A stretch of 64,000 nt of DNA, from assembly GCA_950097015.1 (NCBI GenBank), contig CATNEN010000011.1, positions 4,712,001 through 4,776,000 of the forward strand. The letters are read 5' to 3'. Below the pieces are notes generated by a model that saw only the letters and a program-made list of their open reading frames with translations, was not told the origin of the DNA and did no database searches. This document shows, one piece after another, positions 1-64,000 of the stretch. Positions within the stretch are counted from its first letter, which is position 1; every line of letters begins with the position of its first letter. This DNA is from Macrostomum hystrix (lineage: Eukaryota > Animalia > Platyhelminthes). A program made the translations under genes and the position numbers.

Positions 1-1180
1 CTGTCTGCGTAGTTTGGCTGGCACAGGTGCACCTCGGCCCCGTAGCTGGACATGGCATCAATCTGCGATGGGTTTGTTTTAATTTGGATTGCCTTAAAAC
101 CTGTTCAAGAACTTATTGCACTTGGATAATTTCCACCAGAGTGCGTATTTTCATTGTATTCAAAATAGCCGCCATCGGTGGGGAGTCAGAGTGATTGACG
201 CGTTTGCCTTCTTACCGAGGTCCCTGAGCTTGATTCCGCCGCGAGGCCGCATCAATTCGGGGCGCAGACAATTAGAGAAAGCTCATGAAATCCCATGTGG
301 GTCAACCCCCAAGGAGCAGTGGGAATGTACGCTACTTGAGGACGAAAAGGTCAGCGCAGTTGTATACCGCTCTTGTGTGTGGGCGTGCCTAAATACAAGC
401 GTATCGTGTCTGGTGAGTGTGTGCGGAGTCAGCGGAATGGCCAGAATTGGCTTCGTGCTGGCTGCCTGTCGATAGCTTATTCATGAGTGCCAGTGCCCAC
501 AACCCTCCTGCAAATATTATTATTATCGTCTTAGCATGTCACATTCGCATCGATCAAATATTATTTTTTCCATTTATGGCGTTTATACAAACTGAAAACG
601 AATTGTGTCATTTAAAAAAATGCATGTACCATTGAGCGTCCCCATTCTAATAAATAGACGTTAAATGTGCTTACTTTCGCGTACGTCAGGTGCTCGCCGC
701 TTGTACATAAGAAGGCTACAATTTTATTACAATCAGAATGTTCGACAGTTATGCAAGGATCCCTTGAATGCTACATATAAACTCGCATCTCACTACACAA
801 ATAAACAATCTGCATAATCCACAATTGGTTACCTTAGCAGCCGGCGTATCTGCAGGAACCACAACTGCGCACGTCAGTCGGAGTCTATCTGCTGCCCAGG
901 CCAGTGCCTGGCCGTGATTGCCGCTGCTGTGTGTCACCACCCCGGCATAGCCTTGCGGCATGCTCAGAAGAGCGTTCAGCGCACCTCGGAGCTTAAAACT
1001 ACCTGTCCGCTGCAGATGCTCGCACTTAAAGTACAACTGTCTGCCGTTGGACATTGTGTCTAAAAGGGATGACGTCATCACCGGTGTGACTCTTGCGTAC
1101 GGTCGAATTCGTTCAGCAGCAGCAATCAACTCGGTGCTTTCAGGCCATTGTGCCTTCATTTGTTGACATCTGTACGACAT
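1..1180 (-). CDS. SRR: Serine racemase (PLP-dependent, Ser/Thr dehydratase family), 5' part; exons 833..1180 and <1..62; gene continues beyond the window
   Basis: Exon 1 encodes TPVMTSSLL..LYFKCEHLQRTGSFKLRGALNA (SFKxRG, PLP lysine) and VVTHSSGNHGQALA. The phase-0 donor AAG|GTAACC at 832 splices to acceptor CGCAG| at 63, giving ...PADTPAAK|IDAMSSYGAEVHLCQPNYADR, collinear with vertebrate SRR (K.LAIQAYGASIVYCEP). Confidence 0.88.
168..527 (+). mobile_element. tRNA-derived SINE family B copy in SRR intron 1
   Basis: Head (gccatcggtgggg..ttgacgcgtttgcc..cttgattccgccgcgaggcc), body (gtgtgtgcggagtcagcggaatggccagaatt) and (TTA)n tail match the copies at 5785-6122 and 10891-11389. Confidence 0.7.
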
Positions 1181-2331
1181 GCGTCGACCCGATTTCTATT
1201 ATTCATAAGGCTGTCTTCGCAAAATAACGCCAAATAGAGTGACTGAAGCAGTCTTGATTTTTAATCTGCTCTACCTAGTCAATTATACACGTGTATTAAC
1301 TATATATTATCTATATCTATGGTAACAAATCATTTGGTTTACATAAGGACAAGGCAAAGGCATAGGGCTAAGGCTAAAATACCAGTATGTGCGAGCTGCA
1401 ACGCTGATATAAGGGGACAAGCAAAGACCAAGGGCAAGACCAATCGTAAAGCTTGGGGCATTGTTCTCTAATGAAACCCCTGTATAACGTTATGTGGGCA
1501 AAAGCGGCAAAGAGCCACCAGCCCGACGAATCGACCGAGGCCAACAGAAGCCGCTAAAAGCCTCTCAAACAACGCCAGCTGGAGTGAAAAATTGAATTTG
1601 GGAAGGGAGCAAAGTGGTTAAGGAGCATTAAGAAATAAGAGTGAAGAGCATTTAAAATTAAAAGGACAGAATGAAAGTAAGCAAAAAACTTTCAGAAAAT
1701 TCAAAACAACAGTAGCCGCTGAGCGCATGGTCCAAGCAAACTGCCGAGAACCGAATGGGACAGAAAACAGCTGAAGACAAGTGAGATCGGGATGGACTCA
1801 GGAAGGAGATCGCTGAATCTTCTGCTCAGCCGGCTGGTTGAAATCGCTTTGGAGGGAGGAGGAAAAGAAACGCTGATGTAGCAGTACGACTTGCCACGAT
1901 CCAGTGGAGCTTATTGTGCTGCAGAGAAGCACCAATTCTAGAGTTACATAAAAGAGCAGCAAAACTCCACAGTATACTACTGATACGAGCACATACTCGT
2001 ACGATTTGCATTGGTATTTGAGTAGTATACGATTATGCATAAAAGCTGTGGAATGCGTTGTGCAACAGAAATCGACTGTACAAATCAGACTTTAAACTAT
2101 CTGTCAATCATCTGTCAATTTTTAAAACCTGTCACGCGCTGTATATATTGAGAACCACCGTTCTGAATTAAGTTCAGGAGTAAATAAGTTATACGTGCTT
2201 CTCGACGAATTTTTTGGCGGATCTGTAAACTTTTTGTTTTAACATCATCGTACAGACAATGCTGTCTGAAACATAATTCACTCTGAGAACATATATCCAT
2301 ATCAGGAGAGAGGGGATTTCAGGACCGAAAA

Positions 2332-2794
2332 GGTTTACTCCCGATTCGCCGAATCCCGATTTGCCGAAATTCCCAAATTGCCGAATCCCGATTCGCCGAA
2401 ATTCCCGATTCGCCGAATTCCTGATTCGCCGAATCCCGATTCGCCGAAATTCCCGATTCGCCGAATTCCCTCTTTGCCGAAAAAATTGCTAAGAACATTT
2501 TTTGCTGAGCTACCGTACCTCATTAGGCCCTAGAATTTTACTTTCGGCTCTACAAGGATGTCCAGCAAGTTTTGCTTCTTCCGAAGTACGTGTGATGTTC
2601 TTTTTTGCTCACTCAATCTACGTTCCAGAAAGTTAATAAAGTTTAGAAGCAAGTTTACAAGTTAATGAATGAAGAAAGTGCATTTAATTTAAGTTAGTTT
2701 TTTAATTTATTTCAATACAATACAAATAGAGTTCCAGGCGAGTCAGGAATTCCGGTGAATCGGGAATCGGCGAATCGGGAATCGGGAGTAAACC
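2332..2794. mobile_element. MITE with 15-bp TIRs and subterminal CCCGATTCGCCGAA repeats; Mutator-like
   Basis: GGTTTACTCCCGATT (2332-2346) and its exact reverse complement AATCGGGAGTAAACC (2780-2794). Flanks GACCGAAAA and CACAGAAAA match at 7/9, consistent with an eroded 9-bp TSD. No coding capacity. Confidence 0.7.
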
Positions 2795-4491
2795 CACAGA
2801 AAAGACCTAACCCGTTTCTTAACTCATAAACTGACTACAACTGTATGACTGACTCATACAATCTGGACTCGATGGGATACAATTAACCTTGGCCAGAGAC
2901 AAGGCAAATATAACCTAACATTACATGTACTATAATACGAGATATCGTAAACCTACACTACTCAAACTCTAAAACACTCGAGCTTTTGCACTAATAAAAC
3001 GTTGTTCATGCGCTTTAAAAAAACACAAAAACTTGAAAGTTGCGTAAAAACTTTATAAACACACGCACTCAGATAGTTTTTGTTCAGTTATTTATGCGGA
3101 ACATCTAGCTATTTGAATTTATATCCAATTTGCTTTTATTTGGTACAAGCTATGCATAACAATTAGATAAAGGAAATATATTATCACAAAAAAATAAAAC
3201 AACAGTTCTTTATACAGATGGTTATACTGCCAAGCCTAAATACGAGTTCCTGTGAGATTTTGGGTAATATTGTCATAGCTTGTGGCTTTCAAATTTGAAA
3301 CACATATGGAGCACGAAAATCTGCAGTCTTTTGGTTAGCAGAAGGCTTGCGAACAAGAATTGTTACCAATTTGCAAGCAGAAAAGCTTGGGAAAAGCAAA
3401 CAATTTGTTAATCATGATAATCACAAAAGCTGAGATACATCTCATTTTCAGTACAGTGGATTTAAAAAAAATCTTAACGTATAACTACAAGGAGTTATGT
3501 TGTTTACATTTATCTGACGCACACTATTATAACAATAATAAAATAGAAAGCAGATAGAAAACAGATAATGAGACAAATATTAATTGTAACGGAGTTTTTA
3601 TTGGATAAATGTTAAATTTCTTTTTTGTTTAAAAAAATATTAAAAATTAAAAATAAATGTAATGCTCTTTAAATATTGGTCCAATTACATCAATATACAT
3701 CCGTTAAATTAGTTAACCTACTAAAACGATTTAACGTATCGTTTAACGGGGCTTCTCTTTTCTGTTGAATGCTTAACTATCTATGGTATTGGTTGTTTTC
3801 CAACCATTAAATTACTCGTATTTCTCGTATCGTAGAAACGATTTAAGGACTAGGATTATGTTTTGCTCGTATTAGAATGAAATAAATTAGTGCCCTCTAA
3901 CTTTGTGTTCTATGGCCGAAAGCCTGATAAATGCATCCTCGGACTTTCTTTCCCATAGAACAAAATCGATGTGGGTGTTATTAAATTTATTATCTGAAAG
4001 TCGTTTAGATATTAAATTGACATTGTTGCCACATTGAAAGGACTGAGAAATGGTTTCTCAGTACTCGGCAGGAGCCTGGGAAATCATTTCCCAGTCCTTT
4101 GAAAGGAGCCTGAGAATGCCATAGACTAAATAAAACACCCGTTCCACCAGAAACGAAAGGCCACGGGAAACGATCCATTAAACGACTATCGGATATTAAA
4201 TAGACAGATGGACATAAATTAGACTGAATTTTTTTGCCAGAAACTAAAATCCACCGCCACATCCAACCAGATTTAACAAAAAAGCTAACGCAGGCAAGCA
4301 TTTCCTAGCATGCTGAATTGAAGCAATGGAAAACTAATTACAGGAATATAACAACTTTTATAGTGCAGGAACACAAATAAAGTTTAACGTTAAAAAATTT
4401 TCTTAATCCAAATTCGAACAGAAATATATTAAATTGGTTTGTGCTGTTTAATAAAAGTACAAAGCGAAGGTCCATTCAATTAGAGATTCTC

Positions 4492-7062
4492 TCAATCGAA
4501 GCTGCCGAAGCTGCTCCAGCTGCCGCCGCTGCTCCAGCTGCCTAGCGACGACCAAGATCCGTGACGCCAGCCCATGCCGTGACCCCAGCCGTGGCCCCAA
4601 CCGCCAAACGCTTTATGAGCCACGTAGGCGCCAGCCGCAGCGCCGGCCAGTCCCATAGCGGCATTGCGCATTCCTTTGTTCTTCTTTTTCTTCTGCTTCA
4701 CAACTACAACATGCTGCGGCTGCTGACCGTAAGGATAAGCTGAAGCGCCCGAAGCCTGCGGATATTGCTGTGGATAGCGCTGCTGCTGCTGCTGATGCTG
4801 ATATGGCTGCATAGGATAGCCTACAGCTCCACCCGGTGGGCCGAAGTAAGCTCCGGCCCCTCCAGGCGGAGCATAGGTCGGAGGGGGCGGCGGAGGCGGT
4901 CCGCTGTTGCGCGGATAGCCAGGAGACGGGCCGCCCGGCTGACCTGGCATTCCGGGCATCGGCATCGGCGGCCCTGCGCCGCCAATGTTGAAACCGATTG
5001 GCGGCGGGGCTCCACCCGGACCACCTGGCGGTGCGCCGCCGTACGGCGCGCCTCCATAAGGAGCGCCGGGACCTGCAGGACCGCCGTAAGGGCCAGGAGC
5101 GCCATACGGTGCGCCGTAAGGGGCTCCATAGGGAGCGCCCCCAGCAGCACCGTAGGGCGCACCCTGCGGCGGACCTTGCGGGGGTCCAGCAGTGGCAGAG
5201 TATGGCGGTGGCGCTGGTGCATTTACGGGGTAGCTGGAAGAAGCCTGTTGAATAAATATAATTGATTGTTAATAACTGCAATACTGCAGAAAAGAATTGA
5301 AACCTAAGCAAACGTCTAGCGAGCGCAAGGATAGAAAACATTTTCCTCGTATGAGAACGAGATTCGAACTTCAGACCTCTCAGTTTCGAGCCCTAAGCTC
5401 TGACCACTGGAGCGAAGCTATTTTCCCCCCAAAATCCCGAGATAATTGCAAGGATAAAATAGAATCCCAACGTATTGTGGAAACTGACCAGGCCTCAAAG
5501 AGTCCAAAACAGAAACCAACGTCCACTTCCGACAGTCGCCCCAAGTTCCCTAAGCTAGAATCCGCGACCTTCGTGCGACTGCCGAGGCCACACTCGTGGC
5601 GCGAACAAAAGACATTGCATGACTTATCATGCGATTTCGCGATCAACGAGGGCTAAACACACCCCCTACAAGGCACAGTGAGTGTATATGTCTGGGTTAA
5701 ACAAATCAGCGCATATGTACACAGCCTGTGCAAGTTGCCTGCTTGTACTGGTTGGTCAGCGGAATGGGCAGATTTGCTTCGGGGGGGGGGTGAGTGGCAG
5801 AGCAGTTTAACGAGTTGGCCTCTCGCACTAAGGACCTGAGCTCGATTCCGCGGCGAGGCCACATTCATTTGGTGCGCAACCGCGGAGAGAATGCTTGGTG
5901 GCTTGTTGTGCAATTTACGTCCTCGAGGACCAACCTCCAAGGCACGATTAGAAAGTCAGGGCAGATGTACACACCTGTGTGAGCGTGTGCCTGCGTACGG
6001 TATCTGTGTGCGTGTGTGCTCAGGAGTCAGCGAAATGGGCAGAATTGCCTCCTCGCTGGCTGCGGGTCTAGTGTCACCAAATTATGTGCCATTGCCCGCA
6101 GCCTTCCTGCAATTATTATAATTCTCATACCTGCACTGGCTGATGCTGCTGATGCTGCTCCTGCTGCGGCGGTGGCGGTAGAGTGCTAGAAATAGCCGAC
6201 ATCCAGTCGTCCATCTCTTTATCGTTGCCAAACAGAAAGTAAGAAATTCTGGCCTCCCTGCTGGCCTGCTGAGGCACAGCTAAGAGGTGCCGAACCCGCT
6301 CCTTGTCCACCACCGGCTTGAAGGGCAGTCGCTGCGTCACGGGGCCCAGAGCCAGGAAGTTGCAGACGTCGCGCAGAATGACAGTCCGATTTGGCGCTGA
6401 TTGACCCTGCTTGTCAAACCAGGAGAAGCTGCTGTCAGACCGCAGCACAGCGAACACTCGCTTCCACTGGCTGCCCATTAGGCCGCCTTTGCGATTAAGA
6501 ATAGAGAAAAATGAAAAAAAGGTTGTAGACTGCGGCATCGATTGACTTAAACAGTAGAGAAACAATGAGGCATCAAGTGAAACTGGACAGCGGAGAGATG
6601 AGATAGGGGAGAGATGAGACAGGAGAGAGATGAGACAAGGAAGAGATGAGACAGGAGAGAGATGAGACAGCAGAGAGATGAGACAGGGGAGAGATGAGAC
6701 TGGAGAGAGATGAGACAGGGAAGAGATGAGACAAGAGAGAGATGAGACAAGGGAGAGATGAGACAAGGGAGAGATGAGATAGGGAAGAGATGAGACTGGA
6801 GAGAGATGAGTCTGGGAAGAGATGAGAAAGAGGAGAGAAGACAGTGGAAAGATAAAGCAGTAGATACACAAAACCAGAACTACCTAAGCTTGATTAAAGA
6901 GCCCACAAAAAATTATAATAGGCAACAGGAGCAAACTTTAATAACTCTATTTTACTATCCAATAACTAGCAACAGGTAAAAACATAGGACTACAAGCAAT
7001 TATAGCAATTTTAGCTTACCTGTGTATTTGCTTAGCTCTCCTTGTTTAATAATTAAAGCCAT
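4492..7062 (-). CDS. PH-domain protein with Pro/Gly/Tyr/Gln low-complexity tail (PLEKHB/evectin-like); exons 7020..7062, 6131..6486, 4492..5244; 383 aa
   Basis: Spliced frame is continuous through GT-AG junctions (phase 1, then 0): MALIIKQGELSKYT|GGLMGSQWKRVFAVLRSDSSFSWFDK...FLFGNDKEMDDWMSAISS (PH fold, C-terminal helix Trp)...PVQ|ASSSYPVNAPAPPPY...GAPYG repeats...GLAGAAAGAYVAHKAFGGWG...FGSFD*. Confidence 0.85.
5345..5412 (-). mobile_element. tRNA-like SINE head fragment
   Basis: Reverse strand reads gctccagtggtcagagcttagggctcgaaactgagaggtctgaagttcgaatctc (A-box-like TGGTCAGAGC, B-box GTTCGAATC). No complete cloverleaf. Confidence 0.5.
5560..6122 (+). mobile_element. Two tandem SINE family B copies (older 5560-5780, younger 5785-6122) in intron 2 of the PH gene
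   Basis: Repeated body ...gtcagcggaatgggcaga; second head tgagtggcagagcagtttaacgagttggcc..gagctcgattccgcggcgaggcc. The TTA tail ends a few bases from the splice donor at 6130. Confidence 0.65.
6580..6835. repeat. Minisatellite (GAGAGATGAGAC-core, ~17 bp), same family as 49955-50325 and 60690-61140 in reverse orientation
   Basis: Visible tandem GGAGAGATGAGACA units in intron 1 of the PH gene. The overlapping LSHLSPVSS ORFs are repeat translations. Confidence 0.9.
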
Positions 7063-9519
7063 GTGTCTGAAAAAATTTCTGCATGATACAATAGGATCAA
7101 TATGTTTAAATATATCATTAGCAAAAAGTTTAAATTACATTTAAAATAAGAAATAAAGAAACATAAAAAGTATACATAAATATTTAAAAATTTATACATA
7201 AGACCTAAGAACCCACAGGCATCTACTAGATATTTAGTAGATAATATAATAAATTGTGAAACAAAACCTATTTGAAAGGTATAAACAGTGATGAGTGAGA
7301 TAAGTCAATGAAGATGCAAATAGTTCTAGATAAAATTTCATAATACTGTTATACCATAGTTTTATAGGCTCTTATTATTTATAGCAGGTACTAATAGCGC
7401 TTGGTGTGACTCTAATACATGGCCGCCATGTGCCTAATATTTATTTGTGGGCTGCTTATGCCTTTATGGACACAGCTGTCATGCCCCAAGTGTAGCGAAA
7501 ACAAGAAGCACAAATTTAAAATATTTTAGAATGCTGCAATTTATCGGTAATAACAAGCCAATTGGCAAATGAAAAGATTGAACTAAAAATATATTTAATT
7601 TACAGTTTTTTATATGTGGTTATCTCTTGTGATTGTGAGCTACATTCCTTTATATTACTCGTTGCTATGAAGAAAAATTGTATGGTTCTGAGAAAATTCA
7701 AACTGTTTAGTATAAAGCTAGGATCATTAAATGACAATTAGGACTTTCCTGTTTCTAGACCTTTTTAGTTTACGTATTATAATACAGTAGTTTTTGCACG
7801 GAAAGAAAATTACACACACAGCCGGATATTTATTTTTCTTTGATCACATTCGAATATTTTAGCAGTAAACTAATTTACAGATTTCGTTTTGCGTAAAACA
7901 CGTAAAAACTATAGACATTGATGCTTAATCCGCAAGCAAGACTTCCTTCCAATATCGTAATAATACAATAATAAAATCAAACTGAAATTATTGTTCTTCG
8001 TATTCTCTTCTTTAGAATCCTACCTCGGATAACTAAGGGTGGATCTCTCTTATCTCACTATTTAAACAGAGACTGCTTAGAGTTGTGTCTATGAAGGTCG
8101 CTCCAAGGCTAGTTTTTCACTAGACACTATTAATTCATACTGTTAAAATTAGTATTGTTGTTCAAGCGTGTAGCACGCGCCAAAATTCATTTACTAAACT
8201 CTCTCGCTCCGATAATAGAAATTCGTACAAATGTGACCACTTGCAGGATTAATTAGAACAGTCCGAATGGACGTCACCTCAGAATTAATTTTAAACAAAT
8301 TAACAGCTTTTCTATATGCGACGTCGATTAAAAAAATAGTTTATTAGATGTACGAAAGGGTTAGATACTACCACCTTATATAATTTTAATACTCTCCACA
8401 ATAATCTTTAATAATACCACCAGGCTAGCCAGTAACATAATCTCATAGTAAGGTAACAATAAAATCTGGGATCAATAAATTTCCAGCAGGACCTTGTTAC
8501 TGGGCAACGAACAGACAGAAGGTCGGAAGAAGAGGGGTTCGAGAAGGGAGGGTTCAAAAGCGTGGCCCAAACTAGCAAGCGCAAGTACGAGGATCGTAAT
8601 ACAAATGATGAAAAAGGGGATAATAACAAAATTGGGTAGAGGCCGCAGTCAATAATGTTACGGAATTTCAAACCTTGCTAATGTTAATGCATGGAACGAG
8701 CCCTGCAACAGCCTCATTCACGATAGCTCCCAAACTGAATGACCGATTTTCGTGAAAGTCTACCACATAGATTAACATTATTTGCCCTTTACAATGAACT
8801 AACTTTCAAAGCCATCCGAGTTAGCATCGTCGAGATAATCAGCGATTCTTGTCGTATACCCTGGTGACAAGGACAGCTGACATTGCTCTGTATAAACTTC
8901 TTTGGCGAATCCATTTTGGTCTACAATTAAAAAAAGAACAATTGAATCGATCCGAAATATTAATAATGTAGCCGACATGTATACATTGATAAAATTTTGT
9001 GAGCAGAAAAATATGCCTATATATTAGTGGTTCTTGCCAACAGACACTCCGACGAGAATCGTTGAATATCTCGACGATGCCGATGTTTTGGGATTCTGGA
9101 AGTTGTTTCATCTGAAAGAGCGGAACATTTTAGCCCGTGTTCTGCATTTTCATGGCGATAGGTTGAGTATTTTAGGAGTTACAGAAAAAAAGAAATACCC
9201 CCATTATCTTTCTACTGTTATACTCGTAGAAAACTCAAAATGCTCATTCATCAACGTGTGTCACTGTCGCTTTATCCACCATTATACGAATGAAGGAAGC
9301 ATAAAATGTGCAGTTTTATATTTCTACAGTTTCTTAAAAGGAAGCCAATTAGCATTCATAGAGCAGCCCTGTGGAACCCTGTGGAATCACATGGAACAGC
9401 TCTAAGAGTCTTTCATCGTCTAGGAGCGTTCAGAAAATGAGCTATTTTTTCTAGCCAAATTCCCGATGCTACTATGGGCTTTTAGTAAAGGTCACAGCAA
9501 TTGGACCTCCGATGCTAAA

Positions 9520-9780
9520 ATATAATAATAATAATTGATTACACCTGCCCCTATGGGGCCAGGTGTAATGCCGACAGCACAGCCGCAGCTATTGCGTGGC
9601 GCACAGCTGTTCAGTCCATGGACTGGGGGGACGCCACACCTCCCCTCAATTATCCAAGCTAATGCTGGTACCCATTTAACAACTGGGTGAACTGAAGCCA
9701 TGTAGAGTCTTGCTAAAGGACACAAATTGTTCCTTCACGACCTTCAAGTCGTGAGTCCGACGCTCTAACCACATGCTACA
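9520..9780 (-). mobile_element. tRNA-derived SINE family A, full-length with perfect 13-bp TSD
   Basis: CTCCGATGCTAAA at 9507-9519 and 9781-9793. The 5' end tgtagcatgtggttagagcgtcggactcacgacttgaaggtc is tRNA-like and the 3' tail is (TTA)n. Body matches 47134-47412, 33330-33515 and 45460-45575. Confidence 0.9.
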
Positions 9781-10004
9781 CTCCGATGCTAAACTTAATT
9801 TAGAACCAGCTACAGACTACAGGTTCAAGATAGCCAGGGTAGACTTAAGAAGCAATTTATTGTCATATGGAAATAAAGTTGGTAATTGGCAGCAGCATTT
9901 TCAGGAAAAAATACACTCGTGTACTGCGTGAGTTTAAATCATTTGGTCACGATTAAATAAGTGCTTTTATTTCGTCATCAGAGTTCCTCGTAGCTTTTCA
10001 AGAT

Positions 10005-11716
10005 TTAACGAATCCAAGTTGGCTTAGCCAAGCACCAGTGTTAAGTGCGTTCAGTTGCAGCACGGTTAGCTGACCCTGGACAATAGCGAAGCACTCACTC
10101 TATATTATTGCTCGTAGGTTGTTGGGTGCATTAAGACCCTGACCTCCGATTATCGGACGCTGAAAGTTTTCTCCGGTCGCCAAGTATGTAGCGTTAAACT
10201 CGTTGAAAGACAGCTGAGTCAGACTGCCTCCGTAGAAGTGAAGCGAATTTTCGCCGCGAGAAACGATCCCAAAGCTGACAAACAGTCCACTGGAATTTGT
10301 TGGGAAGCTTTGAAATCCACAGTTATGGAAATGCGGGGAATTTGGCATCGTGTATTTATACACCATCGGGTTTGATATACGCTGACAGGCCGTTTAACTC
10401 AGTAGAGGAGCTAAGAAGACGAAAAACCATGTTGTAGCTTGCTCTGAAAGGCAAAAAAACCCAAGACCATCAGTTTAATGCGGCACCAATTCTTGTTAAT
10501 TACAATCTGTTTTGTTTTTTTACTAGCTCAAGTCAATCAAAATGTCATCCCAAATGATACGCGCGAGAAAAATTTTGGCTCCCTGCACCACCTCATTGAC
10601 TCCGCTTACATTCCGTTGTGCTTGTAATTGGTGCGAAAGAAGACCGTCAAATTTGGGGTCGGCAGGAATAGACCTTCAATGTCAGGAGCTGTGTTCAATT
10701 CGACAAAAGTGCCAACGCTTCCACTCACGAACACTCCCATGGATTTGTTGAGTGGAGCCGACACCAGCACCAAAGTGTGCGGATTCTGGGGCACAGGTGC
10801 CAGGTTGAAGGGGCCAACACGGAAGTGGTACAGAATCCGCAGTGAGTTCTCTGAGATGCTGCTGGGCAGGTCGGCCTGTGAGCTGCGGTTAATAATAATA
10901 ATAATATTAAAAATAGCTGGATGGCTGCGGACAATGGCACATCAATTGGTGACATTTGACCTGCAGCCAGTGAGGACGCGATTCTGCCCATTCCACTGAC
11001 TACTAAGCACTCACGCACACAGATACCGTTGCAGCCAGTGAGGACACAATTCTGCCCATTCCACTGACTACTAAGCACTCGAGCACACGGATACCGTTGC
11101 AGCCAGTGAGGACGCGATTCTGCCCATTCCACTGACTACTAAGCACTCACGCACACAGATACCGTACGCAGGCACACGCTCACACATTGGTGTATTGAAC
11201 TTCTTATCGTCGAGTGTACACTTTCACTGTGCCTTAGAGGTTGGCCCTCAAAGGGCGTAAGTTGCACGACAAGGCCCCAACCCTTCTCTCCGCGTCTGTG
11301 CCCCAATCTAATATGGCCTCGCCGTGGAGTCGAATTTAGAGACCTTGGCGCGACAGGCAAACGCGTTAACTGCACTGCCACCGACCGCCGAGCTGCGGTT
11401 GTGAGATCGCACGAAATCAATGTACTTAGGGCTGCGACTGAGACTAAAAAAATCGTGTCACACATCAGACACTCACAGTGCTGGAACTGGCCAAGCCTCT
11501 GTCTGTTCACAAACGAGTCGCATTGTCCACCGTACAGCCATGCAGTGAGGAAGGCCTCGGCAGACGCCAGCAGACACAGCTGAGACATCATGGTGGCAGC
11601 TGCGCAGCTCTGCCTCGTGTGACAGCTCAGCACACAGCCAGCGATGCTGCGGTCGGTCAGTTGGTGAGTCGGCAGCTTCCACACTCCGTCGCTGGGCAGC
11701 TCGGCAGACGGACAGA
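10005..11716 (-). pseudogene. Pseudogenised paralog (copy A) of the PAN-LamG gene at 16334
   Basis: Exon 1 part is near-identical to 16440-16682 but lacks the signal-peptide region. Exon 2 (10610-10879) has a 1-bp deletion and a SINE at its acceptor. Exon 3 (from 10443) is divergent, with a frameshift at PDGV*/YKYT, an in-frame TAG before ECFAIVQGQL, and a terminal frameshift. Confidence 0.85.
10891..11389 (-). mobile_element. tRNA-derived SINE family B, full-length with 11-bp TSD and an internal ~66-bp segment in about 3 copies
   Basis: GAGCTGCGGTT at 10880-10890 and 11390-11400. 5' end GGCGGTCGGTGGCAGTGCAG (A box) ...TTCGACTCC (B box); (TTA)n tail at 10891-10908. Confidence 0.9.
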
Positions 11717-12080
11717 ATCGGATGAACGATCTGAGCAGCTGGTGCAGAAGAAAGCAAATCTAAAGTGAACAGCTTTGCGGTTGGATAATAAGTCTCAGCA
11801 ACAACCTGGACCGGTGTTTCCAGTTCGAAAGCACTTTGAGGACAGAAAATGCTATTGGACGGGTAGAAAGTTACTCTTTATTGTTAATCATGTGACGCAA
11901 AATGAACTAATTAAAAAAAGAGTTTGGTAAAATTTAACGTTTCTAAAAGTGTGAAACGGATCTACTCTCCTAACTAAATTAACCAGTCCAGTTAATCTCC
12001 ATCCTCTCTGTAAAATCTAAATTAAAGATTTTAAATCCTAATTAATATTTATTGACAAAAATTGTCCGTATTCAACGAAG
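11715..12080 (+). pseudogene. 3' tail and flank of a further PAN-LamG copy (copy B)
   Basis: GATGAACGATCTGAGCAGCTGGTGCAGAAGAAAGCAAATCTAAA is identical to the end of the intact gene (17568-17611), followed by a diverged copy of its 3' flank (caacctggaccgg..agttcgaaagca). Confidence 0.8.
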
Positions 12081-12553
12081 CAAGAAATTCTGTAAATGGC
12101 AATGGAGGCACACTTATTTATTTAATTGTAGAAGCAAATTGTTGATAAATATATGTGCTCGATTCCCTTAAACGATTACCGTTTACTCTTAATTATAAAA
12201 GTCCTAATGATTTTTTCGTTGAAATAAACAGTCATGCAACAAGTCTAATATACTCTAATTAGATAAAAATAAAGCAAAAAAGTTATATTTAAAGCAACAT
12301 TCTTTTCACTTGCCTTCTTTGCAGATTATCTAGCTAGGTCTTTGTCTACGAGTATAAGTTAGTATATCACTGCTGCCCCGTAAGCTCGCAAATATACATT
12401 TTTTGAAAAGTTTCTAAATAATGACGAGTTCCTGAGACAATTTCTTTATAATTTTTTTTCATTTTTATTTTTTTTGTTTCTCGTTTGTTTGTTTTTTATT
12501 ATCCCAATTGAGTCACTAGTCAGCACATAGTGAAACGCATCGAAAATACGACG

Positions 12554-14770
12554 CTACTCGACAACGACAAACTTCTCAACCATTCCGTCTTCACCGATAC
12601 TAGTTTCAACAGAGACTTCCATGCGATCCATCTCTTCCGATGTCTGACCTCCGCGGCCGTCGACGCTGCGTACGGACACAAACTTCTTTAGCTGACCATC
12701 GGGCAGATCGTGGCCTGTGACCCTCACAGAGTAAGCCTTATTGTCCTTGAGCTCCAGGCCAGTTGCCTCAGCCAGAACATTGCCTTCTGCTTCAGCTGCA
12801 CCTGGTTGAGCTGACAAGTCACTGAATTGAGCAAATTTTTGCTTAGTCGAAGCTGTCACTACGGTTGGAGGTCTACGGCCGAACTGAATATACTTAAGAG
12901 ACTCAGGATCAGAGGCAAACACGCCTTCTGGTTCATCGGTGTTGGCAGCTGCTGACGTGGCTGGCTTCGGACCAAACTTGATGAATTTCAGATCCTCTGG
13001 GTCTGATGCGAAGATGCCTTCTGGTTCATCGGTGTTGGCAGCTGCTGACGTGGCTGGCTTCGGACCAAACTTGATGAATTTCAGAGCCTCTGGGTCTGAT
13101 GCGAAGATGCCTTCTGGTTCATCGGTGTTGGCAGCTGCTGACGTGGCTGGCTTCGGACCAAACTTGATGAATTTCAGAGCCTCTGGGTCTGATGCAAAGA
13201 TGCCTTCTGGTTCATCGGTGTTGGCAGCTGCTGACGTGGCTGGCTTTGGCCCAAACTTGATGAATTTCAGAGCCTCTGGGTCTGATGCGAAGATGCCATC
13301 TGGTTTATCGGTGTTGGCAGCTGCTGACGTGGCTGGCTTCGGACCAAACTTGATGAATTTCAGAGCTTCTGGGTCTGATGCAAAGATGCCATCTGGTTCA
13401 TCGGTGTTGGCAGCTGCTGACGTGGCTGGCTTCGGACCAAACTTGATGAATTTCAGAGCTTCTGGGTCTGATGCGAAGATGCCTTCTGGTTCATCGGTGT
13501 TGGCAACTGCTGACGTGGCTGGCTTCGGACCAAACTTGATGAATTTGAGTGCCTCTGGGTCTGATGCGAAGATGCCATCTGGTTTATCGGTGTTGGCAGC
13601 TGCTGACGTGGCTGGCTTCGGACCAAACTTGATGAATTTCAGAGCTTCTGGGTCTGATGCAAAGATGCCTTCTGGTTCATCGGTGTTGGCAGCTGCTGAC
13701 GTGGCTGGCTTTGGCCCAAACTTGATGAATTTGAGTGCCTCTGGGTCTGATGCGAAGATGCCATCTGGTTCATCGGTGTTGGCAGCTGCTGACGTGGCTG
13801 GCTTTGGCCCAAACTTGATGAATTTGAGTGCCTCTGGGTCTGATGCGAAGATGCCATCTGGTTCATCGGTGTTGGCAGCTGCTGACGTGGCTGGCTTTGG
13901 CCCAAACTTGATGAATTTGAGTGCCTCTGGGTCTGATGCGAAGATGCCATCTGGTTCATCGGTGTTGGCAGCTGCTGACGTGGCTGGCTTTGGCCCAAAC
14001 TTGATGAATTTGAGTGCCTCTGGGTCTGATGCGAAGATGCCATCTGGTTCATCGGTGTTGGCAGCTGCTGACGTGGCTGGCTTTGGCCCAAACTTGATGA
14101 ATTTGAGTGCCTCTGGGTCTGATGCGAAGATGCCTTCTGGTTCCTCATCATTGGTCTCACCGAACGTCTGAGGCTGCGGACCGAAGCGAATATACTTCAG
14201 AGCCTCCGGATCAGATGCAAAGATTCCCTGCTGCTCACTGGCCTCGCTATTTTCGTGTGTTGGGCCGTATCGGATGCTTTTCAACGTGTCCGCATCGGAA
14301 GAGTAAATTCCTTCTTCTAAACCATTCGCATCAGCCTTGGAATCCTTCTTGCTGCTTCTCAGGCGGACTATCTTGGAAGTGGTCACGCTCTCATCGACCT
14401 CTCTGGGTGTGTCGGCCGCATCATAGATGGCCACGGTCGCATAGTTGAGTCCGCCGTGCTGCTCCTTGTCTCGGGTGTAGAGCACCTGCAGTGTCTTCTC
14501 AGGCTCGTCCTCATACGGTACATCAGCAACAGGGGTGATGCAGACGCTGTCAAACTTAAGACCAGATTTTACGCCATGATCTTTCACCACAATGTTGTAC
14601 GTGTCGCTGGTTGATATGCCTTCATCATCCATGCCCAGCACTGTCCGCATGGAGCGGGTCTCAATACCTGCGTCGATTGATTCAGCCATGCTCAAAACTG
14701 CTTGTACGGCAATGTTTCGCTTGCGAGAATCGAAACTGCTTTTATTGCTGTGCAAGTTTTTGGACCAATT
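12554..14770 (-). CDS. Unknown acidic protein (>=712 aa) with 13 near-identical 31-aa repeats plus 3 diverged copies; probably a single or terminal exon
   Basis: Frame open for 2.2 kb, including ~200 aa upstream and ~120 aa downstream of the array. Many substitutions between the 93-bp units are silent. Start uncertain (ATG at ~14690 or acceptor GGTTAG at 14771). Confidence 0.75.
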   Translation of the reverse strand, partial: NWSKNLHSNKSSFDSRKRNIAVQAVLSMAESIDAGIETRSMRTVLGMDDEGISTSDTYNIVVKDHGVKSGLKFDSVCITPVADVPYEDEPEKTLQVLYTRDKEQHGGLNYATVAIYDAADTPREVDESVTTSKIVRLRSSKKDSKADANGLEEGIYSSDADTLKSIRYGPTHENSEASEQQGIFASDPEALKYIRFGPQPQTFGETNDEEPEGIFASDPEALKFIKFGPKPATSAAANTDEPDGIFASDPEALKFIKFGPKPATSAAANTDEPDGIFASDPEALKFIKFGPKPATSAAANTDEPDGIFASDPEALKFIKFGPKPATSAAANTDEPDGIFASDPEALKFIKFGPKPATSAAANTDEPEGIFASDPEALKFIKFGPKPATSAAANTDKPDGIFASDPEALKFIKFGPKPATSAVANTDEPEGIFASDPEALKFIKFGPKPATSAAANTDEPDGIFASDPEALKFIKFGPKPATSAAANTDKPDGIFASDPEALKFIKFGPKPATSAAANTDEPEGIFASDPEALKFIKFGPKPATSAAANTDEPEGIFASDPEALKFIKFGPKPATSAAANTDEPEGIFASDPEDLKFIKFGPKPATSAAANTDEPEGVFASDPESLKYIQFGRRPPTVVTASTKQKFAQFSDLSAQPGAAEAEGNVLAEATGLELKDNKAYSVRVTGHDLPDGQLKKFVSVRSVDGRGGQTSEEMDRMEVSVETSIGEDGMVEKFVVVE
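12931..14150 (-). repeat. Coding tandem repeat, 93-bp unit x13 (EP[ED]GIFASDPEALKFIKFGPKPATSAAANTD)
   Basis: GTTCATCGGT recurs at 12931, 13024 and onward (period 93). Confidence 0.95.
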
Positions 14771-15979
14771 CTAACCATATAGGGTTAAATTGAAGTTGTC
14801 GAGATGTGGCGAACGCTCTTGCTTTACTATCCGAGTACAATGGCAGTGTACAGAAAACTCTCAAGAGCAGTCTGAGCAAGCCTGAGCTCGTATGAAGCCA
14901 CTCTGCTTACTCCGACAAGCCATTGTCTCGCTTGAAATAATCCTGAGCTTGCTCATAATGCAGAGCACAGTACTCAAAAGCCAAAAGCCCAGCTGCTCAA
15001 GCACCCACCTCTCTGCCGGCCCATGCGCTGTCATAACTTGCCATGCGGGTCGGTTAGTACGCACAAGGTGCCTTTGAGAAGGCCTCAAACAAGCAGTAAG
15101 ACAAGCGTGTCAAACACACAGTTCAAGCTTTAATGAGCTCTAGAGTCTCCTAAAACTATTTTTAAATGCGTAGAGTATTTAGTATTTAGTCTCTGGATAG
15201 ACTCAGAAAGCAGAAACACCATACAATTCATCAATAAACACAAAGTTTCTTATGCCTGAACAAACTGTGGCCATGTTTTTTGCGCAAATTAATCGACTCA
15301 TTTATGCCTTCAGGCCATCAAAAGGAGTTTGAGCACACTTTACATGTATTTTTTCAGTTCAAAAAGTGAGTAAGTCTAGTAGGTAAAGTCCTGATCCAGT
15401 CTAGTCATATAACGAAAATCATTCTTACACATGAGATTTCTAAATTTTTTTGAGCAACATCTGACAATCAAAGGAAAAATGGCTTGGACCATTAATATGA
15501 TTCAAAATGCAGCATGTCAGCCCAAAGCTATTTTTCCATACCCAAAGCTATTAGTTTGACTAACGTTTTGCAGACATGGTTTCCTGGTAGCATTAAAACA
15601 TTGAACACGCACACAGACACGGAAACCTGTGCATTAGCCCTAGGCTTGCTAACACTAAGCCAAGCTAGGTAGCATACACCCGCTATACCATACATGGGAC
15701 CACCGATAATTTAGCAACATTGCAGCCCTACAAGGGATTTTGAAATTGTAATATTGTGACATTGTCATGAATATGAATACTTGATGTGAGTCGTTGTAAC
15801 GATGCTTTTTCCAATTTCTGTTTACGAGACTGTATTTCTGACACCAATTTTCGATAACTATCACTCACTCATCACTTTGTCTCTCAAACTCATCAGATCT
15901 GTCATGAAGATCTGCGGCGTCGCCGATGATGCCTGCAAAGGAGTGCTGCTGCTGCTGCTGCTGCTGCTATTTCGCCGTC

Positions 15980-16160
15980 AAGCAGGGACCAGCCCGAGTG
16001 GGTTTGCCTTCAGGGGCGTAAATTGCATAGCAAACCTCCAAGCCTTCTCTCCGCGGCTGCATATTACGAGCGTACGAGTAATATGAGTTCGCTGTGACAT
16101 CGAACTCAGAGGCCTTGGTGCTAGAGGCAAACTGCTTTGCAACTCAACCCCGAAAGCAAA
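15980..16160 (-). mobile_element. SINE family B 5' fragment
   Basis: Reverse strand ..gagttcgatgtcacagcg..gccgcggagagaaggcttggaggtttgctatgcaatttacgccc matches the family B body. Confidence 0.6.
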
Positions 16161-16333
16161 GCCCTGATAGGTTTTGGCAACCACAGCGCATTGGCTGCGG
16201 CTATATCCAGCAAATAGCTAGCTTCAGTCTAAAAACATGATCTATTTTTCGTCGTAATTTTTCTTTTTTAAATGGAGCTCAAACTTTTGCTTGCATACAT
16301 TTTGCTTCTGTGGGAAGAAACAGACATTGAAAC

Positions 16334-17610
16334 ATGGGTATTAGCAAACGAATTTTCATTTACCAAGCCATGCTTCTAGGACTTGGGATAGGAGAAGTCA
16401 GACCTTTTACCACCGCCACGACCAACTACGAGAGGCTGCAGGTCTGTCCGTCTACCGACCTGCCCGCTGACGGAGTGTGGAAGCTGCCGACTCACCAGCT
16501 GACCGACCGCAGCATCGCTGGCTGTGTGCTGAGCTGCCACACGAGGCAGAGCTGCGCAGCTGCCACCATGATGTCTCAGCTGTGTCTGCTGGCGTCTGCC
16601 GAGGCCTTCCTCACTGCATGGCTGTACGGTGGACAATGCGACTCGTTTGTGAACAGACAGAGGCTTGGCCAGTTCCAGCACTGTGAGTGTCTGATGTGTG
16701 ACATGATTTTTCTAGTCTCAGTCGCAGCCTTGAGTACATTGATTTCGTGCGATCTCACAACCGAAGCTTACACGGCCGACCTGCCCAGCAGCATCTCAGA
16801 GAGCTCACTGCGGATTCTGTACCACTTCCGTGTTGGCCCCTTCAACCTGGCACCTGTGCGCCAGAATCCGCACACTCCGGTGCTGGTGTCGGCTCCGCTC
16901 AACAAGTCCATGGGAGTGTTCGTGGCCGGCAACCTAGCGTCCTACGTGGATGTTAGCACGGCTGATGGCATCGAGGATCTGTTCGTGCCGGAGCCCAATG
17001 TGACGATTCTGATGAGTGCCCAGCTGGACTTCGTGAGCTCGTGAGCGAATACAGCTTTTTATTTGGTGCTCTGGCATGACGCACCTAATCAAATATATAT
17101 ATTGATTTTGTTGATTATTAGGCCTGCTAGAATTTTTAATCAAGTACTAAAATTGAATTCAATTTCAGGGCTGAGGTTAACGTAGTTTATCGAATAAAGG
17201 AATGCTTTTCCAATAGGTTTGGGAGCATGGTTGTCTCAAAGATTGAAAATCGGCTCGCCTACCGCAGCGTGCTTCCTGATGGCAAGGGAAAAGTCTTTGC
17301 GGCATCTCCAGGTAGTTTTCAATCGACTACCGGAGACAGCCACACGGCGTTTGGATTTACGATGCCTGGTCAATCTATCTGTTCGTGGTACTATAAAGGC
17401 AATCTTGAGCCAATTCCTGTGATCTTTGCTGAGTCAGTCTACAATAACAGCGCGGCAAACTTTCAGTGCCTCAGGTTCGGCGGGGTCGCATCTACGAATT
17501 CGATCAACTCCATGAAGGGCTGGATCGAGTGCTTTGTTGTCGGGCAAGGACAATTCAATTTGAATCAGATGAACGATCTGAGCAGCTGGTGCAGAAGAAA
17601 GCAAATCTAA
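16334..17610 (+). CDS. Secreted PAN/apple-domain + concanavalin-A/LamG-like domain protein (copy C, intact); exons 16334..16682, 16767..17040, 17169..17610; 354 aa
   Basis: Hydrophobic N-terminus; PAN-like Cys pattern (GCVLSCHTRQSCAAA..LCLL..QC); GT-AG introns of 84 and 128 bp give a continuous frame (phases 1 and 2). The beta-rich C-terminus GVFVAG..TILM..WYYKG..LRFGG..MKGWIECF resembles LamG/pentraxin-type folds. Confidence 0.75.
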
Positions 17611-19501
17611 AATGTAAAACTTCGCGTTTTAAGAAGCTTGTTGCATAAGAAGTCTGAGTACCAACCTGGACCGGTTTTTTCGAGTTCGAAAGCAGTTCGA
17701 GGACCGAAAATTCTATTTGAATGCATAGTTCCGGAATCTTTATTTCTAATCACTTGACGCAACATAAATTATCAACTTTTAGGAACGTTTGTTCAAATCA
17801 AACGTTTAGAATGTCTTGAAATGAATGGATCCTTCTCCTAAGTCCTACCAATATCAATCAATCCAGCAAATGCACTTTCGCGTTGAATTCTGACATATTA
17901 ACTTTTCTCATTTAGGCTTTACTGAATTCGATAACGAAAATTTCAGTCATATATACGAACCAAAAAATGCGGTAAAATGCAATTGAGAGATGTACGAGTA
18001 GCTGCTTAACTCAAATAAAATTCTATCGCTGACGTTAAATTCTTTGTGTTCTTAGATATTTTCCTATTCTGTGGCATATACCGAAACCGTTGCTTTGCTT
18101 TTATTTCCAGTTTTTATACCAATCGATTCTCAACGTAATTGTCTACTTATGACATTAGCACCTTTTAGCACTAATGAAAACTGGCCTAATGAAAAAAAAT
18201 CTGGCGATAATACAGAAATGTATGATTTTTGTTTATTATATTATCGAAGCAAGTTTATGAAAAATGCATATGCGATGCACTTTAACTATTAAAGATTCAT
18301 TTTCCGTTGAATTAACGACCATCTTACCTCGTTACCAATTCGAACCATTGGAGACTAATCTGAAAGACTAAAAAGTGGGAAAAGTTATCGATAGCCATTA
18401 CTGCTTTAAGGGAAGCAATTAACAGTTGGACTACAAAACCAATTTGCCACCCGTTTGCATACAGAGGGGTGGGCAGAATCCCCCTGAAATTTTTTTGGCA
18501 GCGCCTGAATGCTGACAGCGTTGGGTGGTGACTGATTGGTTGACAGACTGGGCGATGGTGTCCTGTGGTTGAGCTGCGCCTAATACTTAGGCACTTAGGC
18601 TTGATCAGTGAAATTGCAGAAATTTGGGTCAGGTTGTCCATAGTGGCCTAGTTCCACCTTTTTTAGCCCTTGAAGGTCCAGCAAGCCAGTCTAGATAAAG
18701 GTAGGTGACCACCAAAGACGGAGATGATGCAGGCACATTCGGGTGACATGCTGATAAGTTTTGAAGGCCTCGCAAGGCTATACTGAGGCGCAGTGCTAAT
18801 TCGTGTATAGGGGTGTATGAAATACACTAGCACTCGTGGGAAAAATCGGACCTTCGACCAGAAACATTGAATATCTCGACGGTCTGAAGAGCTGGCGACT
18901 TGTTTCTTGTTTCAGAAGATGCGCAACAAAAAGTTGGCCCGTGTTCTTGAGTTTCGTGTGCTTGCATTGCTCAGTTCTGGTGCAGCACAAAACATTGTCA
19001 GGGTGGGTTAAATCCCCCTATGGTAGCTCTATTGAAAAAGTTGTAAGAAAACTTCAAAAAAAGAAAGTTAGGTGGCTAAAAAGCAAAACGGAAGTAGGAA
19101 AGTTAGGAAAGCATCGATTCTCAAACTTCCTGAAACGGGACGAGGCCTAGTCTGGCAGTCTGAGAAATATCACATTTAGCAGTTTAATGTTCATTAGCGA
19201 CTTTACTTACTTCTCACTATTGGTTTAAATAAAGTTTTCCGTTCTCAAATAGTCAGCCAACCAGACTTGAAACTATCGGCAATAATGAATGAAGAGTTAC
19301 GGACTCGGTCTGTGGTGGTAACACGATAGAACTTATAGTAAATTAATACACATTAATGTTTCGCTGTTTCTGTGTGTCATAGCAGATAGCAGCTTTGTTT
19401 TGTTTCATTTTAACATTTAACATTTAAATTCAGCTCCAGTCTCAGAATATTCAGAGTCGTACCACCTTAGCCTAAAAGTGCCCGTTCTTCCCTCAACTTC
19501 T

Positions 19502-19680
19502 GTCCATTGTTAAAATTTCCAAAACTATAGTCCCTCGTAATTCCCTCAATTTTGCCCATTGTTAAAATTTCCAAAACTATAGTCCCTCGTAATTCCCTCA
19601 ATTTTGCCCATTGTTAAAATTTCCAAAACTATAGCCCCTCGTAATCCCCTGCCCTGGCTCCATTGTTAAAATTTCCCGGC
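19502..19680 (+). repeat. ~54-bp tandem repeat x3-4 upstream of the Penelope-like element
   Basis: CCATTGTTAAAATTTCCAAAACTATAG[T/C]CCCTCGTAAT repeated. Confidence 0.85.
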
Positions 19681-19899
19681 CTTAAGCCTCACTGCCAAAT
19701 TTACATACATTTGCCCCTCCTGCTAAGTCCCTCCACCGTCAACAGACCCTCGCGCACGTTGACTCCTCGGCCCCCCCGATGCATTCGCATCGCACACCCA
19801 CTAATTCCCTCCAAAAACAAATAACTAAAGGGCCCTTTTCGCAAGTTGGGCCCCCTTGCCCAGCCCAGTCAACACTCTATCCCTTTCCCTCTCTAACCC

Positions 19900-21520
19900 A
19901 GACCCGACCCATTGGCAGTGTGACTGCCATTCCACGGCTACCTACCAGCTAGAAGGCATGTCTTCCTCTCCCCACCAGATAACCCAGGACCAAGACACTT
20001 CTACACACTTCCCAAGATCCATAAGGATCCTGACTCCTGGCTCATTCCCCACCAGATCCCGAAGGACCGCCCCATAGTCAGTGGGTGCTCGTCTGAACCA
20101 TTGGAGCGGAGCAACTCATTGACTATTACCGACTCAACCACCCTGGCCACCATGGCCGTGGCCTCCCTATACACCATGATTGATACCACCGACGGACTCC
20201 GGGCCATCAAACACTTCTTCCAGACCTATCATGACCCACTCAGGCCCAGTGAGGCCATCCTCATACTCCTCCACATCTGCCTCACCCGCAACGACTTCTG
20301 CTTCCGGGGTCTTTGGTTTCTACAAATCAAAGGCACAGCCATGGGAAAAATCTTTGCCCCCAACTATGCTTGTCTCTTTATGAGCCGCTGGGAGGAGGCT
20401 TCCCTCAATACCGCTCTATCCCACTCTATCTCCCCGGGTATCTTTCTCCGGCACATTCACGACATTTTCGTCACCCTCGAGGGTACCCCATCCACAGCCC
20501 AGCGGTTTGTTGAGATTCTCAACAGCCACGACCCCAACATCCAACTCACTCTCTCCTTCTCACCAATCTCAGTGGATTTCCTGGATCTCACTTTTAAGAT
20601 CTCGGGTTCCACTCTCCGCACATCTCTCTACATCAAACCCACCAGGTCTCTCCTTCTCCACAAAAATCTGCCCATCCCGCTCACACCTTCAAGGGCGTCC
20701 TTAAATCCCAAATCCTTAGGGCCGCCCGCCTCTGTGACTACTACCCGGATTTCTCCGCATTCTGCCGGAATCTCCGCCTTTATCTCCGCTCGAGTGGCTA
20801 CACCGCCACCTTCTTTAACTCAGTAAAAAACTCAATCCTTTCCTCCCTGGGTTGGCCCCAGTCCATCCCCCGTCCAATCCTGATCCCCAAGGGTTTCCGC
20901 CCCTGCAACCCTCCCCGCTGCAGGACCTGCCCCCACTCGGTCCCCACAACTTCATTTCGGGGCCCCAAACCAGCCTCCGATTTTCTCATCACCCAATCTC
21001 TCCTGTGACTCAGTTCACATTATCTACGGTATCACCTGCACCCGATGCCTACCCTTGCATCCCGTATCTACGTAGGTTGCACCACCAACACCCTTAGGGA
21101 CCGTCTGAATGGCCATCGCTCGTACATCAGACTGAGGAGAGAAAAACCAGTGGCCCTACACTTTAGCTCCTATTATTCTATTGCCGATTTAAGAATCGTG
21201 GCAATCGAAGCCCTCCCCGAAGAAACCCCCTCTAACCCAAAGAATCAACTTGGATCCACAAATTGGGAACCTCCCCCGGAATCAATGTCCAATGCAATTC
21301 CACTCAGGATCGACCCATCCCATTTGTCCTCGACCACCACCCGACCCTGTCGTCATTTTTTCGCCGCTCGGTGTCTGCAATCACCGACGCGGCTCTCCCT
21401 TTCAAACCCATCCTGGCTACCAGAAACTCCCGCAATCTCCAAAGCTTGATCGCTCTAATCAAAGTAAAACCCCCCTCCGCATCTCGAAACCAACTTAGAT
21501 AGACGTCCGTGAGGACGTCC
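19900..21520 (+). mobile_element. Penelope-like element (RT + Cys linker + GIY-YIG endonuclease), decayed and internally deleted
   Basis: RT motifs ASLYTMI, FLQIKGTAMGKIFAPNYACLFM, RHIHDIF (mutated RYIDDIF), DFLDL; linker GFRPCNPPRCRTCP (Neptune-type); endonuclease IIYGITC..YVGCTT..RLNGHRS..VALHF..WIHKLGT. Multiple frameshifts. Confidence 0.92.
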
Positions 21521-22047
21521 CCTCTCGTTCTCTCTTTTCTCCATTTCCCCGCTCCTTTCCAAGTTTGAGAAGACTTAGTTTGAGAATTTTGTTTGAGAAC
21601 AAAATTTTGTTTGTTTAAAGTTAAAATATGGCTCCATTTTGTTTAAACTAGGATCGAAACAAGCAGATTCGAGCATTGGAAGATGAAAATGCCAGCCTGA
21701 AGGAAATGCTTTGAATTCAGCACGTGCTAATTATTAGTCAGCACAGAAACCTTGAATCGCTTCAAGGGTCTCCAACGCATAAAATGCGTTGTAAAATTGT
21801 GTGTAAGCAGTAAAATTTTAGTTACCAATTCTTAATAAAATTTTTATAAAAAAGTTTATAAGCACAATCAAGTCGCTTGGTGTCTTTTATGTTTTTATTA
21901 TTCAACACGCTTTTTCCACGTAAGTTGACTAAGTTTTTAAGGGCAAATAAATCAAAATTACATTATCACTTGAGCTAAATATATTTATATAAACTCAAAT
22001 AGATCGACACGGCCACGGCTGCTGTCCAGCCAGCTGCCGGTGCCACT

Positions 22048-22410
22048 TTGACGGCCGCCTCCACCGCCACCTCCGCTGCTGCCTCCACCACGGCCACCTC
22101 CGCTGCTGCCTCCACCACGGCCACCTCCGCTGCTGCCTCCACCACCGCCAACTCCGCTGCTGCCTCCACCACCGCCAACTCCGCTGCTGCCTCCACCACC
22201 GCCAACTCCGCTGCTGCCTCCACCACTGCCAACTCCGCTGCTGCCTACACCACCGCCAACTCCGCTGCTGCCTCCACCACCGCCAACTCCGCTGCTGCCT
22301 CCACCATCGCCAACTCCGCTGCTGCCTACACCACCGCCAACTCCGCTGCTGCCTACACCACCGCCAACTCCGCTGCTGCCTACACCACCGCCAACTCCGC
22401 TGCTGCCTGT
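22048..22410. repeat. 27-bp GC-rich minisatellite (ACCACCGCCAACTCCGCTGCTGCCTCC)
   Basis: About 13 tandem units. Four overlapping ORFs are different frames of the repeat. Confidence 0.9.
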
Positions 22411-22946
22411 CGCAAATTTTAGTATAGTATAGCATGGCAAAGTATGATACCTTGCACCATATTCTACACAGGCCTACGATATCGTATAGATGTAAATTAG
22501 CAAGATGTACATTGATATTGATTCGATCTAAATCCTACTCAATATAGACACCGGACGCGCTTCGGTCTGTAATAAATGGATCTGAGCCTGGAGGGCCATT
22601 ATTCAATGTACGCAATAAATATTTATTGTCTGGTTTAATTGTTATCTTTCTGTCTTTTATCTACTACTTTCAAAGTACTTTTACTTGTACTCTTAATTTG
22701 TTTCTTTTATACATTGAGTCCTAAATCGTAAGTCCATAAGCTCTTAAGCTCGTATTTGAGCTTATACTTTAAGCCTCTACATCCTCATACATGCCTGCTC
22801 ATGTCATTGCTCATACAAGCCTCATACATGCTTTTATTAAATATATATATAGGTAGACATCGATGCCTCATAATTATCCAACGACGAAAGCCCTGACAGC
22901 CCTGCTGACACCACGATTCGCGGCCCTACGCGGGGCCAAAGTTTAA

Positions 22947-23290
22947 ATGGGTGCCAGAAAGGCAGCATGGCAAGCGGAGGTCCTCCAGCGGCTGTTGAAA
23001 GAAGATGACTCCGCCGTCTTTGTTGCAGCTTCCGGCGAAAAAGGCCGCGGCGCTTTTTCTGCGTGTTCCCTCGCCAGAGGAGCTTTTGTTTGCGAGTACG
23101 CGGGCAAGCTCCTGAGCAAGAGCGAGTCGGACGCTCGCTACGTGGAGCTGCATGAGGCAGGAAAGGCTACCTTTTCATCTTTAACTTTTAATATAACGGC
23201 CGGCGCCAGACTCCGATCGCGTCGGTCGGTACTTGAACCACTCCCGGACAAAAAAACTGCCGTGTTGTCACCACCGGCGTCCAGTGTTTG
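22947..23290 (+). pseudogene. Intronless PR-Set7/SETD8-like SET-domain relic
   Basis: GEKGRGAFS..LARGAFVCEYAGKLLSKSE, then after frameshifts GYLFIF and DRVGRYLNHSRTK-NCRVV (KGRG, EYxG and GRxxNHS SET motifs). Confidence 0.75.
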
Positions 23291-24497
23291 AGATGTGGAA
23301 TTCGACCGGCACTTTATTTACAGACTTTAAATAAAGTATGACTAAAACTCGTTGTAAAAAATCTTCTCGTCAGAAATCTCTGTAAGAAAAAGTTTTAACA
23401 TAGTTTTTATTTTCGATTTTGACCACTTACAATTAATTCTCTACTAAACATTGCTCATATATTGCTTATATTTTAATTTTTCATTGCCCTTTTTTAATTT
23501 TGCTTATTTGCTTACTGCTTTGCTTGGTATTGTGTGTTGCTTATTTTTTGCTTATTAGTTTGTGTTTTTCATAGACTTGGCTATTATGTGCTCTATGATA
23601 ATGCAAAGATATGATATTAATTTTCCAGTCTTTTTATATTATTTCTAGAACCTGAAGTGAGAAAAATGCTCCAGATATCTACTCCAAAAAACCTTTACAC
23701 TTTCTTAAACAGTTTTCATGCGGCTAAATGAATCTCGACTTGGCTGTTATGTGCTCTTAAGATATTATGAACGGGTGTCTATAAATGGAATTAAAATATT
23801 AGGGAGTGCCTTACCGCTCGGGCACATTCAGCTACCAAGGTAACACGTTACTCACGTGAGACCAAAGTGCAAATAACAGAAATTAGGGCAAATAGAAACC
23901 GCACAGCCAGAACGTCTGCTACAATGGCAACCGCAAAAAGACCGCTGTTTGTGCATTGGCGACTGTAAAACCATGCTTTGACTGCATCCTAAAATCTATC
24001 TAATGATTCCATTCAATGATTAGTAGCTTCTCGTCTACCTGCTACAAATTTAGTACGAACTGCTTCATTTTGTTACGAAGTATGCTATAAATTCTGTAGT
24101 TAAAATGTTTTTTACCATTTTGTATTTGACGTATTATGTAATTAAAGTTTATTCCAACTTAGTTAAAGAAACATCCAATTGGTTTGAGGACCTGCAATAC
24201 AGGCCACCCGTCCTGTTGAACTTTTGAGTTCTTTAGTCCCCTTAGTCGGCAAATTATTTTCCTTTATAAAAGTAATGAATATGAAAGTACGTAGTAAATG
24301 AATTAAACTAATAAATATGCCTTCACATACAACCTACACATACATACCAAGTGTAACCAAGTAGTGTGCCAGTAACAAAACCAGTCCTATTATTGTTTTT
24401 TTATTTTTTGTTGACTAAATAAGTATAGGAAGTAAGCACTAAAGTAAGTCATTTGGGCTCTTACTATTAAGTAATGTTACTTTATTAAGTAACTTTA

Positions 24498-24750
24498 GAA
24501 GAATCTCACCCTGAGATCTCACCCTAGGATTGTAAGAATAGATAGCCTTAAAGACATACATTAGATGTGATCCCTATCTCATACCTTAAAAACGTGTCTT
24601 AAGGTGCATCTCACCCTATAAGAAAAATCTCACCCTGAGATCCCATCCAGAGATTATAAGAATAGATAGTCTTAATGACATATATAACAAGTGACTCGTA
24701 TTACTCCTACCTTAAAATATGTCTAATATAAAGGTGAATCTCACACACAT
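24498..24750. repeat. ~125-bp duplicated unit (GAATCTCACCCTGAGATC..GATT[G/A]TAAGAATAGATAG..TTAA[A/T]GACATA)
   Basis: Two copies and a partial third are visible. Confidence 0.7.
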
Positions 24751-24982
24751 CGAAAAAATCCTAGCCATCCCCGGAGGATGTGCTCAGAAAGAGGGAGAAA
24801 AAAAAGCAATAAATTAAGGGGTACTTAGCTGGTTAACTTAGCTGAGCAGAACGCCGAATCGGTAGTGGGCACGAACGCGGATCGCAGAGCCAGAGCCGAC
24901 TCAGGCCAGGTAAAGACAATGTAGCTGTCCAGTCGGGATAGCTAGCTATTAAGAAAGAAACTAAAGCAGAACTATAGGAAGA

Positions 24983-25366
24983 ACTAGTGGATAGATACTA
25001 GTGGATAGATACTAGTGGATAGATACTAGTGGATAGATACTAGTGGATAGATACTAGTGGATAGATACTAGTGGATAGATACTAGTGGATAGATACTAGT
25101 GGATAGATACTAGTGGATAGATACTAGTGGATAGATACTAGTGGATAGATACTAGTGGATAGATACTAGTGGATAGATACTAGTGGATAGATACTAGTGG
25201 ATAGATACTAGTGGATAGATACTAGTGGATAGATACTAGTGGATAGATACTAGTGGATAGATACTAGTGGATAGATACTAGTGGATAGATACTAGTGGAT
25301 AGATACTAGTGGATAGATACTAGTGGATAGATACTAGTACTAGTGGATAGATACTAGTGGATAGAT
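24983..25366. repeat. Nearly perfect 14-bp satellite (ACTAGTGGATAGAT) x~27
   Basis: Direct inspection; one interruption near 25338. Confidence 0.97.
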
Positions 25367-25369
25367 TTT

Positions 25370-25420
25370 CAATTGCTCGATCGAGCACTTTCGGCTGGGT
25401 TTGCCTTCTTCAGGAGCGGG
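25370..25420 (-). ncRNA. Minimal type-I hammerhead ribozyme motif of the Penelope pLTR class
   Basis: Minus strand CGCTC-CTGAAGA-A-GGC-AAACCCA-GCC-GAA-AGTGCT-C-GATCG: core CUGAAGA and GAAA, 3-bp stem II, self-complementary AGUGCU stem III (with G.U), CUC cleavage triplet, 5-bp stem I with one mismatch. Confidence 0.75.
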
Positions 25421-25679
25421 TGTACTTGTAATATATAAATAATCAACATATGCAGTGTGCGCAGGGGACAGGAGCGATTGAAAGGTGAGCAAGGGAGAGA
25501 GGCAGCGAATAGGCGAGCGCGCGAGGGTCTGCACAGCGCTGAGGGAGGGGGGAGGGTGGAAACGAAAGGAAGGCATTGGTTGGGGCCCTTATCGCGCCTA
25601 GTCAGAGATAACTTCTCGCTCAAAATTCAACCCGCGAGTTACGCAACTACGCCGCGAGGAGGGAAGGGTGATTAAATCA

Positions 25680-26960
25680 ATAACTAACGCCAGTCGCACA
25701 AAATTGCAAGTTTATTTTTTATGCAATATGCAGTTAGAATCGCAATGCTTATTACCGCGTGTGGTAATAAACATTGCACGCAGAGCCCCAGCGTGCTATT
25801 GCACAGCCCCTCGCACTCAGAAGAGCTGTGACTCTGCAGGGCATCCCCGAGATGAGGCGGCGCAGAAAGTCCTGGGGAAGTTGCTGCCAAGCGTTTGCAA
25901 TGGAGTGACGCAGCTCCGCAACATTCAGTGGTGCAGCATTATCTTTTCGAATGCTGCACTTTAGAAAGTCCTAGACATGCTCGATTGGATTCATGTCTGG
26001 GGACCGGGAAGGCCAGCGCAGAGTGCGGATCTGTAGCTGCTGTTTCACTTGACCAACAGCATCAGAATCAGCATCAGCATCAACACCAACAGCATCAGCT
26101 CGGTGTGACGGCGCGTTATCATCCTGCATGCAGTTGCCAACTCCTCCGAAAGTAGCGTCGGCAAACGGTAGGAACCGAGTCTGCAGAAGATCTGCGTAGC
26201 TATTAGCATTCACGTTGGCATCCAGGAAGACGATATCCGTCCTTGAATGTAGCGAGATGCTGGCCCAGACTGCACTGAGGCAGCCTGGCTCTCAGAGCAC
26301 TGTACATGCTGCTGCAGCATCTGATGCCGATTCTCGTCAAACGCGGGTGCGACCATCTATACTTGGAAAAGTCGGAACCGGCTCTCGTCAGTGAGAACGA
26401 CGCGTCGCCACTGCTGCTGCCTCCAGTGGACGCGCTGCATCGCCCACTACTCTCGGCTGGCGATGTGGGCAGGACTGAGTCGAGGCCGCTTGCGCATCTT
26501 GCGAGAGCGGGCCGGCCTCTCGAATTCGACGTCGAACTGTCTGGGCGCTCAGGATGCTTCCTGCTCTGCTTCTGTCACCCCACATCAGACGGAGCAGGGT
26601 GGCTGGCAGGGTGGGAGTTCGCCTGACTATTCGCAGCAGACGGCGATTTGTTCTGGCTGTTGAGCCTCGGAGACCAAGACGCTGACTGCCTTTCGCAGCG
26701 TATTCCACGCTGCCAGTCTCACAGGACTTTGTCAGCCGTTTTCGAAGTGCCGCTCGCGATCTTCCAAATCTGCGAGCAACTTCGCTGATGGACACACCGA
26801 CTTCCAGCTTTCCAACAGCACAGCAATTTGCCGATATTTCGAATTGAAAATTCTTCATGGCAGAAAAAAAACGAATTTTATTTGGCGCGATAAGCTGTGT
26901 ATATACTTCATATAAAGTTTTAAATACCGATCTAAATCGATAGAAAGAGAGAGAGTACAT
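25680..26960 (-). mobile_element. Tc1/mariner (DD34E) transposase relic
   Basis: HTH region SISEVARRFGRSR..; VLTDESRF; SVWASIS; QDDNAPSH..WPSRSPDMNPIEHV*(TGG>TAG)DFL..AWQQLPQDFLRRLISGMP. Frameshifts and stops; TIRs not found. Confidence 0.92.
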
Positions 26961-27204
26961 TATGATGGGTTAAAGTCACTAAGAAAAGCGGAGCTGGTGT
27001 TTAAAATTGTACAGGTGGGCGGTCGGAATGACCTTAAAGCGAAATAGCCGAGCAAAAATAAATGAAAAAAGGGGAGCAAAGTACTAATTCATAGGAAGCA
27101 GTCACACTAAAAAATAAAGGAAATAGTGCACGGGCAACGAATACGCCGTCAAACTAATAAAGTTTAACTCGCGTAAACAAACATAAAAAACAACAGATCG
27201 GTAC

Positions 27205-27395
27205 TGTGCACGGATGGACTCAGTCCATAGGTTCTAGCCTACTGTGGCAGAGTAGCTCCCGCAGGCTCTTGCCCTTGGTGTAGGTGGGCTACACAGGGGC
27301 CTCACAGGGCCGAGCCAACTGGCCTCTCACCTTGGCAACTAAGGCTTCAGATGCCGCACAATGGGGCATCTCGTTGATGTGCTCTGTCATTGCCA
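27205..27395 (-). mobile_element. Penelope-like RT C-terminal/linker fragment
   Basis: ..APV*PTYTKGKSLRELLCHSRL resembles the PLE linker motif Y[KR][KR]GKSL[KR]D.LV.A.L. Confidence 0.45.
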
Positions 27396-27399
27396 GCCT

Positions 27400-27640
27400 T
27401 CCCAGCTGATGCAACTCCGCCGGCTACACCTCCTGCAGCACCAAGCTCAGAGCACTTGCGATGATGGGGATGAGTGTTAGCAAAGGAAGAATCCCGCCTG
27501 TCTTCTCATCAGTGATATTGTGTGTTTGATTGTTACAATGGATTTGATTTTGGATTGGATCTACTTTCACTTTTGTACCTTTTGTTTTCAAAACACCGGG
27601 TTTCTTAGAGTCGATAAATCTGCTGATTTTATTCACTGTT
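27400..27640 (-). mobile_element. Polinton/Maverick (adintovirus) pX-like ORF fragment
   Basis: TDEKTGGILPLLTLIPIIASAL, then a frameshift to LGAAGGVAGGVASA. Matches the hydrophobic motif of adenovirus pX (RGGILPLLIPLIAAAIGAV) and Polinton homologs. Confidence 0.7.
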
Positions 27641-27699
27641 ATGATTTCAGTCCTTTTTTTATTTTTATTTTATTTCTGTACCATGTGGAATCAATAGAA

Positions 27700-27940
27700 G
27701 CTCAGCTCTGGTGAATGATCGTGTGGGGGCTTTTGGATGGCGGCGGTCTGCAGGGCGTCGGCGAAGGCGGGGTCCTCCTCCAGGCCGCACCAGTCGTTGA
27801 GGATGCCGCCCAGAGTGGAGTGCAGCTGGTGGACGCGGTAGTGCCGGGCAACCAGCTGCTCGTAGGCTTTGGCAACCGCCTGCGTGGCGGGTAATTGAAG
27901 TTCAGGGAAATTGGCTGATTCAAACTCGCTGAACATGCCA
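27700..27940 (-). mobile_element. Penelope-like RT thumb/linker fragment
   Basis: YRVHQLHSTLGGILNDWCGLEEDPAFADALQTAAIQKPP resembles the PLE consensus TYHP.L..L..IL...W..L..DP.L...F...P..AYRRP. Confidence 0.45.
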
Positions 27941-28079
27941 GGACCGCTTGCTGCAGCGCTAAACTAAATTGCTATTATTCGCGTTCTTTTCTCTATGCCT
28001 ATTTCTTGTCATGCCTGCTTTCTAGCATCTCTATGCCCTCTCAACCAACTCAATTTCCGCTCTCAATAGTTTCTTTTTC

Positions 28080-28700
28080 TGCTCTCTCACATGTCTCTTT
28101 CCGCCCTCTACGAAGTCTCTTTCCGCTCTCTCCCATGTCTCCTTCCGCTCTTTACTGTCTCTTTCCGCTCTCTACGAAGCCTCTTTCCGCTCTCTACGAA
28201 GTCTCTTTCCGCTCTCTCCCATGTCTCCTTCCGCTCTTTACCATGTCTCTTTCCGCTCTCTACGAAGTCACGAAGTCTCTTTCCGCCCTCTTCGAAGTCT
28301 CTTTCCGCCCTCTACGAAGTCTCTTTCCGCTCTCTACGAAGTCTCTTTCCGCTCTCTCCCATGTCTCCTTCCGCTCTTTACCATGTCTCCTTCCGCTCTT
28401 TACCATGTCTCCTTCCGCTCTTTATCATGTCTCCTTTCGCTCTTTACCATGTTTCTTTCCGCTCTTTACCATGTCTCCTTCCGCTCTTTACCATGTCTCC
28501 TTCCGCTCTTTACCATGTCTCCTTTCGCTCTTTACCATGTCTCCTTTCGCTCTTTACCATGTTTCTTTCCGCTCTCTACGAAGTCTCTTTCCACCCTCTA
28601 CAAAGTCTCTTTCCACTCTCTACGAAGTCTCTTTCCGCTCTCTCCAATGTCTCCTTCCGCTCTTTACCATGTCTGTTTCCGCTCTCTCACAGTTCTCTTT
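28080..28700. repeat. 22-bp composite minisatellite (TCTTTCCGCTCTCTACGAAGTC / TCCTTCCGCTCTTTACCATGTC)
   Basis: Two interleaved variant units. The overlapping SFRSL ORFs are repeat artefacts. Confidence 0.9.
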
Positions 28701-29182
28701 ACACGCTCTCTTCACTGTATTTTTACGCTCTCTACCATCTCTCTCTCCACCGTCTCTTCCTCCCTCTATTATCTCGCCTTTCGCTCTCTCCCGCTCCCAC
28801 TGCAGCGGAGCATCTGTGCAACTCTCCCCAGGCAGCTGAGTCCCCTGCTGAATACTCGTAATTGCCAAAGCAGGAGACACGATGCATCACATTGGTTAGC
28901 TTTGCTAGTAGGATGCCCCATTTTCTGATGTGGCCTCTCTGCACATTCGACGAAATGACGCGACCACCTTGGATATTGGTACTGTCGTAAAGTACTCGTA
29001 AGGACATTAGGGACGAACTATAAATCATAAATACATTCGTAGCCGTTGTCAAAACTACAGCCAATCAGGAAAACTGGTTGATATGCTACTACGCATATGT
29101 TCCGTACTACCCATGTTTAAAACACAGCTAATCTCAGCACCAGTTGTCTTGTCAGAATCTTCAAAGTACAGAAGTTTCGCAT

Positions 29183-31365
29183 CACGAACTACGAGAGACT
29201 GCACCATGTCTGTCTCAGCTGTGTCTGCTATTAAATGAAATTAAATGCGGGATCCGGCGAACTCCAATATGAAGTCCAAGAATACTAGGTAGTGTAGTAG
29301 TAGCGCTGCCACCAGGGCGTCAGGACTTCTGCCTTCGGTGAGGTGAAGGATCCTTGGCCCGAAAGAGATAAAGTCACGAAGTCTCGAGAAGCACACAGTC
29401 CAGAGTTTCAGTTGCAATTACAGGCTGTCAGTGTCCTGCGTAGCTCGGATGGTGGGGTGGAAGGCTAAGTTAGTTTCGGGACTTAGCCAGAACTGAGCTT
29501 ACGTGCAGTCACATGCAGAGACTGAAGTAGGAAACTTCATAGTCAAACTTAGACACTGACGGCACCGTGACTATAACGAAGTCAGAGTATCGCTATCAGA
29601 GAAGAACCAGAACTAGAACGACGCTTCTACAATCGACTAACGACTTCTAAAGAGCCAGAGGAGCGGGGCCTTTCTTTTATAGGCAGGGGCCTCCCATAGG
29701 GTCAGTGCAGAGTTGGAAAACACGTGATGGAATCACGTGGTTTCTAAAAATAGCAACTGACGTCAGTGGCGCCAGAAACGTCACTCCTACGTAGGTTCCT
29801 GTCCCATAATCAAAGCCCCAAGTGCAGTAAACATGTTTACTTGCACTTTAAAAGACAAAGAGAGAGGCCAGTCACATGAGGAGAATCACGTGCTGACTGA
29901 GTGCAGACAACCACACACAAAGAAAAGGACAAGGGACAACAAAGCCAGCGCGGGACAAAGAGGTGATGACTCATCCCTGGGGGGGAAGAGACAGCACACT
30001 CAAAGTACAGGCGCGGCCGGGGAAGGGAGGGGCAGAGAGGGGCAGACCAGACAACGCCAGAGAGGGCGGGCCGGGCAGCCACTCAATGCAAGCAAAAAGG
30101 GGGCACCTAAGCTACCTTGCAGGTGGGGCTACTGACAGCTAGTGAGACACCAATAGGCCCCTAAGCAGTGGCTCACTACATTATGATTTGAAGTCAGATT
30201 TTGTGTTTGTGAATGTGTTAACAGACAATTAGCACTGATCATTCGGATTCCAGTGTCATAAAATGAAAGTCATGGCGACTTTATTCACCGGGGTTGGTGT
30301 CCTACCAATCGTTTAATAGAAGCAGGGCGACCTAAAAATCGTTAAGGATTTGGGTAGCGAGATACCGAGATAACAGATAAGCAACGAAGACCCACGCGTC
30401 GTGGTGAAACTCCCAATGAAAAAGAACGAACACAGACTGAACAAAAGCTCGGAAGGAATTTGATTGGTGAGTGATTTAATCTTTTTAGACTGGCCGACTC
30501 TAGATATAAGAATAACATTTGATTTCACTCTCGTTTACTTACTCATCTTGATACAAAAGATTGTACTCGACAAAAATGAGGAGATTCGCACAGCGCGCTC
30601 ACAGCGGCAAGCAAAAATAGGTGTCGGCTCCGCTCAACAAGTCCATGGGTGTGTTCGTTAGTGGAAACGAGAGCTCATTCATCGATGTGAGCACAGCTGA
30701 CGGCATTGAGGATCTGTTCGTGCCCGAGCCTAGTGTCAGCTACTTCTGGAGGGCACAGCTCAAAGTTTGCCCCCAGTGGGTCACAAAATTGGCGATCTAG
30801 TGATCTTTAGAGCATTTTTTGCTCCGCTTGCATGTTTCAGTGTCAGCAGTGAAAATTTAGATCGTATTTGCTTATTGCTAAATATCGTTCAATCACACAA
30901 ATGTTATTTTCGGATTTAGTGTGTCATGTGCAGGCATCACCTCTTGCAGGCATCAGTACGGAAGATTTCTGCGCACAAAAAATGCGAAGTTCAGCACCTG
31001 GAATCGTAGCCTTCTCAACAAATACAGGGATTTTCTGGTATCGTCATGTTAGGACAGCTGAGATGAAGCCTCACAGCTACCTATACCGACCAGTTCGTGC
31101 CTCCCGTGCAGGGTTTATGGGATTTGGCGTCGTGCATCAGAACAGAAACGTCAATTTTTACAACCAGAGCAGTCTCCAACAGCTGCCTTATAATTAAACG
31201 CACGCGTATTACCCCAATATCAGCGGATATGATTGCCTAAAGATAGGCTAGGACCATCAGTCGGGCTGTGTTGCCGGATGCATCGAATGCTTCGGGATTG
31301 TCCAAGGCAGCCTAGGCATTGTGCAACTCAACAGACTCAACGAATGGTGCAGCAATAAAAGCTGA
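29183..31365 (+). pseudogene. PAN-LamG paralog D, interrupted and pseudogenised
   Basis: Exon 1 remnants at 29183-29229 (cacgaactacgagagactgca; tctcagctgtgtctgct), a ~1.4-kb insertion, exon 2 part at 30620-30770 (VSAPLNKSMGVFVSGNESSFIDVSTADGIEDLFVPEP), and exon 3 with two in-frame stops (..GFGVVHQ..YN*..CLKIG*..GCIECFGIVQGSL..NEWCSNKS*). Confidence 0.8.
29426..30137 (-). mobile_element. LTR-like promoter block inserted in pseudogene D
   Basis: TGTCAGT...ACTGACA termini; minus-strand TATAAAA (29675-29681); two CACGTG (29721, 29734) and TGACGTCA (29758). No TSD, PPT or coding region found. Confidence 0.35.
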
Positions 31366-31983
31366 AGATTATTTGTCAGATCGGTAGAGGTTGCTACTAG
31401 ATACAATAAGTTTCGGGGCTGGGTTTTGCTAGTCTGAAAAAAGTATACTCGAGCCCTTTTAATTTTCCTCCGTTTAATGTTCATCACTGTAACATCTCCC
31501 TTTAACGGGATATTGTTTGTCTACGATTTTCACACTGTTTCCGTTAAAGTAGAATTTACCTGCTTATTTGACACTTTTGTTAGCAAGCCTTGATTAAATT
31601 AGTTCTTGACAAATGTCATTACGTTTTTCAAAGCCATTTTCTGCATTTGATCCAATAATTTCCTGAGCTTTCGACAAACAAACAATGAGAAGTCCATTCC
31701 GTTGATTGAATTCACAAAGAGCAACTACGGAAGCAAATATGAGGAACAGCATCTGCCAATACTAACTGCATTGTTGGTTCAGCTATAGGGGGTTAACATT
31801 GAGCCTGTGTGACAGTGTCCATCGCAATAATTTATTGGGGAAGATTGTGACAGATCATGATCGCAGAGGCATATAAAGACCCCCGAGTCAATAAGGCTTT
31901 TAACAGCTTTGCGATTTGCTGCTAACAGCCTTGTTAAAAAACCACTATTTTTTATCACCGCAAACTGTCAAGTCCATTCTGGT

Positions 31984-33318
31984 ATGCTGCATTACACAGG
32001 TCTAGCTTTAGTCCTGCTAATTTTTGGTCCGTTCAACCACTGCACCTGCTTTACCCAGCTTCAAAGAGACTTTGAATCGGAGTTGCATGAGTACCTTGCA
32101 AACAACATCAGCGGCTATAGTCCCTGGCTGCGACCTACGCTAGACCCCATGGCGGTGGTGAGCGTGTCTGTCATTGCATCCATAAGCCAGATTATATCGG
32201 TGGACAGTGCTGAGCAGAGCGTGAAAATTGCTTCCATGTTTTTTGCCACCTGGTATGAGGAGCGTCTTGTCTGGGATCCGGCAATGTTCGGCAACATCTC
32301 CGTGGTTGACTGGGACAGCAGTCGCGTTTGGTTTCCAGTGATATTTGTCTACAACGGCGTGGGCGAGAACCAGCTGTTGAGTCCGCAGTTCCCTGCCTAC
32401 ATCACATCGGTGTCGGTCAACAAGTCTGTGGTTTCCGCAGTCTGGAAACAGAAGTGGGACTTCAGCTGCCAATTCAATATGAGACGCTTTCCGTTTGATC
32501 GGCACACATGTGACATGCAGCTGATGATGAATGACCAGGGCAGAGGGGGTTATAAAATCCTTCCTAGAGAGGGCAACCTTCTAATGGATCCGTCGGTTAA
32601 GTACAATGAGTTATCTGCGTACGCTAACAACAATGAATGGATAATGCATAACCTAAGCACTTTTGTGCGCTATCAATACTTTCAAATATTTGACGGCGTG
32701 CAACCAGTGGCGCTGCCTATTTACGTGATGCGCATGGAGATTGAGCGAGTCTCCGCCTACTACATGCTGAACGTCGTGACGCCTCTGCTGCTGCTGACGC
32801 TGCTGCAGGTGCTCGTCTTCTTCGTGCCCGTCGAGTCCGGCGAGAAGCTGAGCTTTGGCATCACCATCATGCTGAGCTACACCGTGTTCCTGCTGCTGCT
32901 CGACGGAATCCTGCCAAAGTCGCAGTCGACGCCAGCCGTGGCCTCCTTCATCACCGCCGCCATGACGCTGTCGACAATGTCGCTGCTGCTCACGTCGGTT
33001 ATCATTCGCTTCCACTTCGCTCCGAAGACGTCACCGATGCCGATATGTCTTCGCTGCGTGTTCGTGAGCGGCCTGGGCCGCCTCCTGTGCGTTCAGCGAC
33101 CCGGCGGCGAAAGTAGGACAATAATTCGACCAAAGGAAGTCACAGGTGACGATGCCAGTAAGACAGTCGGGGATATTGGTACGAAGCCCCCAGAGTCAGA
33201 CGCAATCCGCTCCGACTGGCAGGTGGCTGCGGCAGCTCTGGAGCGGCTCTGCATTCTGCTGGGCTGCCCCGCAACAGCTGCGGTTCTGCTGGCTTTCCTC
33301 ATCGTGCCGCTAGCTTGA
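31984..33318 (+). CDS. Intronless Cys-loop ligand-gated ion channel subunit, divergent nAChR-like (444 aa from ATG 31984)
   Basis: Signal peptide; W..ERLVWDP; WFPVIFVYN; Cys-loop CQFNMRRFPFDRHTC; NNEW; four TM helices with GEKLSFGITIMLSYTVFLLLL (cation-type M2); short M3-M4 loop ending DWQVAAAALERLC. No vicinal Cys in loop C and no loop B Trp. Confidence 0.93.
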   Translation: MLHYTGLALVLLIFGPFNHCTCFTQLQRDFESELHEYLANNISGYSPWLRPTLDPMAVVSVSVIASISQIISVDSAEQSVKIASMFFATWYEERLVWDPAMFGNISVVDWDSSRVWFPVIFVYNGVGENQLLSPQFPAYITSVSVNKSVVSAVWKQKWDFSCQFNMRRFPFDRHTCDMQLMMNDQGRGGYKILPREGNLLMDPSVKYNELSAYANNNEWIMHNLSTFVRYQYFQIFDGVQPVALPIYVMRMEIERVSAYYMLNVVTPLLLLTLLQVLVFFVPVESGEKLSFGITIMLSYTVFLLLLDGILPKSQSTPAVASFITAAMTLSTMSLLLTSVIIRFHFAPKTSPMPICLRCVFVSGLGRLLCVQRPGGESRTIIRPKEVTGDDASKTVGDIGTKPPESDAIRSDWQVAAAALERLCILLGCPATAAVLLAFLIVPLA

Positions 33319-33329
33319 CGATGACGAAT

Positions 33330-33515
33330 AGGAGCCTGTGTGGCCGACAGCACGGCTGCAAACGGCTGTTCAGTCCATGGACTGGGGGGACGCCACACCC
33401 ACCCTCAATCACCCCAGCTAATGCTGGTGCCCATTTAAAAGCTGGGTGAACTGTAGCAATGCAGAGTTAAGTTGCTCCAGCGGAGTTGGGAATCGAACCG
33501 CCGACTTTCGCGCAA
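33330..33515 (-). mobile_element. SINE family A copy immediately 3' of the channel stop codon
   Basis: ctgttcagtccatggactggggggacgccacac..aatgctggtgcccatttaa..ggtgaactg matches 9608-9700; B-box complement GGGAATCGAACC. Confidence 0.8.
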
Positions 33516-34367
33516 GCGTGTAATAATGTCCAAATTTAACATCGAGCAGCTGCCAGCTTCCACTGTACTTCAGTTCGCCTAGCCGTGAAATGTGTTAACA
33601 GCAACAGTTGGGGTAGAAACTAGTGCGTGTTTAGCGGCCTGTTCAGTCCACTCACTAAACTGCCAGCTCTAGAACCTCTAGAGCCTCTAGAAGTGACGCT
33701 CGCAATAGCTTGACTACTTGTTTTACAATAGGCCCAACTGGTGTAATGTGCCCTTTCAGAATAATAGCCCGTCTATAAAGTTCCTACTCTTTCAATTACC
33801 TTTATAATATTCTTCTGCTTCAGGGTTTAAACATCTATTAGTCAACAAATCCAGGCTTAATATTTTTTTTTGTTTTATTTGTTTGAGCTGTTAGACTGTT
33901 GTGCAGGGGGGGAAAATGTGGCTAATTCCTAGGTAATTAAAGCTTGTTTTCACGAGCAAACAAATTGGAAAGAGATTTTTTTATTTGATCGGACTTGGCT
34001 ATCTTTATCTAATAATCTGCCTAGCAGTTTTGCAATGCAAACGCAGAATTTACGGCATTCTTGTAAGTCGTACTAATGTACTGACAACAAAAATTACCCT
34101 TACAAATTATCTAACCTCTGTCAACAATGGCTGTTGAGCCAATTTGTCCTATTCAGCAAACAAACAGAAATTAATATGCCAAAAGGCAATGTCAAACAAC
34201 TGCGAGCCTCAGCAAATAGTGTCAGTTAGACCATGATTGATATTCTCTTCAGGAATACATTGTTAAACTAGCTTCGCTGTGCGACAACTGACGCCCAGTA
34301 CGATGCTGACGACCAAAGTCTCATTGTTGTAAGCAGATCGAAGCATTTTAGCAAAGCACCGGCTGGA

Positions 34368-34525
34368 ATGCAGTTTTTCGCTGTCGCGATGCTCCTGTGT
34401 GTTAAAATCTACCGCAGCCACGGGGCAGACTGCTCAAGACGGTAGGGACTATCAGGCGGAACTGCTCAAGTACCTCAGAAACAACATCACCGACTACAGT
34501 CCGACGCTGCGACCGTGCCTCGTGA
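34368..34525 (+). pseudogene. N-terminal fragment of a second Cys-loop channel paralog
   Basis: MQFFAVAMLLCV, a frameshift, then LKSTAATGQTAQDGRDYQAELLKYLRNNITDYSPTLRP, aligning to QRDFESELHEYLANNISGYSPWLRP; truncated thereafter. Confidence 0.75.
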
Positions 34526-35593
34526 CAAAATTGTGCATGGTTATTTGTCAAATGCGCCTCCGTGGGCTTTCTACGGTAGCAAGCATCTAAATAAACAAAG
34601 TTTCATTTTATTAAGTAAAATTAGTCATATTAAATGGTATTAAATATAGTCTTTATTACAGTCGGTACATTGTATTTCAAACAGATTTTATTGTCACTGC
34701 GATAAAGTTTTGCAGGCCAGATAGCAATTATGATTGGAAAATATTGTGTTTTGTCTGCCGAGGGTTGAAGTGAGTGATACTGATAACATGGGACTTGAAT
34801 TCGATAAGATAAGCACTTTGGGCATACGAGTAAAAGGTATAACAACGTAAATACGAGTATTTTTTCTGTGAACAAGTTGTAAAAACTAAAGCTGAAAACG
34901 GGCATGTTGTGGAACTCTATATATAATCGTTGAAATTAAAATAACAAAAGCACAACTTGATCATTTAGGATAAATAAGGTGAAAAGCTAATAATTGTAAC
35001 GACAATGCTAGATATCAAAGCAAGAGTCCTGATTCTGTTAAATCAAATAGCACAGCATTACACTAAAAGAATGATTAAAAAGTGAGTCAAATTAATTATA
35101 AAAATAGATTTCTAGCTCGTTCCCACAGCTATGGGAACCCACAATAACTAAAAAGCTCAGGATTAAAGAACATAGATAGAAAATGTCATGTATAGCAATT
35201 GAAAATATTTTGGTCTGCACTCGATTCATTTGTTTTAATCTGCACCAAAATTTATCCTTTTTCTTACTGTGGTGCTTATCGGTGTGTAATTACCAAGTGG
35301 TATATTGGTATAGTCCAAATTGGTTTACTGACCAGAATTCCACGAAGATTATAACACCGGAAAATGGTGATATTTATGATTACAGAAAATACTTATTTAC
35401 CTTCCCGTGTATTCATTGTCGTTAGTTCAATTGTTTTGACCAATGTGCAAACTGTTTTCTAAAGTCCTGATAAAAACTATCATTTAATTATTCCCTCTAT
35501 CTGATGGTTATTCAATTTTGGCGCGAATTTAAACATTGAAAACGAGGTTGGTTATTGAGTAGTAAAAAGTTCCTTTAGGAACTGCGCTGTGAC

Positions 35594-38500
35594 TTAATTG
35601 GCAGCACCAGCTCCACCGAACGGGTTCTTTGGTTCAACGGTGGTCACCATGCTTGCCAAGTGACCAGAACGGCCGTGACCGTTTGCTGATGAGCCCGGCG
35701 ACAGATGTGTGGGCATCGCCGGATGGGCGACACTGCTGACCGACTGCGGGCCGCGGCTTGCGGCAGCGGCTGACTGCGGGGCTCCGCGGTGACCCGTGTA
35801 GCCGGGTATGTCACTGGGACTGAGAAAGCAGGGTTTGGAAATAATTTTACTTTACTTGATGGTATGCAGAAATGGCGGGTGCCTGTGCGATGAGCGCTAG
35901 AAATGGGGTGGGTGTGCGATGAGGGCTAGAAATGCGGTGGTTGTGCGATGAGCGCTAGAAATGGGGTGGGTGTGCGATGAGCGCTAGAAATGGGGTGGGT
36001 GTGCGATGAGCGCTAGAAATGGGGTGGGTGTGCGATGAGCGCTAGAAATGGGGTGGGTGTGCGATGAGCGCTAGAAATGGGGTGGGTGTGCGATGAGGGC
36101 TAGAAATGGGGTGGGTGTGCGATGAGCGCTAGAAATGGGGTGGGTGTGCGATGAGCGCTAGAAATGGGGTGGGTGTGCGATGAGGGCTAGAAATGGGGTG
36201 GGTGTGGGATGAGCGCTAGAAATGGGGTGGGTGTGCGATGAGCGCTAGACATGGGGTGGGTGTGCGATGTGGGCTAGAAATGGGGTGGGTGTGCGATGAG
36301 CGCTAGAAATGGGGTGGGTGTGCGATGAGCGCTAGAAATGGGGTGGGTGTGCGATGAGGGCTAGAAATGGGGTGGTTGCGCGATGAGCGCTAGAAATGGG
36401 GTGGGTGTGCGATGAGGGCTAGAAATGGGGTGGGTGTGCGATGAGGGCTAGAAATGGGGTGGGTGTGCGATGAGCGCTAGAAATGGGGTGGGTGTGCGAT
36501 GAGGGCTAGAAATGGGGTGGGTGTGCGATGAGGGCTAGAAATGGGTTGGGTGTGCGATGAGGGCTAGAAATGGGGTGGGTGTGCGATGAGCGCTAGAAAT
36601 GGGGTGGGTGTGCGATGAGGGCTAGAAATGGGGTGGGTGTGCGATGAGGGCTAGAAATGGGGTGGGTGTGCGATGAGCGCTAGAAATGGGGTGGGTGTGC
36701 GATGAGGGCTAGAAATGGGGTGGGTGTGCGATGAGCGCTAGAAATGGGGTGGGTGTGCGATGAGCGCTAGAAATGGGGTGGGTGTGCGATGAGGGCTAGA
36801 AACGGGGTGGTTGTGCGATGAGTGCTAGAAACGGGGTGGGTGCTGGGGGCTAGAAATGGGGTGGGTGTGCGATGAGGGCTAGAAATAGGGTGGGTGGATG
36901 CTGGGGGCTAGAAATTCATGGGGTGGGTGGGTATGTGTTAAGCTCTAAAAATGGGGTGGGTGGCGGCTGGGGCTAGAAATGCATTGGGTAGGTGGGTGTG
37001 AGTTGAAGTCTAGAAATGGGGTGGGTGTCAGTTGAGGTCTAGAAATGGGGCCCGTGTGTGATGAGGTCTAAGAATGCATGGGGCGGGTGTGTGATGAGTG
37101 TAAGAAGTTGTCCTTAAAAGGCGCTCACGCTCCGCTGACTCCGAACTTTGGCTGGGGGTTGCGCAACACAGTGTAGGGTCGCAGAGGTTCGTGCGGATTG
37201 TCGATCTCGTCCGGATTGTCTGACCCAACGCAGCCAGAGTAGGTTGGCAGATGATCGGCTCGTCTGGTAGGGCTGCAGCTGTTGTTGGTGATCAGTTTTT
37301 TGTGTTAATAATCCTCACAAATTAATAGGTGTAATTAGGGATAATTCTGCTTTGATTCGGTACGACACTCACAAGGTGTAGGGTCGCTGCCTATTAAAAT
37401 AGTCCGGCCTGAGCTGCCTGAAGTCCCAAGTTAGTCCACGCTCCTGCGGTGTCATGTTCATGGCAGCAATATTATAAATGGCCAAGCTTTTTAGATAAAT
37501 TTTTGGTACTCGTTGGTTTCAGTATTTAAATTTCGACTGACACAGAAACCACATGTCAGCACTGAGAAATCCCCTTCTAGAGTGTGAAATCACCTGTTAC
37601 TTCAAGAAGAGGGAGAAATGACTTGCTGAGACTGAGAAATCACCTGTTAGACGGAGAAATCACCTGTTAGATAGAGAAATCACCTGTTAGACGGAGAAAT
37701 CACCTGTTAGATAGAGAAATCACCTGTTAGACGGAGAAATCACCTGCTAGATAGAGAAATCACCTGTTAGACGGAGAAATCACCTGTTAGATAGAGAAAT
37801 CACCTGTTAGACGGAGAAATCACCTGCTAGATAGAGAAATCACATGTTAGACGGAGAAATCACCTGCGAAAAGGAGAAATCACTTGCTAGAAGGAGAAAT
37901 CACTTGCTAGAAGGAGAAATCACATGTTAAAAAGTCACGTTAGAAAGAATAATCACCATTAAAAATCACATGATATACAGAAAAACTAATTATGACCTTT
38001 TGGGATAATCAATTATCTCCTGTCACCTGACATTAATCCACCTGACAAAGGAGAAATCGAAGCATTTCTTACCTCAGAGCACCAGGTCTTTGCCGGTGGC
38101 AGGGTCTTCTTCGTGTGATTTGTCAGCGAAACTGGGTCCGCGTGTGGCTCCAGGGTGTGCGTGGGCGGATAGCGCTTGTAGCCGCCTCTGGGCATGTCCT
38201 CAGCTGGCACAGCTTCGTAGGCGCTATTGAAAATTGAGTTTGCTTAGGTGCCAATTATTTGAGAAATGTGGGCGCCGCATTCTAAAAATCTCAAACCGCT
38301 TAAATATTTCACTCACGATTGCGTCGTGGATGTGTAGATGTACTTGTAGGCCAAACGGTCCCTCTCGGACAAGTCCGGCCGAGCCTTCGGCAGGTGGCAG
38401 AGAAGTGTCAGCTTCGCCGACTCGGGCGTCTGGTCGGAGCCGCTGGTCCAGCCGCCCTGCACGGCGCGGCTGTAGCCTGGTGTCACCAGTTTCTGGTGCA

Positions 38501-39061
38501 CGGGAAGACCCAGCGGCTCAGTTTCGCTGGCTCTGTCAATCTCCGGGTAGGCGCCCGGCATGCCTTTGCGAATCGAGTGGATTGTCTGCGGAGAAAATTG
38601 CAGGTACAAGTTCGATTTTCAATTTCAATCTCGTTTACTAAAGGTCGCAAATCTTAGACTCGAATAATTACCTGGGGTCGATTGTACTGCGGACCGTCAT
38701 TGTGAGCGTAGAAAGTCATGGGCCGGCCGGGTAAGCGCCGAACAAAAGCAGCGCCAGAGCCGATGCAACCGGAAATCGGATCCACTATGCTTTCATAGCC
38801 GCGATATGGAGCTGCACATCTTTGCAATCCACTGTCCTCGAACCTTTTAAACTCGCCACTCGAAGGATTGCCAAAGCTCTTCGCATCCGCTGAGCCTCGA
38901 TTTGGCGGATACTTGTGAATGCGCTTGTATCGCTCTTGTTGAAATCTCCGTATGTCGTTTAAACCTGCATTAGCATCCGTACGATAAAAAATGTCAGTGC
39001 CAGGTCTTGTTTTAGCCATCGAATCCGAAAGGACATATTTTTCTGAGATAACTTCAGTCAT
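35594..39061 (-). CDS. SPATA48: SPATA48/SPMIP7 (C7orf72) homolog, sperm microtubule inner protein; exons 38672..39061, 38317..38585, 38073..38223, 37373..37443, 37129..37278, 35594..35819; 418 aa
   Basis: Six exons join in frame via GT-AG (phases 0,2,0,2,2). Motifs LAYKYIYTSTTQSAYEAVP, TLEPHADPVS, GLTWD, LPTYSGCV..DEIDNP, DIPGYTGH, LASMVTTVEPKNPF are collinear with recalled vertebrate SPATA48 (YTSATQRAYEEVPW, IPGYTG, LVTTVRPYNPF). Confidence 0.85.
35873..37070. repeat. 29-bp G-rich minisatellite (GCGATGAG[C/G]GCTAGAAATGGGGTGGGTGT) x~40 in SPATA48 intron 5
   Basis: Period 29 (GCGATG at 35945 and 35974). Confidence 0.95.
37633..37930. repeat. 20-bp minisatellite (GAGAAATCACCTGTTAGA[CG/TA]) x~14 in SPATA48 intron 3
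   Basis: Alternating ..ACG and ..ATA variants create a 40-bp period. Confidence 0.92.
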
Positions 39062-40463
39062 TTTGACTTAATCAAATGTTTAGAGTCCAAACTAGAACAA
39101 TATGAAGGTTCGCGACATGAGCAAAATTAATGTCACGATCGCTTCGAACTAAAAAATGCAGTAATAATTAATTCTTTGACAGATACTAACATAAAAGATA
39201 CAGAATCCTGTTTAAATCATTATTTAACATCTAAAAACTATGCACTTCTATGGACATTGTGACTTATTTAGATAATAAAAATGTATACTTTGTTTTAACG
39301 ATTACATTGCTTCCTAAGAAGCATACATTTAAATATATCGTGACGAGGGAATCACCAAAAGTGTACAGGCTACTAATTGATGCTAAATGTATTAAAAGCT
39401 GAAAAAACATGACATTTTTATGTCTTGAATCTGTGTCTCAACATTTCATAATTTAAAGATTTTTCATTGTTAATGGATTGAATTTTAGCAGCATTCAGCT
39501 GGACGAATCTAATGATGTACCTCGATCAAGACCACTATGTTGTTCTTCTGGAAAAAATAAGTTTTCAAATAAAATGTGTTGTATTTATTCCAAAATGGTC
39601 ACTAGTCTTGTAACTTCAACAAATAATATTTACTTCTGATATTAGTATTTTACTTGTAGGGCTGATATAATACCAACTATTTAATTCCTATACTAAACTA
39701 AATATCTAGACTAGACAAATACTGCTGACACATGGCCCAAATAATGGATCATACCTATGCTATTCATGTATATTATATGTATTTGCATATTATCATACAT
39801 TAAATTATCATCTGTGTGTCATCTAGCATGTGAATCACTAGTGTCTTTTGTTATCTTGTCTTAATGTATAGGCATGTATTTTGGTTGTCAAAAAATAGTA
39901 CTCTACTTATAGTATTTTTCACACAAATTTGAAGTTTGATACATTTTTAATATCAAAAAGTAGTAATCCTTCAATCTAGAAAAAACTCAGCTCTTTTGTT
40001 TTGCCAAATGAGCTTTAGGAATTAGCAATTCTTTTAGTGATACTCGTATTTTAATACCTCTACCTTAACACCTGGTGTACAGCTTACAGTCCATGGACTA
40101 TTGGGATGCTAATGAGTATCAGGTGATCATGCTGTTACTCATTAAACTGCAAGGTGAACTGAAGCAATCTAAAATTAAATTTCTTGCTGAAGAACACCAA
40201 TTTTTTCAATGGAATCAGGATTTGAAAAACCTACATAGAAGTAATGAGTCAACAAAGCAGCTACAACCCTCTATGTACCCTTTAGTGAAGTTTAGTAAGT
40301 ATTTTATATAAATATCATATGATTCTAAGTAAATTGGTTAAGGTAGGCTGAAGAAGTTTACTGACGAATATATTCTGATTTTACTATTCTGTATTTAACA
40401 TTTTTTGTGGATATTAAATAGTGAACTGTTGCAACAGTTGCCCAATCACCACCTGAATTTCAG

Positions 40464-41085
40464 GATATCTCTCTGTACTCAGTGAGGGCTATTGTGCTCC
40501 TTGACAGTGATGGCCAGCGCATAGCAGCCAAGTATTATCCAGGCTCGGGGTCTGCTAGCTCCACCCCTGCCTTGTCCACTGCCAAGGAGCAGAGAGCTTT
40601 CGAGTGTCGCCTATTGAATAAAACATCAAAGAATCCCTCGGCTGATATTCTTATGTTCGAAGGGTTCACCTGCGTCTTCCGAACCAATGTCGATTTGTTG
40701 TTCTGTGTTCTAGGAGACACATCTGAGAATGAACTTTTTCTTAATAACGTACTCTACACCTTGTACGACGCTGTGTCCATCATATTGCGCAAGAATGTCG
40801 AGAAGCGCTCTCTACTGGAGTACCTTGATGTCATCTTTATACTTGTTGACGAACTATGCGACAATGGCGTTGTCATTGAGACGGATGCAAACCAGCTGGT
40901 GGCTCGAGTTGGCACACGAGTTATTGACGAGACTTCACCTATGGAGGGCTCCGTCACTCAGGTTGGTTTTAGGGAAACTGTGATTGGTTGGCATTGGCAT
41001 TTTTCTATAAAAGTAATATAATTAAAACAAATTTTAGGTTCTACAGCAGGCTTCGCAGCAATTTAAATGGGCCTTGCTAAAGTAA
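40464..41085 (+). CDS. COPZ1: Coatomer subunit zeta; exons 40464..40961 and 41038..41085; start-codon exon lies upstream and is not resolved
   Basis: DISLYSVRAIVLLDSDGQRIAAKYY..KEQRAFE..L..KT..NVDLLFCVLG..ENEL..RKNVEKRSLLE..VDELCDNGVVIETD..Q|VLQQASQQFKWALLK*, matching zeta-COP. 76-bp GT-AG intron. Confidence 0.93.
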
Positions 41086-42009
41086 AGACTTCGATTGTCT
41101 CCAAGGAATAGTTTACATATATGAACTACACCACTGATTTGAGTGTTCTTATCTGTTGCTATCCTGTTCGTTGTTCCCTACCTTCCAAGTGATTGGTTTT
41201 TGCTAATCTACTAATTGTATTATATTTATGCTATTTTACTCTTAGATTGATTTCAATGATTTAGTTTGCCAATGCTAAAGTCGCGCAATATTGAAAAAAA
41301 GCAATAAAACTCTGCTAATCTTACTACTTTTCAGCGCAGTAGGACTTACGGGATGTTAGTGGGTGTTAGTTTGCGCATTAAATTTGTAAAGAGCAATTTT
41401 CAATCTTATTTATTTGTACATGTACGAGCTACTATGACCAGAAAATGTTAGTATGGTCCAAAATGAAAAATATAGGCTAGCAATCGTCCACAACTTAAAA
41501 GTATATTTGGAGCATAACTGGTTGATCTACTATGAAACTCTGATTGAAAAGAAAACATCGCGGTCACAATGTAATTTTACAAAGCAGTGGTCGTGTTGAA
41601 AATAGAAATGAAAGTCCACCTTTGCCAATTTTCGGCCCTACGTCGCAATTTCATCTAGTTTTCCTTGCCTTGTTACTTATTGCGTTTGAAACAAGAAAAT
41701 ATAGAAATTTCTCCTGCTTGATTTCGTCAAAGAATTCTTAGGCAACTGTCTTTTGAAGTCCTAATTTCGTTTATGTTTGTGCTTATTTGTGTTTAAGATG
41801 GGGGCCAGCGTCCTAATTTTCTTGGGAAAACGCATAGCATTGTGTTTGGCTGTTGAGATTGTAAAGAGCTGATAGCTAACTCAGGTTAGATTGGCGTAAA
41901 TCTTATGTGAGAACTTATCGTATTACCGCACGTTCAAGTAAAAAGAGAGGCACTTGCATAACTGTCTGCAAATTTCGGAGTTCCAGGCTTGCGACAGCGA
42001 CAGTGAACA

Positions 42010-45000
42010 TTGTTGTGACCGCACACACTTGATTGTGACCGTACATACACTTGATTGCGACAGTACTCACTTGATTGCAAGACTACTCACTTGATTGCGA
42101 CAGTACACACTTGATTGTGACCGTACGCACACTTGATTGTGACAGTACACACACTTGATTGTGACAGTACACACACTTGATTGTGACCGTACGCACACTT
42201 GATTGTGACAGTACACACACTTGATTGTGACAGTACACACACTTGATTGTGACAGTACGCACACTTGATTGCGACAGTACTCACTTGATTGTGACAGTAC
42301 GCACACTTGATTGTGACCGTACATACACTTGATTGCGACAGTACTCACTTGATTGCGACAGTACTCACTTGATTGTGACAGTACGCACACTTGATTGTGA
42401 CCGTACATACACTTGATTGCGACAGTACTCACTTGATTGCAAGAGTACTCACTTGATTGCGACAGTACACACTTGATTGTGACAGTACGCACACTTGATT
42501 GTGACCGTACATACACTTGATAGCGACAGTACTCACTTGATTGCGACAGTACTCACTTGATTGCGACAGAACTCACTTGATTGTGACAGTACACACACTT
42601 GATTGTGACAGTACACACACTTGATTGTGACAGTACACACACTTGATTGTGACAGTACACACACTTGATTGTGACAGTACGCACACTTGATTGCGACAGT
42701 ACTCACTTGATTGTGACAGTACGCACACTTGATTGTGACCGTACATACACTTGATTGCGACAGAACTCACTTGATTGCGACAGTACTCACTTGATTGTGA
42801 CAGTACTCACTTGATTGCGACAGAACTCACTTGATTGTGACAGTACTCACTTGATTGTGACAGTACTCACTTGATTGCGACAGAACTCACTTGATTGTGA
42901 CAGTACACACACTTGATTGTGACAGTACGCACACTTGATTGTGACAGTACACACACTTGATTGTGACAGTACGCACACTTGATTGTGACAGTACGCACAC
43001 TTGATTGTGACAGTACGCACACTTGATTGTGACAGTACGCACACTTGATTGTGACAGTACGCACACTTGATTGTGACAGTACGCACACTTGATTGTGACA
43101 GTACGCACACTTGATTGTGACAGTACGCACACTTGATTGTGACAGTACGCACACTTGATTGTGACAGTACGCACACTTGATTGTGACAGTACGCACACTT
43201 GATTGTGACAGTACGCACACTTGATTGTGACAGTACGCACACTTGATTGTGACAGTACGCACACTTGATTGTGACAGTACTCACTTGATTGCGACAGAAC
43301 TCACTTGATTGTGACAGTACACACACTTGATTGTGACAGTACACACACTTGATTGTGACAGTACGCACACTTGATTGTGACAGTACGCACACTTGATTGT
43401 GACCGTACATACACTTGATAGCGACAGTACTCACTTGATTGCGACAGTACTCACTTGATTGCGACAGAACTCACTTGATTGTGACAGTACACACACTTGA
43501 TTGTGACAGTACACACGCTTGATTGTGACAGTACACACACTTGATTGTGACAGTACGCACACTTGATTGCGACAGTACTCACTTGATTGCGACAGAACTC
43601 ACTTGATTGTGACAGTACTCACTTGATTGTGACAGTACTCACTTGATTGCGACAGAACTCACTTGATTGTGACAGTACACACACTTGATTGTGACAGTAC
43701 GCACACTTGATTGTGACAGTACGCACACATGATTGTGACAGTACGCACACTTGATTGTGACAGTACGCACACTTGATTGTGACAGTACGCACACTTGATT
43801 GTGACAGTACGCACACTTGATTGTGACAGTACTCACTTGATTGTGACAGTACGCACACTTGATTGTGACAGTACGCACACTTGATTGTGACAGTACGCAC
43901 ACTTGATTGTGACAGTACTCACTTGATTGTGACAGTACTCACTTGATTGTGACAGTACACACACTTGATTGTGACAGTACACACACTTGATTGTGACAGT
44001 ACGCACACTTGATTGTGACAGTACGCACACTTGATTGTGACAGTACGCACACTTGATTGTGACAGTACGCACACTTGATTGTGACAGTACGCACACTTGA
44101 TTGTGACAGTACGCACACTTGATTGTGACAGTACGCACACTTGATTGTGACAGTACGCACACTTGATTGTGACAGTACGCACACTTGATTGTGACAGTAC
44201 GCACACTTGATTGTGACAGTACGCACACTTGATTGTGACAGTACGCACACTTGATTGTGACAGTACGCACACTTGATTGTGACAGTACGCACACTTGATT
44301 GTGACAGTACGCACACTTGATTGTGACAGTACTCACTTGATTGCGACAGAACTCACTTGATTGTGACAGTACACACACTTGATTGTGACAGTACACACAC
44401 TTGATTGTGACAGTACGCACACTTGATTGTGACAGTACGCACACTTGATTGTGACCGTACATACACTTGATAGCGACAGTACTCACTTGATTGCGACAGT
44501 ACTCACTTGATTGCGACAGTACTCACTTGATTGCGACAGAACTCACTTGATTGTGACAGTACTCACTTGATTGTGACAGTACTCACTTGATTGCGACAGA
44601 ACTCACTTGATTGTGACAGTACACACACTTGATTGTGACAGTACGCACACTTGATTGTGACAGTACGCACACATGATTGTGACAGTACGCACACTTGATT
44701 GTGACAGTACGCACACTTGATTGTGACAGTACGCACACTTGATTGTGACAGTACGCACACTTGATTGTGACAGTACGCACACTTGATTGTGACAGTACGC
44801 ACACTTGATTGTGACAGTACGCACACTTGATTGTGACAGTACGCACACTTGATTGTGACAGTACGCACACTTGATTGTGACAGTACTCACTTGATTGCGA
44901 CAGAACTCACTTGATTGTGACAGTACACACACTTGATTGTGACAGTACACACACTTGATTGTGACAGTACGCACACTTGATTGTGACAGTACGCACACTT

Positions 45001-45455
45001 GATTGTGACAGTACGCACACTTGATTGTGACAGTACGCACACTTGATTGTGACAGTACACACACTTGATTGTGACAGTACTCACTTGATTGTGACAGTAC
45101 TCACACTTGATTGTGACAGTACACACACTTGATTGTGACAGTACGCACACTTGATTGTGACAGTACGCACACTTGATTGTGACAGTACGCACACTTGATT
45201 GTGACAGTACGCACACTTGATTGTGACAGTACGCACACTTGATTGTGACAGTACGCACACTTGATTGTGACAATACGCACACTTGATTGTGACAGTACGC
45301 ACACTTGATTGTGACAGTACGCACACTTGATTGTGACAGTACTCACTTGATTGTGACAGTACTCACACTTGATTGTGACAGTACACACACTTGATTGTGA
45401 CAGTACGCACACTTGATTGTGACAGTACGCACACTTGATTGTGACAGTACACACC
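42010..45455. repeat. 3.4-kb minisatellite, 22/20-bp units (CACTTGATTGTGACAGTACGCA / CACTTGATTGCGACAGTACT) with higher-order structure
   Basis: Direct inspection. All TVTIKCAYCHNQVCVLSQSS ORFs are repeat translations. Confidence 0.97.
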
Positions 45456-45459
45456 TAAC

Positions 45460-45575
45460 TGCTAAGTGAACTGAAGCAATACAGGGCTATGCATCTGATT
45501 AAATGACACATTGCTCTACAATCATGGAGTCGGAATCGAAACCCCGACCTCTCAAGTCATGAGTCAGACGTTTTA
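45460..45575 (-). mobile_element. SINE family A fragment
   Basis: gaactgaagcaat..ggaatcgaaaccccgacctctcaagtcatgagtcagacg..ggctaca is the complement of the family A head. Confidence 0.65.
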
Positions 45576-47133
45576 AATAACTAATAGGCTACAACAGCAA
45601 CAATATACGCCGTCAAGATAAAAAAGCAGCGTCACTGGGCGTACTTCAGAGCCTTAACGCGAAGTCGCGAACGAAGGCTGCACCGCTGGCAGAGTCCAGG
45701 CTGCCAGCGTCAGCCAGAAGCAGTCGACGAAGCGCCGAATGGCCCGCCAGCTGGAGTCGCCGGTCTGGCGATCAGGTAAGGCCTCGGACTGCCGGACCGA
45801 CCTGAAAGAATGAAGGGCAGCCCAGGCCACCGAGGTAGACGATCGAACTGCTGGCAGCGTGGAAGGTCTGCCAGACAGACATCGCTGCTACTGTTGTTAC
45901 CATTTTACCATTTTAGCTCGTACCTTTTGGAATTAAAACGTTTTCTAAGAAAGCGAAGTGATATCAAGGCATAAACTATTTTTCTTGACCTTTCGGTTCA
46001 GATATCATTCTGTTATTTATCTTTGTCAGTTAAGGTATCTGCATGGGCAGATCTGCATCTCTATTTTATTATGTCAGGACATAAGTTACATATAGAGGCG
46101 ATAGTTACCTAGATAGCATAGCGACATTGTCTATTAAATGCTATGTAGCCCACACGGCTAGGAAATTCATGGATAGATAACTTAGTTGCTTGCTTGCCGT
46201 GCTGATTTGAAATGAAACTTTTGTCCTATATTGTCCTGACCATCCAAGTGTGTCTCGCAGTACAGCATTCAGTATTTATAGCTCATTCTTCTCTCATTAA
46301 ACTGTTTTCTTAAGGCTCCATTCATTAAATTGAATTCCTGAGTACTGCGATCTGCATTTTGAGAACAATGGTTTGAGAATGAGCTTAGCATTGTCACACC
46401 CAATCTTTCCTGCTCTCCTCTCCCCCCTATTTTCTTCAAAATTCTCTTTTTCTTTTGCGCAGTGTATTTTAGGTCCAACTTTTTTATATTTTTAATTCCA
46501 CAAAAAGGTAAATGAAGTGTTCGGGTCGCGCGCATGTGTTACAGACTGCACTCCGAATCACCGAAACAGAAGAATGACCAGCCAGCTCGCTCGGTTTTTG
46601 GGCAGGAAAGAAAGAAAGAATGAGGTGAGGTGAGGAGAGCTCTTTAGACCGCCCTCCAGCAACGCGCTGAGCGCAAACGAGAATAGGTTTGTCTCGAGAA
46701 GAGACAATAGGTTTAGTGCGCCCGCAACAATAGGCCATTGTTGAAAATGCTGCAGCTATAAGCATTGTTGATATTTGAACAGGGGTTGCCGACGTTAGTT
46801 ACTCGGACTGCCAGTCAATTTCCACTGCCGAGCTGGAACTTACCGTCTGATATTAAGGTCCACTTTCTGTGAGCTGAAAGTCTAAACAATACAGCCCCAG
46901 TCTTCATGTGGAAGGACCTATATCATTCAACTTTGAAGGCTTAATTGTATAAGATATCAATTTATATTTGCAGCTCTATACATGGAATTCGGAATTCATG
47001 TACCGATTTCGGGTAAGTTTATTTAGGAACATTGTTACTTTTGTGTTGTGTAAATGTTATCACATGCTCATGAAAGTACATTTTTTAAAGAAGCAGCAGT
47101 TTAAAGAGCAGTTTAAAGAATTGATAGAGCTTA

Positions 47134-47412
47134 GGGGTTGTAGCCTTGTGTTTAGAGCGTCGGACTCACGACTTGAAGGTCGGGCGTTCGATTCCCAACT
47201 CCACCGGAACAATCTGTATCATTAAGCAAGACGCTCACCTCTGCATTGCTTCAGTTCACAAAGGTGTTAAATGCGTACCAGCGTTAGCTGGGGTACTTGA
47301 GGGTAGGCCCAGTCCATGGACTGAACAGCAGTACGCGGCCTTCAGATGCGCCGCGCAATAGCTGCGGCTGTGCTGTCGGCTGCACATCTCACTCAATTGG
47401 GGCAGGTGTTAA
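47134..47412 (+). mobile_element. SINE family A copy
   Basis: tgtagccttgtgtttagagcgtcggactcacgacttgaaggtcgggcgttcgattccca (A and B boxes); body through cagtccatggactgaacag..gcaatagctgcggctgtgctgtcggc..ggggcaggtgt as in 9520-9780. Confidence 0.85.
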
Positions 47413-48379
47413 ACTAAGTTAAAAGAATGGGAAATCGGTTTAACAAAATTATAATTTATCTACGGTTTTTCTAGAGATAGTACAGCTGTGGTACTAGCAA
47501 CGTGTGACAGCCAATCAGACTAAACTTGTCCAGTAAAATTGTGAGCTTGGCTCTCCAGACTCAATGAATTCCACATTCTACAATTTATTATCGAAGCAGG
47601 CAGTCTTGGGTCCATTTTAATCCTCGAAGTTTGATGTTGTGCAACAATACCCTCCCAATTAATCGACCATTGTCCATTGTCATGGCTCATGTCTAACCGC
47701 CCTTTGAGTTGAGCAATCGCAAGGATAAGTAGTCACTCAACGCTCATCTGGCAAGGATTAATATACAATTGAACAACTCCATAGTCGACATCTGCTCAGC
47801 TAAAAATGTCATAACAATATCTGCATGTACACCTGGCTCTTGTGTGCTCAATAACCTTTCTGGGAAATCTAGTTCAGTCTCGTACGCCGCAAAGTAGTTA
47901 TCAAACAATGCCTGACCATTTTCTTTCTCCTTCTTGTTTGCCCCGCTCAGACTCTGGGCACTAAAGAGACCCTTATAGACTTGGCTTTCAATTGGCGAGC
48001 CTATTTAACTTCTAGGGGATTTAGTCTGAGCACACTGCTCAAAGGGAAAGAATTGCCTTTCTCCCTTCAATCTTGGACGACTCGTAGATATATACGCTCG
48101 TATGTATGAAGAGAGTAGGGTCGCCTGGAAGCAAATATTTTAGGATTGGAAGAGAGGCTGAAAGACAGTGGGATAATAATATAAATCTTGCCCCTAGGGA
48201 GACATTGCCAATGAATTGCTTGATGGCTTCTGCTCTGCTTGGACGATTTCTGGGAGATTACACGCCTTTGGGCCATGGGTTAATCCTATAGGCAAACATC
48301 AGGGTAATTGTGTCCGGGTTGACGACGTTACCTCTTTAAATAATTAAATGCTCCCAAACACCATGGCTGATCTCACCTG

Positions 48380-49035
48380 TTTCTGCTTTGGGGAGATTCT
48401 CTGCTTTGGGGAGATTCTCTGCTTTGAGAGGTGTGGGTAGATTCCGGTTCGGGAAGATTACAGTTTTGGAAGATTCCAGTTTGGAAAGATTCCGGTTTGG
48501 GAAGATCCCTGTTTGGGAAGATTCCAGTTTGGAAAGATTCCAGTTTGGGAAGATCCCTGTTTGGAAAGATTCCAGTTTGGGAAGATCCCTGTTTGGAAAG
48601 ATTCCAGTTTGGAAAGATTCCAGTTTGGGAAGATTCCGGTGTGGAGAGATAACAGTTTGAGAAGATTCTGGATTGGAAAGATACCTTTTTGGGAAGATTC
48701 CGGTTTGGGATCATTCTTTGGTGACCTTTAGGAAGATTCCGGCTTTGAGAAGATTCCGGTTTGGGAAGATTCCTTTTTAGAAAGATTCCTTTTTGGTAAG
48801 ATTTCGGTTTTGAGAAGATTCTGGTTTAGGAAGATTCTGGTTTGGGAAGATCCCTGTTTGGGAAGATTCTGGTGTGGAGAGATAACATTTCGAGAAGATT
48901 CTGGACTGGAAAGATTCCTTTTTGGGAAGATTCCGGTTTTGAGAAGATTCTGGTTTCGGAAGATTCAAGTTGTTAACGATTCTGTTATGTTTTAAGAAGA
49001 TTCCGATTCGGAAGATTCCGGTTTGAGAAGATTCT
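48380..49035. repeat. Degenerate ~20-bp tandem array (GGAAGATTCC[G/A]GTTTG)
   Basis: GAAGATTC core repeated more than 25 times. The GRFQFGKIPVW ORFs are artefacts. Confidence 0.85.
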
Positions 49036-49863
49036 TTTTTGTCAATTTCTTTGTATGTGAGATTTATTTTCTTTTAATTGTGAAACCGCATTTAAACCGA
49101 AACGGCCTAGTCTAGTGTTTATTTTCTTATTGCAATGGCACAGAACATCACGATGTAGGGAGAATGTACTGTAGGCGACAAAATTAAGCACTCAATGATA
49201 TTCTGTGCACATTTCACCTTCTACAACTAGACCTACGCAGTCCAACGCAGTCCATGTATTAGTATAAGAAAGGTGGAGATTTTGTTAAAACGCGAAAGCT
49301 TTTTCTTCGTCCAGCAGTCTATCGCTAGCACTGATTTTTAGCCGAGGCGGATTGAAGACCAAATTGACTGACAGCAAAACCTGGTGGCTGGAACATCCTG
49401 CTATTCCTTGGATTTTCAATTTAAAATAACTGTTTTAGTCCACCAAAACTGCGTGCGGCTAAGAAGTAAGAAAATGACTGACGAGAAAAAAAACAGATTT
49501 TTTAGAATTCCGATAAGGCTAATTAGTAGAAATATAACTAATTATTTGTCGCATTTTCTTGATTAAGTTCTAACTTGTCAAGCCGTCAATGCTTTTGGTG
49601 ACCAATTCTTAGAAAAATGTGAGAATTTTTTTGAATGATGTAAGCTACTCTCAGAAATCGACATCAGTTATTCTTAGAAGCGGATGTCATGCAGCGATTC
49701 TAGGAAATAGATGTGAGTGTAATTCTTAGAAGCAGATAGAGGCGATTCTTAGAAACGAAAGGCAGCGATTCGTAGAAAATGATGTCAGTGATTCGATAGA
49801 AAAATGTATTTTAATATTTTAAAAGGCAGAAGTCAGTTATTTTTAGAAATTGATCCACTAAGC

Positions 49864-50407
49864 CAGGGGTCGGCAAACTCCGGCCCGCGGGCCAGATGCG
49901 GCCCTCGAAGCTCCCAAATCCGGCCCGTTGCCCATTCTGACATCTACAGTGTCCTGTTTCATCTCTCTCGTGTCTAATCTCTCCCGTGTCTCATCGCTCT
50001 CGTGTCTAATCTCTCCCGTGTCTAATCTCTCCCGTGTCTAATCTCTCCTGTGTCTCATCTCTCCTTTGTCTAATCTCTCCCGTGTCTAATCTCTCCTGTG
50101 TCTCATCTCTCCTTTGTCTAATCTCTCCCGTGTCTAATCTCTCCTGTGTCTCATCTCTCCCGTGTCTAATCTCTCCCGTGTCTCATCTCTCCCGTGTCTA
50201 ATCTCTCCCCTGTCTCATCTCTCCCGTGTCTCATCTCTCTCGTGTATCATCTTTCTGTGTCTCATCTCTCCCGTGTCTCATCTCTCCCGAGTCTCATTTC
50301 TCCCGTGTCTCATCTCTCCCCTATCTCATATTTATAGTCAATGCGGCCCGCTGTCGTCTTTTAGGTTCTCTCTTTGGCCCGCCAGCAAATAAGTTTGCCT
50401 ACCCCTG
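49864..50407. mobile_element. Non-autonomous hAT element (544 bp) with 8-bp TSD, carrying a minisatellite
   Basis: TIRs CAGGGGTCGGCAAAC and GTTTGCCTACCCCTG (14/15); subterminal CGGCCCGCGGGCCAGATGCGGCCC; perfect TSD CACTAAGC at 49856-49863 and 50408-50415; internal TCTCATCTCTCCCGTG array at 49955-50325. Confidence 0.93.
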
Positions 50408-51139
50408 CACTAAGCGGAGAGTTTTTTAACTTAACTTTCAGTGTTTCTTTCAGTGTTAGATTATCATCCATTACCTTGATGACGCCATATGGATCGAAGT
50501 CTATACAAGCCGATCATAAAAGTGCTATAAATATGTAATTCTAAGTTCAGTTTCGCTCATGTAACTCCTACTTTGTGGCTAATTTTAAACCATTCAGCAA
50601 AACTTTTTTAAACAGCCGATTGCTGCACGCCTGGTGCTGTGACGATAGTAATTATATGCTTTCACCTCTAGTCGGCATGCGGGTGCATTCCACAATGGCT
50701 CACAGCTATATTTGAACCAACTAAAGTTACTGTTGCAGTGTTCCGGACACAGGGGGAAGGTTGGACAGGTTCATTTTAGTCAGTTACTCAAGCGCGGGGC
50801 TCAATGAGTCTATTCTCTGCATAGCACTAGCGGCGATGCCTTCACCGAATTAGACTCAAAGAAGGGGGCCCCAATTTCTGTTCTTTCTTCGAATTCCGGG
50901 CTCTAGGGGTGTACAAATTTTATTTGAAAATTCTTTCACAGACTTTGTGGCCTTCTAGAATTTTGGCTACAAAGGGATTTACTCTCGCTCTATGAGATTT
51001 TATTAATTTTCTTTGACTTTCTTGACCTGAATCTCTTCTAAATCAAAGGGGGTTTAAAAATACACTATTTCTATTCCAAATGCTTTTCATGATCACATGA
51101 TTGTTCGTTAGATAATTATTGAGAAATTTGTATGAGATT

Positions 51140-53402
51140 CTTCGTGAAAAAAAAGTGAGATTCTTCATGACATTCTTCATGAGATTCTTCATTAGATTCT
51201 TCGTGATATTATCCATGAGATTATCCATGAGATTATCTATGATACTATCCATGAGACGAATCATGAGATTCTTCGTGGGATGAACCATGAGATTCTTTGT
51301 GAGATGAACCATGAGATTCTTTGTGAGATGAACCATGAGATTCTTTGTGAGATGAACCATGAGATTCTTCATGAGATTCATCGTGATATTATCCATGAGA
51401 TTATCCATGAGATTATCTATGATATTATCCATGAGATTATCTATGATATTATCCATGAGATTATCCATGAGATTATCTATGATATTATCCATGAGATTAT
51501 CTATGATATTATCCATGAGATTATCCATGAGATTATCTATGATATTATCCATGAGATTATCTATGATATTATCCATGAGATTATCTATGATATTATCCAT
51601 GAGATTATCCATGAGATTATCTATGATATTATCCATGAGACGAATCATGAGATTCTTCGTGGGATGAACCATGAGATTCTTCGTGGGATGAACCATGAGA
51701 TTCTTCGTGGGATGAATCATGAGATTCTTTGTGAGATGAATCATGAGATTCTTCGTGAGATGAATCATGAGATTCTTCGTGAGATGAATCATGAGATTCT
51801 TCCTGAGATTATCCATAAGATGAATCATGAGATTCTTCGTGAGATGAATCATGAGATTCTTCGTGAGATGAACCATGAGATTCTTCGTGAGATGAATCAT
51901 GAGATTCTTTGTGAGATGAATCATGAGATTCTTCGTGAGATGAATCATGAGATTCTTCGTGAGATGAATCATGAGATTCTTCCTGAGATTATCCATGAGA
52001 TGAATCATGAGATTCTTTGTGAGATGAATCATGAGATTCTTCGTGAGATGAACCATGAGATTCTTCGTAAGATGAATCATGAGATTCTTTGTGAGATGAA
52101 TCATGAGATTCTTCGTGAGATGAATCATGAGATTCTTCGTGAGATGAATCATGAGATTCTTCGTGAGATGAATCATGAGATTCTTCCTGAGATTATCCAT
52201 GAGATGAATCATGAGATTCTTTGTGAGATGAATCATGAGATTCTTCGTGAGATGAACCATGAGATTCTTCGTAAGATGAATCATGAGATTCTTCGTGAGA
52301 TGAACCATGAGATTCTTCGTGAGATGAATCATGAGATTCTTCGTGAGATGAACCATGAGATTCTTCGTGAGATGAATCATGAGATTCTTCGTGAGATGAA
52401 CCATGAGATTCTTCGTGAGATGAATCATGAGACTTTTCGTGAGATGAATCATGAGATTCTTCGTGAGATGAATCATGAGATTCTTTGTGAGATGAATCAT
52501 GAGATTCTTCCTGAGATTATCCACGAGATGAATCATGAGATTCTTCCTGAGATTATCCATGAGATTCTTCATGAGATTCTTCCTGAGATTATCCATGAGA
52601 TGAATCATGAGATTCTTTGTGAGATGAATCATGAGATTCTTTGTGAGATGAATCATGAGATTCTTCGTGAGATGAATCATGAGATTCTTTGTGAGATGAA
52701 TCATGAGATTCTTTGTGAGATGAATCATGAGATTCTTCGTGAGATGAATCATGAGATTCTTCGTGAGATGAACCATGAGATTCTTCGTGAGATGAATCAT
52801 GAGATTCTTTGTGAGATGAACCATGAGATTCTTCGTGAGATGAATCATGAGATTCTTTGTGAGATGAATCATGAGATTCTTCGTGAGATGAATCATGAGA
52901 TTCTTCGTGAGATGAATCATGAGATTCTTCGTGAGATGAATCATGAGATTCTTCGTGAGATGAATCATGAGATTCTTCGTGAGATGAATCATGAGATTCT
53001 TCGTGAGATGAATCATGAGATTCTTCGTGAGATGAATCATGAGATTCTTTGTGAGATGAATCATGAGATTCTTTGTGAGATGAATCATGAGATTCTTCGT
53101 GAGATGAATCATGAGATTCTTCGTGAGATGAACCATGAGATTTTTCGTGAGATGAATCATGAGATTCTTCGTGAGATGAACCATGAGATTCTTCGTGAGA
53201 TGAATCATGAGATTCTTTGTGAGATGAATCATGAGATTCTTTGTGAGATGAATCATGAGATTCTTTGTGAGATGAATCATGAGATTCTTCGTGAGATGAA
53301 TCATGAGATTCTTCCTCAGATTATCCATGAGATGAATCATGAGATTCTTCGTGAGATGAATCATGAGATTCTTCCTGAGATTATCCATGAGATGAATCAT
53401 GA
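51140..53402. repeat. 2.3-kb minisatellite: 24-bp unit GAGATTCTTCGTGAGATGAATCAT with a 12-bp GATATTATCCAT-type subarray
   Basis: Direct inspection. It generates 804-aa (-) and 708-aa (+) repeat ORFs. Confidence 0.97.
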
Positions 53403-54179
53403 CTGATTGAATCTCAACTGATTGATTGAGTGACCGGATTAACACTAAGTTATGCACCTGCCAACTTTCTTAACACGAACTGATCATAAGCGAAGCTGTG
53501 TGGAAAAATAATCTATAAAATTCTTATCACCCTACGAGTATTAAGCTTTGCGTTTATGGCATCCCGGGAGTATAATCCCAGACAGGCTTGGCTTAACTGC
53601 CAGATCCCAAACCCGTAATGGATTAGTGGCCTCGCAGATTAAGGAAGTGGTGTGACATTGGTGGAAATCGGCATGCAGAGATTTCACCGGAAATGGCTGA
53701 TTTGCACGACACGCTCGCACAGTACTAACAGCGGCTCTGTCCATTTTTATGAGTTCCTCGACAAGATCCCTATAAGCCTTCTCAATCTATTCTAGATGAT
53801 CATAAAATAATAAGATTTTCGCTAGAAATAAAATTGTTTGGTTAGTTACGTTTTGAGAAAAATGAATATTTAATTTTTATGGATTATTATGCATCATACT
53901 TTTATCGGTTTTAATCGATACTGAAACCAATTGGACTGCTATTCGTATTCTTACATTTTTACATATAGTTAACCAATTTTGCTGCGTACAAAAGACAATA
54001 AAAATGCTTACTAAGAAATGGCGATTTCTAGCTCGCTAGTTTCACAAACAACGATCGTTCATATCATAGTTAGATACTCATAAAGTTATGGGTTAGTGGT
54101 CTCGCAGATTAAGGAAGTGCTATTTATAGTCTTTATAAATCATAAACTGTAGTATTTTTGTTTAATTAAAAGAGGGCTG

Positions 54180-54375
54180 TTGGCAATGGCACATCATTTG
54201 GTAGCACTAGACGCGCAGGCAGCGAGAAGGCAATTCCGCCCATTCCGCTGACTCCTGAGCACACACTCACACACAGGCGTGTACATCTGCGCCGACTTTC
54301 TCATTCACAGACAGTGTACACTCTCCCTGCTGCCAAGCCCCCAAATGAATGTGGCCTCACCGCTCTGCCACTAAT
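54180..54375 (-). mobile_element. SINE family B 3' fragment
   Basis: gaggcaattccgcccattccgctgactcctgagcacacactcacacacaggcgtgtacatctgc is complementary to the 5960-6060 body. Confidence 0.7.
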
Positions 54376-55619
54376 GGTTAATAGAACTACACTTTAATAC
54401 TCAACAAATTTTAGCTTTCATCGAAATTATGAGTACTGTGAAATTAGGAAGTTCTAAATCGTTAATTTTTAAGTAAGTTTGATAGCTTCGGTGTAAACTT
54501 AACGCAAGTCTGCCTTATTCTGTAATTCCCTTTGCTTAATTTCAGTTTTACCGTACAATCCTAACAAAAAAATGCTTGTATGTGACATCAGACGTCAGAA
54601 CTGATGCATCCACTTTCGGAAGCTGATATTCGTGGGTTCAGTAACTCGTTTTGATGTCATTAAATCCATGTCACTCTGTGGCACACAACTCTGTGGCTCT
54701 AATCTTGATTGAATCAAATTGCCCATCTCGAGTTTAACAATTTATAATTCGACTTTGCAATTATTCTAATGACAAACTATAGTTTAAGGGCTTCAAGATA
54801 TTGCAATATAATGCAATCAACTACAAAGACTTTCCCAAAAATGTAAATTGCAATTCCAAATTATTTGAAACTTTCAACCCGCCAAAAGTTGCAGCCCATC
54901 TGATGCCGGCAATGTTTTAGTGGAAAAAAACTGCGTTTTAAATTATGACTTGCAAATTCAGATTCCAAGTCACAGAGCCACAGTGTACAAGCGGTACAGA
55001 CAGATAAACTAGATAAGGTGGGTGACTTGAAAAAATTGCACCCGAAGAAACTGAAATCTAAGAGCAGTTATTCAGTTTTTCAATTAGTAGCGAGAACTTG
55101 CTAACAGGCTTGCAAAGCAATTTTGTCCAAAATGTTTTTAAAAATGTACAGAAGCCTATACAGTGCGCGAAATTAGTATAAATATAAGCGCACACACATT
55201 CAGTTGCAGGTGTGCTATTGTTAATTAGTCAGCGTTTCGGATACATTCCTACACGCGCATGCACACACACTCACTCACACGCAGTCAAGGAAAGTACAAT
55301 TGAACTAATTGTTTAGTGCCATAAACAAGCTTGACACCAGTATAAAACTAATCACTATACCCTGATTGTTGCGCATAAACCTTGCCAACCAAATTCGTAC
55401 ATGGGAAAGCATTTAAGAAGATAATTCATTTCTTACTCTCCAAGGCTACTTACTGACCAAAGCTCATTTATCGAGGTGAGATAACGACTTGAATATACTT
55501 GAATAGAGTTGAATATACTTGAATAGAGTTGAATATACTTGAATAGAGTTGTATTGTTTTTTTTCATTGCATGATTATCATAATAAGCTGTTTGATTTCA
55601 TTTCATTTCTCATGTCGAA

Positions 55620-57772
55620 TATATTCTCATGTTGACTCTATTCTCATGTTGACTCTATTCTCATGTTGACTCTATTCTCATGTTGACTCTATTCTCATGC
55701 TGACTCTATTCTCATGTTGACTCTATTCTCATGCTGACTCTGTTCTCATGCTGAGTCCATTCTCCTGCTGACTCTATTCTCATGCTGAGTCTATTCTCAT
55801 GTTGACTCTATTCTCATGTTGACTCTATTCTCATGTTGACTCTATTCTCATGTTGACTCTATTCTCATGTTGACTCTATTCTCATGCTGACTCTATTCTC
55901 ATGTTGACTCTATTCTCATGCTGACTCTATTCTCATGTTGACTCTATTCTCATGCTGAGTCTATTCTCATGTTGACTCTATTCTCATGCTGAGTCTATTC
56001 TCATGTTGACTCTATTCTCATGCTGACTCTATTCTCATGCTGACTCTATTCTCATGTTGACTCTATTCTCATGCTGACTCTGTTCTCATGCTGAGTCCAT
56101 TCTCCTGCTGACTCTATTCTCATGCTGACTCTATTCTCATGCTGAGTCTATTCTCATGCTGACTCTATTCTCATGTTGACTCTATTCTCATGCTGACTCT
56201 ATTCTCATGCTGACTCTATTCTCATGCTGACTCTATTCTCATGCTGACTCTATTCTCATGCTGAGTCTATTCTCATGCTGACTCGATTCTCATGTTGACT
56301 CTATTCTCATGTTGACTCTATTCTCATGCTGACTCTATTCTCATGTTGACTCGATTCTCATGTTGACTCTATTCTCATGCTGACTCTATTCTCATGTTGA
56401 CTCTATTCTCATGTTGACTATATTCTCATGTTGACTCTATTCTCATGCTGACTCTATTCTCATTTTGACTCTATTCTCACGTTGACTCTATTCTCATGCT
56501 GACTCTATTCTCATGTTGACTCTATTCTCATGTTGACTCTATTCTCATGCTGACTCTATTCTCATGTTGACTCTATTCTCATGCTGACTCTATTCTCATT
56601 TTGACTCTATTCTCATGCTGACTCTATTCTCATGTTGACTCTATTCTCATGTTGACTCTATTCTCATGCTGACTCTATTCTCATGTTGACTCTATTCTCA
56701 TGCTGACTCTATTCTCATGTTGACTCTATTCTCATGCTGACTCTATTCTCATTTTGACTCTATTCTCATGCTGACTCTATTCTCATGTTGACTCTATTCT
56801 CATGTTGACTCTATTCTCATGCTGACTCTATTCTCATGTTGACTCTATTCTCATGCTGACTCTATTCTCATGTTGACTCTATTCTCATGCTGACTCTATT
56901 CTCATGCTGACTCTATTCTCATGCTGACTCTATTCTCATGCTGAGTCTATTCTCATGCTGAGTCTATTCTCATGCTGACTCTATTCTCATGCTGACTCTA
57001 TTCTCATGCTGACTCTATTCTCATGCTGACTCTATTCTCATGCTGACTCTATTCTCATGCTGACTCTATTCTTATGTTGATTCTATTCTCATGTTGACTC
57101 TATTCTCATGCTGACTCTATTCTCATGCTGACTCTATTCTCATGCTGACTCTATTCTCATGTCCAATCTGTTCTCATTTTAACTCTATTCTCATGCTGAC
57201 TCTGTTCTTATGTTGATTCTATTCTCATGTTGACTCTATTCTCATGCTGACTCTATTCTCATGCTGACTCTATTCTCATGCTGACTCTATTCTCATGTCC
57301 AATCTGTTCTCATTTTAACTCTATTCTCATGCTGACTCTGTTCTTATGTTGATTCTATTCTCATGTTGACTCTATTCTCATGCTGACTCTATTCTCATGC
57401 TGACTCTATTCTCATGCTGACTCTATTCTCATGCTGACTCTATTCGCATGTCCAATCTGTTCTCATTTTAACTCTATTCTCATGCTGACTCTGTTCTTAT
57501 GTTGATTCTATTCTCATGTTGACTCTATTCTCATGCTGACTCTATTCTCATGCTGACTCTATTCTCATGCTGACTCTATTCTCATGTTCAATCTATTCGC
57601 ATGTTCAATCTGTTCTCATTTTAACTCTATTCTCATGTTGACTCTATTCTCATGCTGACTCTATTCTCATGCTGACTCTATTCTCATGCTGACTCTATTC
57701 TCATGCTGACTCTGTTCTTATGTTGATTCTATTCTCATGCTGACTCTATTCTCATGTTGACTCTATTCTCAT
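55620..57772. repeat. 2.15-kb 17-bp minisatellite (GACTCTATTCTCATG[C/T]T) x~125
   Basis: Period 17 (TTCTCATG at 55624 and 55641). Variant blocks recur about every 140-150 bp in 57160-57620. Confidence 0.97.
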
Positions 57773-59274
57773 TGGACTCCTTGTCGCGTCCCTAACTGAT
57801 TTCGTCTCTCAGTAAAGATGAAGTCGCAAACCAGTGGGGAAATGTTCGGTGACTCTTTGTTTCGCAAAAAGTTATAATTAAACAAAAAACTTTGCGTCCC
57901 TAAAAAGACTACTTAAATATGTCGTTATCTCTTACAAAGCAGCTATAGCTTTGTTTAAATTAGATTTTTTCTTCTAAAAAAGAAGCATTATGCATTTGGA
58001 AAAGATAACAAGATTGATAAGCTTCTGTGAGCCGCTCACTCCGTTCGTTTCTAAATCAAATCCAGCGACAATAACACACTGATTATTAACATTGTAATCA
58101 ACTTGGAAACTGAGAAACTAAAAAATAACAGATTTGTTATGTCGGTGACGTTTGACACTATAGTTGTATAGAGGCTCATTTACGTCTCTACAAACAACAG
58201 ACTAAAGCTCATATCAGCATGACTAATCCTGATTGCCTCACGACCATTTTTACAGCTCTTAATAGCCTTCGAGAAACTGCAAATACTCCTATTGGGTATC
58301 GCTGATATGAAACAAGAGAATGAACCTGGGGCCTAAAAAAGCACAGTAATACGTGCTCTCTCTTCGGTTCTTCTTCGCTTCGAATTTGTACCAGTTTTTT
58401 TCAGCTTTTTTACTGCAGACAAAGAAAGATTATATATTCGTTACTAGACACTGATTTGTATCGTGCCTTTTTCTTGGAATTTCAAGGTTTCTTAGGGCAC
58501 ATTCTACTTGTATATGCCGTGACACAATTTATTTTTTATTTCGGTGATTAATTTTGTGCCACCTTGTTGTCTACTTATTTAGGTGTACTGAATCGACTTT
58601 GATTTAATAGTACAATGTAGAAGTGTTTTCCGCAGGCCGAGATATTCCTTGTTCGAATATGTCTATGGTACAAAGCAACATAGCTGGGACGTTAAAATTC
58701 GGAAAATTCTATACGAGTCTTTTAGCCATAGACAAGTGAACAAACAAAGCTAATTACGGTTGGTGAGACCTACTGACAAGGACTTCTATATAATAGCACG
58801 CTATCCAATTATGTAGAAGTCCTTGCCTTCTGAGAAGCAACCAGAGTAGATCATTGTAAATCAATTCAATATCTAAATATTGTACAACGGCACAATCAGT
58901 GAGTTTTAGCCTGAAAACGAAAAACTCATTCGCGTACAAAAAAGACAAAATCAACTTTACTAAAGTGTTATAGCCTTTTGCGAGCTTTAGGATAAAGATT
59001 AAAGTAGTTATATATTTTTTTCTGTTTCTCGCAAGCGAGGCAAAAGGCCTTATCTAACCCATGAGTAAGTAATTCACATCCCACTCTATTTTATCTGGGA
59101 AAAACAACAGCACGTGTTATTCCATCCCAGAGTCTACAAAGATCCCAAATTGATAAGAGCAAGTTTTACTACGAGCTATAATACAGGCTCACGAAGCAGG
59201 GATCAGAAATTGTAGTTTTTGCTGTTTTTTATCTAGTTAAGGCCCTGCAATACGAGCTACACTGTAAACACACT

Positions 59275-60108
59275 GGCATGGCTTTAGATTGTCATGGCTT
59301 CAGATTGTCATGGCTTCAGATTGGCATGGCTTTAGATTGTCATGGCTTCAGATTGTCATGGCTTCAGATTGTCATGGCTTCAGATTGTCATGGCTTTAGA
59401 TTGTCATGGCTTCAGATTGTCATGGCTTCAGATTGTCATTGCTTCAGATTGTCATGGCTTTAGATTGTCATGGCTTCAGATTGTCATGGCTTCAGATTGG
59501 CATGGCTTTAGATTGTCATGGCTTCAGATTGGCATGGCTTCAGATTGTCATGGCTTCAGATTGTCATGGCTTCAGATTGTCATGGCTTCAGATTGGCATG
59601 GCTTTAGATTGTCATGGCTTCAGATTGTCATGGCTTCAGATTGTCATGGCTTCAGATTGTCATGGCTTCAGATTGTCATGGCTTCAGATTGTCATGGCTT
59701 CAGATTGTCATGGCTTCAGATTGTCGTGGCTTCAGATTGTCATGGCTTCAGATTGTCATGGCTTCAGATTGGCATGGCTTTAGATTGTCATGGCTTCAGA
59801 TTGTCATGGCTTCAGATTGTCATGGCTTCAGATTGTCATGGCTTCAGATTGGCATGGCTTTAGATTGTCATGGCTTCAGATTGTCATGGCTTCAGATTGT
59901 CATGGCTTCAGATTGGCATGGCTTTAGATTGTCATGGCTTCAGATTGTCATGGCTTCAGATTGTCATGGCTTCAGATTGTCATGGCTTCAGATTGTCATG
60001 GCTTCAGATTGGCATGGCTTTAGATTGTCATGGCTTCAGATTGTCATGGCTTCAGATTGTCTTGGCTTCAGATTGTCATGGCTTCAGATTGTCATGGCTT
60101 CAGATTGT
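59275..60108. repeat. 16-bp minisatellite (CATGGCTTCAGATTGT) x~52
   Basis: Direct inspection. The MASDCHGFRLSWLQIV ORFs are artefacts. Confidence 0.97.
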
Positions 60109-60689
60109 AACGTTAGCGGTTTTTACCTTCTGATCCCAGAAAAAAATATTTTTGCTAAAAACCATGAAAACTAGCAGCGACCGGTTTAAAAAAAGCATAA
60201 AATCCATAATTGACCAATTCACTATCTTTGATGTAATAACTGTGCGCAAAAAACCATAGTCATGGTCTGTTTGATGGCCAAATAAAATGTTTATTTCAGT
60301 TTTAGAGGTAATTACTGGCATTCAACAGCTCTAGAGGGTGCATGAAGGAAGGAAAGCACAGCTATACTATAGGCTGGGTAACACTTATGGCCTCGCATAA
60401 TTCCTATATAGGCAGGAATTCGAATCAAGGTCAAACCCGACGATGCATTCCAAAAAATCCCAAGCCAACATGCTAGCACAGTTTTGTTAGTTTCAAAGTT
60501 GGAATGTATGTATATACAGGCCTTAGATGTTCGTTCGTTAACATGACAGACAGGCCGACACATTGCTAAGATCTTGGCTTGAACAAGCAGTCCAAGTCAT
60601 CTGTGATAATGTGATTCTGGCTAAAATAGGTGTCGACAGAAAGGCTCCGAATTTCGGCCAACTTACCCACATTCACTTTACTTTTCTCA

Positions 60690-61140
60690 TCTCCCGAGTC
60701 TCAATCCAGCCGCGTCTCTCCTGTGTCTCATCTCTCCTGTGTCTCATTTCTCTCGTGTCTCATCTCTCCTGTGTCTCATTTCTCTCGTGTCTCATCTCTC
60801 CTGTGTCTCATTTCTCTCGTGTGTGTCATCTCTCCCGTGTCTCATCTCTCTTGTATATAATCTATACTGTGTCTCATCTCTTCTGTGTCTCATTTCTCTC
60901 GTGTCTCATCTCTCCTGTGTCTCATTTCTCTCGTGTCTCATTTCTCTCGTGTCTCATCTCTCCTGTGTCTCATTTCTCTCCTGTGTCTCATCTCTCCCGT
61001 GTCTCATCTCTCTTGTATATCATCTCTCCTGTGTCTCATCTCTCCTGTGTCTTATTTCTCTCCCGTGTCTAATTTCTCTCATGTCTCATCTCCCCGCCTG
61101 TCTCATCTCTCCCCCTGTCTCATCTCTCATCTCTCCCATT
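60690..61140. repeat. TCTCATCTCTCCTGTG minisatellite, same family as inside the hAT MITE
   Basis: Direct inspection. Confidence 0.92.
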
Positions 61141-61399
61141 TTTTATCTATCCACTGTCCATTCGAGCCGCTATCATTCCTTGATTCTGTCTATAAGAAAT
61201 GTTAATTTAAGGTTCTGAGCTCATTGGACAAATGCAATCGCCACTAAAAGAGAAACTGGTTCATTGTGCCTGCGATGCTACTGTGATGACACGCGCTTTA
61301 TTTTTGTGCTAGCAAGCGTTAGGTACCCTTATTACTACAATGTGTGTGCATGAAGTGAAGGAAGTTCCAGTTTTGTCACCCATATCCTTCTGGCGCGGC

Positions 61400-61560
61400 T
61401 CTCATTGGCTGTGCTCGGCTGACCCCGCCCCGCCTCATCCTCCTCGGGCCCGTGCTGCCCCCGCTCGAACTGTGTGCTGTGCGAGGCCGAACTTCTCTTC
61501 CTTCCATTTTAATTTCAAGCCCACCCCTCCCCGGCCTAAGACTATCGGCTATAAACCCAC
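61400..61560 (+). promoter_or_regulatory. Candidate Pol II promoter
   Basis: ATTGG (61404), GC boxes CCCCGCCCCGCC (61423-61434) and TATAAA (61550-61555), about 150 bp upstream of ATG 61705. Confidence 0.4.
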
Positions 61561-61704
61561 AAACATCCCTCCGTCACCTTCTGGCGCATTGTTTTCCGCA
61601 TTTTAATTCCTTCAATTTCGTAACTTCGGCTCAGTTTTCTCGAATTGGATTATCCGTCCAAAACCGTTTAATCCATTCGCGCAATGCAGGCTTGCTGCCC
61701 GATT

Positions 61705-62052
61705 ATGTCTTCTAAACGTAAGACCTCAGCGCCCAGCAAGCTCTATCTGAACAGCGCAGCCAAGTCCGTTACAGCACCAACGGCCCATCAGGCCACATAC
61801 CAGCAATCCTCAGCCTCACCAACTGGTGCAAACAGCTATTCCGAGACCGACCAGCCGAAGCACAAGATGTCACCCACACTGGCTCAGGGCTCCGGTGAAC
61901 TATTGCCGACTTCGGCTACACCTGGCCAGGTGGTTCTCTGGCTAAGCGAGTCCTGCTTTGCCGACCTGGCCGCCGCTGATCAGCTAGCCTACCTGGATGA
62001 GCTGATGAATCAGTTGGGCAATTTGCGAGGCAGCGTAGCCTGCAGGGCGGCG
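61705..62052 (+). CDS. First coding exon of an unidentified gene (116 aa, MSSKRKTSAPSKL...QLAYLDELMNQLGNL..AA|)
   Basis: GC-rich open frame ending at a consensus donor GCG|GTGAGT (phase 0), with a promoter-like upstream region. No downstream exon confidently found in the window. Confidence 0.6.
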
Positions 62053-64000
62053 GTGAGTGCCTTTTGATATTTGTCGGTGCCTCCTAATTAATTTGGCTAA
62101 TTATACTTGTTGACGGCTCGCATTCGCACTCTACAGATAAGAGCAGAGAGTAATTATCTCAATTACAACCAAGACTTAATTGTTCCAGGTGTCATATCAT
62201 CGCCGTTACTATTATTCTAGCGGTGCAAAAATTAATTGTTTTTTAATATTAGCTAGTTCGTGTTTTGGCTCATATGCTTTCTGAGTGCATCAGTACGTAC
62301 CTAAGTTCTGCACGTGCATCCAGAACTCGATTTGTGGTCCCTGTCGTATTTACTTACAGTCCCATCTGCTCTGCAGCAGCACTGTTTACATAAATAGCTT
62401 GGCTGAAAAATTGTCGCAATTTTCTTTCGACACTGTCTGCTCTTGGCCTACTTAGTCCTTCGCGCTTCTGGGGGTCTGAATTTTGCCGTGAGAAAAACGC
62501 GATCGGTTTTTATCAATCATCTATATAGCTTTCATCTATTTTATTGAGGTACCTTCTATCATGCTTTCAATAGAATTTTTTGTTGCATTTAGATATTCAA
62601 ATATTCTATTCGATCTAATCTAAGCATTGCTGTAACAGAGCTACTCAATTTCTTAAACAAATCTTTGTGAAAGCCTAAAAAACCAAAATCCTTTAAGCAA
62701 TAATAGATACGAAGAGAGAGAGATACATCGCAGGCCTGATTGTAACAATTTTTTATATCCACGTTTCACAATAGCTGATTTGTTCTGCGAATTCGTGTGC
62801 CCGATTAAAAAACTGAACTGTGTAACTGAAATGACGTTTCGACTGTCTTACCTGCCTAAACGGTGTAACACACAAGCTCAGTAAAAATGAACCCGATAAA
62901 TAGCTACTTATTTGGAGCTGCATAAACAGCATTGTTGAATGTATTAGGTCCATTTGCACTGCAAGCACGCAGTTGAGAATGGCATTCGATTTGAAAACTA
63001 TTTTCAACTGGAACCAGGATACAGGATTATGCAAAGTTTTCGCTTTGCTACAATTATTTAATAGCTACAGCTAAAATAGCAAAGCTCAACTTTGAATATA
63101 AAGTTGCGACTGCAAAAGCTCTCTTAGTATATGGTGCCTTAAGAAGTTGTGAGCTAAATCAAACAATTTCAGACTAACTTTCCCTCTGAATATAGAGTTT
63201 GCTATAATTACTTGTCATTACTTACTATTACTAAGGTAGAATTTTGCGAGGTAAACAAAACGTGGCAAGGGTTGCTAAAATTGACGATTAAGTTTCTTGG
63301 ATTACCCTTTGTGGAAACATTATAGTACTCGTATCATTCCAAAGAAAATGTTCGGTTAAAATTTCAGATTACTTAATCGCACAATTTTGATATAAAGATT
63401 CGACTGTATGACTCAGTGTAAAGGACTAACTGATTGTAAACAACCATGCATACATTTCATTGTTCAGCAAGCAATCAGAAATTTCATCAGAGCCTAGAGG
63501 ACGTAAAGATATTTATTAGGTTTATCGGACAATGAACCAGTTTTATTTGGTTGGACTATGAGAGACAATATACAAGAACACGAAGAACAACGTGAGCTGT
63601 CAGAGTCACGTACAGGAGGAATTTTGAAGACAAAGTTGAATTGAAAGAAGAGAAAATTAGAACAGAGCTTTTTGTTTACCACCCGGCATGATAACAGATT
63701 TTCGGTCCGCACGCATAGGTCCCGAAAGCAAGTGCGGCAGAAGTGCTGAGTCACCTCACCGCCGTTGTTCATCTCGCTCGCTCGTCTTCCGCAACATTAA
63801 AGAAATCTTCCTATCTATAGATAAGGACCAGTTTGACGTGGCCATATGCTCAAACAATATAAATATGCTCAACTCATCGTGGAAGGGAAGGGTGGTAGAT
63901 TCTTCAATTCGAGTCGAGGGAGGGACCTCATCCGTGCTGCTCAGCTTATTGCCCGATGTGTCCTCGATTTCCTCCCCGGGGATAGAACTAGAAGCATCCC

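Follow-up and report, generated by a model that had tools for sequence, protein, structure and literature searches.

The cephalopod chemotactile receptors (CRs) CRT1 and CRB1 (van Giesen 2020; Allard 2023; Kang 2023; cited in PMC11526382 and PMC10338036) are, as far as the citing papers relate, derived from nicotinic receptors, free of introns and devoid of acetylcholine residues, with a pocket that is more variable than the remainder of the protein, and the flatworm gene analysed here is like them in all of these features. The same papers describe the CRs as non-selective cation channels, and the flatworm gene is of the cation type as judged by its pore sequence. The two differ, however, in that the flatworm clade stands alone on a long branch, with only Macrostomum proteins as its nearest relatives, the likeness being a resemblance and not a shown descent, and in that the flatworm locus carries no large tandem array, having instead one intact gene and a stub of ~ 190 bp. 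CR structures were absent among the top 50 Foldseek matches of the flatworm protein, which were vertebrate nicotinic acetylcholine receptors (nAChRs).

Jiao et al. (2019, PMC6896357) described intron-free, tandemly duplicated expansions of nAChR-like genes in molluscs and annelids, and the words flatworm, Platyhelminthes and Macrostomum are absent from their paper. The flatworm locus is like these expansions in being lophotrochozoan, single-exon and very divergent, with a neighbouring duplicate, and the combination of a single exon with a neighbouring duplicate is compatible with an origin by retroposition or duplication and subsequent divergence. In contrast to the molluscan and annelid expansions, the flatworm clade is small, with about four members in public data, and the locus shows neither a poly(A) tract nor any other scar of a retrocopy. 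A further system for comparison is Alpo4 from the annelid Alvinella pompejana, a nicotinic-like receptor that is still an orphan, no ligand having been found despite screening (PMC10338036). Both Alpo4 and the flatworm protein are lophotrochozoan nicotinic-like orphans in which loop C lacks its Cys-Cys. They differ in the aromatic box: Alpo4 retains one made up of F103, W159, Y199, Y205 and W65 (PMC10338036), and in the flatworm protein the Trp residues of loops B and D are gone, as is the second Tyr of loop C.

The canonical nAChRs, comprising the alpha7/ACR-16 type and the heteromeric alpha/beta type, share with the flatworm protein the fold, the domain order, the Cys-loop, the GEK motif, the 9′ Leu and the pre-M4 motif, but are only 21–25% identical to it in the ligand-binding domain and differ from it in that acetylcholine residues are missing from both faces of the flatworm site. 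Within flatworms, the acetylcholine-gated chloride channels (ACCs) of Schistosoma, reportedly described by MacDonald in 2014, are likewise nicotinic-related Cys-loop subunits. The ACCs are anion-selective, with an M2 entry of the Pro-Ala-Arg type, whereas the flatworm protein described here has a cation-type E-S-G-E-K entry. Taken in this company, the gene is one more member of an already described class, the invertebrate orphan nicotinic-like channels, and is apparently unannotated.

The subunit, its binding loops and its pore

All coordinates are positions in the window, that is, the whole stretch of 64,000 nucleotides that was analysed, and refer to the + strand unless stated. The features of the locus are as follows, with the evidence for each in brackets.

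31872 to 31877, + strand: TATAAA motif, a possible core promoter, ~ 107 bp 5′ of the ATG (sequence reading)
31984 to 33318, + strand: complete single-exon coding sequence of a nicotinic-type Cys-loop channel subunit (open reading frame, translation, Pfam domains)
31984 to 32055, + strand: signal-peptide-like N terminus, amino acids 1–24 (hydrophobic stretch GLALVLLIFGPF)
32056 to 32745, + strand: extracellular ligand-binding domain, amino acids 25–254, with eroded acetylcholine-binding loops (alignments)
32467 to 32511, + strand: Cys-loop, C162-x13-C176 with FPFD (translation)
32746 to 33018, + strand: M1-M2-M3 pore module, amino acids 255–345 (alignment, translation, model)
33019 to 33207, + strand: short intracellular M3-M4 loop, amino acids 346–408 (alignment)
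33208 to 33315, + strand: pre-M4 and M4 helix, amino acids 409–444, with conserved W412 and R421 (alignment, model)
33354 to 33509, no strand assigned: short interspersed repeat copy, 36 nt past the stop codon, within the likely 3′ UTR (blastn)
34368 to 34554, + strand: dead remnant of the N-terminal part of a tandem paralog, ~ 60 residues (tblastn, clade HMM, reading frames)

The initial annotation had proposed an intronless open reading frame of 1335 bp, and this was borne out by one unbroken frame of 444 codons including no intron, running from the first in-frame ATG and encoding 444 amino acids, the length of 1335 bp including the stop codon. The translated protein matched the Pfam families Neur_chan_LBD (2e-27) and then Neur_chan_memb (3e-21), both over the gathering scores, and its closest relatives with a solved structure were the human alpha4 and alpha7 nAChR subunits (~ 1e-37). 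An AlphaFold2 model (mean pLDDT 86.9, pTM 0.78) displayed a beta-sandwich ectodomain and then four transmembrane helices at residues 257–278, 287–309, 318–344 and 411–443, with low pLDDT across approximately residues 370–410 of the M3-M4 region and with the signal-peptide-like N terminus modelled as a helix at low to moderate confidence. The best Foldseek matches were the alpha4beta2 and alpha7 nAChRs (TM-score ~ 0.8), and a search of the ESM Atlas for look-alikes returned generic nicotinic-type clusters only. By its domain order, Cys-loop and four-helix fold, the protein is a complete subunit of a Cys-loop pentameric ligand-gated ion channel.

The Cys-loop, which had been called intact, is indeed so (CQFNMRRFPFDRHTC, amino acids 162–176). 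Across 76 aligned relatives, C162, P170 and D172 were invariant and F169, F171 and C176 nearly invariant, and every column that was invariant or nearly so in these relatives was kept by the flatworm protein. The residues retained for folding and gating comprise the FPFD of the Cys-loop, Arg255 before M1, Pro267 in M1, the 9′ Leu of M2 and Pro311 between M2 and M3.

The acetylcholine-binding loops were compared in alignments to alpha4, alpha7, fish alpha7, urchin alpha7, ACR-16 and beta-like subunits. No Trp is present in loop B, in the stretch from the Cys-loop to the conserved EW (amino acids 177–217), as the initial annotation had claimed, and the alignment places at this point a seven-residue insertion that is common to the clade; the loop B insert (residues 186–199) was modelled by AlphaFold2 with a pLDDT below 50. 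The vicinal Cys-Cys of loop C is likewise absent, with Val-Gln at the aligned positions, and the second loop C Tyr is lost, the position of alpha7 Tyr195 being occupied by Leu244. The loop D Trp had been read as replaced by Phe. The Trp is absent, but the residue aligned to alpha7 Trp55 is Met85, which Phe86 and Phe87 adjoin, and the paralogs carry Ile, Phe or Tyr. The loss of the loop E Pro-Pro was upheld, the motif having been removed via a two-residue deletion. The loop A Tyr (Y123) is kept, and the aromatic box of the principal face is therefore incomplete, lacking the Trp of loop B and the second of the two Tyr residues of loop C. By these alignments, erosion of the acetylcholine site extends to the principal and the complementary face alike.

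The altered loops are also variable within the clade. Identity among its members was 20% in loop B and 15% in loop C, as against 46% in the scaffold, while canonical subunits at equal scaffold identity retained 66% in loop B and 33% in loop C. The seven-residue loop B insertion, an extended loop C and the deletion in loop E were present in all four clade members. Over the whole ligand-binding domain, the flatworm protein was 40% identical to the Macrostomum protein P0001 and 35% identical to P0002.

The pore module displayed the opposite behaviour, with an M1–M3 identity of 84% to P0001 and 76% to P0002 vs 35–46% to canonical subunits. The GEK codons lie at 32839–32847, and the pore entry E284-S-G-E287-K288 is of the cation type, in agreement with the earlier assignment. 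M2 carries Leu297 at 9′ and, as its outer acidic residue, D307 at 19′ in place of a Glu at 20′. The reading frame, domains and alignments together support the structural premise of the initial annotation, namely an intron-free, nicotinic-derived, cation-type subunit that has lost acetylcholine residues.

Phylogenetic position and the neighbouring remnant

The gene grouped with the Macrostomum proteins P0001, P0002 and P0028 at a support of 100/100, on a clade stem of 2.2–2.6 substitutions per site. A further entry, P0008, is a UniRef protein of Macrostomum lignano that is nearly identical to P0001. Whole-protein identity to the nearest paralogs was 46–48%, and an exhaustive search found nothing more than 36% identical outside the clade proteins. 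No identical or near-identical protein was found in public protein or assembly collections, where an exact look-up of P0001 in the assemblies was also blank. Word searches with the ligand-binding domain, as a region and as a separate piece, gave no matches, though they also missed P0001 and P0028.

Trees were built without cephalopod CR, Alpo4, ZAC, 5-HT3 and flatworm ACC sequences. The careful tree placed the gene outside the sampled alpha7/ACR-16 clade (100/99) and outside the sampled heteromeric alpha/beta clade (100/98), and nesting among canonical beta or non-alpha nAChR subunits, which would have spoken against the initial annotation, was thus not seen with respect to the sampled clades. 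In quick trees the clade had been separated, with high SH-aLRT, from a 'core' group of nAChRs, and this placement was dropped on account of the attachment having moved in the careful tree. Given this shift, and given that a placement as sister to the heteromeric alpha/beta clade was not rejected in an AU test (p 0.37), no attachment point is claimed among the nicotinic-type subunits.

A frameshifted N-terminal paralog had been reported ~ 1 kb downstream of the gene, and tblastn, the clade HMM and the reading frames all confirmed it. The remnant starts ~ 1.05 kb 3′ of the intact gene. It was matched by tblastn at 34435–34521 (59% identity over 29 amino acids, E 6e-6) and by the clade HMM at approximately 34417–34533 (E 1.3e-7). 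In order, it comprises a signal-peptide-like ATG (34368, MQFFAVAMLLCV...), a shift of one frame and a segment corresponding to helix alpha1 (~ 34417–34533), 3′ of which the similarity stops in AT-rich DNA. It is frameshifted since the ATG at 34368 sits in another frame and meets a stop at 34443–34445. Compared with the gene, the remnant is 64% identical over 87 nt, with mismatches of 9, 9 and 13 at the three codon positions, and its best 46 nt are 80% identical. The remnant was also considered as exon 1 of a multi-exon gene, a candidate dropped when no more exons or fragments were found by tblastn or by two HMMs in six frames.

Beyond the gene and the remnant, no further family fragment was found in the 64-kb window by tblastn with six queries or by the two HMMs in six frames. 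The tandem paralog of the initial annotation therefore stands as a remnant of ~ 190 bp and not as an array. We infer that a tandem duplicate once stood here and has decayed to this remnant.

Around the intact gene, no ATG occurs between the TATAAA motif and 31984, and a purine is present at –3 of the start ATG. The repeat past the stop codon has copies elsewhere in the window, detected by blastn at 9603–9708 (89% identity) and, in reverse orientation, at 47340–47175 (77–84%), and it had no Rfam or tRNA match.

Proposed function and alternative explanations

On balance, the sequence data argue for an intact and probably functional subunit at this locus, belonging to a small and very divergent clade of nicotinic-type cation channels that is confined to Macrostomum, presumably with a non-canonical ligand or stimulus. 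The lost residues predict that channels of the clade would not bind acetylcholine at the canonical orthosteric site. The subunit would assemble as homo- or heteropentamers with paralogs that carry a nearly identical pore module, and the resulting channel would be gated by a non-cholinergic ligand or stimulus acting at the diversified extracellular domain. Against this reading stand the repeat 36 nt past the stop, the dead adjacent copy and the lack of an identical protein within public collections. Note, too, that the pore conservation within the clade could be caused by gene conversion instead of functional co-assembly.

It could be that the protein is a peripheral contact chemoreceptor like the cephalopod CRs, in which a diversified pocket binds environmental molecules, for example hydrophobic ones, and opens a shared cation pore in sensory cells. 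This claim comes solely from analogy with those receptors, and we regard it as unlikely. The recipe is the same (a nicotinic-derived, intron-free cation channel with acetylcholine residues lost; PMC11526382, PMC10338036), the clade is lineage-restricted, and its binding loops are far less conserved than its scaffold and pore; however, relaxed constraint would account for the loop variability equally well, the clade has about four members in public data, this locus holds one gene and a stub in place of a large tandem array, and the comparable orphan receptor Alpo4 is still without a sensory role (PMC10338036). An extension of the same analogy, that nicotinic receptors may have been turned into environmental chemoreceptors a second time and independently in the Macrostomum clade, with a shared, homogenised cation pore and freely diversifying ligand-binding domains, is similarly doubtful. 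The absence of key residues from both faces is tolerated at accessory positions, and together with the conserved gating and pore elements and the sister position permitted by the AU test it would suit an accessory or structural subunit that binds no agonist itself, in a heteromer whose other subunits provide the agonist sites, whether for acetylcholine or for another transmitter. The site is absent from all four clade members, however, and the pore is shared within the clade and not with canonical subunits, which suggests that clade members co-assemble with one another; a purely accessory role is accordingly judged improbable.

Some of the same observations bear on whether the gene is active. 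A duplicate or retrocopy that is silent or was recently inactivated, unexpressed and decaying like its neighbour, would be in keeping with the repeat insertion directly past the stop codon, the frameshifted stub alongside and the blank searches for an identical or near-identical protein in public protein and assembly collections, and among bivalves intron-poor copies more often have no or low expression than intron-rich ones (Jiao et al., PMC6896357). Yet the 444-codon frame is open and the family-invariant residues are all kept despite a paralog identity of 46–48%, indicating long survival under constraint, and the TATA motif and the purine at –3 also speak against a silent copy, which we consider very unlikely.

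For the preferred reading of a functional subunit with a non-canonical ligand or stimulus, the conserved pore set against fast-diverging binding loops is a concrete handle for a ligand search, and Macrostomum lignano is a transgenic-capable model. Should the clade be expressed and gated by a ligand other than acetylcholine, the cephalopod pattern of repurposed transmitter receptors would extend to flatworms.

The channel gene and its predicted product

The nicotinic-type Cys-loop subunit gene (the query) was found in a stop-to-stop frame that opens at 31861 and has its first ATG at 31984. No upstream ATG was present between the TATAAA motif and this start codon.

31872–31877, plus strand: TATAAA motif, from reading of the sequence
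31984–33318, plus strand: channel gene coding sequence, one open frame of 444 codons plus stop

Pfam identified Neur_chan_LBD (2e-27) followed by Neur_chan_memb (3e-21), and the closest solved relatives were the human alpha4 and alpha7 nicotinic receptor chains (~1e-37), then the muscle alpha, beta, and delta chains, with 5-HT3A weaker (~1e-25). An AlphaFold2 model prepared from an alignment of 76 relatives (mean pLDDT 86.9, pTM 0.78) displayed a beta-sandwich and four long helices, as expected for the family, with pLDDT below 50 confined to residues 186–199, and the top 50 Foldseek matches to this model were all vertebrate or Torpedo nicotinic receptors (TM-scores ~0.8). Taken with the single frame, the domains, solved relatives, and predicted fold indicate that the gene encodes a complete, intronless nicotinic-type subunit.

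The initial annotation described an intact Cys-loop and a cation-type M2 entry, and both were recovered (C162-x13-C176 with FPFD; E-S-G-E-K); M2 also carries the 9′ Leu (L297) and an acidic residue, Asp307, at 19′. Its account of the acetylcholine site held in all but one detail. The loop B Trp is lost, with no Trp at all from the Cys-loop to the conserved Glu-Trp, and the loop carries a 7-residue insertion. Val-Gln replaces the vicinal Cys-Cys of alpha subunits in loop C, which is longer than in canonical subunits and in which Leu244 aligns with alpha7 Tyr195; the Pro-Pro of loop E is lost through a two-residue deletion. The loop D Trp is likewise gone; the Phe said to replace it was off by one, since Met85 is the aligned residue and two Phe adjoin it. 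The loop A Tyr (Y123) is retained. The acetylcholine pocket is thus eroded on the principal and complementary faces alike.

Relatives and phylogenetic placement

A word-index search returned only two close relatives, the Macrostomum proteins P0001 (48%) and P0002 (46%); next came subunits of hemichordates and sea urchins at ~30%. Because placement of the query hinges on closer kin being absent, an exhaustive profile search (E ≤ 0.001) was run, and from 8281 relatives only P0002, P0008 (60%, membrane half), and P0028 (36%, ligand-binding domain) stood out, all others having ≤ 33% identity. P0008 is Macrostomum lignano UniRef entry A0A1I8GG98 and matches P0001 almost exactly over the C-terminal half of the latter. 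The exact query protein was not on record in public collections. One further nicotinic-like protein, P0043 (403 amino acids, very divergent; L002:6001-7212), was noted in one uninterrupted ORF on a 57.8 kb ENA metagenome contig (ERZ26168041), so single-exon divergent nAChR-like genes are found elsewhere too.

Three trees were prepared (90-row quick, 44-row quick, and 44-row careful), the 44-row set leaving out extremely long branches, gene models fused to double length, and near-duplicates, and the sampling being without 5-HT3, ZAC, cephalopod chemotactile receptors, Alpo4, and flatworm ACC. The query, P0001, P0002, and P0028 formed one clade with 100/100 support in all three, on a stem of 2.2–2.6 substitutions per site. 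The alpha7/ACR-16 clade (fish and urchin alpha7, nematode ACR-16; 100/99) and the heteromeric alpha/beta clade (amphioxus and starfish beta-like; 100/98) both excluded this flatworm clade, which is therefore nested in neither. Nesting within canonical subunits, named initially as a refuting outcome, is excluded for these sampled clades. Stem attachment differed between quick and careful trees, and a tree joining the flatworm and heteromeric clades was not rejected by the AU test (delta lnL 2.6, p 0.37).

Sequence identity in the ligand-binding domain and in M1–M3
Query and P0001: 40%; 84%
Query and P0002: 35%; 76%
Fish alpha7 and beta-like subunit (canonical): 33%; 54%

The contrast between M1–M3 and the ligand-binding domain was steeper among clade paralogs than in canonical subunit pairs. 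The pore module M1–M3 of the query occupies 32746–33018. Across the four clade members, the non-loop scaffold of the ligand-binding domain averaged 46% identity, with 20% in loop B and 15% in loop C, whereas a canonical set of like scaffold identity (44%) kept 66% and 33%, respectively. The pocket loops thus drift or diversify, with the pore near constant. The loop B insertion, long loop C, and loop E deletion were common to all four members, so the acetylcholine site was lost long ago and throughout the clade.

The downstream stub and surrounding DNA

34435–34521, plus strand: stub core, 29 residues 59% identical to query residues 25–53 (E 6e-6)
33354–33509, 9603–9708, and 47175–47340 (reverse): short interspersed repeat, ~110–155 bp, three copies in the window, 77–89% identity
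30620–30760, 16885–17025, and 10661–10765 (reverse): second dispersed repeat family, 78–80% identity
35868–37098: 29-bp minisatellite, ~35 copies, 94% matches, strongly G-rich strand, GC skew 0.47
37608–37929: 20/40-bp tandem array
28091–28861, plus strand: long ORF, bHLH (NPAS4-type) motif
40482–41021, plus strand: single ORF, complete clathrin-adaptor small-chain domain
6125–6871, minus strand: long ORF, PH domain

The frameshifted N-terminal paralog reported downstream was confirmed, and the segment also matched an HMM of the close family (E 1.3e-7). Its start is signal-peptide-like (ATG 34368, MQFFAVAMLLCV...) and lies in a different frame from the mature N-terminus, reaching a stop at 34443–34445, which places a one-base frameshift between the two parts. 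Similarity fades beyond ~34554 in AT-rich DNA. At the DNA level, stub and channel gene were 64% identical over 87 aligned bases, with mismatches evenly spread by codon position (9/9/13). Six protein queries and two HMMs detected no further family pieces in any of the six frames of the 64 kb window. The stub is a long-dead relic of a tandem duplicate, with no array.

One copy of the interspersed repeat begins 36 nt past the channel gene stop codon. This repeat includes GGGAATCGAACC, a tRNA T-arm-like string, and ARAGORN and Rfam found no match on it. A copy of the second family precedes the channel gene by 1.2 kb, and the minisatellite and 20/40-bp array follow 1.3 kb after the stub. Judged by the neighbouring ORFs, the surroundings are unrelated ordinary genes and no receptor cluster.

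Interpretation and comparison with known systems

The most probable reading of these data makes the channel gene a live orphan subunit within a cation-channel clade restricted to Macrostomum. The subunit would assemble with itself or with paralogs, and acetylcholine at the classical site would not be what gates the channel. Function is argued for by an open frame long kept and by retention of all family-invariant residues at only 46–48% identity to the nearest paralogs. Caution comes from the missing protein record, the repeat close behind the stop codon, and the dead neighbouring copy. A silent, decaying copy is the least probable reading. It is somewhat less improbable, though still unlikely, that the product is a non-binding accessory subunit within a transmitter-gated heteromer. 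Equally doubtful is the contact chemoreceptor of the initial annotation, modelled on the cephalopod chemotactile receptors, which are nicotinic-derived, intron-free cation channels gated by hydrophobic ligands, with a pocket under diversifying selection (PMC11526382); the query is likewise intron-free with divergent pocket loops, and it stands in the window beside a single dead remnant.

For molluscs and annelids, an analysis that covered no flatworms described massive expansions of nAChR-like genes, mostly without introns, strongly divergent, and arranged in tandem, and ascribed them to retroposition plus tandem duplication (Jiao et al. 2019; PMC6896357). The annelid orphan Alpo4, whose ligand is still unknown, retains the aromatic box but has no Cys-Cys in loop C (De Gieter et al. 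2023; PMC10338036). For M. lignano, ligand-gated channel gene models were catalogued by McCusker et al. 2019 (PMC6881066), whose S1 table, as counted here, holds 48 models (15 GABA- or GluCl-type, 33 nAChR-like); orphan clades are not discussed there. Given the mollusc and annelid expansions, Alpo4, and the chemotactile receptors, the channel gene is a new, seemingly unannotated addition to an already described class of orphan channels.
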